Shown here: positions 1 to 64,000 of the stretch, in pieces
Position numbering within the stretch: position 1 is the first letter of the stretch
How the letters are laid out: the number at the start of each line of letters is the position of its first letter
Source: Eledone cirrhosa
Lineage: Eukaryota
Length of the DNA stretch: 64,000 bases
Reading direction: 5' to 3'
NCBI GenBank assembly: GCA_964016885.1
Contig: CAXHJY010000892.1
Location: 1 to 64,000, forward strand
Position numbers and translations under genes: made by a program
Notes under the pieces: model-generated
Databases searched by the model: none
What the model was told of the DNA's origin: nothing
The model's input: the letters and a program-made list of their open reading frames with translations, nothing else

Positions 1-693
1 GGATGCCCTTCCTAACACCAACCACATTTACAGTGTGGGGCTGGGAGGTTTTTACCGTGTTGCCTACACGGCCACATTTACAGCGTGGACTGTGTGTTTT
101 TTGTCGTGACACCTACACGATCTCATTTGTTTCGGCCTGGATGTTGTGGGACCAACATAACTTTACATTGAAAGGGGCGGTGTGGGTGGGGTGGAGGTGG
201 TGGGACGGGGGTGTGTTTTGATAGAGATGCCTACTGACTGTAGTAGGTTTTTACTTTGTATTTAGGTAAGGCGGGTCTTCTCTATTACTGAGTACCGCCA
301 AAGGTCTCGGTCCAGTGACATTGTCTTGGAGAGGTGTAAGCGTGTGAGGTCGGAATTTATCAGCTCGTCCCATGTTTTTCTGGGTCTGCCTACTCCGTGG
401 CTACCGTCTATCTTTATTGCCCTGCACTTTGTTATACAGCTGTCGTCTTTCATGCGCATCACGTGACCGTACCAACGTAGCCTTCTCTCGAGTAAACAAC
501 ATCTGATCCCTCTTATTTCTAATTTTTTCCTTAGTTCGTTTATGCTTTGCCGTTCACGTATATTACTATTGCACATCCAGCGGAGCATGCAAGCTTCGTT
601 CCTCTCTAGTCTGCGTATATCCTCTGCACACAAAGCCCAGGTCTCACTGCCATAGCCCAGGTCTCACTGCCATAGCCCAGGTCTCACTGCCAT
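1..693 (-). mobile_element. RTE-clade LINE (family A), 5'-truncated 3' end; runs off window start
   Basis: ORF 262-633 ([12 protein letters not shown]...[11 protein letters not shown]) is an RTE C-terminus; 3' UTR nearly identical to 5399-5660; 5' junction abuts (TA)n. Confidence 0.93.
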
Positions 694-694
694 T

Positions 695-729
<35 letters not shown>

Positions 730-746
730 ATAAATATATATATATT

Positions 747-777
<31 letters not shown>

Positions 778-794
778 ATAAATATATATATATT

Positions 795-829
<35 letters not shown>

Positions 830-866
830 ATAAATATACACATATTCACATATATATATATATTTA

Positions 867-951
<85 letters not shown>

Positions 952-962
952 ATTTATATATA
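694..962. repeat. (TA)n-rich microsatellite
   Basis: Directly visible. Confidence 0.95.
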
Positions 963-1057
963 ATTTAAAATTGATACACACTACGATACTTTTTGCCTTA
1001 TGACAGCTGGTTTTCACGCCGTAACATTAGATACATTATATACCCCCCCCACCCCCT

Positions 1058-1200
1058 ACGCATAGAGTTACGGCCCTTGCCATTCTGAGTTCAAATCCCG
1101 CCGAGGTTAACTTTGCCTTTCATCCTTACGGGGTCGATAAAATGAAGTACCAGTAATACACTGGGTAATTGCTGGCCTTGTGCCTAACGTAGAAACAATT
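1058..1200 (+). mobile_element. tRNA-derived SINE family 1, 5'-truncated, with target-site duplication
   Basis: B-box GAGTTCAAATCC, core ACTTTGCCTTTCATCCTT..GGGGTCGATAAAA; flanking ATTATATACCCCCC at about 1036 and 1198. Confidence 0.85.
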
Positions 1201-1352
1201 ATATACCCCCCACCTAAGTAATGTCAGGGTCTCCTTAAATAGTTTATTGATAGCATTGTTGTAATAATTGTTGTTGTTATTGTTCTAATTGAATGCCATA
1301 ACTACTCCATATTTTCTTTTATTTTCTTGCCTGTGTGTTTTCTTCATTCTCG

Positions 1353-1465
1353 CATGCTCCGAAGATCTGACTGGTTATAATTCTGTATTGGCGATCGAGT
1401 GACGCAAAATTAAGCGGATAGCGATCTCTAGACATACCAGCTCAGTGAAACAAATGTAAGCTATG
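1353..1465 (+). ncRNA. Type I hammerhead-ribozyme-like motif with mutated core (CCGAAGA)
   Basis: catgct-CCGAAGA-(ctgactggt...accagctcag)-GAAAC aaat GTA-agctatg; stems I-III pair by eye. Confidence 0.6.
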
Positions 1466-1514
1466 TGATTAAAAACTTTTTTGTATAGCAAACCATGTAA
1501 ACCTTCTTTCCTGA

Positions 1515-1520
1515 TATATT

Positions 1521-1555
<35 letters not shown>

Positions 1556-1591
1556 ATGTTTATATATATATATGTTTATATATATATATTT

Positions 1592-1641
<50 letters not shown>

Positions 1642-1657
1642 TTATATATATATATAA

Positions 1658-1688
<31 letters not shown>

Positions 1689-1711
1689 TATATATTTACA
1701 TATATATATAA

Positions 1712-1742
<31 letters not shown>

Positions 1743-1927
1743 TATATATATATATTTATATATATATATTTATATATTTATATATATATATTTATATATA
1801 TATATTTATATATTTATATATATATATTTACATATATATATTTATATATTTATACACATATATATATATATTTATATATTTATATATATATATATATTCA
1901 TATATATATACATATATATATATATAC

Positions 1928-1974
<47 letters not shown>

Positions 1975-2180
1975 TATATATTTACACATATATATATATA
2001 TACCTACATATATATATTTATACACTTATACATATATTTATACATATATATGTATATATATATTAAAAAAATACATATATAAAAAATATATATATATAAA
2101 TATAAATATATATATATATATCCATACATAAACATATATATATATATATATACATTATATATATATATATAAATATATTT
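1515..2180. repeat. (TA)n-rich microsatellite
   Basis: Directly visible; gives a spurious YI-repeat ORF. Confidence 0.95.
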
Positions 2181-2527
2181 ATCATCATCATCATCATCAT
2201 TTCATTTTACGTCCACGTTTCCCCTCCTGCAAGGGTGGGACGGGAACCGACTCTGGCTCGACTTCCACAGCTGGACGCCCCTCCCAACACCAACCTCATT
2301 TACAGTGAGTGCTGGGTGCTTTTTTGCCGTGGCACCTCCACGACCACCCTGCAGCGGAATGATAGGGACCCCAGCCCCCATCATCTCACTTCCACAGCCG
2401 AGCAAACTGGAGCAATGTGAAACAAAGTGTCCTGCTCAAGGAAACAACACATCACCCGGTCCGAGAACTGAACTCACAACCCCTCGATTGCAAGGCCAAT
2501 GCTCCAACCACCAAGCCATGTGTCTCC
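2181..2527 (-). mobile_element. Full-length tRNA-derived SINE family 2 with RTE-derived tail; A-to-G hypermutated copy
   Basis: Minus-strand head GGAGACACATGGCTTGGTGG...GAGTTCAGTTCTC, body and tail shared with 38488-38663 and 58621-58817, (ATG)n tail. Confidence 0.88.
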
Positions 2528-2660
2528 ATAAATATATATATATATAAATATATATATATATAAATATATATATATATAAATATATATATATATAAATATC
2601 AGTAGGCATCTCTAACAAAATACAAATATATATATATATAAACATATAAATATATATAAA

Positions 2661-3335
2661 TACATTCATTTGATTTATTGATAATTTATCTCAGTGTCCC
2701 GAATCTTCCATATCGCAATTTTTCGGTCGTTTGGTTGATTGTAGACATATTCTACGTGTGACGGTATTTTAACGATAGTTATAGCTCTGATTTATTTGAA
2801 TTATGGAGCCCTCTGCCGCTCATCTCGAATTTTGTTTATCGTGAACTCGTGTGCCGATTTTTCGATACTCGATTATTCTACTATATTTAGCTCTAGACCT
2901 AGCTATTGACCAGTTAATTTTATTGTTCATTTTTTGTCGATTCTATTAAATGATGAATAGCTCCTGTTTATTTTAACATGTCTATTGAGCACTCTTATTC
3001 GATATGTGTTATTCCACATTTTCCCGAATATTTTTTGCGGATATAAAGGTTATCTCCCTTGCTGAAGTCCATGTGCGTATTTTCAGCCTGGGTTTTGTCT
3101 TTTCATTCGTTCGGACTAAAGCTCGTTGAAGAAGTAAATTTCCAGTCCCCCGTCGTCTGTAAGTCTTATATTTTTATGTGAGCTGATAGAGGACGGTTTA
3201 AGGATTTACAGAAACCCAAGAAGCTAGATATACCATCTCTCTAGTGGGTCCGGGTATGCTTTTTACATTCATTTGATTTATTGATAATTTATCTGAGTGT
3301 CCCGAATCTTCCATATCGCAATTTTTCGGTCGTTT
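2661..3335 (+). mobile_element. Non-coding 603-bp unit with 72-bp terminal direct repeat and a hammerhead motif (retrozyme-like or solo Penelope pLTR)
   Basis: 2661-2732 matches 3264-3335 with one mismatch; flanked by (TA)n; hammerhead at 3121-3255. Confidence 0.7.
3121..3255 (+). ncRNA. Type I hammerhead-like motif (core TTGAAGA, long stem II)
   Basis: gctcg-TTGAAGA-a gtaaattt..ccgtc..gacgg..ggatttac a-GAAAC cca..tgg GTC-cgggt. Confidence 0.55.
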
Positions 3336-3369
3336 TATATATATATATATATTATATATACTTATATAT

Positions 3370-3428
<59 letters not shown>

Positions 3429-3429
3429 A

Positions 3430-3519
<90 letters not shown>

Positions 3520-3592
3520 CATATATATACATATTTATATATACATATATATACATATATATATATACATATATATACATATTTATATATAC

Positions 3593-3623
<31 letters not shown>

Positions 3624-3950
3624 CATATATATACATATTTATATATACATATATATATACATATATATACATATATATATATTATATATACATATATATA
3701 TACATATATATATATTATATATACATATATATATACATATATATATATTATATATACATATATATATACATATATATATATATTATATATACATATATAT
3801 ATACATATATATATATATTATATATACATATACATATATATATTATATATATTATATATACATATATATATTATATATATATATACATATATATATTATA
3901 TATATATTATATATATATATATTATATATATATATATTATATATATATAT

Positions 3951-3982
<32 letters not shown>

Positions 3983-4165
3983 ATACATATATATATTATT
4001 TATATATATATATTATATATATATATATATACATATTATATATATATATATACATATTATATATATTATATATATATATATTATATATATATTTTATATA
4101 TATATTATATATATATTTTATATATATATTATATATATATATATATTATATATATATATATAATA
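3336..4165. repeat. (TA)n/(TACA)-rich microsatellite
   Basis: Directly visible. Confidence 0.95.
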
Positions 4166-5898
4166 TTTTTCGTCGACTTGGAGAAAGCCTTCGAAAGAGT
4201 CCCCCCTTCCATTATCTGGTGGGCTCTTAGAAAACTAGGTGTTGACGAATGGCTTGTGAGAGGTATACAAGCCATGTATAAAGAAACAGTCAGTAAGGTT
4301 AGAATTAACAACGAATATAGTGAAGAGTTTAGCGTAAAAGTTGGTGTCCATCAGGGCTCTGTTCTTAGCCCCCTACTATTTATTATTGCCCTTCAGGCTA
4401 TAACAGAGGAGTTGAAGACCGGCTGCCCATGGGAACTCCTATACGCAGATGGTCTAACGCTCATAGCTGAATCAATGACCGAACTAGAGAAGAAATTCCA
4501 AACATGGAAGCACGGCGTAGAATCAAAAGGCCTTAAAATTAACCTGGCTAAGACTAAAGTTCTAGTTTGTAGGAAAGAAAACAAGGCGGCGGTCCCATCT
4601 GGGAAATGGCCATGCTCAGTGTGTAGGAAAGGCGTAGGTAGAAAATCCATTTTATGTCCCAAATGCAAAGTATGGGTGCATAAAAGATGTAGTGGGATCA
4701 CAGATAAGCTAACTAAGAACATAGATTTTACATGTGGACGGTGCTCTGGTGCAATAAGTAGCAGCAAGTGCCCACAAAATACTAGCTCCTTCAACTGCGC
4801 AGAGGGTTCTATAGAAATAGTGGACAGCTTCCGTTACCTGGGTGACAAAATCAGCAGTGGGGGAGTGTGCTCTGAAAGTACAGTAGCTAGAGTCAGAACT
4901 GGATGGAAAAAGTTCAGAGAGCTTATACCACTATTAGCCGCTAGAGGGTTCTCCCTAAAAATGAAAGGCAGGTTATACGATGCCTGCATACGAACAGCAA
5001 TGCTGCATGGCAGTGAGACCTGGGCATTGTGTGCAGAGGATATATGCAGACTAGAGAGGAACGAAGCTTGCTTGCTCCGCTGGATGTGCAATAGTAATAT
5101 ACGTGAACGGCAAAGCATAAACGAACTAAGGAAAAAATTAGAAATAAGAGGGATCAGATGTTGTTTACTCGAGAGAAGGCTACGTTGGTACGGTCACGTG
5201 ATGCGCATGAAAGACGACAGCTGTATAACAAAGTGCAGGGCAATAAAGATAGACGGTAGCCACGGAATAGGCAGACCCAGAAAAACATGGGACGAGCTGA
5301 TAAATTCCGACCTCACACGCTTACACCTCTCCAAGACAATGTCACTGGACCGAGACCTTTGGCGGTACTCAGTAATAGAGAAGACCCGCCTTACCTAAAT
5401 ACAAAGTAAAAACCTACTACAGTCAGTAGGCATCTCTATCAAAACACACCCCCGTCCCACCACCTCCACCCCATCCACACCGCCCCTTTCAATGTAAAGT
5501 TATGTTGGTCCCACAACATCCAGGCCGAAACAAATGAGATCGTGTAGGTGTCACGACAAAAAAACTCATAGTCCACGCTGTAAATGTGGCCGTGTAGGCA
5601 ACACGGTAAAAACCTCCCAGCCCCACACTGTAAATGTGGTTGGTGTTAGGAAGGGCATCCAGCTGTAGAAAACCCGCCAGACAGTCCACGCTGTAATGTG
5701 GCCGTGTAGGCAACACGGTAAAAACCTCCCAGCCCCAAACTGTAAATGTGGTTGGTGTTAGGAAGGGCATCCAACTGTAGAAAACCCGCCAGACAGTCCT
5801 ATGCGAGCAAGACAACCACTCTTGCCTCAAGTGGGAAAACCCCCGTCCAAACCCATGCAAGCGTGGAACACGGACGCTAAACCTGATGATGATGATGA
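4166..5898 (+). mobile_element. RTE-clade LINE (family A), young 5'-truncated copy with uninterrupted RT C-terminal half (about 4167-5398)
   Basis: [25 protein letters not shown] (YADD mutated), [13 protein letters not shown]; about 113-bp tandem duplication in the 3' UTR (5570-5793); (GAT)n tail. Confidence 0.95.
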
Positions 5899-5908
5899 TA
5901 TATATATA

Positions 5909-5961
<53 letters not shown>

Positions 5962-5989
5962 TATATATATATATATTATATATATATAT

Positions 5990-8982
5990 TCATCATCATC
6001 ATCATTTTACGTCCGCTTTTCCCTGCTTGCAAGGGTGGGACGAGTCTTATTCAGCACAGCATCTCTCCAATCGTCACGGTCCCTCGTCATCTCCACCGTC
6101 AGCTTCAATGATCTGAGGTCTGTTCTCACCACCTCCGCCCATGTTTTTCGTGGTCTACCTGTACCACGTCTTCCTTCAACTGGCATTTCCTGGCACTTCT
6201 TCACCCATCGGTCACCCTCCATGCGCATCACATGTCTATATCACCTCAGTCTCCTCTCCCGTACACTACATTCTATCTCTCTCAACACATTTATGCTGGG
6301 TCGTTCACGCACATTTACACTGCACATCCAACGGAGCATGCTTGCCTCATTTCTCTCCAGCCGTCGCATATCCTCTGCAGTTGCTGCCCATGTCTCACTA
6401 CCATGCAGAATCGCGCTCCTCACACAGGCATCATACAACCGGCCTTTTGTACGCAGGGAGAAGCCCTTCTTCGTCAACAGAGGAAGCAGCTCCCTAAACT
6501 TCTTCCAACCCGTCCTTATTCTGGATACTATGGCCTCAGAACACCCTCCTCCCATGTTAATCTGATCTCCTAGGTACCGGAAGCTATACACCACTTCTAT
6601 AGCGCCCTCATGCATTTGAAAAATGTGTCTATCAATGCGACTTCTACTGTCTAATTTCCCTGTACATCTACTGCATACATATTTCTCCCTACCTGTTAGT
6701 TTGCCTGCTCTTGTGTACCCAGGATCTGCATTGTGTGCATTTTATAGAATTTATGCCAGTTCCTTTTCTGCATATCGAACATGGCCATTTCCCTGACGGA
6801 ATTAGGGTTTTGTCCTCTTTTCTACTCATCAACACTTTTGTCTTAGCTAGGTTCACTCTCAGTCCGCTTGCTTCCAACTGCTGTTTCCATAGCCAGAATT
6901 TATTCTCTAGCTCCTCTACTGATTCTGCCAAATCGTCAGCATAGAGAAGTTCCCATGGACAGCCAGTCTTAAACTCCTCTGTTATGGCTTGGAGGACTAT
7001 AATGAACAAGAGCGGGCTGAGGACCGAACCCTGATGTACTCCTACTTGTATCTGGAATTCCTCACTAAACTCCATTCCTACCCTGACTTTACTGAGAGTA
7101 CCTCTGCACAAAGTTTGCACTGTCCTCACAAGCCATTTTTCAACACCTAGCTACCTTAGGGACCACCAGATGACAGATCGGAGTACCCTATCAAAGGCCT
7201 TCTCTAGATCAACAAAGGCTAAGTATAGTGGCTTATTCTTCTCTAAGAACCTCTCTTGCAATTGTCTCACCAAGAAGAGGGCATCTGTTGTACTCTTCCC
7301 AGCCACAAAACCAAACTGCATCTCATCTAGTTTGACCCTTTCTTTAATTAGTTGTGCTAAAATCCTTTCTGCCACTTTCATAACCTGATCTATCAGTTTT
7401 ATACCCCTATAATTGCTCCTCTCCAGAGCATCCCCTTTACCTTTGTAGCAATTTATGAGAATACTGCTGCACCAGTCTTTGGGTATGACACCACCATATA
7501 TAGCCTGATTGATGATGCGTGCAACCAGTTTAGTGCCTACGTCCCCTGATGCCTTCAGCATCTCAGCAACTATTCCCGATGGTCTGGCAGCCTTACCATT
7601 TTTCATTTCCCTAATCGCCTCTTGGACCCTATATTCATCAATCTCAATAGCTGGTCCCTCTGTCGGATCTACCAAGGGTAATTTCTCTCTCTCCCATTTG
7701 TTCTCCACATTCATCAGTCTCTCATAATGACATTTCCAGGCCTCCTTTTTCTGATCATTCGTGACACTAAGTACACCGGCATCATCCCGGACACATTTTT
7801 CTCCAACAACATCCTGATTTGCATTGACACACTGCCTTGCAATGTGGAACACCGCACGCCTCTGATCTTCCCGTCGCAGAACATTGGCAAACCTCCTACT
7901 CTCTGCCTCCATGCGTGCTAAGTACACCTGACGTCTAGCTTCTCTCTTAGTGGCTGTATATTCTTCCCTACTCCCACCCTTTTTCCAAGCCTTCCATGCT
8001 AGTGTTTTGTCTTTAATAGCCTTATCTACTGTGCTGTTCCACCACCAGGTCACTCTCTGTCTGGTTGGAGCTCTGCTCCAGCCACAAGTTTCATCAGTAG
8101 CCTGCAGCAGGTTGTCAAGTAAGAAATTCCATTTATTATCTATGTCATACGTCTCTAAATCGTCTTCTTTTTCGTCATATACATCTTGAAGGGCTTTCCT
8201 AAATTTGTATTTTAGTGAAAGGTCTTTTAGCTTCCAGACCTTTCTTCTCCACACCTTCCTATATGTCTCATTCCATCTCTTGCTTACTGAGATATCACTA
8301 ACAACTAACCTATGCTGTGGGGTACATTCTTCCCCAGGGTATGCCTTGGTATTAGTCACTATCTGCCTGTCCCGCTGCCTAACTAGTAAGAAGTTAATCT
8401 GGCTTATGTGCTCACCAGATTTGTAGGTTATTAGGTGATTGGCAGGTTTCTGGAAGTTTGTGTTGCAAATAGTCAATGTACCTGGATCACAAAATTCAAG
8501 AAGTCTCACTCCTTCTTCATTTCTTGAACCGTAACCGTGCCCACCATGTACCCCAGTGTAACCATCCTGGAGCTGTCCAACATGACCATTGAAGTCTCCT
8601 GCTAGCATAACGATGTCTCCGTCCTCTGTCATTGCGGTTGTTTGTAAAAGTTGCTCATAAAAGCAGTCTTTCTCATCTTTGCCTAGGCCTGCTTGGGGAG
8701 CATAGACCGAGATGATTGTCAGTAGTCTCCTGCCTACAACTAATCTAAGCTTAATTATTCGATTACTAATTCAAACTACCTCTATTGTCTTATTGATCCA
8801 TTTCTCAGCCAGGAAAATGCCTACTCCCCCTAACCCATCATCCTTACCTACCCAGAATAGCTTATAGCTAAGCCGTTTGCCTACGACTAGTCTCGCAGAG
8901 GCACCTCTCCATCTCACCTCTTGCACGCAGCACACACCCACCTGCCTTCTCTCCAGCATCTCCGCTGTTTCAGCAGATCTAC

Positions 8983-8987
<5 letters not shown>
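5990..8987 (-). mobile_element. RTE-clade LINE (family B), near-full-length EN-RT ORF broken by stops and frameshifts
   Basis: APE motifs CCVQEVRW, GDFNGHVG, QHRLVV; RT motifs NYRGIKL, QFGF, DLEKAFD, YADD; very short 3' UTR; both ends in (TA)n. Confidence 0.95.
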
Positions 8988-9014
<27 letters not shown>

Positions 9015-9064
9015 GCATTAATATTTATTGGGCGAGAATATAAGCAGAGCGGTGGTTAAAAATG

Positions 9065-9182
9065 AAAGGATTACTAAGGAGAATGCAGACTATGAGCACA
9101 ATGTGATACAAAAGCATCTACATACACAGGTGCTTTTGTATAAACATGTTCTCACAGTTGGTATTCTCATTTGTAAACCTTT
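9065..9182. repeat. Imperfect fold-back hairpin with arms of about 57 bp
   Basis: AAAGGATTAC...ATACAAAAGCATCT is the approximate reverse complement of AGGTGCTTTTGTAT...GTAAACCTTT. Confidence 0.75.
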
Positions 9183-9294
9183 GATTTATAAATATATATA
9201 TATATTTATAAATTTATATATATATATAAATATATATATATAAATAAATATATAATATTAAATAAATGGAAAACTATATTTATAAAACCATATT

Positions 9295-9360
9295 TATTTC
9301 ATTATATATATTTCGGGGATATCATATTAACAATATGCTATGCCTTCATCAGACAAAATA
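9295..9360 (-). ncRNA. Type I hammerhead ribozyme, intact core
   Basis: Minus strand tattttgt-CTGATGA-aggcatagcatatt gtt aatatgatatcccc-GAAA-tatata-TA-atgaaata; palindromic stem III. Confidence 0.78.
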
Positions 9361-9829
9361 CAATATAAACAGTTTTATAGATAAATAGATTCGACATACC
9401 GTAATATCACCGACTTCATTTGAAGAGGTTTACGCTGGCAGTGAAAAAATTTTATACAGAGAGAAAGAAAGAGAGAAAAAAGAAAGACAGACAAAACGAA
9501 GAAAAGGAAGAAAAAGAAGAAAAAGAAAAAGAAGAAATGCATGGAACAAAATAGAGAGATGGAAAGATAGATAAAGCGAAGAACTTCATGTAAAGAAACA
9601 GAAAGAGACATATATATATATAGAGAGGAAATAGAGATAGATACATATATATATAGAAAATTAGGTAGTGGGAGGTCATTTTGAGTAAATGTATCAATGA
9701 TACATTTATTTATTTATTTATTTATTTAGCTCAGGTATTAATGTAAGGGAGATATATAGAGAGAAAAAATATAGAGAGAGGAAAAAATAGCGAGAGAAAA
9801 AAATTTAAAAATAGCCAGACATATTCGAG

Positions 9830-11290
9830 GCGCAAAAACCCTATGTTTTAATGTATTAGTATTTATAAAACTTACACTATATTGTAAATATCAGTATTCC
9901 TGAATGAGACAAGTATCCATAATGTGTGAAAATTAATTATCTTATGTTTAGTTTTAAAAAATTCATATGTTTATGTGACAGCTACAAACATCCATGCGAA
10001 TCCAACTGATTCACTCTGCAAACTCTAAGTTCACTGAAAACATTCTCAATGTGGTATAAAAATTTGAGCGTATTATTATTCCTGTCATTACTCTACAAGA
10101 TTATCTATCAAGCAGAAATAGAGAGCAGATTTCAATATACTAATAAAAATATATATTATAAACAAAACTAAAAATAAAAAGATGACAATAATAATAATAA
10201 GTAAAAATATAGAATAGAAAACTAAAAAAACTAAAAAAATATTACGAAAGAATATTACATAATAAAAATATTACATATTAAAAATACTACGTATTAAAAA
10301 AACTACGTATTAAAAAATATTACGTATTAAAAATTTACATATTAAAGATATTAAAAATAAAATAAAAAATAAAAAATAAAAAATAAAAAATATTATAGAA
10401 TACTACAATAAAAAATAAAAATAAAAATAAAAATAAATAAAAAATAAATAAAAATAAAAATAAACCACAAAGAACAACCCTTCAAAGTTAATTGACAATA
10501 TATTGCCAAGTTCATTACAAGACAAAGCCAAAAATTATCTATCAAATCACATCTAGCAAAGATCATTTCAAAAAGATTATGATGTCCAATTAGGTCTACA
10601 TATGTTCTTATATTTAATATAGAAGTTTATCTAGTGTATGGTTAATTCAAAAAATTTGGAGCATCAGCTTTTAGGGTAGCTTAATTTTTCATGAGGAATG
10701 TTTAGATAAAAATAAAATAAAAATAAACAATAAAAAAAGAGTAAAAAGAGGGAATCAAAGATTTAGGAATCAAAAAATTTAGGAATCATAAAATTCTTTT
10801 TATTTTTAGTTTTGTTTATAATATATATTTTTATTAGTATATTTTTATGTAGGAAGCCGGTTTGGTAGTGAGATGTTTATAAATATTTAGTGTTAAGCAC
10901 AGTTAAAAAGAAAGACGGAGAAAAAGAAGAAATGTATGTAAAGAAAAACAGAGAGAGATAGAGAGAGAAATAGTGAGGTGAATTTGCAATAATTTCTGAA
11001 GACAGCATATATATGTGTAGGTATGTATATTCCCTCTGATAGTTTGTAAAAATTTTACATAGATTTATATGATATACATACCAACACACACATATATATC
11101 CTAGAAACGATCGTAAAATGATGAATTTTTTAATATAAGGAACTGTTTCTTTGTTTTTATTCATTATTTTTATTAATTTATCTTGACTCTGTTTTCCTGT
11201 GTTTTTCATCGAAAAAATGTTGAATACATCTTCTCTTTTCATGATATTTGGATTACATTGAGTTCTTCATACGAATTGGACACTACCGTA
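9830..11290. pseudogene. Highly degraded, scrambled Penelope-like fragments
   Basis: Short translated matches only: NVV*KFE (+, about 10050), KIIYQIT (+, about 10530), EELNVIQIS..YSTFF, TVPYIK and NIYKHL (-); next to a hammerhead. Confidence 0.35.
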
Positions 11291-11309
11291 TATTTTGGTA
11301 GATTTATCT

Positions 11310-11592
11310 ACATATATAAATATATATATAAATTATATAAATATATATATAAATATATATTTATATATATAAATATATATTTATATATATATTTATATAT
11401 ATATTTATATAATTTATATATAAATTATATTTATATAATATATATTTATATAATATATATTTATATAATTTATATATATATTTATATAATATATATTTAT
11501 ATATTTATATAATATATATTTATATAATTTATATAATATATATTTATATAATTTATATAATATATATTTATATAATATATATATTTATATTA
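11310..11592. repeat. AT microsatellite
   Basis: Directly visible. Confidence 0.9.
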
Positions 11593-11601
11593 CCACAATA
11601 A

Positions 11602-14540
11602 TTACCCCAATCGGGGTTGCCAAACGAACTTAAAGATAGGTTTTACGAGTCGCTAATGCACACTACTGCTCTAACAAACGACAATGACTTCCTAATCATT
11701 GCAGAAAATTTTAACGGACATGTAGGTAAACACCATGACAGCTTCTATTGAGGCCATGGGGTTGGCACAAGAAATGAAGAAGGCTTCTAGAATTCTGGGA
11801 CGCCAATGACATGTCGATATGTAACACATACTTTAAAAAACCCGACAACCACCTGATCACCTATAGATCAGAGGAGCATTCTAGTCAGATCGATTTTTAT
11901 CCTCATCAGAGGACGTGACAGATAGACGGTCGTAAACACAAAAGCCTTCCCTAGTGTGGAATGTACCTTCCAACATAACTTAGTTGTCAGCGACCTCACG
12001 GTCAGAACTAGGCGAACCTGGAAACAGAAGCCAACCTGGAGAAGAAAGATTGGAAGCTGAAAGACCCCTCAGTCAGTAACAGATTTAAAGATATTTTAGT
12101 CAACGCCCATGACAGTAAAGAAGAACAGATACAGACATTCAATGTAGAAGAGCACTGGGAGTTCCTAAAAAATAACTTACTAAAGGTGACGGATGAGATC
12201 TGTGGCTGGAGTAAGACCTCCGGCAGGAGGAGAGTGACTTGTTGGTAGAACAATAAGGTAGATGAGGCAGTTAGGCCAAGAGACAGGCATGAATAGAATG
12301 GAAGAATGGGGGAAGCAGGGTACGTTACATAGAGACCAGGAGGGAAGCTAGGTGACAAGTATACTTAGCTAGGAGGGAAGCAGAGGATAGAAAATTCAAG
12401 CATGTCTTGCAACGTGAGGACCAGAAACAGGTGTTCAAGATTGCGAGGCAGTGTCTCAGAGAGAATTCTGGTGTCATTAGAGAGAAGTGTATCCAGAATG
12501 ATAAAGATGAGCTTGTCCTCATAAGTGCTGAGAAGAAGGATGCATGGTAGAGCCATTATGAAAGATTACTAAAAGAGGAGAATGCATGGGAAGAAGCGAC
12601 CCTACCCCAAGTAAACACTATAGAGAGGCCAGCAGTACAAGTCAGCAGCAGTGTAGTAAGTAAAGCAAATATGAGATATGAAGACTGGGAAGGCATCTGG
12701 TCCATTGGGTATGGGCTGCCGAGATGCTGAAGGCATCTGGGTCGGTAGGTCACACCATAACTACACGTATTGTTAACCAGGTAATACTAGAGGGTCTCAT
12801 ACCAAAGGATTGGTGTAGCAGCATCGTCAACTGCTACAAGGGTAAAGGTGATGTACTAGATAGAGGAAACTATAGAGGTATAAAACTGATGGTCCAGGTC
12901 ATGAAAGTAACAGAATAGCACAATTGATTAGGGACCGGGTGAAACTAGATGAGATGCAATTTGGGTTTGTGCCAGGAAAAGGCACCACTGATGCCCTCTT
13001 CCTTGTGAGGCAGTTACAGGAAAAGTACCTAGCTAAAAGTAAGCTGCTCTACTTGGCATTCGTCGATCTGGAGAAAGCCTTTGACAGAATTCCCCGTGCT
13101 ATAATCTGATGGGCTCTTAGAAAACTAGGAGTAGATGAATGGCTTGTGAAAGCTGTACAAGCCATGTATAAGGGGAGTAGTCAGAAAAGTTAGGATTAGC
13201 AATGACTATACCGAATTTAGCATACAAGTCGGTGTCCACCAGGGCTCTGTTCTTAGCCCTCTCCTGTTCATCATAGTTCTGCAGGCAATAACGGAGGAGT
13301 TTAAGACCGGATGCCCATGGGAACTCCTGTATGCAGATGACCTTGCACTTATAGCTGAATCTATGGTAGAACTAGAGAAGAAAGGGTCTTAAAGTTAACC
13401 AGACAAAGACTAAGGTCCTTGTAAGTAGACGAGAAAACAATCAGGGAAATGGCCTTGCTCAGTATGTAGGAAAGGTGTAGTTAGGAACTCCATACTCTTC
13501 CCCAAATGCAAACAATGGGTACACAAGAGATGTAGCGGGATCTCAGGAAGCTTAACTAAGAATGTAGGCTTCACATGTAGCAGCTCTGCTGGGACAGTAA
13601 GTAGCAAACAGCCACAGGAAACAAGTACCACCAGACTCTGAGAGGGCTCTGTTGAAACAGGAGACAGCTTCTGCTACCTAAGTGACCGAATTAGCAGCGG
13701 AGGTGGGTGTTCGGAAAGTACAATAACTAGGGTAAGAACGGGAGCTACTTCCACTGCTAGCTGCAAAAGGCTTTACCCTCAAAATGAAAGGCAGACTGTA
13801 TGATGCGTGTATACGAACATCAATGTTACATGGTAGTGAGACCTGGGTGCTGGCTATAGAAGGCTTGCGTAGATTAGAAAAAAATGAAGCCTGCATGCTC
13901 CGATGGATGTGTAATAGTAATATACGCGAATGGCAAAACATAAATGAATAGAGAGAGAGACTGAGCATAAGAGGAATCAAATGCTGTGTGCAGGAGAGGC
14001 GGTTGCGTTGGTATGGACATGTGATGCGTATGAAGGATGACAGCTGCATAAAAAGGTGCAGAGCACTAGAAGTTGATGGAAACCGCGGAGTGGGGAGACC
14101 CAAGATACCTGGGATGAGGTGATAAAAGCCGACCATACCCAATTACACCTCTCAAAGGCGATAACACACGACCGTGACCTCTGGCGTCATGCAGTAATAC
14201 AGAAGACCCCCCCCCCCCCATGGGTACAAGCTGAAGCATATTGACAATATGCCCCCATACCCTCTCACTGCAAAGTGGTCGTGGAGGTGACATGGCAAAA
14301 AAGTACCCAGCCCACACTAATGTGGACGTGTAGGCACCACGGAAAAAAGCACCCAGCACTCACTGTAAATGAGGTTGGTGTTAGGAAGGACATCTAGCTG
14401 TAGAAATCAAGCCAGAATCAGTTCCCGTATGAGCAAGACAAGGTCAGCCGACCGGCTACTGCGCACAACAGGACAACCCGTCTAACCCATGCTAGAGTGG
14501 AAGAACGGACGTAAAACAGTGATAATAATGATGATGATGA
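11602..14540 (+). mobile_element. RTE-clade LINE (family C), decayed, EN to 3' tail
   Basis: Fragment ORFs NCYKGKGD..NYRGIKL and QFGFVPGKGTTDA..DLEKAFD; 3' UTR ending CGGACGTAAAA..(GAT)n. Confidence 0.92.
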
Positions 14541-15259
14541 TATTTATTTATACATATATAGTAGTACAGTTGGGTATAAACATAGACCAAAACAACTGCA
14601 CATGACCATTAATTAGCATTGTTAAAGTAAAGTATGTGGAGTGGTTTGTTTTAAGAATTGTCATTAGAACTAGTTCCATTCAGTGTTTCACAAGTGTTCT
14701 CGTGTCATTCCTAGACAGACTGTCTCATGTACAGGAAGGAACAGATAAAGTAGACTTCTTTTTACTTGTCATGCTAACAACGATTTCACAGTTTGTTATA
14801 TTATAGATTTCATGTCTCCACATATTTTCTTCCCCAATAAATCACTCATTCATGCTTTGTTTGTCTCTCTCTGTTATCTGTCTCTGTTTCTCTCTCTCTC
14901 ATTCTTTCTCCCTCTCTCTCTCTCATTCTTTCTCCCTACTTAGTTTTATGGTAAGCTGGTATGAAAATAGAGTTGTACTTCTCTAGCAAGTGACTTGATC
15001 TGAGACCATGTGTGCAATTACACTGTTGTCGTTTTAGCCATTCAAAAACTGATCACTTCACTTAACATTTCTCATTTATTTCTTGGTAGTACACTCTGGA
15101 TGTGTGTACATCTTTCCATGCTGACATTTGTGTAAGGAAGGAAGAATGAGGGATGTGAATCAGGGGTAGGAGGAGATTATGTGGCAGATTAAATAGTGAA
15201 GGAGAGTGCATGGGGACCTAAAAATGTTACACATCTCTGTTTTAACTCACTTCTGTGGG

Positions 15260-16380
15260 AAGGCAAGTCTTCTGTAGTACAGTGTATTGCCAGTGAACTC
15301 ACCTTTATGAGGTTCAGCTGTTATCACACTATCCTTAGTTTTCCTGGGTCTATCATTTCTTCAGTTTCCATCAACTTTGAATGTTCTGCACATTTTAAAT
15401 ACAGCTTTCATCCTTCATACACATCACATGTCCATACCAGCACAATCTTCTCTCTTATACACTACATCTAATCCCTCTTATGCTCAACTTTTCTTTCAGT
15501 TTGTTGATGATTTGTCTTTTATTCACACTGCTATTACACATCTTCGCAGATCTTCTGCATTAAAGGTCCCAGTCTCATTTCCATGCAGCATCACAGTTCT
15601 CATACTGACATTATACAATCTGTTTTTTGTTCTTAAAGAGAAAACCTTTGTAGCCAACATTGGTAGTAGCTCCCTGAGCTTTTTCTACCTGCTTCTCACT
15701 GTAGCTACTGTACTTTTGGAACATTCATCCCACTGTTAATTAAGTCATCTAGGTAGCAAAAGCTATCAGTCACCTGTAAGGAGCCATCTGAGCATTTAAT
15801 AGTGACTGTTTCATATGAGTGCTTGCTGCTTACCATTCTTGTGCATTTGTCACATACATAGCCTATATTCTTTAACTGGCCCAAGATCCTACTACATCTC
15901 TTGTGTGCCCATAGTTTAAATTTTATACATTGTATGGAATTTCTACCAGTTTCTTCTGTTTTGCATATTGAGTAAGGCTCCTAGAATTCTGTGTTGCAAA
16001 TGAACTAACATGCCACCTGATCACCTACCAATCAGGTGAACACAAGCCAGAAGACTTTTTATTTATTAAGAAACGAAATAGACAGATGTTTATATATGTT
16101 GTTTTTCTCTGGAGAACGATGTACTACCCAATATAAGCTAATTATTAATGACTTTAGAATAAGTACAAGACATAACAAGAAATTCAGGAAAATCTGAATG
16201 AAGAGACTAGGGAGGCTAAAACTTCTTTCTGTTAAATACAGGTTCAGGAAAGCACTATGTGATGTATATTGAAGATCTGCAATAAACCAAGAAAGACTAA
16301 GTAACCTAGAAATACTTTCAATTGAGATTACAATGGATATTTCAATACTGTTATTGAAAAATTGGTACAAAGTAAAACCA
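15260..16380. mobile_element. Old RTE fragments: RT C-terminus on - (15260-15975) joined to EN fragment on + (15978-16380)
   Basis: Nucleotide similarity to the younger RTE copies in this window. Confidence 0.7.
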
Positions 16381-17065
16381 GGCAATTTAAAATAAATTTG
16401 AGTATACTAGTATTAAATAGATTTTACTTTAATTACATTTGTAGTTTCTTAAAATACAAGTGCTTAGAGGGTGTGGGGTTCAAAGCTGGACTGGTGAAAG
16501 AGACTCAGGAAGTTGTTGACAGTCAATGGGTTAGGGTCACAGTACTTGTTTTGCTCCAGGCACTGGCAACCTACACAACACCACTGCTACTCAGTACACC
16601 TTGTTTCATTGTTGCTCCAACAACATCATTGCTAGAATTAATTACAAACTTAATAGACTTTGGACAGATTAAAATAAAATAAAAAGAGAGAGAATTGATG
16701 AAAACTGTGGAGAGAAGTTATTGATAAAGCCATCAAGAAAGTTCCATGTAACACATACTGTGTTGCCAGGTGTAGTCAATGGATGCAGCTGCAAATGATT
16801 GCATAACACATCAAGATAAAGTTTGTTGGTTAGTTGGTTTATTCTGTAAAGGTGTAATCATCATGGAGCAGGTAATTCTATTTGCTTGTTAACTGAAGTA
16901 ATTACATTTAATGAGGTAGATATTCACACACACACATTTTTGATTAACACAAACACACCTATATACCTCCATGCATCCACGCTACTACATCTTCACCATA
17001 CCTCTACATCACCACCACCACCACACCTATACATTTATCTTATCAATTATTTTATATGAGTTTGT

Positions 17066-17105
<40 letters not shown>

Positions 17106-17106
<1 letters not shown>

Positions 17107-17987
17107 TAGCAGTGGTACCCGGCGTTGCATGGGATAAGGTATTTTGGAATGCGGGCCGCCAATAGACCTAAAAACTGCATACCTGGACAATAAGTAAGGA
17201 AAATAAACCGAATACTCTGCTGGCTGGATAATCTTTAAGATTTTCCTCGATGAAGCAGGAAAAATGCAGGTTTTCACCTAATGCGGGCCCTAGGGGATCA
17301 AGAAAATGATTTTTTTTTTATGTGCATAATATGCCTTGAAATTTCGGGAAAATCGGCTAGACGTAGCGCCTCCAAAAAGCCCTAAGAAGCTGAAAAAATG
17401 AAGTTTTTCACCTAATGCGGGCCCTAGGCCATAAGAAAGTTGGATTTTCTTTGCTTACGGTATGAAGAAGAGACTGACTAATGCATAGTTACAATTTCAA
17501 GGAAATCGGCCTGATGTAACGCCTCAAAAAAACCCTAAAAATGTTAAACAACGCAGTTTTTCACCTAATTAGATGAAAAAAGTTGAAATTGTTTATGTGC
17601 ATAACACTCCCTGAAACATAAGTAATACACATGTAAAGTTGGAAAAAAATCGGTTACTTCTCGAGTTTTAGGGATTCAAACTCACACACATACCCCCTCA
17701 AGGAAGTGACGTAATGCAGACATACAGACAGATATTATAAGGGCGCGACGTTATAAGTATGTATCTATCTAAAAAGAGAAAGACTAAGAATTATAGAGCG
17801 AGATCGCTAACTCGCCTAATGGGGTCCCTGGGGCATAGAAAATTTGAAATTTCTTTTGTTCAAAACACTCCCTGAAACATAAGTATTACATGTGTAAAGT
17901 TTGAAAACAGTCGGTTGGGTGGTTCTCGAGTTTTAGGGATTCGAACTCACACACACAGACCGACATCCTCAGTTTTATATATATAGA
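17106..17987 (-). mobile_element. Non-autonomous Helitron
   Basis: Minus strand starts TCTATATATATAAAA and ends with hairpin CCC.GCAACGC.CGGG then CTAG; sits in an A^T site; internal sub-repeats TTTTCACCTAATGCGGGCCCTAGG. Confidence 0.8.
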
Positions 17988-18036
17988 TATCAAAATAAAG
18001 ATCCGAAGGCATGGTATAAATTTCCAATCATTTTAA

Positions 18037-18110
18037 TCACGACATATGTTTCAATAAGAGATAGATCGATCGTGTGGCCATGATCGATTATCACTGATCT
18101 CGTCGGGTGA
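18037..18110 (-). ncRNA. Hammerhead motif in the inverted pLTR (core CCGACGA)
   Basis: tcac-CCGACGA-stem II-GAAA-catatg-TC-gtga. Confidence 0.7.
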
Positions 18111-18309
18111 AAATCAATTATAGTAGACTTAGGACAGCCCAAGGCGGGATGAGACATGGCAAAACTAATGGCAGCTCTATGAATGAACGGACTCGTACGT
18201 GTGAGGCGAGTCGGGTCACCCCAACCCCTGGGAACTTACCCATAGAGCAGACAAGAACTGAGACCCGACACCAGAGGTACCGTGGTTCCTCTGGAACTAC
18301 CCAGGTCGA

Positions 18310-18934
18310 TAACAGAAAATGTAATTGCAGGAACACCGCCACTTGCCCCATGGCTGGGAAATGCCTCACCAAAAACATAGCCTACGACTGTAAGGTCTCC
18401 ACTCCTGATAGAACCTTTAGGTATGTTGGGGCAACTGCCACGGAATTTAAGGATAGATGGTATAATCACCGCCATACCTTTAATAGATTAGATTAAAAAA
18501 ATAGCATTTTTACAAAAAACTGATGTCTATACATGCATTATGTAAGAGAAGGAATTTTTTAATTTCCATTTTTTTAATGTATAGAAGGTCATGTGTGTGT
18601 GCTTGTGTACTTGACTCCCCACACACATATGTGTGTGTGTTTGTGTGTCTGTGTGTGCACACTCAGCACTACACATGTGTGTTTGTCCAGCTACCAAATG
18701 CTTTCTGAATTAGTCTGGAAGCTTAAACAACAGAATATAGAGCACTCCTTATCCTGGTCCATAATTTGCTCAGCCCTGCCATATAACGGCAGCACGGGAA
18801 CCTGTAATTTATGTATAGCTGAAACCTTTAATATTATTAGAGGCAGCCCCTTATTAATCAATAGGAGAGCGGAATTTTTCAGCAACTGCCAACATAGAAC
18901 CTCGAAAACTTTCCGCAGGATTTTTGGAAAGTAA
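18310..18934 (+). pseudogene. Penelope-type GIY-YIG endonuclease (probably Naiad-like), split by an insertion of about 190 bp
   Basis: CNCR..CPMAGKCL..NIAY..YVG.T..FKDRWYNH then LSELVWKLK..W.I..Y..CNLC..E..LINRRAE..CQH. Confidence 0.85.
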
Positions 18935-19184
18935 CCTACCACTAACTCCTCCCTTTTTACCTTAGCCATAGAGTTCTCTTAATTAGCAAAAAACAGACAA
19001 TCACACACTCAGGTAGTAGACAGCTAAGATCGTTTGCGCACTTACAAACGGTACTTGGTTTGTTTCCACAGAGTTCTCACAGCTGAGTGCACATTTACCA
19101 CTACTTTAGAATACCTAGTTAGTAAATAGTTAGAATGATTACACACTCAGTTAAGACCGATTACGCGCATTCACTATTACTTTA

Positions 19185-19359
19185 ATCAGTATCGGTAGAG
19201 GGTCGGACGCCATGCTTTCCAGCATAGTTACGTCCCTTTACGTACTGAGTTCAAATCCCGTCGAGGTTAACTTTGCCTTTCATCCTTATGGGGTCAATAA
19301 AATAAAGTACCAGTAATACACTGGGATAATTGCTGGCCTTGTGTCAAAAGAAGAAACAG
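19185..19359 (+). mobile_element. SINE family 1 inserted in the Penelope 3' UTR
   Basis: B-box and core; target duplication CTATTACTTTA at 19174 and 19360. Confidence 0.88.
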
Positions 19360-20069
19360 CTATTACTTTAGAATACCCTAACCATTGAGTTCTCTCGGTT
19401 AGTAAATAGACGTATTACACACAGTACCCGGTTTCTTTACACACAGAGTTCCCACAGTTATGACTGGTCACGATCCTATCAATTGAACACTACACTAGGT
19501 TTTGATCCGTGATCATCTAACCATGGAGTGCTCAGGGTTAGTGATTGGACAATATTACTTACACACCATTAATGGGCTTACACACATCCTCGGGGTTTTG
19601 CTATTCTTTTTTATTTTATTTTTATTTCTGTGTTGGGTAACACACCTCCATCACTGAAACACCTATCTTAAAAGCCCAAGGGCCCATACGATGGGAAAAC
19701 GCACATACTGATGACACCTTAACTCAAATACCCAACTCTACACAGAGCCCCTTGGTGGACTACATGGCGGTTGCTTGCACGCACAGAATTGGGGACCCAG
19801 ATTCTCAATGGGACAACGGCACATACTGAGTTTGATATGAGCTGACACTTGCTCTTCACATGGATGTGTATATACCAAAACATACACTTTTTAGACGATA
19901 CGGATGTGTATATACCAAAACATACACTATTTAGAAGATATGGATGTTACAATTCAATCGATACACGTATAGCAGAACGTTGAACTGAATTTACTTGCGT
20001 GTGTATAGGGTTGCGGTTGACCCAATTTTTCCAATTTACATCGTCAAATTGAGATTTGACCAATATAAC

Positions 20070-20353
20070 ATTTGTTGTTTTGTAAACTAACTTTCTTTGA
20101 CCTCGCGTTGGTGTGAGTGTGTGTGTACTCACACTAACTGTGACCGCCTGTAATTCTACACATTTGATGTTGAGATTAGACCCGTCCAGCAACTTTTACA
20201 GCTATTGAGAGATTTGTTGTTTTGTAAACTAACTTTCTTTGACCTCGCGTTGGTGTGAGTGTGTGTGTACTCACACTAACTGTGACCGCCTGTAATTCTA
20301 CACATTTGATGTTGAGATTAGACCCGTCCAGCAACTTTTACAGCTATTGAGAG
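20070..20353. repeat. Perfect 142-bp tandem duplication
   Basis: 20070-20211 equals 20212-20353. Confidence 0.9.
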
Positions 20354-20501
20354 ATAGACTTGATAGTTTTATGACCCTAACTGAGGACGATAGCAGTCGG
20401 CGTGTTTTGGTTGCTTAATCTTCATATGGGGGAAAAAACTCTAGTGAGTGAACATCGTTAAATTTTCTCCCTCATATCAAGGATTTGAAGACAATTCATT
20501 T

Positions 20502-20575
20502 TCACCTGACGAGATCAGTGATAATCGATCATGGCCACACGATCGATCTATCTCTTATTGAAACATGTGTCCTGA
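20502..20575 (+). ncRNA. Type I hammerhead ribozyme in the 3' pLTR
   Basis: tcac-CTGACGA-gat..atcgatc..gatcgat..-GAAA-catgtg-TC-ctga. Confidence 0.78.
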
Positions 20576-20992
20576 TTAAAATGATTGGAAATTTATACCA
20601 TGCCTTCGGATCTTTATTTTGATACAAATACCCCGTTTTACATCATCTAGCTGTTCCCATAAATGGAATTGGAGATATACAAAAGCGTGGAGAACTTAAT
20701 ATTGCTAACAAAAGTTTATTGGACCGTATGACAACCAATAATACACCTTACTATATATATATATACGGAATAGATGCTCTGAAATAGATATATATATATA
20801 TATATATGAAAGTACGTATGGTATATTTGATAATTAGTGAATGTTTATTCTAAAACATTTTGAAGACCATTCGCTATGAATTGCAGGGCTGGCAACTGCT
20901 TTGTTTAATCACCTCTTAAACATAACTGTAATTCTATAAGAATCCAGCTTCTATAACTATACTCATATATAACTACATTCATTCATTCATTC

Positions 20993-20994
<2 letters not shown>

Positions 20995-21023
<29 letters not shown>

Positions 21024-21184
21024 TGTATGTATGTATGTATGTATGTATGTATGTATGTATGTATGTATGTATGTATGTATGTATGTATGTATGTATGTAT
21101 GTATGTATGTATGTATGTATGTATGTATGTATGTATGTATGTATGTATGTATGTATGTATGTATGTATGTATGTATGTATGTAT
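20995..21184. repeat. (ATGT)n microsatellite
   Basis: Directly visible. Confidence 0.97.
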
Positions 21185-21275
21185 TCCCAGTGAATGTTTT
21201 GGTTGCCGGCTCTGTGCAAGACATTTTAGATCATTGGCTGGGCTAAAAAGCCACATTCGATCGCAACGCTGTTAG
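21185..21275 (+). mobile_element. 3' tip of an RTE/BovB-type LINE (C-terminal zinc finger)
   Basis: FGCRLCARHFRSLAGLKSHIR-stop, no flanking exon context. Confidence 0.5.
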
Positions 21276-21456
21276 TTGCTATTGTGTAGGTGTGTGTGTG
21301 TATATATATGTATATTATTATTGTTGTTGTTGTCGTTCTTATTATAGTTGTTATATATTAATAATAATAATAATATGTATATATATATTTTTTTTTTCGT
21401 GCAATGGCCATACTCGATAACGAGGGGGCAGCCATCATTATGTATGTATGTATGTA

Positions 21457-21616
21457 TCATCATCACCCTCCTCGTTTAACGTCCACTTTCAACGCTAACA
21501 TGGGTTAGACGGGAATTGTCCCACTTGAGGCAAGGTTGGTCGGGTGACCGTGTCTCGCTCATATAGGACTATCTGGCAGGTTTTCTACGGCTGGATGCCC
21601 TTCCTAACACCAACCC
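21457..21616 (-). mobile_element. RTE 3'-UTR retrocopy
   Basis: Matches 51277-51437. Confidence 0.85.
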
Positions 21617-21825
21617 TACATGTATGTATGTTCTTATGGTTTTATAATTTCATAAAGTTTTACCAATAGAGAGAGAGTCGGTTTCTAACATAGACACACG
21701 ACTCTCTCATTGGAATTTACACAACATCAACTAGGTAGGTATGTATGCATGCATGCATGTGTAGATATGGATGTTATTGTATGTGTGGATGTGTATGTTT
21801 TGAGTTGTATGTGTATATGCAGTTA

Positions 21826-24800
21826 TTAGATGCAACATTTTTGGAATGTTTTACATATTTTTACTGTTCCATTAATGGATTGTACTTGTAATTTCCTAAC
21901 TAGTTGTGGTTTTTCTGTTCCTGTGAAGCCTAGCTTCTCAAGATTTGTATTGAGGCAGTTACTAACATATCCCAGTGCCCCAATAATCACAGGCATAAAT
22001 CTGAAGGTGTAATCAGGGTGGAGTATCTGCAGATTTCTCATCAGTTCTGCATAAATATTCTCCTGTTCACTAATCTTTGATATTATATTGGCATCTGCTG
22101 GGCAGCTAATTTCCACTACTGTGCATGTTTTCTTCTCCCTGTCCCATATCATATCTGGTCTGTTATGCCTGCATTTTATTGGGGTTTTTACTGGAACATT
22201 CTCTTTCATATTATGTACATGGATGTCTTCCACATTGTTGTAGCTTTTAATGTGTTTATCATCGGGGCTATCTTTTTTACGAACTGCATTGTACAGGGTT
22301 TTGGCCACTACATCATGCCTCATAGGTAGATAGTACCGCGATGACATCTTTGGACAGCTGCTGATGACATGGGTGATATCCTTGATGTTAGTTCTGCAGA
22401 GTCTGCACTTGTTATCACATCTAGGTGTTTTGCCTGCATCCCTATCTCTTTTGTGAATCAGGTATTTCGTGCTAATCTCCTGTTCCTGGATTGTAAAAGC
22501 GTATCCTTCAAAGTGGGAGCCAATATAGCGGTTGTTGGTCCAAGATAGACTACTTTCCTTATCTATATTACTCTCACTCTGGAGCTTCCTGGCAACATAT
22601 CCATGCATGAATTTTTGCTGATAGGCAGGCAGTTTTTTATCCATGGATTCACTGCGATACTGCTGAGCGACATCCCTGGGTGTGAGTTTTTGATTATCAC
22701 ACAGGGAATATCTCTCAAGGAGTTCCTTCCCAACTCCCATGATCTTATCTGTTTCATGCAGATAGACTTGCTCGAGAAGCGGGCTCCTACGCTTCGAGGT
22801 TCGTAGATGTTGTCGGAGAGATATGATGCGACATTCAAATGGTGTCTGGACTGATGTTAGGCCTCTGTCTCCCTGCTTACATTTCAAGTAAAGGCGGTCT
22901 ATGTCACTGTTGATGTGGAAGTTTCCGGTGTTGTTCAGTATTTTTCGAGTTCCAACATCAACTGCTCGGATTTCGTCTATCGTCCAATTGAGTATTCCAA
23001 ACGTTGGTGTTAGGACAGGCACAGCAAACACATTGTGAGCCACTGTTTTGTTTTGCGCAGAGAGTTCCGATGACCAGATCTTTCTTAATCGGGTGTAGTA
23101 TTCTCTGGTTACGCGTTCTTTATTACAGATACCATTATAGGATATGTTCTCATCTATCCCCAGGTATCTGTAGCAGTCCTCATCAGATATCGGTGAAACA
23201 GTTAGACCATTGATGACAATGTTGCTAGATTGGGTTGTTGTTTTTACCCGCTTTACAGTCATGTATGAGCATTTATCTTGGCCAAACTCCATTCCTATAT
23301 CCTTTGAGTACGTTGTAACCAGGTCAAGATTTTTCTTCATCCCATCCATGTTCTTGGCATAGAGTTTCAGCTCGTCCACAAAGAAGTTATGGGTTAGGTT
23401 CGTATTTCTGTCCTCCTGTGAGCCAATGATGTATCCCTCACATTTCTTGAGCAGAAAGGACAAGGGGTTTAATGACAAGATGAACAATATCACAGAGAGA
23501 CTGTGCCCCTGAAATATACCCCTGCAATATTTTATTTTATCAGTGAAAATAGAGTCCTCCCTCTCTGTCTTTAACCTTAGGATAGTAGCCCAAGAAGAAG
23601 ACAGCTTCTCTATGGCTCTGACAATAATGTCTGGGACTTTAGCAAGTTGGCGGGCCTCTATCATCCAAGAGTGGGGAACAGAATCGAAAGCTTTCCTGTA
23701 GTCCAGCCAGACTGTAGTCATATTCCTCCTAAGTTGTCGCACTTCCGACATCGCAGTTTTGTTGATTAGTTGTTCAGTACATCCCCAAACCCAAACCATT
23801 TTCTTTCCTGCTGCTTGTTCATCTGTGATGATGTTATTATTTTCACAGTGATCTTGGAGGAATAGGTTCAGGCAGGCTGTATACATCTTATACATCAGGT
23901 TCTGGCATGCAATGGGTCGGTAGTTTTTTGCCAAGTGGGTATCTTTGTTCTTGGGGACCAGTAATGTTTGTGCTAATGTCAACCATTCTGGTATAAGTGT
24001 ATCTCCCTTAAGAACTTGTTGGTAGAGGTCAGTAAGATACCTCCGATAAAATTAGTTTTTTGTACCAGTAGCCAATAATCATGTCTCTTCCTGGTGTTTT
24101 CTTATCTTCGAGTTTTCCTATCACAGTCTCAAGGGTACCCTCACTTATTTCGTATGTTTTTGTTGTAGTGTAGGAGCAATAGTTCTTTCGGATTTCCCTT
24201 AGCCACACTGGATCTTGGTTGAAATTCTTCTTTTCACCCTATATTTTTCTCCAAAAGGAATCTGTCTTTCTGGGATGGGACCTCAGTGACACTTATTATT
24301 TTGCCCTTCATATCTCTATAGACTGATGTTTGGTTTCGTCTGAATCTTTTATTAAGCATTTTTCTCTCGTCTACCGTCTTCGGGTATCAGCGTTTTTCGC
24401 TAACAGCTCTCAATTCTTATTTGAGGGTGATCAGCTTATATTGGAGAGTTCTGGTTCTATTGTTACCAAACATCGTCTCTATTTTATTTTTCACTCTTTC
24501 TTGGTGAGGAGTGAGGTTTTTTTGTGTTTGTTTGCATGTAAGGAGCATTGTCACATGTCCTGTTTTTTCGTAGGTCAGCACTCTTTTTTTCTATTTTAGT
24601 TATATACGATGATATTTTTGGTGGTGTTTTGTTCTTGTTAATATCTCTGCTATCACCAAGATAATGCTTCACTGTCATTGCTAAGGCATATAAACAGGCG
24701 TTGATTTGCCAAAATGTTGGGGTTTTTATCCGTCGTAAATATTCATCCCCTATTTCGTCAATAACACGTAGTATTTCATTATTTGGTTTTTTAATAAAGT

Positions 24801-25410
24801 ACCAGTAATACACTGAGTAATTGCTGGCCTTGTGCCTAAAGTAGAAACAATTATTTGTTTTTTTATTCACCATTGTCATTTTAACACGTTCAGCAAGAGA
24901 GATATTTATACATGAGTTAATTTTTCTCCGGAAGATTTCGTTGAGGGAAATTTTCAATTGTTTATACTTTTGATTATCATTATCGATAGTATTTTCCACA
25001 ACAGTCGAGGTAGACTCGGATGGTATACGTGGTGTCACATTTATTCGATTATTATTATTATTTCTTCGATTATTATTATTATCGATAGTGTTTTCCCCAG
25101 CATTCGAGGTAGACTTAGATGGTACAGGTGGTGTCAAGTTTCTTACAGGCATAGTTGTTTCAAGGCGCTGTTCGACCTGGCTGCTAGGAAGTCTAGTAGC
25201 ATGGCGATCTGTAGCACGTGTTGTTGATTCTATGTTTGTTGTGGGGAGCTTACAATTAATAATATTTATCTTATTTTTACGTTCAACAAACGTCGCTTGT
25301 TGGCGTAATTGTTTCGCTGTGAAATAATTTAGCTCTGGGTGCATTTCGTCCCAGTGTAGCTTCATTCTATTCACACCTGATGTTGGTGGCACTTCGTCTA
25401 CTACAGATGT
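21826..25410 (-). mobile_element. R4/Dong-like non-LTR retrotransposon with restriction-like endonuclease, near full length, decayed
   Basis: 718-aa ORF: NYRPIAC, WLDYRKAFDSVPH, GIFQG.SLS, FVDE (YxDD mutated), CCHC CRLC..THVISSC, RHD, RPD..VEIS; N-terminal ORF 24484-25467. Confidence 0.92.
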
Positions 25411-26309
25411 CATTGATGCTATCATTGAAGATCTCCGACCAAAAGCCAACAGTTGGTAAGTGGCCATAACTTATGGAACAGTTACCTTTAGACTTAACTA
25501 AACAAGCCAGCAATGGAGTCTCTCAATCTACTAGAAACAGCAGCCAAATCTCCTTCAAATCACAACCTATTATCTTGTAAGGGGAAGAGACATAATATTG
25601 GATGATGAGTCTTCCAGTTTTACAATTAACAGAACAGCTTACTTTTTAAATGAATGTATACGAGGCTGAGTATTCCACAGTCACAATGTACTTCTCAGAC
25701 AGAATCAGCATGGCACAGTGCAAGACCAAAGCTGGACCTTTGAATTACAGGTACAATATTCATCTGACAGGTTTCCACAGAGTTTCTCACTCTAGGCTTG
25801 ATTTGAAGCTGTTTTGTTTGTGTTCACTATTTTAGATCAATATCTTCAATAAGGATTTAATTGATTAATTGAATATGTACAATATTGTTTTGAATGAGGT
25901 TTTTCTAGTTTCGCTTCCTTCTCTTTCTTTTTAACCTCAACATTCTAGTAAGTTCTCCATTCATTGACTTTCTTCTGCTGCTGTTGACTCCCTCACACCC
26001 TTTAGCATGTCCTAGCTTCACTGATTGAAAACATGTTTTTAATTCATGGCTTTTTTTTTTTTTTTTTTGTCCATGTGTGAGCTTGTTTTAGTCACGTGAA
26101 TAAACATATTGGCAAAGTGATTAGAGCACAGAACAAACTGCCATATAGTATTTGTTCAAACACTTTGCACTCTGAGTTCAAATCCTATCAAAGTCAACTT
26201 TGCCTTTCATCCTTTTTGGGGTCAGTAAAATATAGTACCAGACCAGAGTGGTGGTGGTGGAACCATGAAATTTTTAAAGCATCAGACAAAATATTTTGTA
26301 TTATTTGTC

Positions 26310-26525
26310 CTAGCTTGGCAGTATTGGTAAAGCGTTGGACAACATGTTTTGCAGCACAGAGTTACGGCCTTTTATATTCTGAGTTCAAATCCCACTGAGG
26401 TTAGCTTTGCCTTTCATCCTTACGAGATTGATAAAATAAAGCACCAGTAATGGACTGAGGTTGATTTAATCGACTTCCCCTCCCCTAAAACTGTTGGCCT
26501 TGTGCCTAAATCAGAAACCATTATT
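26310..26525 (+). mobile_element. SINE family 1, longer variant
   Basis: A/B boxes, core, tail GGCCTTGTGCCTAAA. Confidence 0.8.
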
Positions 26526-26571
26526 TGTTCTAGCCCTTTCAGTTCTGAATGTACATCTTACTGAGGCCTAC

Positions 26572-26970
26572 TTGGGATAGTAGATTTAATCTATCACTAG
26601 GTTTAACACCAACGCCTAGTTCTAGGGTGGTAGACATAATACTGCTGCTACCCAGCTCTGGGTAGTAGATTTAATCTATCACTAGGTTTAACACCAACAC
26701 CTAGTTCTGGGGTGGTAGACATATTACTGCTACCCAGCTCTGGGGTGGTAAACATAATCCATCACCCAGCTCTGGAGTGGTAGACTTAATCTGTCACCTG
26801 GTTTAACACCAACACCCTGTCTAACCCATACTAGAGTGGAAGATGGACGTTAAATGAAGATGATGATGATGATGATGACTCGGTCCTTGGGTGGTAAGCA
26901 TAATCTGTCACCCAGTTTAACATCACCACCAGGTTCTGGGGTGGTAAACATAATACCACCACCCAGGTCT
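26572..26970. repeat. About 80-bp degenerate minisatellite interrupted by an RTE 3' tip (26813-26877)
   Basis: Repeated GTAGATTTAATCTATCACTAGGTTTAACACCAAC...ACCCAGCTCTGG units. Confidence 0.8.
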
Positions 26971-27107
26971 TGGGTACTTTTAGTGGAATCCACTCTGTTG
27001 CAAGTGTCTAAGTCAGGCCTCCAATTTAAGGATACTCCTCCTTCCTTTCCCCCTACCAATCTTGGAGGTCCTGAAAGGGTCATGGGTACTATCCTTCCTT
27101 TCCTAAC

Positions 27108-27340
27108 TTAACCTTTTTTTGATACCAACCCAGTCAAAACTAGCTCTGGTTCTAATTAAACCACCCATTTTAAAGGGTTCCTATTTAAATTTAAATCTTC
27201 AAACAATTTTATATAAGAACCATGTTAAGTTACTATCTTAGTAATGAAATAATTAATAATTTTGATAAATCCCTTAAAATTCTTTATAATTAATTGAAAT
27301 AGAGTGTATTTCATTCAAATTACTATCACAAAAGGGTTAA
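27108..27340. mobile_element. TTAA-flanked MITE (piggyBac-like ends)
   Basis: TTAACCTTTT..GATA and TATC.CAAAAGGGTTAA; related copy at about 42945-43390. Confidence 0.65.
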
Positions 27341-27736
27341 ACAATAAAAATGATATTAAAATGATTGAAAACATGTATTATATTCCTGGCATTTTGTAGC
27401 TGGCTTTCACATTAACCCTTGCTAGTCATTCTCACTGTGTATCACATTCTACAATTGCTGCTAATGTAATTTCTACACACTTTTGTTTTATTTTATTTCA
27501 TTTTATGATATTGAGTTCACTGTCCCACAGTTTGGCATTGTCCATAATTGCCACAACTTCACATTTATGTTGGTGTAAATATGTTATTCCCCGATCCCTG
27601 TTCCACACCCACCCCAACTACATGGACACCCCTTCCCCAACACACAACTGTTCAAGTGCTGATGACCTTACTACATGGCGACCCCATCTAACACACACAT
27701 AACTGTCCCATGTGGACAGGTATGGCTACAACAAGC

Positions 27737-27953
27737 TTAACCCTTTAGCATGTACATTACTCTATATATATACTATTGTATTTTTGCGGTAAAGACTTAT
27801 TATCTCACATAATATCGAATCTATGAGATTTTGATATTTATTTTGAGAACAATACCTTAACATCAGTATGAGTGGCCAGTTACGGCTGGTTTAAACAGAA
27901 AGAGGTGAGAGAATTTTAGCCAGACATGGCCAGTTTAAATGTTAAAGGGTTAA
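27737..27953. mobile_element. TTAA-flanked MITE (piggyBac-like); other copies at about 42390-42605, 56277-56717, 59770-59901, 62540-62729
   Basis: TTAACCCTTTAGCAT...ATGTTAAAGGGTTAA; shared internal sequence. Confidence 0.8.
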
Positions 27954-28752
27954 ATAATCTGGCAATGGTATGTTGAGTTCTTTTATCCAACAGTGGATCA
28001 ACAACATCTGAATAGAAAATTTAACTATAGTTGTTTTTCCATGCAGATGGCGTCTCTGCTGAGTTACCAATTATTCTCTATATAAATCTGTTTGTCTTCA
28101 CTGACTAGTGGACATTGAGATTTTCATCAGTTATAATGCTAATCTACAATAGGCTGCTATTTATTTTTACATCAAAATGAATACACATATAATAATAAGT
28201 GGGATATGTGAATTAAAACAAAATGTAGGGGGACAAATTTTCCATTTCAAAATTTCCTTAGTCACGAAAATTGTTCTGCCACAGGCCATAGTTTGCAGAC
28301 TTCTGAGTTTACGATCATGGCCATCATATCTTTTTTTCTCAAATATAAAACTGAGAAGATACATATGATCGACTAATTCTCTTTGAGACGGTGCCCCAGC
28401 ATCGCCACAGTCAAATGACTGAAACCAGTAAAAGTATATAAAGGTTATAACATCTACTGTGGCCCCACCCGCCCCCACCTCCTCTACTGTCCCTCTGTCT
28501 GTGTGTCACTGTGCTTACAAACTTCATCAAGCTACTACCCACCCACTTCTCTCCCTACAGGTTGTTGTTCTAGACTTAACTGGTGAGTGAATTAGCTTTG
28601 ACCAACGACAAACAAGCTTTTTATTGTTTATTTTTTTATATTTATATATATTTTAATATCATCCCTTTCTCACTCTCTCTCTCTCTCTCATGCCTCTCTG
28701 TATCTCTCTCTCATGCCTCTCTGTATCTCTCACCCATACCTCTCATTTTATT

Positions 28753-28783
<31 letters not shown>

Positions 28784-28895
28784 GCTTTTATCTCCTCATG
28801 CCTCTCTGTTTATCTCACTCATCCATGCATCTCTTTATATATATGTGTGTGTGTATATGTATATATCACTATATATATATATATATATCTATATA

Positions 28896-28940
<45 letters not shown>

Positions 28941-29052
28941 TCTTATCTCTTCATCTCTCTCTCTGCTACTGCTGCATGACTCCCATACTTTGCTATCATT
29001 TAACCATGTTTATATTGAATCACTCTCTAACATCACTATCATTATTATAATA

Positions 29053-29226
29053 ATTGTTTCTACTTTAGGCACAAGGCCAGCAAATTACCCAGTGCATTAC
29101 TGGTACTTTATTTTATCGACCCCGTAAGGATGAAAGGCAAAGTCAACCTCGGCGGGATTTGAACTCAGATCATAAAGGGACATAACTATGCTGGAAAGCA
29201 TGGCGTCCGACCCTCTACTGATACTA
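29053..29226 (-). mobile_element. SINE family 1
   Basis: Reverse complement of the 58241-58430 type. Confidence 0.88.
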
Positions 29227-29414
29227 TTATAATAATAATAATAATTTACTGCTACTGCTGCTGACCTTTTCATCTTCCTCCCCTCCATCAGACATGCACA
29301 CACCTCACCCTGGCTTATAATCAGACCTAACTGCTTTATGTGTAACATCCTCTTATCCTCTTCCTTCTCTCTCTCTTGCTATCCCCCATTACATTCTCTA
29401 CACCTGTAATCTAT

Positions 29415-29461
<47 letters not shown>

Positions 29462-29546
29462 ATACCATCATAATCACCATTTAATGGCCATTTTTTGGCA
29501 CTAGTGTATGTATATATATGTAGTGTGTATATATATATATATATGT

Positions 29547-29606
<60 letters not shown>

Positions 29607-29649
29607 ACACACTTGCATATATATAATATATATTGTATATTTATATAGG

Positions 29650-29702
<53 letters not shown>

Positions 29703-29829
29703 ATGACTCATGCACTGTTCATTTTCCTGACGTTTGTACATTACCCTATGTACTATACATACACTTTTTGATGAGTTGTAGTGCACCTGGCACTGTACAC
29801 AATATTTTCATTATTATTATTTATATAGC

Positions 29830-32520
29830 CAATGGAGGGATTGTTTTCTTGCCATTTTATAACAATTAAATAAATCATCATTAAGTTCGCAACTCCAAGA
29901 GAAATGCGATTTATAATTTTGGTTTCTTCTGTAGCTACAACTGAATAAAGTTTGATTACCTTCTTTGTTATTTGTCTTCGATACTTCCTTAATTTTGTTG
30001 TTGATGTTGTGTTCAGCCATGCTGTTTGTAGCAAATCCTTGTAAAATGAATTATCTATTTAGTCGGATATCTCTACGAATTTGAATAAAAGGTGGCTTCA
30101 GAAGGGATAGTTAGAAGAATAACCAGTTATTCAACCTGGCTGTAGTTGTGGCATTACTGTCGGAGATAGTATTCATCTTAAATTTGATAAATAGTCTCCC
30201 ACGCCAAAATATGCGACTGATCGCGTTGTTATCTCTTTCTCTTAATTTCGAGTATATTTTTTTGACCGGCCACCTTCTTGGTGGTTGAAGGTGCCAGCTA
30301 TCGCAGCCATTTGTAGACAATGAATTAGGGAGCTGCGCTTTTTGTCCGCAAATCCAAGTTCAGTCATATTTGGTCCAAACGGGTTGGTATATAACGCGTA
30401 GCTCCAATAATGATGGGTATGAAGCTAAAGGTGTATCTTGGATACTGGATTTGCAAACTCCTCATCAATGGTCCATAGATGTCCTCCTTCTCTGTATTTT
30501 TCTGACAACGTTTACAACAAGTGGGCAGGTGATCACAACAGAACACGTTTTCAATGTGTGGTCCCAAACAACAATATCAGGCCGGTTGTGCTTTAATTTG
30601 GTGGCAGTTTTTATTTTCAGGTTCCACCAGTATTCCTTAGTGCCATCTGTCTCAATATATTCTTCCTCGTTTGTTGTTAATTTTGTTTTCCGAAGTGCGC
30701 TCCAGATGGTTCTAGCTATCCCATCGTGTCTCATGGGGAGGTAGTAGCGAGATGACATTCTTTCGCAGCTGGCAACAATGTGGCTTACATCCTCGATCTT
30801 TGTTTTACATAGCCTACATTTATTGTCAGCTGATGGCCCTCCCCTTTTGTGCAGCAGATATTTGGTAGGGAGTTCTTGTTCCTGTATTGCATAGAGATAT
30901 CCCTCAAGGTGTGATGTCATAAACCTGTCGGAACTCCATGCCAGGCTTTTTGGTCTGTGTTTTACGTCTCAAGTATCCATGCACAACTTTTTCTGTAAAT
31001 TGGTCAATTTTTTCATCTTGTTTGAACATTGAATAGGATCTTCCGATTTCTCTGGGTGAGAGATTTATATCAGGCTTTATTCCATATCTCTCTTCCAGAT
31101 CAGTGGCTATTCTAATGATATATTTTTTTTCATGCTCATAAACCTGGGCAAGATGGTTGCCAACCTTTTTCCTCTGTTGAAGGTGTTGCTTCAGTGTTAC
31201 TATCCGGGTCTCATATGATGTTAATATGGATTTTAGAGCCCGGCCACCTTCCTTGCGTGAGAAGTATAGCCTATCCACATCACCATTGATGTTAAAGTTC
31301 CCAGTATCACTGAGAAGTTTGCGAGTTCTAACATCCATCTCACTTAGTTCTTGCAATGACCAATTCAGCAGGTCAAATGTTGGCGTTAGAATTGGCACAG
31401 CATAAGTATTGTGGGCAATGTATTTGTTGTACACTGACAGTTCTGATGACCATATTTTCTTTACTCTTCTGAGGTATTCAGTTCTGGTTCTCTCCTTATT
31501 TATGGGTCCATCATATCTGACATTCTCATCTTGTCCAAGATATCTGTAGTTGTCACCTGACTGTAGAGGTTGTATTGTCAGGCCGTTCATTTCTAGATTT
31601 CTAGAGGAGGACACAGCTCTTCCACGTTTTACTGCCAAATATGCACACTTGGACTCACCAAATTTCATTTTGATGTCTGTTGAAAATTGTGTAATGAGGT
31701 CCAATTGTTTCTTGATGTCATTGATATTTGGCCCATACAACTTCAGGTCATCAACAAAGACAAGATGGGAGATACTTCTGGACCCACTTCTTTGTCCACC
31801 TTGTTTCCTGAGTAGGTAAGATAGTGGATTTAGTGAGAGAACGAAGAGTAGCACTGACAAGCTATCACCCTGAAAGATGCCCTTCTCGTAATGTATCCTA
31901 TCAGTCTTAACTTGCTCCTTCTCACCGCTAAGGATCAAATTGGTGTACCAGTTCTTGGCCAGACGTTCAACAGCAGCTACCAGTGGTTGTGGGACTTTGG
32001 CTAACTGTAAAGCCTTAACAATCCACCCATGAGGTACACTATCAAATGCTTTTTACTAGTCCAGCCACACCACAGTCATGTTTCTGCGATTCTTTGTTGT
32101 TTTTTTCTTAAATCATTTTATTAGTTAGTAGTTGATCTATGCAACCCCACACCTCCCTCTTTCCACCAGCTTGCTCAGGTGTTAGCATAGTGATCCTGTA
32201 AGAACAGGTTAAGGCACCCAGTATATAATTTATACATGATGTTTTGGCAGGCTATTGGGCGGTAATTTTTAGCAAGGGTGGTTTGGCTATTTTGGGGAAT
32301 GAGGAGAGTAGTGGCAGTTGATAACCATCTGGACAGTTCTTGTGTGCCTTTAATGGTTTTTGTAAACAGCCGTATGAGATCTTGCCGATAGAAAGTGAAA
32401 TTCTTCAACCAGTATCCTGTAATGAGGTCTGGGCCTGGTGATTCCCTATTCGACATTTTCTGTAGAGCTGTTTCCAGTATTGACCCATCTATGTCATATT
32501 GTTTTGGCAGTAGTCCTGTT
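29830..32520 (-). mobile_element. Second R4/Dong-like RLE retrotransposon (distinct family), decayed and rearranged
   Basis: SPGPDLI, NYRPIAC, GIFQGDSLS, FVDDLKLY, CRLC..SHIVASC, RHD, RPDIVVWD. Confidence 0.9.
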
Positions 32521-34901
32521 CATACATACGTATGTATGTATGTATTTATGTCAGGTCACCAGTTGGTGCTACTGGTAACATGTATCCCAGTACAACCTGT
32601 CTCATGGTCAGGTCGTTGGCAACTAAACTGGTAGCCCCACCGATGTTTCTTGGTGAGGAGGGTGACTTTGGACATCCTGCAGGACTAAAAACAAAACCTG
32701 TCAAAGGGCAAAGGAGCTCTTAAGAGTCAATGGCAATCCAAAATCACCGGGAGAGATGCCCCCTTAGCCTTTGTCAAGGCAGAATTCTAGAAGGAGGAAA
32801 ACTCTGATGTAACACCTGCAACCCTGATGGTATCCAATGATGTTGACTTGTTCTTCTTTTTGGTAAATATCATCTTGGTTAAGAGAGTGGGACTGGCTTT
32901 GTGCAGTGCCTTTGCCCACTATAAAAGCTTCACGGCACAGGCATTGCTTTATATCTGGAGATCTCTCTGCACTTGTTGTCACATGGTACCATGGGCCCAG
33001 CACTATGTGTCAATAATTGTCACAAGTGTAGTGTTTGAACCAGAGTTTTCAAGTCGCTGGCTGGACTAAAAAGTCACACTCGTTCAGCGCATCGGTAGGA
33101 GTTCTCTTACATGGATATAAAGTAGTGGCCGTACTCGAAAACGAGTTGGCAGCCACCATGTATGTATGTATGTATGTTATAAAATGTTATAGTTTGCTTG
33201 AAGCATTGTATATAATATATAATGTTGAAAGAGATAGAAGGCTAAACAATGCAAAATGGACTGTAAGATGAGGTAACAAAAAGTAAAAGTAAGTCACCTG
33301 GTAATCTTTTTTATTTTGTTGCTGTTGTTGTTCTTTTATCTGTCCAATATTTCAGGACCTAAAAGTCCCATCGGAGTTTAAGGAACTTTCAGTGGATAAT
33401 GTTCCGATTTTCTCTCTTTTGGATAAAATTTTATCCCAAATTTAGTACGAGCTGTTATTTTAATCTCATGTGAACAACTTCTATTGTAAATTTCTTGAGT
33501 ATTCATTTATTCATTCACCTACGTACCTACGGGTGGAACAAGAGCATGCTATATATAACTAAAAATACACAGCTAAGTAAAAAGTGTTTGCCTTTTGATG
33601 TTTAAATTCACTGTTTTGTATCAGTCAAACTTAATCAATGTTCTTATCAGCCAGTCACTTTTATCCTTCCTCAACACATGATTCCATGATCTAAGTCCAT
33701 TTCTCTTTACAACATTTATCACTGACTCTATTCCTATAGCCCAATCATTTTCATCTATCCTTAACACACAATATATATATAAAGTACCAGTAATGCACTG
33801 AGGTAATTGCAGGCCTTGTGCTTAAAGTAGAAACAATTATTTTATTCCTCTTCACAACATTTATTACTGTTCTGTTCACATCACCCAGTCACCCCTCAAC
33901 ATATGGCCCAGGTATCTCATTCCATTTCTATTTACATCACCCAGTATCATTGGCTCTATTCCTCTACTACAGTTCCTTCCTTCAGCATATAACTGAGTCA
34001 TCTCATTCCACTTCTCTCCACAACATTCAACACTGACTCTATTTCTCTCACCCAATCACTGTTGTCCTTTCTCAACACATGATCAAACCATCTCATTCTA
34101 TTTCTCTTCACAACATTCATCACTGGTTCTGTTACCACCATCCTCCCATTGTCTTGATCCAACCATAAATAAATAAATAAATACACAAAAGTAAAAAAAA
34201 ATATAATCTAGGAATAAAAACTTTTGCAATCCATTTTATGAATTATATGTGAACTATTTTTATTATTTACTTGTGTCCCAAAATAAATTAGAGAGAAAAA
34301 AAACAACCTTTCGATTTAAAGTTAGATAATCAATAATACTTGCTCTATTTTTATAACTGAATATCTGTTAAAAATACCAACATTTCACAGTCAGAGTGAA
34401 AGAATTAATGTTGGATTTTGTAATGAGTAAAGAACTGTTCCAAAATAATGCCTTCCTCATCTCTTGAGATTTATATTTTGTCAATTTTTAAAATAATTCC
34501 TGAAATCATTCATTAAGAAATAAATGACAGGCCAGCAAACCACAACAATCTATGAAATTATACAATAGCTTTAGGAGACTGAAGGAAAATATTGGACTGG
34601 ACCACAAACCAGCGTAGCAGACTGAATAAAAGTAAAGGACTGGACGATTAACCAGCCTAGGAAACTGAATAATAATAATTGACTGAATGATAAACCAGCT
34701 TAGTAAACTAAATATTAATAATGGACTTGACTATAAACCAACCCAGTAAACTAAATGTAAATAATGGACAGGTCCACATATCCACAAAGGAGAACAATAA
34801 ATATATATGTGTAAGGAACAGTAAACTTGAGGATTTCAGATGTCTTTATCATGAGTTTAATTTTCTCTCTCTCTCATATATATATATGGTGTGTGTGTGT
34901 T

Positions 34902-35194
34902 TGTTTTGAACAATTAAAATAAAACAAAGGTGAAGATAGGTTCTTATTTAGTTTGTTGTTTTACGATCATAGTAAATCGATATATTCATCAGAAGCAATC
35001 TGATTGTTTCTGAGGAAGACATGGAGATGGATCTAGGATATCATGACTAGTCATATGTGCTGGTATAGCCATTGTCAATTAGTCAATATATCGATTTACC
35101 ATAATCAATCATCAACCTTCTGAAACAATTGTAAAACTATGAACTAATTAAGAACCTATCTTTACCTTTTGTTTTATTTTCATTGATCAAAACA
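34902..35194. repeat. Palindrome of two divergent hammerhead-bearing arms (left arm internally deleted)
   Basis: Centre TCAGAAGCAATC-T-GATTGTTTCTGA; outer arms GATAGGTTCTTA and TAAGAACCTATC. Confidence 0.75.
35006..35137 (+). ncRNA. Type I hammerhead motif with long stem II
   Basis: gttt-CTGAGGA-aga...tct-GAAA-caattg-TA-aaac. Confidence 0.68.
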
Positions 35195-35416
35195 GATATA
35201 TATATATGACTTTGTAGTTCATTTAGAATCTACAATAGAATTTTAGATGATGAAAGTCCTCCTACTAAAACAATGTCTCTTGCTGCATGAGCTCATTGAA
35301 ATTATCTCTTCAAGACTGCATGGAGTTCTAACAACAATATATATATATATAAATTTTGTTGTACACACTCTACTAATGTATTGAGTACCTTACTTACTTT
35401 GGTTACTCCCAATATA

Positions 35417-36942
35417 TCATCATCATCATTTTACGTCCGCTTTTCCCTGCTTGCAAGGGTTGGACAGGTCCTATTCAGCACAGCATCTCTCCACTTGTCA
35501 CGGTCCTTCGTCATCTCCTCGGTGAGTTACTGCGATCTGAGGTCTGCTCTCACCACCTCCTCCCATGTTTTTCGTAGTCTACCTCTACAGCGTCTTCCCT
35601 CAACTGGGACTTCCTGGCACTTCTTCACCCATCGGTCATCCTCCATGCGCATCACATGTCCATACCATCTCAGTCTTCTTTCCTGCACACCACAACTTAT
35701 CCTTCTTATACCCAATTTCTTTCTCAACTTGTCTATGCTTGGTTGTTCACTCACATTGACATTGCCCATCCAACGGAACATACTTGCTTCATTTCTCTCC
35801 AGCCGTCACATATCTTCTGCAGTTGCTGCCCATGTCTCACTACCATGTAGCATCGCGTATCTCACACAGGCATCATACAACTGTCTCTTCGTATGCAGGG
35901 AGAAACCTTTCTTTGTCAACAGAGGAAGCAGCTCCCTAAACTTCTTCCAACCCGTCCTTATGCTAGATACTAAGGCCTCGGAACACCCCTCCCATACTAA
36001 TCTGATCACCTAGGTACTGGAAGCTATCAACCACTTCTATAGAACCCACCTGCATTGGAAAAATGAGTCTATCACAGCGATTACTACTGCCAAATTTCTC
36101 TGTACGTCTACTGCATACGTAGTTTTCCCTACCTGTTAGTTTGCCTGCTATACCACTACATCTCTTGTGTACCCAAGATCTGCATTGCGTACATTTTATG
36201 GAATTTATGCCAGTTCCTTTCCTACATATCGAACATGGCCATTTCCCTGATGGAATCAGAGTGTTGTCCTCTCTTCTACTTATCAACACTTTTGTTTTAG
36301 CTATGTTCTCTCTCAAGCCTCTTGATTCCAAGTGCTGTTCCATAGCCAGAATTTATTGTCTAGCTCCTCTACTGATTCTGCTATAAAAACCAGATCATCA
36401 ACATAGAGAAGTTCCCATGGGCATCCAGTCTTAAACTCCTCTGTTATGGCTTGGAGGACTATAATGAACAAGAGTGGGCTGAGGACAGAACCTATCAAAG
36501 GCCTTCTCTAGGTCAACAAAAGCTAAGTATAGTAGCTTATTCTTCTCTAAGAACCTCTCTTGTAGTTGCCTCACTTTGAAGAGGGCATCTGTTGAAATTT
36601 TTCGAGGCACAAAATCAAACTGCATCTCATATCTAGAATTCCTCACTAAACTCCATTCCTATTCTCACTTTACTGACATCCCCCCTGTACATAGCTTGCA
36701 CTGTCCTCACAAGCCATTCCTCTACACTTAGTTTCCTTAGAGACCATCAGATGACAGATCAGGGTACCCTATCAAAGGCCTTCTCTAGGTCAACAAAAGC
36801 TAAGTATAGTGGCTTATTCTTCTCTAAGAACCTCTCTTGTAGTTGCCTCACTTTGAAGAGGGCATCTGTTGAACTTTTTCGAGGCACAAAATCAAACTGC
36901 ATCTCATCTAAATTGACTCTTTCTCTAATCAGTTGCGCTAAT
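35417..36942 (-). mobile_element. RTE LINE family B, 5'-truncated, internally rearranged
   Basis: Same tail and ORF fragments as 5990-7360; QFDF..KAFDR segment present twice. Confidence 0.92.
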
Positions 36943-36949
36943 GAAGATT

Positions 36950-37165
36950 ATAAAGGGGTTGGTTCATATTGACTACAGGTACGCTTGTGGCCACTCCAGT
37001 GAATGTTGGATAGGCAGGCATGGCTGCAGTGGCTGCAGCTAAAGGTTTGGTTAGGGTTTAATATGACTTGGTGTTGTGGCTTTTCCTACTGTGCTTTTTG
37101 TCTATGGATGTTTTTGAAGGTGGAAACAGCATGGTTGATGTTCAGGTACTAGGCATCATGGCTCT
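36950..37165 (-). mobile_element. Old RTE/BovB-type 3' end
   Basis: Translates to FSCSHCSHACLSNIHWSGHKRTC with upstream stops. Confidence 0.55.
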
Positions 37166-37170
37166 CAGCT

Positions 37171-37490
37171 AGAATAATACAGGATTCAAAGTATTGTGCA
37201 TTTACAAAAACATAAGCTTGTGTATATACTTTTTATACATGAGAAATAAAGAGTTATGAGCGTTTTTCACAAATATGTTAAAATGCATTAATTGGTTATA
37301 ACCAATTAACAGCTTTAATGTATTTTAACATATTTGTGAAAAATGCTCATAAATCTTTATTTTATATGTCATCATCCTCACCGTTTAACATCTACCTTCC
37401 ACGCTAGCATGGGTTTAGACAGGTATAAAAAGTATATACACAAGCTTTTGCTTTTGTAAATGCGCAATACTTTTAATCCTGTATTATTCT
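37171..37490. repeat. Long palindrome (arms of about 120 bp) with an RTE 3' tip inserted at 37370-37422
   Basis: AGAATAATACAGGATT...AATCCTGTATTATTCT; central AATTGGTTATAACCAATT. Confidence 0.88.
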
Positions 37491-37989
37491 TGATTAGTTT
37501 TATGATTTTAATCAATTTATTGTTATTTTTTATTATATTTCTTGAAGAGATACAGCTTTAAGTAGAGCACCTATAATGGAGTTACTTAACTGATAATATC
37601 TGGGGTTTTTTCTCTACAATTGATGAAATACTCTTGCCGCATTAAAACACTCCATTGAAACGAAAGTGCAGCCTAAAGCCACTCAACTTCAAAAGCTCAA
37701 CAAAAAACAAGAGAAAATGTTAGGAGCCAAAATTAAAATGAAAAAGGGAGTTAAAAACTCGCGTTAATACCCTATAATTTATAAGCTCAAAGTATGAAAC
37801 CTAGGCTCTTTACAATATAATATATAGAAATAAACACACACAGAAGTGTGTTTAGAATTACATGGGTTGAAAAGCCACTTTGATGCAATGCATATAATCT
37901 ATGAACAAACGGAAAATACATAATAACCGGAAAAGATGAATTAAAATGTCTATATATACATATATTTTGCAAATTTAAAGAAGGCCTTA

Positions 37990-38950
37990 GGGTTTGTTTT
38001 TATATTTTCTATGATACTGGCCTCTCTCTCTGCCCTCTCCTTTTCATGGGAAAGTTTAAGTGTAGTTTCAATTTCAAGCAGTGCCTGTTTCAAATGGGGT
38101 TCTTTCTTGTTCTTCTGTTGTGCATCTACCAGGTTTGAGATCTTTGTTCTTCATCTCATGAGGATTTTCCTGTCTCTGGGAATAAAAATGTTGTCTCTGT
38201 TGGCCTTTTCTTCCAGGATAAATTTACAGCATATGTTTTGTATTGTCATGAAATATTGAAATTGCATGTTGGTGTCTTGCATCATCTTTACGTTATGGAT
38301 GAGCACCATGTTATTTGTAAAGCAGAGATCCAGGACATTCTCTTCTCTTGTTGGGTGTAGTACTACATGTTCTATAAACAGCCTTCTTCCATTTTCTGAG
38401 GCTATCTTCAAACTTACCTTCATGACTAGGGGTATTTGGTAGCTGATATGTGACACATATTAACCATTTTGATTTGCTTTAAATATACCACTGCAAAGTG
38501 GTCGTGGAGGTGCCGCGGCAAAAAAGCACCCAGCACTCACTGTAAATAACGTTGGTGTTAGGAAAGGCATCCAGCTGTAGAAATCAAGCCAGCATCAGTT
38601 CCCGTCCCACCCTTGCAAGCAGGGAAAAAACGGACGTAAAAATGAAATGATGATGAAATGATACTATTAGCATGTCGCAGACCAAGTTGGAATGTGACAA
38701 CGATATCTTCAGGGTGTACAAAGCAACTCTACCATGACTTCTCTTCATCCAGTCAGTGCAAAATACAATTTACTTTGGTATGTGTATTTCTGCATCTGCT
38801 ATGCTAGCTCTCAGGTGAGGCCTCTGACATTTAGTAGTAGCACTGATGTGACATTTTGGGTGGCTGCTGATATGGCATTTGTGTGGGTATCAGTGGTAGC
38901 CACCCTGGGTCCTTTATTTGTGGTGGTTACACATGTATATTAAGTAAGGA
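37990..38950 (-). mobile_element. Degraded CR1-like LINE endonuclease region, interrupted by a SINE
   Basis: SVLLLNVRGL, HPTREENVLDLCFTN, IPRDRKILMR. Confidence 0.65.
38488..38663 (+). mobile_element. SINE family 2, 3' part (unedited comparator)
   Basis: GTTAGGAAAGGCATCCAGCTGTAGAAATCAAGCC...CCCTTGCAAGCAGGG..CGGACGTAAA. Confidence 0.85.
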
Positions 38951-39089
38951 GAGTCCAGCACAACCAGAAGCCTTTTTGAACATTATATTCATTTGTGAAT
39001 ATGACCATCACACTTTATATTTATGATTCAAAGTAATCATATTCTTTTTCCTTTTTGCTGAAGTGAAGTAAAGTTATATATCTAACCAG

Positions 39090-40265
39090 AATTACAGAGG
39101 AGCTTAAGAGCAGCTGCCCATGAGAACTTCTGTATGCGGATGATCTTACGCTCATAGCTGAATCCATGGTTGAACTAGAGAAGAAATTCCAAACATGGAA
39201 GCAGGGCCTAGAAAGAAGGGGTCTCAAAGTCAACCTGACAAAGACTAAGGTCCTAGTAAGTAGAAAAGAAAACAGAACCCAAATCTCCTCAGGGAAATGA
39301 CCTTGTTTAGTATGTAGGAAAGGTGTTGGTAGAAATTCCATCCTCTATCCCATATGCAAAATGTGGGTACACAAGAGATGTAGTGGGATCACAGGAAGTT
39401 TAGCTAAGAATGTAGGCTTTACATGTAGCAGTTACACTGGAACAGTAATCAGTAAAGGACTGCAGGAAACAAGCACTACCAAATTCTCGGAGGGCTCTGT
39501 AGAAATAGTAGATAGCTTCTGCTTCTTAGGTGACCGAATTAGCAGCAGTGGTGAGTGTTCTGAAAGTACAGTAGCCAGAGTAAGAACGGGATGGAGGAAG
39601 TTGAGGGAGCTACTACCACTGCTAGCTACAAAAGGCTTCTCCCTCATAATGAAAGGCAGACTGTATGATGCATGTGTATGTACAGCTATGTTACATGGTA
39701 GTAAGACTTGGATGCTGTGTGCAGAAGGCTTGCATAGATTGGAAAGAAAAGAAGCCTGCATACTCCGATGGATGTGTAATAGTAATATATGAGAACGGCA
39801 AAGCATAAATGAACTGAGAGAGGAACTAAGCATAAGAGGAATCAAATGCTGTGTGCAGGAGAGGAGATTGCATTGGTATGAACATGTATTGTGAATGAAG
39901 GATGACAGCTACATAAAAAAAGTGCAGAGCGCTCAAAGTCGCTGGAAGCCTTGGAGTGGGGAGACCCAGGAAGACCTGGGATGAGGTGATAAAAGCCGAT
40001 CTTGCCCAATTGCACCTCTTAAAGGTGATGACACATGACCGGGATCTCTGGCAATATGCAGTAATACAGAAGACCTGACTTCCCATGAGCACAAGATGAA
40101 GCATATGTACAGTATGCCCAACCCCCCAGCCCACACTATAAAGTGGACGTGTAAAAGACACGGCAAAACACAGCCAACCCACACTGTAAAGTGGATGTGC
40201 AAAAGACATGGCAAAAAAAGCACTCAACCCACACTGTAAAGTGGATGTGTAAAAGACATGGCAAT
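39090..40265 (+). mobile_element. RTE LINE, 5'-truncated, with about 48-bp 3'-UTR tandem repeats
   Basis: ELLYADD, WVHKRC, GRLYDACV. Confidence 0.9.
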
Positions 40266-42189
40266 GACTCCCATGACTACTATGATGTATTATGTCACTC
40301 ATCCTTTACCTAAATTCTTTTACTTTCTATGTCTCTGATACATTATACTTTCCATTAAATAATCCTTCGCATATTTACCATTAACTATATAGATATATTT
40401 GTCTTATTAATTGCCCCACCTATGCCTTGGGATACATTCGCTATATAATATACAATAGTGTCTTCATATTATGGTGATAGCCTGGTTTGAATGTATGTAC
40501 CTTGCCTATGTGGATTACATCCAGTATGATTATGGGACTGACTGGCGCATGGAACCTAGGGACAGCTGGGGATTGTGTATAGTTTTTCCTATCTCATTCT
40601 ATCCTATGTAGCTTCAATTTTGATACTACTCGACTTTAGCACTAACTTCACTAGAATGGATGGCTACAAATACATGGCATGTTACAACACTGGCTGGCTA
40701 TGGGTACCCTTCTTGCTGCACTCGGGGCAACAGGATCTGTCCACCACCTAGAGTGCTTGGAAATAAACTAAATTTCCCTTTCTTATGGTAAACCGTAATT
40801 ACTTGGAACGGTTGGTGACCTTTGGGCCCTGTTTGGGGGGGGGGGGGGGGAGTCACCTTTCTCAGTTGTTGTTAACCGCCATACCTTACTACTATCGTAA
40901 TTTAATTTAATATAACATTGAATTATGAGGAGAATCCGAAGCAGATAGCAACTGAACTTAGCTTAACTAACAGTGTGTTATTTGTCTTATTAGGTCCCTG
41001 ATTTACACAACTCTATAATTGGAATCATTAATGTAACTGGTCTACTTATTTAAATACTCAGTTTTAATCTTCAATTCTTAAAATTACAAAAGATTGTCAT
41101 GCAAAAAATTCCAATTGATCTTTATGTTATATATATCTAGCTTGTCACCCTTCTAATTTGTGAATGTAAATGTGTGTCATCTAATTTCTCATTCTTTCTT
41201 CTGATGCAAGACTAGCGTCCAAAACGTTAAGACCCTCTTCCTGTTATTTCAAGCATTAAACTAATATATTCCTTCCATATACTGTACCGTTTGTGTTGTT
41301 ATTTCTGTTTACCTTTTACATACATATGTATGTGTGTGTCTGTGTATATTTATATATATGTGTGTGTGTGTCTCCGTCTGTCTGTAAAGCTTGTTTGGTG
41401 ATATTTGATATTTTCTACCAATAAAACCTTTTACAAAGGTTGTATGTTGTACAGCAAGGTATCTAATGAGTTATCACAATTAACAATAATTTATAATGTG
41501 CTGCTCAAGCATGGCCATAACTGTCAAAGTGATGGTGGAAATAATGTTGATGATCGTGGAGGTGGTAGTAATGATGTTGATAATTGTGGTGGTGATGAAG
41601 CTGATGATGATGATTGTAGTGGGGGTGGTGATGGTGGTGGTGTTTTAGTGGTAGGGATAGTGACTATGGTGGAGGCAATGATGATTACGATGTTGGTTGT
41701 GTAATGGTGGTGGTGATGATGATGATGATGGAAGTGATGTTGGTGATGAGTAAAGTGTATGTTTTTAGATAGAATCAATTTGTATGCTCTGTGGTCTGTT
41801 ATGTAATGTTTCTCCAACGCTAATGGGGTGTCTGTCTGGTTATCTATCTTTTGTGGTGGTGGATCTAATAAATTTGGCTGGTGATGGGTTCACTTCTGGA
41901 ACTTGTTTGAACTGCCAGAATTAGGGCCTGTTTCAGTAGTAGGCTTTGGATGTAGTGAGAGAGAAGGAAGGAGGAAAGTTGGGTTTGGGAGAAATATTGA
42001 AAAAAATAGATTTTTAAGTGACGAAAAGAAAAAGAGAAAAGGGGGTTGTTGTATCACTGATGTTTTGTGTATATATATATGTATATAGGAGCATTGTTTG
42101 ATCTTTGTCAGTTCTGATAACTAGTGTTCCAGTCTAGATGATGTAATCAACAGAACTACCTGCGGTGGAAATTAGTATGTATTCATGGT

Positions 42190-42365
42190 TCCACACTGTA
42201 AATGTGGTTAGTGTTAGGAAGGTCATCCAGCTGTAGAAAACCTGCCAGATAGTCCTATACGAGCAAGACACGGTCACCCGACCAATCTTGCCTCAAGTGG
42301 GATAATTCCATCTAGCCCATGCTAGCGTGAAAGATAGACATTAAATGATGATGATGATGATGATG
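42190..42365 (+). mobile_element. RTE 3'-UTR retrocopy
   Basis: Matches RTE tails; (GAT)n end. Confidence 0.85.
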
Positions 42366-43023
42366 TCACTGAGCATTCAACAGTATTTAGTATTTACATT
42401 ACTCTATATATACTATTGTATTTTCACAGTAAAGGCTTTATCTTACATAATTATCTCACATAGTATTGAATCTGAGATTTTGATATTATTCATTTTGAGA
42501 ACAATACCTTAACGTCATTATGAGTGGCTAGTTATGACCAGTTTGAACAGAAAGAGGTGAGAGAATTCTCGCCAGATACGGTCGGTTTAAATGCTAAAGG
42601 GTTAACGTAGTTTTCAGTGAGATTCAGCAAGACAAAATATGACAAAGCTGGCCTCTTGAATTACACTAACTACTATGTAGTAATTGGTTGTTGTAGCAAA
42701 GTCATGAATTATCTTTTGCAGAATTGCTAACGAGTTGGACAAAATGCTTTGTAACATTTGTTCTACCTATTTACATTCTGAGTTAAATCTTACCTAAGTC
42801 AATTTTACTTCCATGCCTAAGCCAATTTTTAACTTTTATCCTTCCATGGTCAATAAAATAATGTATCAGTCAAGCACTGTGGTTGATGTAACCAGCTTTC
42901 CACTCCCCCAAATTACTGGACTTGTGCCTCAATTAGAAACATTTAAATCCCTTTTATAGCATATTGACCTGAATCGGCTCTGGTACTATAATAGTAAAAC
43001 TACTCATTTTTAAATGTTTCTAT

Positions 43024-43222
43024 TTAACTCTTAACATCCTATAATGGTTTAGAAGAAAACATTTCAAAACGGGTTTATGAATTCAAATATTTTAGTACTT
43101 GTGAAAATTTGCAATAAACTAAGGTAAAGACTTCAATTTTTAATGTGATGATGCAGTCATAGTGTTTTGTACTTTTCTAGAGTGCTAATGTGATGTCATG
43201 CAATACTGACGTTAAGAGTTAA
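43024..43222. mobile_element. TTAA-flanked MITE nested in another MITE
   Basis: TTAACTCTTAACATC...GACGTTAAGAGTTAA. Confidence 0.7.
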
Positions 43223-43812
43223 ATTTAAATCTTCCAACATAATTTGATATAAGTATCTTTCAAGTTATTGTACATTTATCATTATAACAATGAAATGATA
43301 AATGATTTTAATAAATCCTTCCAAATTCTTAATTAATTAATTAATTCAAAAACAGTTTATACCATTAGGAATATGGGAATAAAATAGTTAAAAACCCTAG
43401 TCATTATCAAATTCTCTATCTATCCAGGTTGGGTGGAAAGTAGAAGAGGAGGGGGATAATGAAAGAAGATGGGAGTGGAAGAGGAGTGGTGAGTAATGAT
43501 AGGCTGTGGGAATAGAAGTTAGAAGGGCAGGAGGGAGCTATAGTTTGTTAAGTCTCATTCCACCAGAATTTGTTTCAAAGAGGCCAAAGATAACAGCGAC
43601 AGACATGGCATTGAATTTGAAACCAACCAGAATCACTACTACCACCACCTCAACCAGCACTATTACTACAACACTGACACACCACCATGTCCTTCAAAAT
43701 TCCAGCCCTATCAGCCAAACAACAACCAACCAGCTCCAGTTGCTGGTATGGGGTGATGGACATCATCAGGCTACAGCTCTTGAATTAGGTAGTTTCTATA
43801 TTATTCTTTCTT

Positions 43813-43980
<168 letters not shown>

Positions 43981-45124
43981 TTAACGAAGTAGTTGTTAGA
44001 ATGATTATAACAAAGTTGTAGTAGTTGTTAGAATGATTATAACAAAGTTGTTAGATGAAATAACAAGAATGGCCGTTTTACTTCATATATAAAGGTTTAC
44101 TTCACTTCAGTCAAAAAGAACAATAAACAAGTAACCACGAGTTGCGGGGTTGACAATGTTATTTTGTTGTTGGTTCATGAGGCTGTTGTAGTCTGAGACC
44201 ATAGTGAGTGAGAGAGAGTAATGGTCTGTAGTTGACTGTAGACCACTGTGGCCTGTAGATAGCGGTGAATCTTTCACATAGCTGGTCTGTATCGTGGTGC
44301 TCCGATCTCTGTGTGTCTAAGGTGGGAAAATATAGGCTTTATATACCTGCTGCTTTCTGTCTCCCACCTTGAGGGGATAGCCCATGCATTAACCTGTTCA
44401 CACCAAAAAGGGTGGTGACCTAGAGTTTGACCTTTAGGTGTCACCCAAAGTTCAAGGTGTGGACAGATTTTGCTACATATATATCATCAACATTCTTTTA
44501 CAACTACTTTCCATTCTGGTATAGATTGGATGAGTCATCATGGTCTGAGGCTAGATGGGTTGGAGAACCATATCTTGTTGTACATTCCAATTTGGCATAC
44601 TTTCTATAGCTGGATATCCTTCCTGACAGCAGCCACTGTATATTCATATATATTATTGTTTTCAATCTCCCTTCCATATAAATTTGTTTTGTTAGATCTT
44701 CATTGGTTCCAGTGATGAGTGTTCTAGTTGTTTGGTTAATGGAACAGCCTGCTCATGAAATTAGCATGCAAATGGCTGAGCATTCTACAAACATATATAC
44801 TCCTAACACAATTCACTGAGAAATTCAGTATGACACAGTGTGTGAAAAAGCTAGCTCTTTGTATTACAGGTACAACTCATTTTTGCCAGCTGAGTGGAGC
44901 AATGTGTACTAAAGTTCATTGTTTAAAGCCACAATATGTGGACAGGAATTGAACTCAACCTTACAATCATGAGCCGAACTCCCTAAACTCACAGAAATAT
45001 GCTGTCACCCCATATATATATACACACATATTAATTAGAGTATGTGTTAGTTTATCACGAACACTTTAGTATGCAGGGTAGAATACTGAACAAAATACAC
45101 AAGTGGGTCTGTTTACTCCGGAGT

Positions 45125-45588
45125 ATATTTATAATCATGAAGTACAAGTCAACAGGTTATAATTCACTTGATTTATTCATAATTGGTGTTATATATATTT
45201 CAGTGATAACTGTTAGGCAACAGCTATGACCTCATCAGACAGCTAGAAGTTGAACAGAAAAAACAGAAAGAAGAAATAAAGCTTAGCTCTGTTGTTTCAA
45301 GTCATTGATATGCTCTGGGCTGGTATTTGGTGTTATTTTCTCAAAGCACCAGTAACATATGTCACTGGTGCTTTGAGAAAGTAACACCAAATACCAGCCC
45401 GGGACTTATCAAAGAATGGAAACAACAGAACTAAGCTTTTCTTCTTCTTTGTTTTTCTGTTCAACTTCTAGCTGTCTGATTAGGTCATAACTGTTGCCTA
45501 ACGGTTATCACCAAAATATATATAACAGTGATTATGAATAAATGAAGTGAATTATTGTATATTACTTGTACTTCATGATTATAAATAT
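45125..45588. repeat. 464-bp spacerless palindrome carrying two divergent hammerhead motifs
   Basis: Centre ACCAGTAACAT|ATGTCACTGGT; arms align over about 230 bp. Confidence 0.92.
45186..45243 (-). ncRNA. Type I hammerhead ribozyme, intact core (mirror copy 45471-45529 has core mutations)
   Basis: gctgt-CTGATGA-ggtcatagctgtt gcct aacagttatcact-GAAA-tatata-TA-aca. Confidence 0.75.
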
Positions 45589-45899
45589 TACAAAGGGAGA
45601 CAGAAAAAGATGGTAGTTACAATACTGGACATGTTTTTTGATCCAGGCACTGAGTGGAGGGAAGGGGGAGAGAAAGCCCAACTGTTGTTGTTGATCTTGA
45701 CCTGAGTATGTTGGTGTGTATATACATTTGTGAATTAATTAGTTATGTTTTTAAGTTATCTGCCTAATTATGATGATATCTGTGCAAGCCCAACAGATTT
45801 AAAGGTTATTCCAATTCAACATTTATATTGCTAAACACTCAGGTATTAATGTGCATATGGATGGGCTAAAAACAACAATATGCAATTTATTGCAGGTAA

Positions 45900-46575
45900 G
45901 TTTCAAGCCCTCTGCTATCAACCCACAAACATAGAACCACCACAACAAATGCACACTGGACCAGGAGGAATTGAAATCCCTGAGTCAAAATCCATTGGGG
46001 ACGTAGGAAAAAGGGAAGTTTATGGGAGGGGAGATAGTAGGGAATGGTGTTGCCTACTAGGAATATGCCCCAGCCCAAGAATAAGATGGCAGGTCTTTTG
46101 TAATACTTCATAGCGCCAGAGGTCACTGTCCTGAGTCATCGCCTTAGTGAGGTGTAATTGAGCAATGAAAATGGCACACTCCAAGATAATACCAAAACCA
46201 TGGGTGAGATACTGCAGAAACTATACTGCTCTGTTTTCAGCAATCCTGATATGACTGATCTAGGATGTATCAGTGATGTTAATCCCCAACACACTCTATC
46301 AGACATAACGTTTGGTGCCCCAGATGTCTTAGCGTCAATAAACAAAATTAAACACAATCCAGCAGTAGGCCCCGATAGGTTCCCTGCTTGTGTCCTGCAG
46401 GTGTGTTGACACTAACTTGGATCTCCTCTTGCAAATTTGTGGAGAAACTCACTGGATGCTGGCTATAATCCTGAAAACAGTCTGTCCCAGTTTTCAAAAA
46501 GGGAAACAAATCCCTGCAGTGAACTACCATCCGGTCTCACTCACCTCTCTTATCATCAAAGTTTTTGAGCAATAA
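45900..46575 (+). mobile_element. Degraded CR1-like LINE fragment (linker and RT N-terminus)
   Basis: EILQKLYCSVFS, AVGPDRFP, NYHPVSLTS..KVFE. Confidence 0.75.
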
Positions 46576-46619
46576 AAAATCACATGCCTGTGTCAGCAAA
46601 CCCATAAAAACTAAATCCT

Positions 46620-46663
46620 TAAGGGATTTTCAAACCCCAGGCAACGCCGGGTAAATCTGCTAG
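46620..46663 (+). mobile_element. Helitron 3' end
   Basis: CCC.GGCAACGCC.GGG hairpin then CTAG|T, related to the end at 17106. Confidence 0.6.
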
Positions 46664-46855
46664 TATATATATATATGTATATATATATATGCATATATTT
46701 GTATATATATATGTATATATATATATATGCATATATTTGTATATATATTTGTATATATATGCATATATTTGTATATATATTTGTATATATATGTATATAT
46801 TTGTATATATATATATATATGTATATATTTGTATATATATATATATGTATATATT

Positions 46856-46903
<48 letters not shown>

Positions 46904-46904
46904 C

Positions 46905-46938
<34 letters not shown>

Positions 46939-46952
<14 letters not shown>

Positions 46953-49770
46953 GTATATAAGGGGAACACGCCAATCAGATACATTATATCCTTACCAGAA
47001 GACGTGACAGAGTGTCTGTTGTAAACACTAAATCCCTCCCCCCATGAAGAATGCACCTCCCAACATAGCCTCATAGTTAGCGACCTCATAGTCAGGACGA
47101 GACGTACTCGACAACAGAGGAGGACTATCCTTAGGAGAAAAATATGGAAGTTAAAGGACCCCACAGCCAGTAATAAATTTAAAAGCATATTACTTGATGC
47201 TTTTGACAGTAAGGAAGAGCAATTAGAGTCGCACAATATAGAGGAACAGTGGGAATTCCTGAAAGCTAACCTGCTGAAGGCAACAGATGAAATCTGTGGC
47301 TGGAGCAGACCTATAGGCAGGAGGAGAGTAACTTGGTGGTGGAACAGTAAGGTGGAGGAGTCAATTAAGGCCAAAAAGCAGGTTTAGAAAGTATGGCGGG
47401 ATGGGGGAAGTAGAAAAGACTATCAAGTGGCCAGGAGGGAAGCTAGGAGACAAGTGTACTTCGCAAGAAGGGAAGCAGAGGAAAGAAAGTTAAAGCATGT
47501 TCTACAACGCGATGACGAAAAACGTGAGGTGTTCAGGATTGCTAGGCAATGTGTCAAGGAAAACCGTGATATTGTCGGGTAGAGGTGTGTCCATAATAAT
47601 AATGGTGTACTTGCCCTCACTGATACTGATAAGAAGATAGCTTGGAAGTGTCACTACGAGAGACTACTAAATGAGGAGAATAAATGGGAGAAAGACAGTC
47701 TTCCCCACATCGATCCAATAGAGTGACCAGCAGTGCAAGTTGAAGGTAGTATAATAAGTAAGGCAATCAAAGATATGAAGACGGGCAAGGCGGCTGGGCC
47801 TTCAGAAATAGTTGCTGAAATGCTGAAAGCATCTGGAACGGTGGGACACACTATGGTCACCTGGATAGTTAACCAAGTCATACAGAATGGGGTCGTACCA
47901 AAGGACTGGCGTAGCAGCATCATCATTAACTGCTACAAGGGTAAAGGGGATGCCCTAGATAGGGGAAACTATAGAGGCATTAAATTAATTGACCAGGTCA
48001 TGAAGGTCACAGAAAAAGTAATAGCGCAACTAATCAGAGACCGAATTGAACTCGATGAAATGCAGTTCGGGTTTGTGTCAGGTAAAAGTACCACAGGCGC
48101 ACTTTTCATTGTACGACAACTACAGGAGAAGTACCTAGCTAAAAATAAACCCCTATACTTAGCTTTTGTTGACTTGGAGAAAGCCTTTGACAGAGTCGCA
48201 CACCCCATTATCTGGTGGGCCCTCAAAAAACTAGGTGTTGATGAATGGCTGGTGAGAGCTATACAAGCCATGTATAAAGAAACAGTCAGCAAGGTTAGAA
48301 TTAACAACGAATATAGTGAAGAGTTTAGCGTAAGAGATGGTATTCATCAGGGCTCCGTCCTTAGCCCCCTCCTATTTATTATCGCCGTCTCCCCCCGGCT
48401 ATAACAGAGGAGTTCAAGACCGGCTGCCCATGGGAACTTCTAAACGCAGATGATCTAATGCTCATAGCCGAATCAATGGCTGAACTAGAGAAGAAATTCC
48501 AAACATGGAAGCATGGCCTAGAATCAAAAAGCCTTAAAATTAACTTGACTAGGACTAAAGTTCTAATATGTAGGAAGGAAAATAGGGCACTGGTCCCATC
48601 TGGGAAATGGCCATGCTCAGTGTGTAGGAAAGGAGTAGGCAGAAACTCCATTTTATGTCCCAAATGCAAAGTATGGGCGCATAAAACATGTAGTGGGATC
48701 ACAGGTAAGGTAACTAACAATATAGATTTTATAGTGGCCGGTGCTCAGGTGCAATAAGAAGCAGCAATGCCCACAGAATACTAGCTCATTCCATTGCCCA
48801 GATGGTTCTATAGAAATAGTGGACACCTTTCGTTACCTGGGTGACAAAATCAGCAGTGGTGGAGGGTGCTCCGAAAGTATTGTAGCTAGAGTCAGAACGG
48901 GATGGAAAAAGTTCAGAGAGCTTATACCACTATTGGCCGCTAAAGGTTTCTCTCTAAAAATGAAAGGCAGGCTGTATGATGCCTGCATACGAACAGCGAT
49001 GTTACATGGCAGTGAGACATGGGCCTTGTGTGCAGAGGATATACGCAGACTGGAGAGGAATGAAGCTTGCATGCTCTGTTGGATGTGTAATAGTAATATA
49101 CGCGAACGGCAAAGCATATATGAACTAAGTGAGAAATTAGGAATAAGAGGGATCAGATGCTGTTTGCTCGAGAGAAGACTACGTTGGTATGGTCACGTGA
49201 TGCGCATGAAAGACGACAGCTGTATAAAAAAGAGCAGGCCAATCAAAATAGACGGTAGCTACGGAGTAGGTAGACCCAGAAAAACCTGGGACGACTTGAT
49301 AAATTCCGACCTCACACACTCACACCTCTCCAAGACAATGTCACTAGACCGAGATCTTTGGCGCTACGCAGTAATACAGAAGACCTGCCTTGCCTAAGTA
49401 CAAAGCGAAACCTACAGTCAGTATGCACCTCTTAACCAAAATACACCCCGTCCCACTACCCCCACCCCACCCCCATCTACACCACCCCTTTCGATGTAAA
49501 GTTATGTTGGTACCACAACATCCAGTCCTAAATAAATGAGGTTGTGTAGGTGTCACGACAAAAAAACACAGTCCACGCTGTAATGTGGCCGTGTAGGTAA
49601 CACGGTAAAAACCTCCCAGTCCACACTAAACGTGGTTGGTGTTAGGAAGGGCATCCAGCCGTAGAAAACCCACCAGACAGTCTTGAACAAGACAACCAAT
49701 CTTGCCTCAAGTGGGACAATTCCCGTCCAGACCCAGGCTAGCGTGGAAGATGGACGTTAAACGATGATGA
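46939..49770 (+). mobile_element. RTE LINE (family A-related), decayed, EN end to tail, within (TA)n
   Basis: ORF fragments 47733-48404, 48458-48757, 48741-49397. Confidence 0.95.
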
Positions 49771-49804
49771 TATATATATATGTATATATATATATATATG
49801 TATA

Positions 49805-50348
49805 TACGAGGGCAATCCCAAAAGTAAGGTCTCCAAAGCGATGGGGATGCAGAGAAATATTTTGTACGGCTGTTGGCAACACTATTGTGATTGGTGCTTC
49901 CTTCACTCCCAAACAAGCATGCGCGCGCTTCGCTGGGATGCTCAATCTTGGCTTGGCAGCCGTTGAGAATGGAGCTCCCGTTGAACGCTACCGTCAAGTG
50001 CGAAGTTCGCGCAGTTATTCGGTTTTTGAACGCAAAATGCGTTTAACCGATTGAAATTAATCGCCAATTGATGGAAGTGTATGGACAGTCGTGCATGGAT
50101 GTCAAAAACGTTCGCAAGTGGTGTAGAGAGTTTACAGACCGTCGTACTGAAATTCACGACGAACAAAGGAGCGGGAGACCATCAATTTCCTACGAGAGAG
50201 TCGCAATTTTTCCGTTAAAATCCTGTGTATGGTGCTTCGGCAAACCTCAGGAACCAAAATGCAGAGAGCATCCAGAGTGATCCTCCGATCTTTATGCATG
50301 TTTTCCTCAACCTTTGCGACTGTCTCGTCGGAAATTGATGGTCTCCCG
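49805..50348 (+). mobile_element. Mariner transposon 5' fragment with inverted distal segment
   Basis: TA-CGAGGGCAATCCCAAAAGTAAG end; HTH VYG..VRKWCREF..DEQRSGRP; continuation VEENMHKDRRIT..TIHRIL on - strand. Confidence 0.85.
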
Positions 50349-50445
50349 GTCTTAGTCTTTATCTTTTTAGATAGATACATAGATATAAAGTTGCACCCTT
50401 ATAATATCTGTCTGCATTACGTCATTATGACGGTGTGTGTGTGTA

Positions 50446-50486
<41 letters not shown>

Positions 50487-50535
50487 TGAACGTTTTTCGA
50501 AATATTTACTTCTGCATTCACAGATTTATTATTTT

Positions 50536-50586
50536 AGTTTCAGAAGATCCCGTTAAGGGTGAAAGCAGCGATTCTTTGCTTAAACT
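50536..50586 (+). ncRNA. Hammerhead-like motif with mutated core (CAGAAGA)
   Basis: agttt-CAGAAGA-t ccc gttaa ggg t-GAAA-gca..tgc-TT-aaact. Confidence 0.55.
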
Positions 50587-51224
50587 TTAATCTGTTATTT
50601 TAATATATATGTGTGTGCCATCATCATCGTTTAACGTCCATCTTCCACGCTTGCATGGGTTTGGAATATGGGTGTATATATATATATATATATAATTATC
50701 TATAAGTCGTTTGGAAGCCTCGACAATGCAAATGGGTAAATCTCCGGGTAACAAGGTCCGGTGGTGGAGAGAAAGATGTAAGTGGGTGTACGTTGAGATG
50801 CGTGGTGTGTATAAGATGTGTGAGATGCGTAGAATGAAGGGAAGAGTATAAAGGATAAAAATAAGAATAGTAAAAAATACGGTGAAATCTTATATTTCTA
50901 ATTTCAAACTGGCTCACTGTTTCAAAACATACTTACTTGTATATATATATATGTATATGTATATATATGTATTTGTATATATATATGTATATGTATATAC
51001 ATATACATATATGTATATATATATATATATATAACCCATGCTAGCGTGGAAGAACGGACGTAAACGGTGATGATGATGATGATGATATGTATATATATAT
51101 ATGTATATGTATATAACCCATGCTAGCGTGGAAGAACGGACGTAAAACGGTGATTATATGTATATGTATATATATATATGTGTATATGTATATATATATG
51201 TATGTATGTATATGTATATGTATG

Positions 51225-51276
<52 letters not shown>

Positions 51277-51277
<1 letters not shown>

Positions 51278-53816
51278 CATCATCATCATCATCATCGTTT
51301 AACGCCCATCTTTCCCGCTAGCATTGGTTAGATGGGAGTTGTCCCACTTGAGGCAAGGTTGGTCGGGTGACCGTGTCTCGCTCATATAGGACTATCTGGC
51401 AGGTTTTCTACGGCTGGATGCCCTTCCTAACACCAACCACATTTACAGTGTGGAACTGGGAACTTTTTACCGTGTTACCTACACGGCCACATTACAGCGC
51501 GGTCTGTTTTTTTATCGTGATACCTACACGATCTCGATCTCATTATCTCATTTATTTGGACTGGATGTTGTGGTACCAACTTTACAGAGAGAGGGGGGTG
51601 TCAGTGGGAGGGTAGGGGTAGTGGATTGGGGGTGATATTTGGTTAAGAGGTGCCTTCTGACTGTAGGTTTCGCTTTGTACATAGGCAAGGTAGGTCTTCT
51701 GTATTACTGCGTAACACGAAAGATCTCAGTCTAGTGACATTGTCTTAGAGAGATGTAAGTGTGTAAGGTCGGAATTTATCAAATCGTCCCAGGTCTTTCT
51801 GGGTCTACCTACTCCGTAACTTCCATCAATTTTGATCGCCCTGCACTTTTTTTATACAACTGTCGTCTTTCATACGCATCACGTGACCATACCAACGTAG
51901 TCTTCTCTCAAGTAAGCAGCATCTGATCCCTCTTAGTCCTAATTTCTCACTTAGTTCATTTATGCTTTGCCGTTCACGTATATTACTATTACACATCCAA
52001 CGGAGCATGTATGCTTCGTTCCTTTCCAGTCTGCACAGGTCCGCTGCATGCAAATCCCATGTCTCAGTGCCATGTGGCATTGCTGTTCAATTACAGGCAT
52101 CATACAATCTTCCTTTCATTTTTAGAGAGAAACCTTTTGTGGGCAACGGCGGTATAAACTCTCTGAACTTTTTCCATCCCGTTCTGACTCTGGCTACAGT
52201 ACTTTCGGAGCACCCTCCACCACTGCTGATTTTGTCACCCAGGTAACGGAAAGTGTCCACTATTTCTATAGAACCATCTGGGCAATAGGAGCCAGTATCC
52301 TGTGGACACTTGCTACTTATTGCACCTGAACATCGGGCACATATAAAATCTACGTTCTTAGATAGTTTACCTGTGATCCCACTGCATCTTGGGACATAAA
52401 ATGGAATTTCTGCCTACTCATTTCCTACACACTGAGCATGGCCATTTCCCTGAGGGCATCTGTGCCCTATTTTCCTTTCTACAAACTACAACTTTAGTCT
52501 TAGACAAGTTAACTTTAAGGCCTTTTGATTCTAGGCTATGCTTCCATGTTTGGAATTTCTTCTCTAGTTCAGCCATAGGTTCAGCAATGAGAGTTAGATC
52601 ATCTGCGTATAGGAGTTCCCATGGGCAGCCGGTCTTAAACTCCTTTGTTATAGCCTCAAGGGCAATAATAAATAGGAGGGGGCCTTGATGAGGACAGAGC
52701 CTTGGTGAACACCAACTTTTACACTAAATTCTTCACAATATTCATTGTTAATTCTAACCTTACTGACTGTTTCTTTATACATGGCTTGTATAGCTCTCAC
52801 AAGGCATTCATCTACACCTAGTTTTCTAAGAGTCTACCAGATAATTGTGTGGGGGACTCTGTCAAAGGCTTTCTCCAGGTCTACAAAAGCTTTCTCCAGG
52901 TCTACAAAAGCTAAGTAGAAGGGTTTACTTTTTGGCTAGGTACTTCTGTAGTTGTCGTACAAGGAAAAGAGCGTCTGTGGTACTTTTACCTGACACAAAC
53001 CCAAACTGCATTTCATCTAGATCAATTCGCTCTCTGATTAGTTGTGCCATAACTCTTTCTGTGACCTTCATGACCTGGTCAACTAACTTAATGCCTCTAT
53101 AGTTTACCCTATCTAGAGCACCCCTTTACCCTTGTAGCAGTTAAAGATTATGCTGCTACGCCAGTCTTTCGGTATGACCCCATTCTGTATTACTTGGTTT
53201 ACTATACGGGTGACCAGAGTATGTCCCACCGTTCCAGATGCCTTCAACATCTCAACAACTATTTCTGAAGGCCCAGTTGCCTTGCCTGTCTTCATATCTT
53301 TGATTGCCTTACTTATTATACTACGTTTAACTTGCACCGTTGATGCTTCTATTGGATCGATTTGGGGCAGACTATCTTTTTCCCATTTATTCTCCTCATT
53401 TAGTAGTCTCTCGTAGTGACACTAATAAACTATCTTCTTATTAGTATCAGTGAGGGTAAGTACACCATTATCATTATGGACACACCTCTCTCTGACAATA
53501 TCACGGTTTTCCTTGACACATTGTCTAGCAATCCTGAACACTTCACGTTTTTCGTCCTCACGTTGTAGAACATGCTTGAACTTTCTATCCTCTGCTTCCG
53601 TTTTTGCAAGGTTCACTTGTCTCCTAGCTTCTCTCCTGGCTCCTTGATAGTGTTCTCTACTTCCCCCATCCTGCCATACTTTCCAAGCCTGCTTTTTGGC
53701 CTTGATTGTCTCCTCCACCTTAGTGTTCCACCACCAAGTTACTCTCCTGCCAATAGGTCTGCTCCAGCCACAGATTTCATCTGTCGCTTTCAGCAGGTTT
53801 ACTTTCAAGAATTCCC
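51277..53816 (-). mobile_element. RTE LINE (family A-related), decayed
   Basis: ORF fragments 53422-53829, 53113-53337, 51826-52080; (CAT)n tail. Confidence 0.94.
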
Positions 53817-53978
53817 TACATAAATACATATTTATTTACGTACGTATAGCACGGAGTGCATGTGCATAAACACACACGCACCGTGTTATATTTTGACGGT
53901 ATTGTATTAGCTCAAAGTACGAGAACAGAGCCGTTATATGTAAAAGAAACCAAAGAACGTTTACATACTCAAACAGTT

Positions 53979-54038
53979 TTTATTTGCTTACAATGTTTCA
54001 TCCATACCGTTGGGTAGGAATCATCAGAGCTTAATAAA
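53979..54038 (-). ncRNA. Type I hammerhead ribozyme, intact core
   Basis: gct-CTGATGA-ttcctacc caac ggtatggat-GAAA-cattg-TA-agc. Confidence 0.75.
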
Positions 54039-54240
54039 CACAGTGCTGAGTATAAGCTCTACCAAGCTTAGTCACACGAACAATCGGATTCCTATTTTAA
54101 AAGGTATCTATATTTGAAGTGCTAGTTAAACTTTAATTGGTTACCTACCTAGCTATGTGTGCTTACATATTTTACAAATTATTCCCTGTGATTGTTCCAT
54201 ATGTTTATTTTGTATATATATGTCAATCTATTTCTAGTTG

Positions 54241-54815
54241 ATATATATGTATATATGTATATTTATACGTATGTATATATATATATGTATATATGTATAT
54301 TTATACGTATGTATATATATATATGTATATATGTATATTTATACGTATGTATATATATATATGTATATATGTATATTTATACGTATGTATATATATATGT
54401 ATATATGTATATTTATACGTATGTATATATATATGTATATATGTATATTTATACGTATGTATATATATATATATATGTATATATATTTATACATATGTAT
54501 ATATATATATATATATGTATATTTATACATATGTATGTATATATGTGAATATATATATATATATGTATATATGTATATTTATACATATGTATGTATATAT
54601 GTGAATATATATATATATATGTATATATGTATATTTATACATATGTATGTATATATGTGAATATATATATATATGTATATATGTATATTTATACATATGT
54701 ATGTATATATGTGAATATATATATATGTATATTTATACATATGTATGTATATATGTGAATATATATATGTATATTTATACATATGTATGTATATATGTAT
54801 GTATATTTATACATA
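54241..54815. repeat. AT-rich compound minisatellite
   Basis: Units such as ATATGTATATTTATACATATGTATGTATATATGTGAAT. Confidence 0.9.
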
Positions 54816-55470
54816 TCATCATCATCATCATCATCATCAACGTTTAACGTCCGTGTTCCACGCTTGCATGGGTTTGGACGGGGGTATTCCCACTTGAGGC
54901 AAGAGTGATTGTCTTGCTCGCATAGGACTGTCTGGCAGGTTTTCTACAGTTGGATGCCCTTCCTAACACCAACCACATTTACAGTGTGGGTCTGGGAGGT
55001 TTTTACCGTGTTGCCTACACGGCCACATTACAGCGTGGACTGTGTGTTTTTTTGTCGTGACACCTACACGATCTCATTTGTTTCGGCCTGGATGTTGTGG
55101 CACCAACATAACTTTACATAGGAGGGGTTGTGTGGATGGGGTGTGGGTGGTGGGACGGGGGTGTATTTTGTTAGAGATGCCTACTGGCTGTAGTAGGTTT
55201 TACTATGTATTTAGGTAAGGCGGGTCTTCTCTATTACTGAGTACCGCCAAAGGTCTCGGTCCAGTGACATTGTCTTGGAGAGGTGTAAGTGTGTGAGGTC
55301 GGAGTTTATCAGCTCGTCCCAGGTTTTTCTAGGTCTGCCTATTCCGTGGCTACCGTCTATCTTTATTGCCCTGCACTTTGTTATACAGCTATCGACTTTC
55401 ATGCGCATCACGTGTCCGTACCAACGTAGCCTTCTCTCGAGTAAACAACATCTGATCCCTCTTATTTCTA

Positions 55471-55476
<6 letters not shown>
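54816..55476 (-). mobile_element. RTE LINE family A, short 3' copy
   Basis: Highly similar to 1-526 and 5140-5890. Confidence 0.93.
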
Positions 55477-55513
<37 letters not shown>

Positions 55514-55517
<4 letters not shown>

Positions 55518-55841
55518 AGTCCCTGGTATTCGTGGGGTTACACTCCTAGAGCAACCGCGAAAATTGGACGTAGTCCATAAAAATGCCTAGAAGCGTAAAA
55601 ATATAATAAAAAATGAGGGACCGCCTTATGCAAAAGGGGTGTCCAATAGGCCAGCAAATATCATATTGTCATTAATAATTTAGCGTTAAAACATATATTT
55701 TGACACAAAAAGAGTCATTAAAAAATTGCAGAAGATATTTACGATTCCGCGAAGATGCGGTGGTTTCCATGAACAATTATTAATTAGGTTCTTATGAAAA
55801 TTTCGCGAATAACTGGGACCGCAAATGCCGAGGGTACACTC
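55514..55841. mobile_element. Tc1/mariner-superfamily (pogo/Tigger-like) MITE
   Basis: TA-CAATAGTCCCTGGTATTCGTGG...CCGCAAATGCCGAGGGTACACTC-TA imperfect TIRs. Confidence 0.6.
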
Positions 55842-57067
55842 TATATGTATGTGTGTATATATATATATATACACACAGCAGGGAAAAGCAGATGTAAAAT
55901 GATGATGATGCTGATGATGATATATATATATATATACACACACACACACGTATATGTATGTATATGTCTGTGATTGGAAAGGAAACCAATCACACACACA
56001 CACACACACTACTTCAAGTATAGGTCATATTGTTTCTCAACAGTTTACCATTCTCTATAGTGGCACCTAAGATTAAGCATGATTATTAGATGCCATAGAA
56101 AGGCAAAGTTTTGAGGGTATTCTGTAGTTGTTATATTAAATGTGGGATTTTGAAAGCTGAGGATAGCAAGACAAGTGATTCAAAAATGGAACTTTGTAAA
56201 GTTCTCGTTTTCGGTGTGTGTGAATGTGTCTGGCTTAGAAAAGGTACACTGTATCCCTGCATGTTGTAAAAATCAGTTAACCCTTTAACATTTAAACCAG
56301 TCGTATCTGGCCAGAATTCCCTCACCTCTTTCTGTTCAAACTGGCTGTAACCAGCTGCTCATACTGAGGTTAAGGTATTGTTCTCAACATACGTAATATG
56401 AAAATCTCATAGATTCATTATTATTTGAGATAATTTTGTGAGTTATAACCTTTACTATAAAAATCATCATCACCGTTTTACGTCCATTCTTCCACACTAG
56501 CATGGGTTAGACGGGTTGTCCTGTTGTGGGCAACGCCAGGTCAAGTGACTATGTCTTGCTCATAGAGAACTGATTTTGGCTTGATTTCTACAGCTGGATG
56601 CCCTTCCTAACACCAACCTCATTTACAGTGAGTACTGGGTGCTTTTTTTTACCGTGGCGCCTACACAACTGAAAATATAACAGTATATATAGAGTAATGT
56701 AAATGCCAAAGGGTTAAAAGAGTTGGTGCCAGGAAAGGCACCCAGCTGTTATACCAGTATGGAATGGTTCATGTAAAAATGATGATGATGGTAGTATAAT
56801 TGTAAATCTGAGCACTCGTAACGAGGACAGATGTTGGAAAAATGGAGCCACACAGATGCACGCTCAAATCTTTATGTCATTGGCTCTGCTGGGTCTCACC
56901 ACAATTTCTGTGCAATAAGAAGAGGATTATTCATCCCAGTGCACCATGGAAGACAACACAAGATGAACATTCTGTCTACCACTGCCACATACATAACACT
57001 GTCAATCATTTTTGGGAAGAGGGGAAATCATTTAAAACGACCCCAGTGCATATGTTACTGGTACTTT

Positions 57068-57581
<514 letters not shown>

Positions 57582-58028
57582 GAGTTAAAGAGAAACAGGT
57601 AAAGGAAGAGAGAAAAACGAAAGAAAACAAAGAAAGAAGGAAAGCAGGTAAGGATAGAAAGAAAGAAAAAGCATAGAAAAGGAAAGAGAGAAGGACATGG
57701 AGGAAGAATGAAAGGAAAAAAAGGAAGAAAGAACGGAAGAGAAAAAGAAAGAAAGATGGTAAGAAGAGAGAGAGAGAGAGAGAGCTGAGTCAGGTGTTCT
57801 GTGGTAGGTAATTTGTTGTATATAATAAACTCTGTGGAAAAGTGGTTGTTTTCTGGTTAAAATTACTACAAATAGACATTCCATCACGTTGCCCTTCAGT
57901 GCAACTGTCTGTCTCTCTTCACCTCTACTTGTCACCCCCTCTCTCTCACTATCTATCTATGTATTTGTCTATCTATCTATTTTCTCACTTTTACTATTTA
58001 TCTATCTCTGTGTCTGTCTATATATCTA

Positions 58029-58060
<32 letters not shown>

Positions 58061-58240
58061 ACTAAATTTAAAGCAAACCTATTACTTATGGTGAGCTACA
58101 CTGATTGAGTGCTGATTAAGAGGTCAATAAGATCAGATGCCGTTCCAGATTGTAGGTCAGTAGGTTCAAATCCCATGGGGGTAACTAGCCTATTGTGTTG
58201 TTCATATTATTAGTGTCCATTATAATTATTACTACTACTA

Positions 58241-58430
58241 GGGCGGTGGATTGGCAGTATCGGTAGAGGGTCGGACGCCATGCTTTGACGCATAGAGTTA
58301 TGGCCCTTGCCATTCTGAGTTAAAATCCCGCTGAGGTTAACTTTGCCTTTCATCCTTATGGGGTCGATAAAATAAAGTACCAGTAATACACTGGGTAATT
58401 GCTGGCCTTGTGCTAAAAGTAGAAACAATT
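58241..58430 (+). mobile_element. Full-length SINE family 1 with target-site duplication of about 21 bp
   Basis: A box TGGCAGTATCGG, B box, core; ATTATAATTATTACTACTACT on both sides. Confidence 0.9.
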
Positions 58431-58620
58431 ATAATTATTACTACTACTTAGCCCAATGTTTAACACAGCGAATAAGTAATCTTCAATTACGCACACACAC
58501 AAGTGTGTGTGTGTAATGCATGAAATTGCATGCTAGAAGGTGGCTGAATCGATAAAAATGCAGTTGTATGTTCAGCTTATGTAACTTTTTCTGCTAATAC
58601 TATATATATCATGTATCATA

Positions 58621-58817
58621 TCATCATTTTACGTCCGCTTTTCCCTGCTTGCAAGGGTGGGACGGGAACTGATTCTGGCTTGATTTCTACAGCTGGATGC
58701 CCTTCCTAACACCAACCTCATTTTACAGTGAGTGCTGGATGCTTTTTTGCCGTGGCACCTGCACGACCACTTTGCAGTGGTATGATAAGGACCCCAGTCC
58801 CTATCATCTCATTTCTA
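58621..58817 (-). mobile_element. SINE family 2, 5'-truncated (unedited comparator)
   Basis: Aligns with 2203-2394. Confidence 0.88.
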
Positions 58818-58833
58818 ATATATATATATATAT

Positions 58834-59083
58834 TTATGTAATAAACAACATAAGGCAACTACTCCATTTACCAGTGGTTTCCTAAAAGCAAAAAATTCCG
58901 CCTCCAATCATCAGAACGAAAAAATCCTGGTCTGTTTATTGAATTTGGATTCTAAAAACTTATTGAATCCAAATTCAATAAACAGACCAGGACCCTTCCA
59001 CTCCGATGACCGAAAGCAACATTTTTTGCTTTCAAGAAACCACTGGTAAATGGAACAATTGCCCTATGTTGTTTATTACATAA
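58834..59083 (-). ncRNA. Fold-back (119-bp arms, 12-nt loop) of two divergent hammerhead motifs; G.U-rich hairpin on the - strand
   Basis: Arms 58834-58952 and 58965-59083 are ungapped; CTGATGA or CCGATGA...GAAACCACTGGTA in each. Confidence 0.8.
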
Positions 59084-59157
59084 CTATTAAGCTCTGTTAC
59101 CTACATAGAGCACTCTTTTTTCCTGGACTTTTCCGACGGAATTACTTCACATATATT

Positions 59158-59223
<66 letters not shown>

Positions 59224-60479
59224 TTGTAAATTGTGGATCCATTGAAAATATGATTAGGTATATCTAATGTATAAGGCAGTGAATTGGCAGGGTCATTAGA
59301 ATGTCGGGTAGAATGCTTTATGGTACTCGTTCTAGCTCTCTGAGTTCAAATAACGCCTCGAAAGGATGAAAGGCAAAGTACTGGGGTCGATTCTTCATTT
59401 ATCTGGAAGAAATCTGCTGTACTTAGGCCTAGAGCGGGATGGGCCCCGCCAGGCTTAAAATGCTCAAGAAAAGCCGTATGTCAATACAGCGCCTCTACAA
59501 CTCTATCAGGAGTTACGGGATCATACCATACCATATCTAACATATATATATGAATGCATGTATTTAAGTGAATACATATGTCTTAGTGGTTAGGGTGTGG
59601 TGAAAGTTGATTAAATTGACTCCAGTAATTGACTGGTACTTTAATTTATCAAACTTGAAAAGATAAAAAACCAAAGTAGGCTAGCAGTGCTGGCTCCGTG
59701 TCTAAAGCCACAATTGGTCACTTAAATTCCTGCAGATTAAGGGACTGATCTTAGCATCTGTCCACCTCGGCAATTGTTCTCAAAATAAATAATATCAAAA
59801 TGTCATAGATTTGATATTATGAGAGATAATTATGTAAGATAAAGTGTTTATTACAAAAATACAATCGTATATATAGAGTAATGCAAATGCTTCAGGGTTA
59901 AATAGCCACTCCAACTCGCAGAGCTCACTCCGGCAGATGGCCAACTCCGACCTGATAACAGTCAGTAGGGAGGTTGTTTAGGGACCAAAGAATACCAGAA
60001 CTATCCACTTCTACAAGCTTTCTATCGGAAAGTAGCCGATACTTCAACAGTTTGTGATCTTCAGGTTGTTGGGCAGGCAATGGGCAATGATGCCTGGGTT
60101 TGTCTATATACAGCTAAACAGACTGAGCTAATTGTCAGTTAAATGTCCTGGCTACTGACACAGCACTCTATCAACAAGAGGTCAACAACTGCTGACCTCT
60201 CTATACAATTTAGTTATGTCTCTGTACATTCCAAGTGTCAAGTCCTTTGCTTTTCACACTGTGGGAGGAAGAGATACTGAGAGGTTGGGGGGGGAGGGAG
60301 GGAGGAAGCCATACTGAGAGGCGGAGAGAGGAAGGAGGGGAGGTGGTGGGGGAGGTCAATAAACTAATTAACAGCAATATAAATGTTGTTGATTTAAACA
60401 ACTGTAGTGTAAATTTGTGGCAGTGTGCCAGTGTAAGGAATTATTAGCTGGTTGGCCAGTCTTCTTGCAGTGTTTGTTT

Positions 60480-61370
60480 AGTAACAGCCCTTTACATTCC
60501 TAGTTCAAATCCCACCGAAGACAGATTTTTTTCTCATTCTTCCAGTGGCCAACAAAATAAAGTACCAGTCAAATACTAGGGTTGATTAATTGACTTTATC
60601 CTGTCTTCCAAATCGCTGGTTTAGTGCCTAAAATAGACACTATTATCATCATCATCATCAGAGCGGTGGTTTGGCAGCATCGGAAGAACATCAGAAAACA
60701 TGCTTTGTGGCATATAGTTATGTTTCTTTACGTTCCAGGCCCAAATCCTGCCATGGCCAGCTTTTCCCTTCATCCTTACGAAGTAGATAAAACAAAGTAC
60801 CAGAGATGCACTGGGATTGATTCAATCAACTTTCCCATACTCCAAAATCATTGGCCTTGTGCCTAAATTAATTTTGGGGGGAAGGGGAAAGTCGACTAAA
60901 TCAACCCCACCGCATGACTGGTACCCCACTTTATCAACCCTGTAAAGATGAAAGGCAAAGCTAACCTCAGCAGGACTCGAACTCAGAACGTAAAGGGCTG
61001 TAACTATATGCCACAAAGTACGACGTCCAACGCTTTAGGCACAAGGCCAATAATTTTGGAGAGAGGGGAATGTTGTTTAAACTGACCCCAGTGCATTACT
61101 GGTACTCTATTTTATCGACCCCGTAAAGATGAAAGGGAAAGCTCACCTCGGTGAGACCTGATCTCAGAATGTAAAGAGTAAAAAAAGATATGCTTTAACA
61201 ATTCTGCTAACCGACTGGCTTGGACCTGGTGCTTTATTGTTTTTCAGAGCTCATAGGGATGAAATAAATGCAAAGTAGACTTTGGCGGGATTTGAAATCA
61301 GAGAGCAGAGTGGGAACAAACACTGCAAGGTATTTAATTAATGCTCTAATGACTCAGCTAATTTATTGCC
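60480..61370. mobile_element. Cluster of about five SINE family 1 copies, first on + then on -
   Basis: Repeated B-box, core and tail motifs; orientation switch at about 60870. Confidence 0.8.
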
Positions 61371-62127
61371 GGTGTAATAGACGTTAAAACAAAACGAGAA
61401 AAAAATTTTGCAAAAAAATAAATATACGAGTATCAAAAAAATACAGGTTTCAATGAGAATGTGTCTGTCTGTGTGTCTTTAAGAGCTTTTTTTTATTTTT
61501 TATTTTACTCTTCTTTTCTTTTCTGTTCCGACGGGCGAAAAACTTGCAGAGTTTCCCAGGGAATTGTTTGAATAAAACAAAAAATGAACTGTGTTCACCA
61601 TTGACTGAAACTTTGTTTTGTCTTTCTGACAAATTTCGGAAATAGCATAAAACAGGTTCCACACACATACATACACAATATTGTGTGTGTGTGTATTTGT
61701 GTGAGTGCATGTGTATGTGTATGAATGTGTGTATGTTTGCATGTGTCTGTATGTGTGTGAGTGTATGTATGTCTGTGTGTGCATGTGTCTGCGTGTGTAT
61801 GTGCATGTGTGTGTGAGCATGTATGTGTATGTGTGTGAGTGTATGTGTGTAAGCGTCTGTCTGTATGTGTGTGAGCATGTGTGTGTGCATGTGTCTGTAT
61901 GTGTCTGCGTGTGTGTGTGTGTGTGAATGTATGTGTGAATGTACATGCGTAACATGTGTACATTTGGTAAAAAACATAAGCAGAAATTAAAGAATGTTTT
62001 TGTGAATACCACACATTCACACACATCTATGTGTGAAAGTGTGGTGAAAATATAAGTAGCAATTACATAAGGTTTCATGAACATCATACACACATTTATC
62101 CATACACATATATCTGTGTGTGTGTGA

Positions 62128-62181
<54 letters not shown>

Positions 62182-62961
62182 TCACATGCACATATATACA
62201 CACATAAAGTGCCTCAGCATGGCCGCAGTCAAATGATTGAAGCAGATGACAGAATAACCCCTATCCACACACACAAGTGTGTGAGTGTGTGTATATATTA
62301 TATATATATATAAAGACTACAATAAAGTCATTTTCCACCACCTCGACTTTTTTCTCTCATCGTTGTTATATATATATAATAAATAATAAAGAAACCATTA
62401 TTGCTGTTATTGTTCATTGTGGGGTGTGACTGTGGTGGTGAACATCTAGAAGGAAGGAGTGGAGAAGTAAACAGCTGTGGGGGCTAAATGGATATGGATA
62501 AAATATGTATAGGGGTCTATATGATGATATGATCCCTCATACCCTTTAGCATTTACATTACTCTATATTTACTATTATATTTTCATAGTAAAGGCTTTAT
62601 CTCACATAATATCGAATCTATGAGATTTTGATATTATTTATTTTGAGAACAATACTATAACATCAGTATGAGCAGCTGGTTACAGTCATTTTGAACAGAA
62701 GGGCGAGAGTTTAAAAGCTAAACGGTTAAATGGCTTTGAGGGTGTAACCCAGTATTGTCACAGTTTCATGACTGAAACCAGTAAAAAAAAGAATAATAGA
62801 AAAATGTATTTCATAAGAAATATGGTAAACAAAACTGTTAAACCGAGTGAGAGAATACTTCAATCACCCAGTGTGTAGTTGGGTGGTCAATAACCTTTCC
62901 TAATGGAAAACAGTGTCATGCCCCTGCATGGCCACAGTCAAATAGCTGAATCTACTAAAAG

Positions 62962-62995
<34 letters not shown>

Positions 62996-63004
62996 ACTTC
63001 TATA

Positions 63005-63166
63005 TCGGGGTTTGCCAAATATTTTCAAATGCGGAACCTTTTTTGGTTCAGAAACTTTTGTCTAATACTGTTATATGGTTATAATATAAATATACTCCTC
63101 TCCCTTTTTTTACGGAGCCCCAGACACTGCTTTGCAGAACCCGCGGAACCCACTTTGGGAACCACT
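63005..63166. mobile_element. hAT-like MITE remnant
   Basis: End CACTTTGGGAACCACT resembles Charlie-type CAGTGGTTCCCAAA termini. Confidence 0.5.
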
Positions 63167-63515
63167 ATTCTATGCCTTGCTTCTTCAACTTAAACTCTAG
63201 ACATCCAGTAAATGATCTGCAAAACATATCTAAAAGCAGATTTGTTAATTCAAATGTCTACAGAATCTTTACTGGTGGACAGATTGTTGTGAAAATTTGC
63301 AATCTTATGATTTTGATGTTATATAGTTATTGTGCTATGAATGTCTTGCCAATGTGGTTTCATGTGGTACAGGACATTAAGAGTTAAGTAATCCGATCCA
63401 GGTCCTATTTATTGAAACTTACTCAACTGCAAACATTCAGAGCCCCACCCACTATTCCACACTGAAGATTCACAACACACGCTTATATATTTTTTTCTTT
63501 TTCTTTTTTACTTAC

Positions 63516-63600
63516 AGGCGGGCATTGATCTGCAAATGTTCAGCCTGGGCCACAATCGCCCCATAGTTCTTAACAATCTGGGAGGGTTTACAAAGGCCAT
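63516..63600 (-). CDS. Candidate first coding exon with a mitochondrial-presequence-like peptide
   Basis: ATG..MAFVNPPRLLRTMGRLWPRLNICRSMPA then donor GTAAGT; five Arg, no acidic residues; no homology evidence. Confidence 0.3.
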
Positions 63601-63691
63601 TGGTACACTACTTTCCACCACCACCACCACCACCACTTCAGTAAAAACGTCAACCTCAGCCTCGTGAAAAAATTAATTTAAAAAAAAAAAA

Positions 63692-64000
63692 ATATATGTA
63701 TGTATATATGTGAATATATATATATATGTATATTTATACATATGTATGTATATTTATACATATGTATGTATATATGTGAATATATATATATGTATATTTA
63801 TACATATGTATGTATATATGTGAATATATATATATGTATATTTATACATATGTATGTATATATGTGAATATATATGTATGTATATATGTATATTTATACA
63901 TATGTATGTATATATGTGAATATATATGTATGTATATATGTATATTTATACATATGTATGTATATATGTCAATATATATATATGAATATATATGTATGTA
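63692..64000. repeat. AT-rich compound minisatellite, same unit as 54500-54815
   Basis: Directly visible. Confidence 0.9.

Follow-up and report, generated by a model that had tools for sequence, protein, structure and literature searches.

A SINE copy dense in one-strand A-to-G changes as a probable DNA record of ADAR hyper-edited RNA in Eledone cirrhosa

We describe a full-length SINE of 335 nt in the genome of Eledone cirrhosa (positions 2195..2529, minus strand), in which 27 of the 93 A's are changed to G and only three other differences are present when its columns are compared with the majority of the 29 best genomic matches of its family. We consider it highly probable that this copy was made from double-stranded RNA hyper-edited by ADAR and reverse-transcribed into the germline, a route in which the SINE often travels as a passenger of longer transcripts. 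A-to-I editing is commonly taken to leave the DNA untouched. All positions without a locus name refer to the window, that is, the whole stretch of 64,000 nt that was analysed (G000:C919:1-64000), which belongs to an assembly of 3.0 Gb in 1796 contigs. The preliminary description of this DNA had proposed that an ADAR-edited SINE transcript was retrotransposed, and the core of that proposal is supported by the A-to-G load of the copy, the ADAR-like context of the changes and 12 more loci of the same kind. The nature of the RNA has to be revised, as it would often have been an inverted pair of SINEs or a longer transcript of a repeat in which the SINE lay in reverse.

Results

The A-to-G sites of the window copy, which read as T-to-C on the plus strand, lie at 2224, 2227, 2248, 2251, 2259, 2262, 2266, 2276, 2281, 2285, 2348, 2349, 2355, 2375, 2379, 2389, 2393, 2399, 2403, 2423, 2432, 2462, 2468, 2482, 2483, 2505 and 2512, and the (ATG)n tail at 2181..2194 (minus strand) is unedited. 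The 29 best-matching copies carry only 2-7 changes each. In 23 ordinary copies, which were picked off an edit-tolerant pattern and four of which look like two duplicated pairs, the A-to-G background was 18 of 1950 A's (0.9% per A), giving P(>=27 of 93) = 1e-32. Among the three remaining differences, G7A is common in the family and the other two fall at the variable 3' end; with a single G>A in the whole element, no APOBEC-type load of G>A on the sense strand was found. Compared with the unedited A's, the edited ones are rarely preceded by G (1/27 against 21/66, p=0.003), and they are more frequently followed by G (15/27 against 14/66, p=0.003) and preceded by T (8/27 against 3/66, p=0.002).

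Unedited siblings in the same window indicate that A is the ancestral state. Against the 5'-truncated sibling at about 58615..58817 (minus strand), 16 T-to-C changes on the plus strand were counted over 201 aligned columns (58615-58815), together with a single C-to-T that lies in the ATC tail and none in the body. The preliminary description had reported the same 16 changes and no C-to-T relative to 58621-58817, which is correct for the body of the element but too low as a count of edits, since 11 more are located in the 5' half that this sibling lacks. Its statement that A is ancestral also agrees with the partial siblings at about 38485..38656 (plus strand), at about 14266..14428 (plus strand; 14268-14428 in this comparison) and at 56567..56669 (minus strand), all of which carry A where they overlap, and its figure of 15 changed A's out of 16 without a 5' G becomes 26 out of 27 on the full element (p=0.003). 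The neighbouring repeat at 2660-3335 shows no A-to-G skew, with 5 mixed differences in 675 columns.

A central tract at 2286..2347 (minus strand), which had been noticed as untouched from the beginning, is edited at 0 of its 16 A's, compared with 27 of 77 elsewhere in the SINE (p=0.005, with tract bounds that were chosen after the fact). Because the same tract is edited in two other copies, L074 and L075, it is not intrinsically protected, and pairing with a SINE variant that has a tandem duplication could have spared it in the window copy. By eye, two motifs at 2518-2508 and 2473-2465 (minus strand) resemble the A- and B-boxes of Pol III promoters when set against the general box consensus. 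A conserved A has become G in both of them, at 2512 in the A-box-like and at 2468 in the B-box-like motif, so that the window copy is likely inactive. ARAGORN detected no tRNA at the window SINE or in the four loci scanned.

The original proposal implied a tail of copies with A-to-G changes only, and targeted searches of the genome yielded 12 further hypermutated loci, comprising two sense-only, six antisense-only and four inverted-pair loci. Search patterns that required G in place of favoured A's returned 3, 6, 3 and 4 hits, and patterns that required C in place of T returned 3 and 4. Four more loci came from a DNA search queried with one antisense locus, and the count of 13 hypermutated loci, window copy included, is a lower bound. 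The sense-only loci are L075 (31 of 74 A's edited) and L076, a member of another subfamily (19 of 25 substitutions are A-to-G against L052). The antisense-only loci are L072 (27/76), L073 (17/23 and 17/36 in the aligned parts), L092 (51/82), L131 (17 of 21 differences), L133 (9 of 20 differences) and L134 (8 T-to-C among 20 substitutions against L052), the last two being the weakest counted. The inverted pairs are L074 (28/77 and 23/57), the fold-back L077 (7/72 and 6/29), L078 (6/40 and 10/48) and L132 (15 and 13 edits). Pattern hits with only 2-4 A-to-G changes (L047, L050, L052, L053 and L056) were left out of the count of edited loci. Four of these, L047, L053, L056 and L052, yielded SINE variants that carry an internal tandem duplication around SINE positions 174-231, as well as a second subfamily distinguished by its 3' end.

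As a control, a G>A pattern gave 6 hits, none of which was hypermutated, this control being less sensitive than the A-to-G patterns. At most 6 G>A were present in L068, the full-length copy that could be scored, and the other hits were older copies or copies of other families, with L067 giving no alignment of 80 nt or more. When 106 distinct copies of at least 200 nt were compared, G>A reached a maximum of 7 and C>T a maximum of 6, while 3 copies had 12 or more A>G and 4 had 12 or more T>C, in a set that is biased by including the targeted finds.

The arrangement and context of the changes point to a double-stranded RNA substrate. In all four inverted pairs (L074, L077, L078 and L132), both arms are changed from A to G on one physical strand. 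In the sense arm of L077, 7 of 20 A's are edited inside the hairpin compared with 0 of 52 outside (p=5e-5), and since the two arms carry different edits, the hairpin is older than the editing. For the pooled loci, which leave out L076 and L131-L134 and were found with search patterns that themselves favoured such sites, the rates on the edited strand by 5' neighbour were T.60, A.38, C.20 and G.09 in sense segments (p=3.5e-6), and T.67, A.59, C.35 and G.18 in antisense segments (p=5e-7), where 14 of 76 A's were edited after a 5' G and 31 of 46 after a 5' T. A motif with the same neighbour preference has been published for hyper-edited RNA (PMC4365171). The preliminary description had set its reading against antisense copies that were equally frequent and free of ADAR context. 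Antisense copies are indeed at least as common as sense copies, but on their own edited strand they keep the ADAR 5' preference, though without the preference for a 3' G (31/65 against 120/286, p=0.41) that is seen in sense segments (p=1.4e-6).

The deaminase domain PF02137 was found above cut-off in four genomic regions, which are taken as ADAR-family genes and may include some of ADAT or ADAD type. One of them, L135 (G000:C6:13644405-13646174), carries an ADAR-family deaminase domain within a single open frame of 700 aa; CHAE and PCG motifs are present, and the two matched PF02137 halves are about 800 nt apart. The three others, multi-exon or partial, are on C1 and C25. For the window copy no inverted SINE partner was found, and the inverted copy located 1 kb from L075 is unedited. 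The SINE's own fold is not favoured as a substrate, as its prediction, made with no shuffle control, gives only short imperfect stems. The fold-back SINEs in L077 (4771-5106) and L078 (5054-5360) have their junction or end at an internal palindrome (SINE 146-172), and this position suggests hairpin-driven template switching. Inverted copies of the end of one young RTE-type LINE, 98.8% identical to each other, bracket the edited SINE at 1-653 and 5007-5660 and are not hyper-edited.

The edited loci also retain traces of the route into DNA. In each of the five loci that are truncated (L072, L074, L075, L077 and L132), the loss is 5' with respect to the edited strand; the window copy has its full length, with no 5' truncation. 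Edits lie beyond the surviving partner arm in L074 (13 of 33 A's there) and in L132 (10 of 13 edits), as though only part of a longer RNA had been copied. In L073, an inversion of the 5' part splits the SINE at position 137/138, and its edits, which are on opposite physical strands, fall on one original strand. The 5' truncations, the edits past the partner arm and the inversion all fit reverse transcription from the 3' end. L078 has no SINE 3' tail at either end, and thus tail-primed insertion alone is insufficient. At the window copy no target-site duplication and no empty allele were found; both of its ends merge into (TA)n, so that a target-site duplication is not readable, and no allelic copy of the flank was present among the top matches (the flank is a repeat with best hits of 95-98%).

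The 3' end of the window SINE (2195..2242, minus strand) is 94% identical over 49 nt to a LINE fragment at 5994-6042, and judging from this likeness the family of that fragment is the likely partner supplying the reverse transcriptase. Upstream and on the same strand as the SINE lies an unedited tandem 5' monomer of about 610 nt from an endonuclease-RT LINE (2660..3335, minus strand), which may have served as a read-through promoter. This monomer occurs alone and in tandem arrays genome-wide, and also at G000:C2:141471379-141474971. At L075 and L078, the LINE that lies upstream of the SINE in both is unedited (2 A>G in 2516 columns), and unrelated sequence intervenes between it and the SINE; these two observations give no support to a LINE 3' transduction. 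At L078:1369-4353, a 995-aa open frame encodes an RTE-type LINE with endonuclease, RT and PHD finger.

A non-coding tandem repeat of 630 nt is found beside all six antisense-only loci as well as L076 and L132 (8 of the 13 edited loci), half of these eight, and three of the six antisense-only ones, having been retrieved with a query that included a portion of this repeat. It is oriented forward on the edited strand in all eight loci, with an additional inverted unit upstream in L072, and it is present in 4 of 9 pattern-found loci compared with 2 of 29 background loci (p=0.02). The layout of repeat, (TA)n and antisense SINE also exists in unedited form in four loci (L099-L102), and L099 has three SINE variants and the layout in common with L092. 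Compared with the unedited sister L099/L128, which sits on another chromosome, L092 shows A-to-G at 52 of 82 A's in the SINE and at 4 of 167 in the adjoining repeat unit. We infer that the SINE was carried backwards in a transcript of the 630-nt repeat and paired with sense SINE RNA.

The 39 copies of the 630-nt repeat comprise 19 full, 14 5'-truncated, 4 3'-truncated and 2 truncated at both ends, and they form 5'-truncated tandems and inversions in (TA)n. In L076 and L093 the repeat adjoins a Penelope-like ORF, in opposite relative orientations; this ORF is recognised by a weak RVT_1 match, HTH_animal clusters and a GIY-YIG-like motif seen by eye that had no Pfam hit. The 630-nt unit contains no CTGANGA core of a hammerhead, and 150 of 217 Rfam matches included no hammerhead, just microsatellite-driven miRNA matches below cut-off. 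Since it is linked to the ORF in opposite orientations and is devoid of the hammerhead core, this non-coding repeat is no more than a candidate for a Penelope-like pLTR.

Some of the (TA)n microsatellites are skewed as well. Downstream of the window SINE tail, base counts of the (TA)n at 1514..2180 (minus strand) gave 21 C and 1 G on the plus strand for 1801-2180, which means G on the edited strand, and 1 C and 2 G for 1514-1800. This tract might possibly be an edited (UA)n extension of the same RNA as the window SINE, and the LINE 5' monomer upstream together with the G-leaning (TA)n downstream gives a faint hint of a longer transcript. Of 10 skewed TA flanks of edited copies, 9 have more G than C on the edited strand; among unedited copies the figure is 25 of 56 (p=0.013, the flanks being non-independent). 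In the 23 (TA)n tracts located just 3' of the 630-nt repeat in L062-L133, 177 G and 5 C were counted on the forward strand of the repeat, with 18 tracts leaning to G and none to C. Cumulative editing of self-pairing (UA)n could explain this G content, as could an inherited trait of the family.

Sequences from outside the assembly were also compared with the window copy. At a likeness threshold of 97%, a 75-nt contig of unrecorded type from run X2 proved identical to the window copy over 2228-2295, a stretch that includes 8 edits; its first 7 letters do not fit, and run X4 of the same sample has no depth there. Run X1 has a 60-nt contig, again of unrecorded type, with one difference at this threshold, and the RAD DNA run X21 contained only partial reads of other copies, reading T at 2285 and 2432. 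The window is on the small contig C919, with the edited SINE 2.2 kb from the contig start, and of the 12 other edited loci, 11 are placed on contigs of chromosome scale. In L049 and L064, runs of G that editing had created later became longer, a change that requires DNA replication.

Discussion

The route that we favour would consist of a few steps. A SINE RNA would pair either with SINE RNA of opposite sense or with an inverted SINE arm located on its own transcript, and ADAR would convert many of its A's to inosine. The reverse transcriptase of a retrotransposon, starting from the 3' end, would read inosine as G and often stop early or invert, whereby the 5' partner arm would be shortened or lost. 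The copy would then be inherited and age as DNA. Antisense copies would arise by the same route when the SINE rides backwards in a longer transcript, here that of the 630-nt tandem repeat with its Penelope-like structure.

Among other explanations, the replacement of an existing copy by cDNA of an edited transcript, through gene conversion or RNA-templated repair and with no new insertion, seems unlikely to us, and is the least unlikely of them. It would suit L078, which has no 3' tail, L077, whose edits match a hairpin that the locus itself can form, and the window copy, where the junctions with (TA)n hide any target-site duplication; however, the 5' truncation polarity in 5/5 loci and the L073 inversion, the edits past the surviving partner arm in L074 and L132, and the unedited sister of L092 on another chromosome all argue against it. 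A more improbable idea is direct deamination of DNA by ADAR or a different adenine deaminase, acting on R-loops or on the cDNA:RNA hybrid that exists during insertion. The six antisense-only copies are what edited first-strand cDNA would be expected to leave, they lack the 3' G preference, and ADARs are described as editing DNA in hybrids in model substrates (PMC12925331). During insertion, however, such editing cannot yield a sense-strand copy like that in the window, nor can it account for changes in both arms that share one strand and stay within an RNA-type hairpin (L077), and the presence of the 630-nt repeat along the edited strand in 6/6 antisense-only loci (3/6 from the repeat-holding query) speaks for an RNA route.

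An assembly artefact, produced by polishing with RNA reads or by base-calling bias, is slightly less probable again. The position of the site, 2.2 kb from the start of a small contig, would be in line with it, as would edits limited to a hairpin, which RNA reads of such a locus would show, and no raw DNA read over the window-copy edits was found in the RAD run X21 that was looked at. Against this stand the chromosome-scale contigs of 11 of the 12 other loci, the clean neighbouring repeats, the expanded G runs, the exact match over 8 edits in the outside X2 contig of unrecorded type, and L073, where an artefact would need edits on opposite strands around the inversion. The idea of an old or separate G-rich subfamily, or of chance divergence, has a negligible probability. 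The window copy does have 16 of 26 edits in common with L075 and 18 of 26 with L074, but each edited copy has 8-15 edits of its own, a member of another subfamily (L076) is changed at these same sites, and only three changes in the window SINE are other than A-to-G. The preliminary description had pointed to an ancestral subfamily with exactly these G's as a danger to its reading; the best other copy among 40 scored of 5280 candidates is 92% identical to the window SINE, none of them exceeds this value, and together with the private edits this speaks strongly against such a subfamily. We therefore read the sites in common between copies (up to 18) as hot spots rather than as signs of descent.

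With the route through hyper-edited RNA as the preferred explanation, several consequences would follow. RNA editing would be a heritable source of mutation, and each copy would preserve, from one molecule, both the germline editing and the hairpin on which it acted. The action of ADAR on retrotransposing RNA in germ cells, the possibility that edited copies are dead on arrival and the shaping of microsatellites by editing have now become testable, and copies of this kind would mislead both repeat dating and RNA-editing calls. The preliminary description had also suggested that editing may be a way to disable SINE copies. Both Pol III box-like motifs are hit in the window copy, which makes its inactivity probable, but 13 loci among at least 20,978 family copies with an intact 5' motif hardly amount to bulk silencing, and editing thus appears to be a rare by-product rather than the main brake on SINEs. 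The effect is rare and therefore probably matters little for genome evolution, unless the lead on microsatellites is borne out. In that wider proposal, which we find somewhat doubtful, ADAR editing would be an ongoing germline mutagen of repeats, with longer retroelement transcripts cycling SINEs and (UA)n through editing and reinsertion and leaving fossils on either strand as well as TG-interrupted (TA)n on the RNA strand. We found no report of ADAR-type A-to-G copies of SINEs or LINEs in a genome, judging mostly by titles and the openings of abstracts, and an earlier mention is possible. Carmi et al. 2011 and Knisbacher & Levanon 2015 (Ann NY Acad Sci) may discuss the idea.

Several known systems resemble parts of what is described here. 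In plant mitochondria and kinetoplastids, edited RNA is written back into DNA by retroprocessing of edited mRNA, as we propose for the window copy, although those cases involve other editing chemistries and organelle genes instead of ADAR and nuclear repeats. The hyper-edited RNA clusters attributed to ADAR (Porath et al. 2014, PMC4365171; for squid, Albertin et al. 2022, PMC9068888), as presented there, have in common with our loci dense A-to-G changes on one strand, depletion of G upstream and its enrichment downstream, and inverted SINE pairs and hairpins, but that pattern was seen in RNA reads whereas ours is in the genome assembly; in squid RNA, repeat-directed editing has been described (PMC9068888). 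For the 630-nt repeat, the pseudo-LTR tandems of Penelope-like elements (Craig et al., PMC8557442) are similar in their 5'-truncated partial tandems, inverted 5' copies and (TA)n targeting, and differ in that our repeat is non-coding and the orientation of its adjacent ORF inconsistent. The restriction of L1 by ADAR1 has been reported as editing-independent (PMC12925331, PMC5974252). The nearest precedent is given by avian retroviruses (Rous-associated virus U3 and an inverted repeat of avian leukosis virus), in which ADAR-type RNA edits, at up to about 50% of the A's in an inverted repeat, were fixed by reverse transcription according to a review (PMC12925331); those are infectious retroviruses without carrier elements, whereas here the copies are germline SINEs. 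Finally, LTR retrotransposons and ERVs edited by APOBEC (Knisbacher & Levanon, PMC4866542; Zaranek et al., PMC2873906) are, like our loci, deaminase-hypermutated copies fixed in the genome, in that case of vertebrates, and recognisable by strand bias and motif. In contrast, they show G>A from cytidine deamination of the cDNA of vertebrate LTR elements, while the copies here show A>G with an ADAR motif in a non-LTR SINE and in both orientations. The APOBEC-type screen, as described in these papers, covered LTRs and DNA transposons only, with invertebrates at noise level (PMC4866542, PMC2873906). If our reading is right, the window copy and its relatives would be direct evidence of hyper-edited RNA entering an animal germline genome, and would form the ADAR counterpart of the APOBEC-edited endogenous retroviruses.

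Follow-up and report, generated by a model that had tools for sequence, protein, structure and literature searches.

One-sided A-to-G changes in two RNA-foldable repeats of Eledone cirrhosa suggest LINE-mediated copying of an ADAR-edited transcript

The question raised by a fold-back in the DNA of Eledone cirrhosa is why nearly all mismatches between its arms are of one kind. The fold-back lies at positions 58834–59083 of the window (the whole stretch of 64,000 nucleotides analyzed here) and consists of two ungapped arms of 119 bp each, 58834–58952 and 58965–59083, around a 12-nt loop (58953–58964), with every position i paired with position 117917−i. The original prediction had counted 20 differences between the arms, 19 of them A.C on the plus strand, none the reverse and one a transversion, and re-pairing of the arms returns exactly these numbers: 19 A.C (G.U on the minus strand), no G.T, and one T.C at 58897/59020, a family variant already found in the donor locus described below and in 6 of 48 arms of the same repeat family. 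Pairing is indeed kept on the minus strand, as had been claimed: it folds into a single near-complete stem at −175.4 kcal/mol (z −27, 0 of 200 shuffles), against −127.5 kcal/mol for the plus strand. Six-frame translations of the arms gave nothing coherent with respect to coding potential. The skew is not a background property of such palindromes; 39 others of the same family, comprising 4,549 paired bp, hold 8 A.C, 11 G.T, and 32 transversions with at most three transition-type mismatches each, and the A.C skew of the hairpin is unique among the sampled family palindromes. Seven further skewed palindromes (L005, L007, L020, L048, L049, L076, and L077) proved to be microsatellite effects where inspected.

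Polarized against 46–48 sister arms, each of the 19 transitions reads as A-to-G on the minus strand, with no C-to-T among them, and the comparison with the donor again gives 19 of 19, with eight changes in the left arm (58859, 58862, 58882, 58898, 58899, 58902, 58904, and 58917) and 11 in the right arm (58993, 58994, 58995, 58998, 59001, 59004, 59010, 59011, 59033, 59056, and 59064). The direction proposed for several of these sites from the hammerhead core thus holds for every one of them, including the two that had been thought to fit C-to-T better. Both arms were changed on the same strand though they hold the element in opposite orientations, which requires one molecule spanning the two. 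An origin of the arm differences from two pre-existing subfamilies, which the original prediction had named as a refuting outcome, was ruled out, as no sister arm carries the whole set of changes.

The donor was found by a search with the loop junction, which gave one other exact match among 40 scored candidates, at C18:27274301–27274368. This locus carries the same hairpin with the same flanks and the same 12-nt loop, unedited, and the one-sided extension of the hammerhead element next to it (59084–59148 on the plus strand), which is unpaired and ends in (CA)/(TA)n, shows no substitution between the two loci. The similarity extends far beyond the hairpin: positions 54817–63691 (minus strand) are a collinear, unspliced copy of C18:27270591–27279024, 8.9 kb in the window and 8.4 kb on C18, and the hairpin is a passenger inside this copy of about 9 kb. 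There is no intron-sized loss. Copy and donor differ most at 57066–57580 (plus strand), where a (GAT)n array of about 520 bp stands in place of about 100 bp of the donor, made up of flank and a mixed GAT/GAG/GAA repeat, for a net gain of 416 bp. An A-run at 62962–62990 is 25 nt longer in the copy; both expansions possibly reflect reverse-transcriptase slippage or arose later. A T>C at 59730 makes a PstI site that is missing in the donor and provides a marker for the copy. For the 691 bp of 63000–63690, only the copy itself and the donor were full matches among the 40 scored. The copy sits on an unplaced contig of 98 kb, which is not a haplotig of C18, because homology is confined to about 9 kb. 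Besides the unedited fold-back, the donor contains two SINEs in inverted orientation, followed downstream (minus strand) by an RTE 3′ end of 650 bp that lacks a promoter. A search for a host gene of the donor, with 80 of 153 filtered open reading frames from 200 kb of C18 compared with Pfam, found none, recovering only RT-type matches and one weak sub-threshold match; short exons could escape it.

Comparison of copy and donor gives 59 substitutions on the plus strand, namely 46 T>C, 3 A>G, 4 C>T, 3 G>A, and 3 transversions, a count that leaves out the GAT array (57060–57590) and two T>C at a CA/TA boundary (59176 and 59178). Minus-strand A-to-G thus outnumbers its reverse by 46 to 3 (p 7e-11), and outside T>C the background amounts to 13 substitutions, with a divergence of about 0.2% away from the edited stems. 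The excess is concentrated in two places: 40 of 192 minus-strand adenosines (about 21%) are changed in two stems, compared with 6 of 2,411 outside them (p 6e-41). Nineteen of these edits fall in the hammerhead hairpin and 21 (60731–60978) in a second hairpin at 60703–61018 (minus strand), which is formed by the inverted SINE pair, an unrelated repeat about 1.7 kb from the fold-back. The two edited stems are the donor's two longest local inverted repeats, and distant inverted pairs such as 56330–56433/62597–62700 hold no A-to-G change. Within the two hairpins, no edit is found among 18 loop or bulge adenosines or among the 27 loop-proximal pairs of the hammerhead hairpin. This pattern, with 19 of 19 hairpin changes A-to-G and confined to the stem, gives strong support to the proposal that a single hairpin RNA was edited by ADAR in both of its arms and then reverse-transcribed.

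The finer footprint of the changes was also inspected. Stem edits fall at A-U pairs in 34 of 40 cases and at A.C mismatches in 6. In the SINE stem, A.C mismatches are edited more often than A-U pairs (6/8 vs. 15/78, p 0.002), although this test is partly circular if five donor-variant sites arose as later C-to-T changes in the donor; neither of two A.A mismatches nor the one A.G is edited. ADAR1 and ADAR2 prefer a C opposite the target A (PMC10713624). The SINE paralogues agree with the donor at 16 of the 21 edited sites and with the copy at five, and these five are five of the six edited A.C sites; either the donor had mutated there before the copy was made and editing restored the family base, or it mutated afterwards, for which the background predicts about 0.2 events per 316 bp. 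A 5′ G is edited in 3 of 28 cases against 37 of 159 (p 0.10) and a 3′ G in 9 of 28 against 31 of 159 (p 0.11), both in the expected direction and not significant; a 5′ A is edited in 21 of 80 cases, and a 5′ U in 8 of 40, which is no enrichment. In metazoan transcriptomes, ADAR hyper-editing of young inverted repeats disfavors a 5′ G (PMC9989829).

Other repeats are found in and around these sequences. The window holds an inverted pair of LINE 3′ ends at 97–653/5007–5563 (557 nt, 99% complementary, 4.4 kb apart), a potential double-stranded RNA substrate, and a 741-aa reverse transcriptase reading frame (21826–24051, minus strand; Pfam RVT_1), whose C-terminal motifs we take to resemble those of a restriction-like endonuclease LINE of the R4/Dong type. 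At C919:69401–70500 lies a very young repeat of about 1.06 kb, 98–100% identical, which occurs in tandem arrays at many loci on different chromosomes.

The ends of the copy bear on how it was made. On the minus strand, homology ends exactly at the tail of a 5′-truncated RTE-type LINE 3′ end (54817–55476, minus strand), which comprises the last 87 codons, the 3′ UTR, and a (CAT)n tail (as read on the plus strand) with seven units in the copy and three in the donor, and which is the putative RNA 3′ end and priming site. Identity is at least 99% for each of the 40 copies of this 3′ end that were scored, with the donor's the closest among them, so that the family appears to be very young. A longer, frameshifted family copy nearby, at C919:64466–67843, encodes APE, RT, and PHD domains, and a related LINE at C919:70836–73958 has an uninterrupted reading frame of 1,040 aa with APE, RT, and PHD. 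The clade name RTE is presumptive, from the domain order and the tail. Most sister RTE tails abut TA-rich repeats, as judged by eye. Active RTEs have been reported in Octopus (PMC9115989).

The copy is flanked by the two halves of a TA-rich compound minisatellite, the inferred target, at 54240–54816 (start approximate) and from 63692 to the window end at 64000, slightly beyond which it continues. Of 82 diagnostic 25-mers, the flanks have 49 in common, along with an exact match of 91 nt; none occurs in 97 other loci or in the donor flanks. As the same minisatellite is present on both sides and absent at the donor, the insertion likely split or amplified one array. At the 5′ end of the copy (63680–63691, minus strand), a donor A12 run (T12 on the minus strand) is fused directly to the minisatellite. 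A clean target-site duplication is absent; a 16-nt candidate (63692–63707 = 54791–54806) stops 10 nt short of the tail. Searches for an empty-site allele with the left and right flanks gave dispersed repeats only among the scored matches. Judged from these junctions, the ends point to an RTE-type LINE, rather than Penelope, as the copying machinery, and the anatomy of the copy would be that of a LINE-mediated 5′ transduction.

The strongest of the alternatives, though an improbable one, is that 9 kb were duplicated as DNA and acquired the A-to-G changes later in place, through gene conversion from an edited cDNA or through the action of ADAR on an RNA:DNA hybrid. In such hybrids, A-C mismatches can be a target of ADAR1p110 (PMC7955049), a short TA-rich repeat next to the donor's own tail could have served recombination, and the missing clean duplication of the target would also fit. 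Such a duplication would nevertheless have had to stop exactly at the LINE tail, add tail units, and bring along no donor flank, and 34 of the 40 edits lie at A-U pairs rather than at mismatches. The edits moreover track intramolecular minus-strand stems in two unrelated repeats 1.7 kb apart, and the mere 13 substitutions other than T>C leave little time for a second event.

Somewhat less probable again is an artefact of assembly or sequencing, in which RNA reads leaked into polishing, palindromes caused base-calling errors, or the small unplaced contig is itself at fault. We compared reads and contigs of sequencing runs over 58600–61100 of the window. In run X1, two contigs are identical to the edited SINE stem (60697–60907 at depth 11.5 and 60880–60957 at depth 9.4), spanning 19 of its edits (60731–60929) at single-copy depth, and a donor-type contig covers 59853–60576 at depth 11.8 in X1 and 11 in X2, which derive from the same sample. 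As edited and donor-type contigs are both found, both versions are present in one sample, which argues against an artefact, as do the 39 clean family palindromes in the same assembly and the copy's possession of flanks and junctions of its own. On the other side, the contig is unplaced, and the edited C at 58917 and 59056, the two readable hairpin sites, appears in no X1 or X2 contig examined. Its loss may be due to bubble-popping or to low-depth branches being dropped against a family path of roughly 10^4–10^5 depth. X1 and X2 look genomic, since their depth is even over unique non-coding sequence and rises very high over repeats; RNA editing, being heterogeneous, would hardly give one fixed pattern at a depth of about 10. 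RAD reads crossing 59056, seen in bulk rather than singly, are non-T in 9 of 12 plus-mate reads in X6 and 2 of 5 in X7, a weak hint against an artefact and towards the copy being shared by these two other samples.

The family of the hairpin arms suggests a different machinery for the same editing. It is a young, often palindromic repeat (976 candidates, of which 40 were scored), with at least 39 near-perfect hammerhead-bearing palindromes of 110–120 bp (L005, L010, L026, L034–L052, and others), and the varied loop junctions among family palindromes would represent many independent fold-back insertions. The arms carry a type I hammerhead motif (CUGANGA/GAAA core, NUH site), and the minimum free energy fold of a donor arm has stems I and II and a short stem III. 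In the copy, the sense hammerhead lies on the minus strand in the left arm, at about 58861–58921, with an intact CTGATGA core and a predicted cut between 58869 and 58868; that of the right arm is antisense in a minus-strand RNA. A comparison with Rfam returned microsatellite and hairpin noise only, with no hammerhead match in the window at E≤1 and none in the donor arm at E≤10. The element is followed at its ends by TA/CA-rich sequence in 69 of 75 cases, with overlapping loci kept in the count. Two tight pattern searches for a second clearly edited family copy gave two matches each, one of them this locus. A candidate, L143, was rejected as a subfamily variant. The older family copy L145 (C4:4585994–4586014 and flanks) has 10 A>G and 1 T>C among 26 differences; it was picked on two of these, and is ambiguous, though possibly an older edited copy.

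The derivation of the hairpin from a Penelope pLTR, as originally predicted, stands with respect to the type I hammerhead and the Penelope-like architecture. As for a PLE reverse transcriptase linked to the family, among reading frames of at least 110 aa upstream of the arms, in 82 loci of about 3 kb whose translations were read by eye, no PLE RT/GIY-YIG was recognized. That the edited RNA was copied by Penelope-like machinery recognizing the hammerhead element is very unlikely. The hammerhead fold, the inverted truncated copies, the one-sided extension, and the TA-rich ends are features described for PLEs (PMC8557442), and speak for it; against it, besides the unseen PLE reading frame, stand the internal position of the hammerhead element, about 4 kb from either end of the copy, and an RNA 3′ end that is an RTE tail. 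Equally unlikely, and to judge from the donor comparison already largely refuted, is the other half of the original prediction, that selection kept an endo-siRNA precursor paired by admitting only G.U-forming changes: the minus strand is almost fully paired, but none of the 19 changes is C-to-U despite 35 G-C pairs open to pairing-preserving C-to-U (a chance of about 0.001, from (83/118)^19), the stem has lost stability relative to that of the donor (−174 vs. −181 kcal/mol), 19 changes per 250 bp contrast with about 0.2% divergence elsewhere, and the unrelated SINE hairpin bears the same signature, its A.C-to-G-C repair following the preference of the enzyme.

The explanation we favor, with a probability of about 0.87, is that an unspliced read-through RNA was hyper-edited by ADAR and inserted elsewhere by the reverse transcriptase of an RTE-type LINE as a 5′ transduction. 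Its course would start from the C18 donor with its unedited fold-back, its SINE pair, and its promoterless RTE 3′ end, from which a minus-strand transcript of at least 8.4 kb is likely to have run from an upstream start through to the RTE tail. Because the antisense arm is transcribed first in this RNA, the sense hammerhead is predicted to be trapped within the 119-bp stem and to escape self-cleavage, which would explain how an intact 8.4-kb RNA survived. The pattern of changes suggests that ADAR then acted on the two longest local stems and deaminated about 21% of their adenosines, and the G.U-only skew would be a by-product of A-to-I on one strand rather than a selected structure. From the ends of the copy, we infer that RTE protein supplied in trans began reverse transcription at the tail, within the TA-rich minisatellite, and read inosine as G. 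Edited letters of the SINE stem are found in public sequence data at single-copy depth, consistent with this final product.

A-to-I editing is treated as a transient change of RNA. Here, a clean donor/copy pair displays about 43 excess A-to-G changes acquired by DNA in one step, where ADAR acts on folded RNA. If real and germline, this would lead directly from RNA editing to heritable sequence. One nuclear RNA would then have been encountered by both ADAR and an active LINE, in germ cells or in early embryos, and a LINE tail lacking a promoter would be able to carry along more than 8 kb of the DNA upstream of it. The frequency of such write-back of editing becomes testable, as donor-copy pairs can be counted genome-wide. 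We consider the odds about even that, in this RNA-editing-rich animal, long nuclear RNAs that were edited by ADAR and left unspliced are copied into the germline by LINE machinery so frequently that RNA editing becomes a genuine source of DNA mutation. Each insertion would then preserve, over several kb and from a single molecule, what was transcribed and edited in the germline, and could be read by comparison with the donor that survives; the same route might now and then fix recoding edits in retrogenes. It should be noted that this particular copy is non-coding and without sign of function.

In a literature search covering mainly open-access papers, we found no report of an ADAR-edited host RNA retrotransposed by a LINE into an animal germline; the nearest case is that of A-to-G hyperedited avian retroviruses, as reviewed in PMC12925331. 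These likewise show A-to-G clusters in an inverted-repeat region of an RNA undergoing reverse transcription, but according to the review they are exogenous, and nearly 50% of stem adenosines are changed, compared with about 21% here. In Eledone, a host nuclear RNA of genomic repeats was apparently copied into a chromosome by a non-LTR element, with the unedited donor surviving. The "DNA editing" of vertebrate LTR retrotransposons by APOBEC (Knisbacher and Levanon, PMC4866542) is also one-directional, acquired during retrotransposition, fixed in the genome, and found by comparison of source and daughter copies. It differs in being G-to-A, from C-to-U on cDNA, and in concerning LTR elements of vertebrates; the sections of that paper bearing on this question use invertebrates as a negative control and leave ADAR unmentioned, whereas the present changes are A-to-G, confined to RNA stems, and acquired by way of a LINE.

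The anatomy of the copy resembles the 5′ transductions of LINE-1 and SVA, in which a transcript initiated upstream is retrotransposed through the 3′ end of the element and upstream DNA is duplicated (PMC4859970); here, in contrast, an RTE fragment of 650 bp without a promoter serves as carrier, for a cargo of 8.2 kb that records RNA editing, and the target is a minisatellite. The hairpin family shares with Penelope-like pLTRs and non-LTR retrozymes (PMC8557442; bioRxiv 10.64898/2026.07.22.740005) the type I hammerhead, the inverted 5′-truncated copy, the one-sided extension, and the microsatellite targets described there; this likeness covers the hairpin family alone, a passenger in the present copy, for which no RT/GIY-YIG partner was found here. 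Metazoan ADAR hyper-editing likewise gives clustered A-to-I in inverted young repeats, and as described in PMC9989829 it appears there as differences between RNA and DNA, whereas here the changes stand in the DNA itself.
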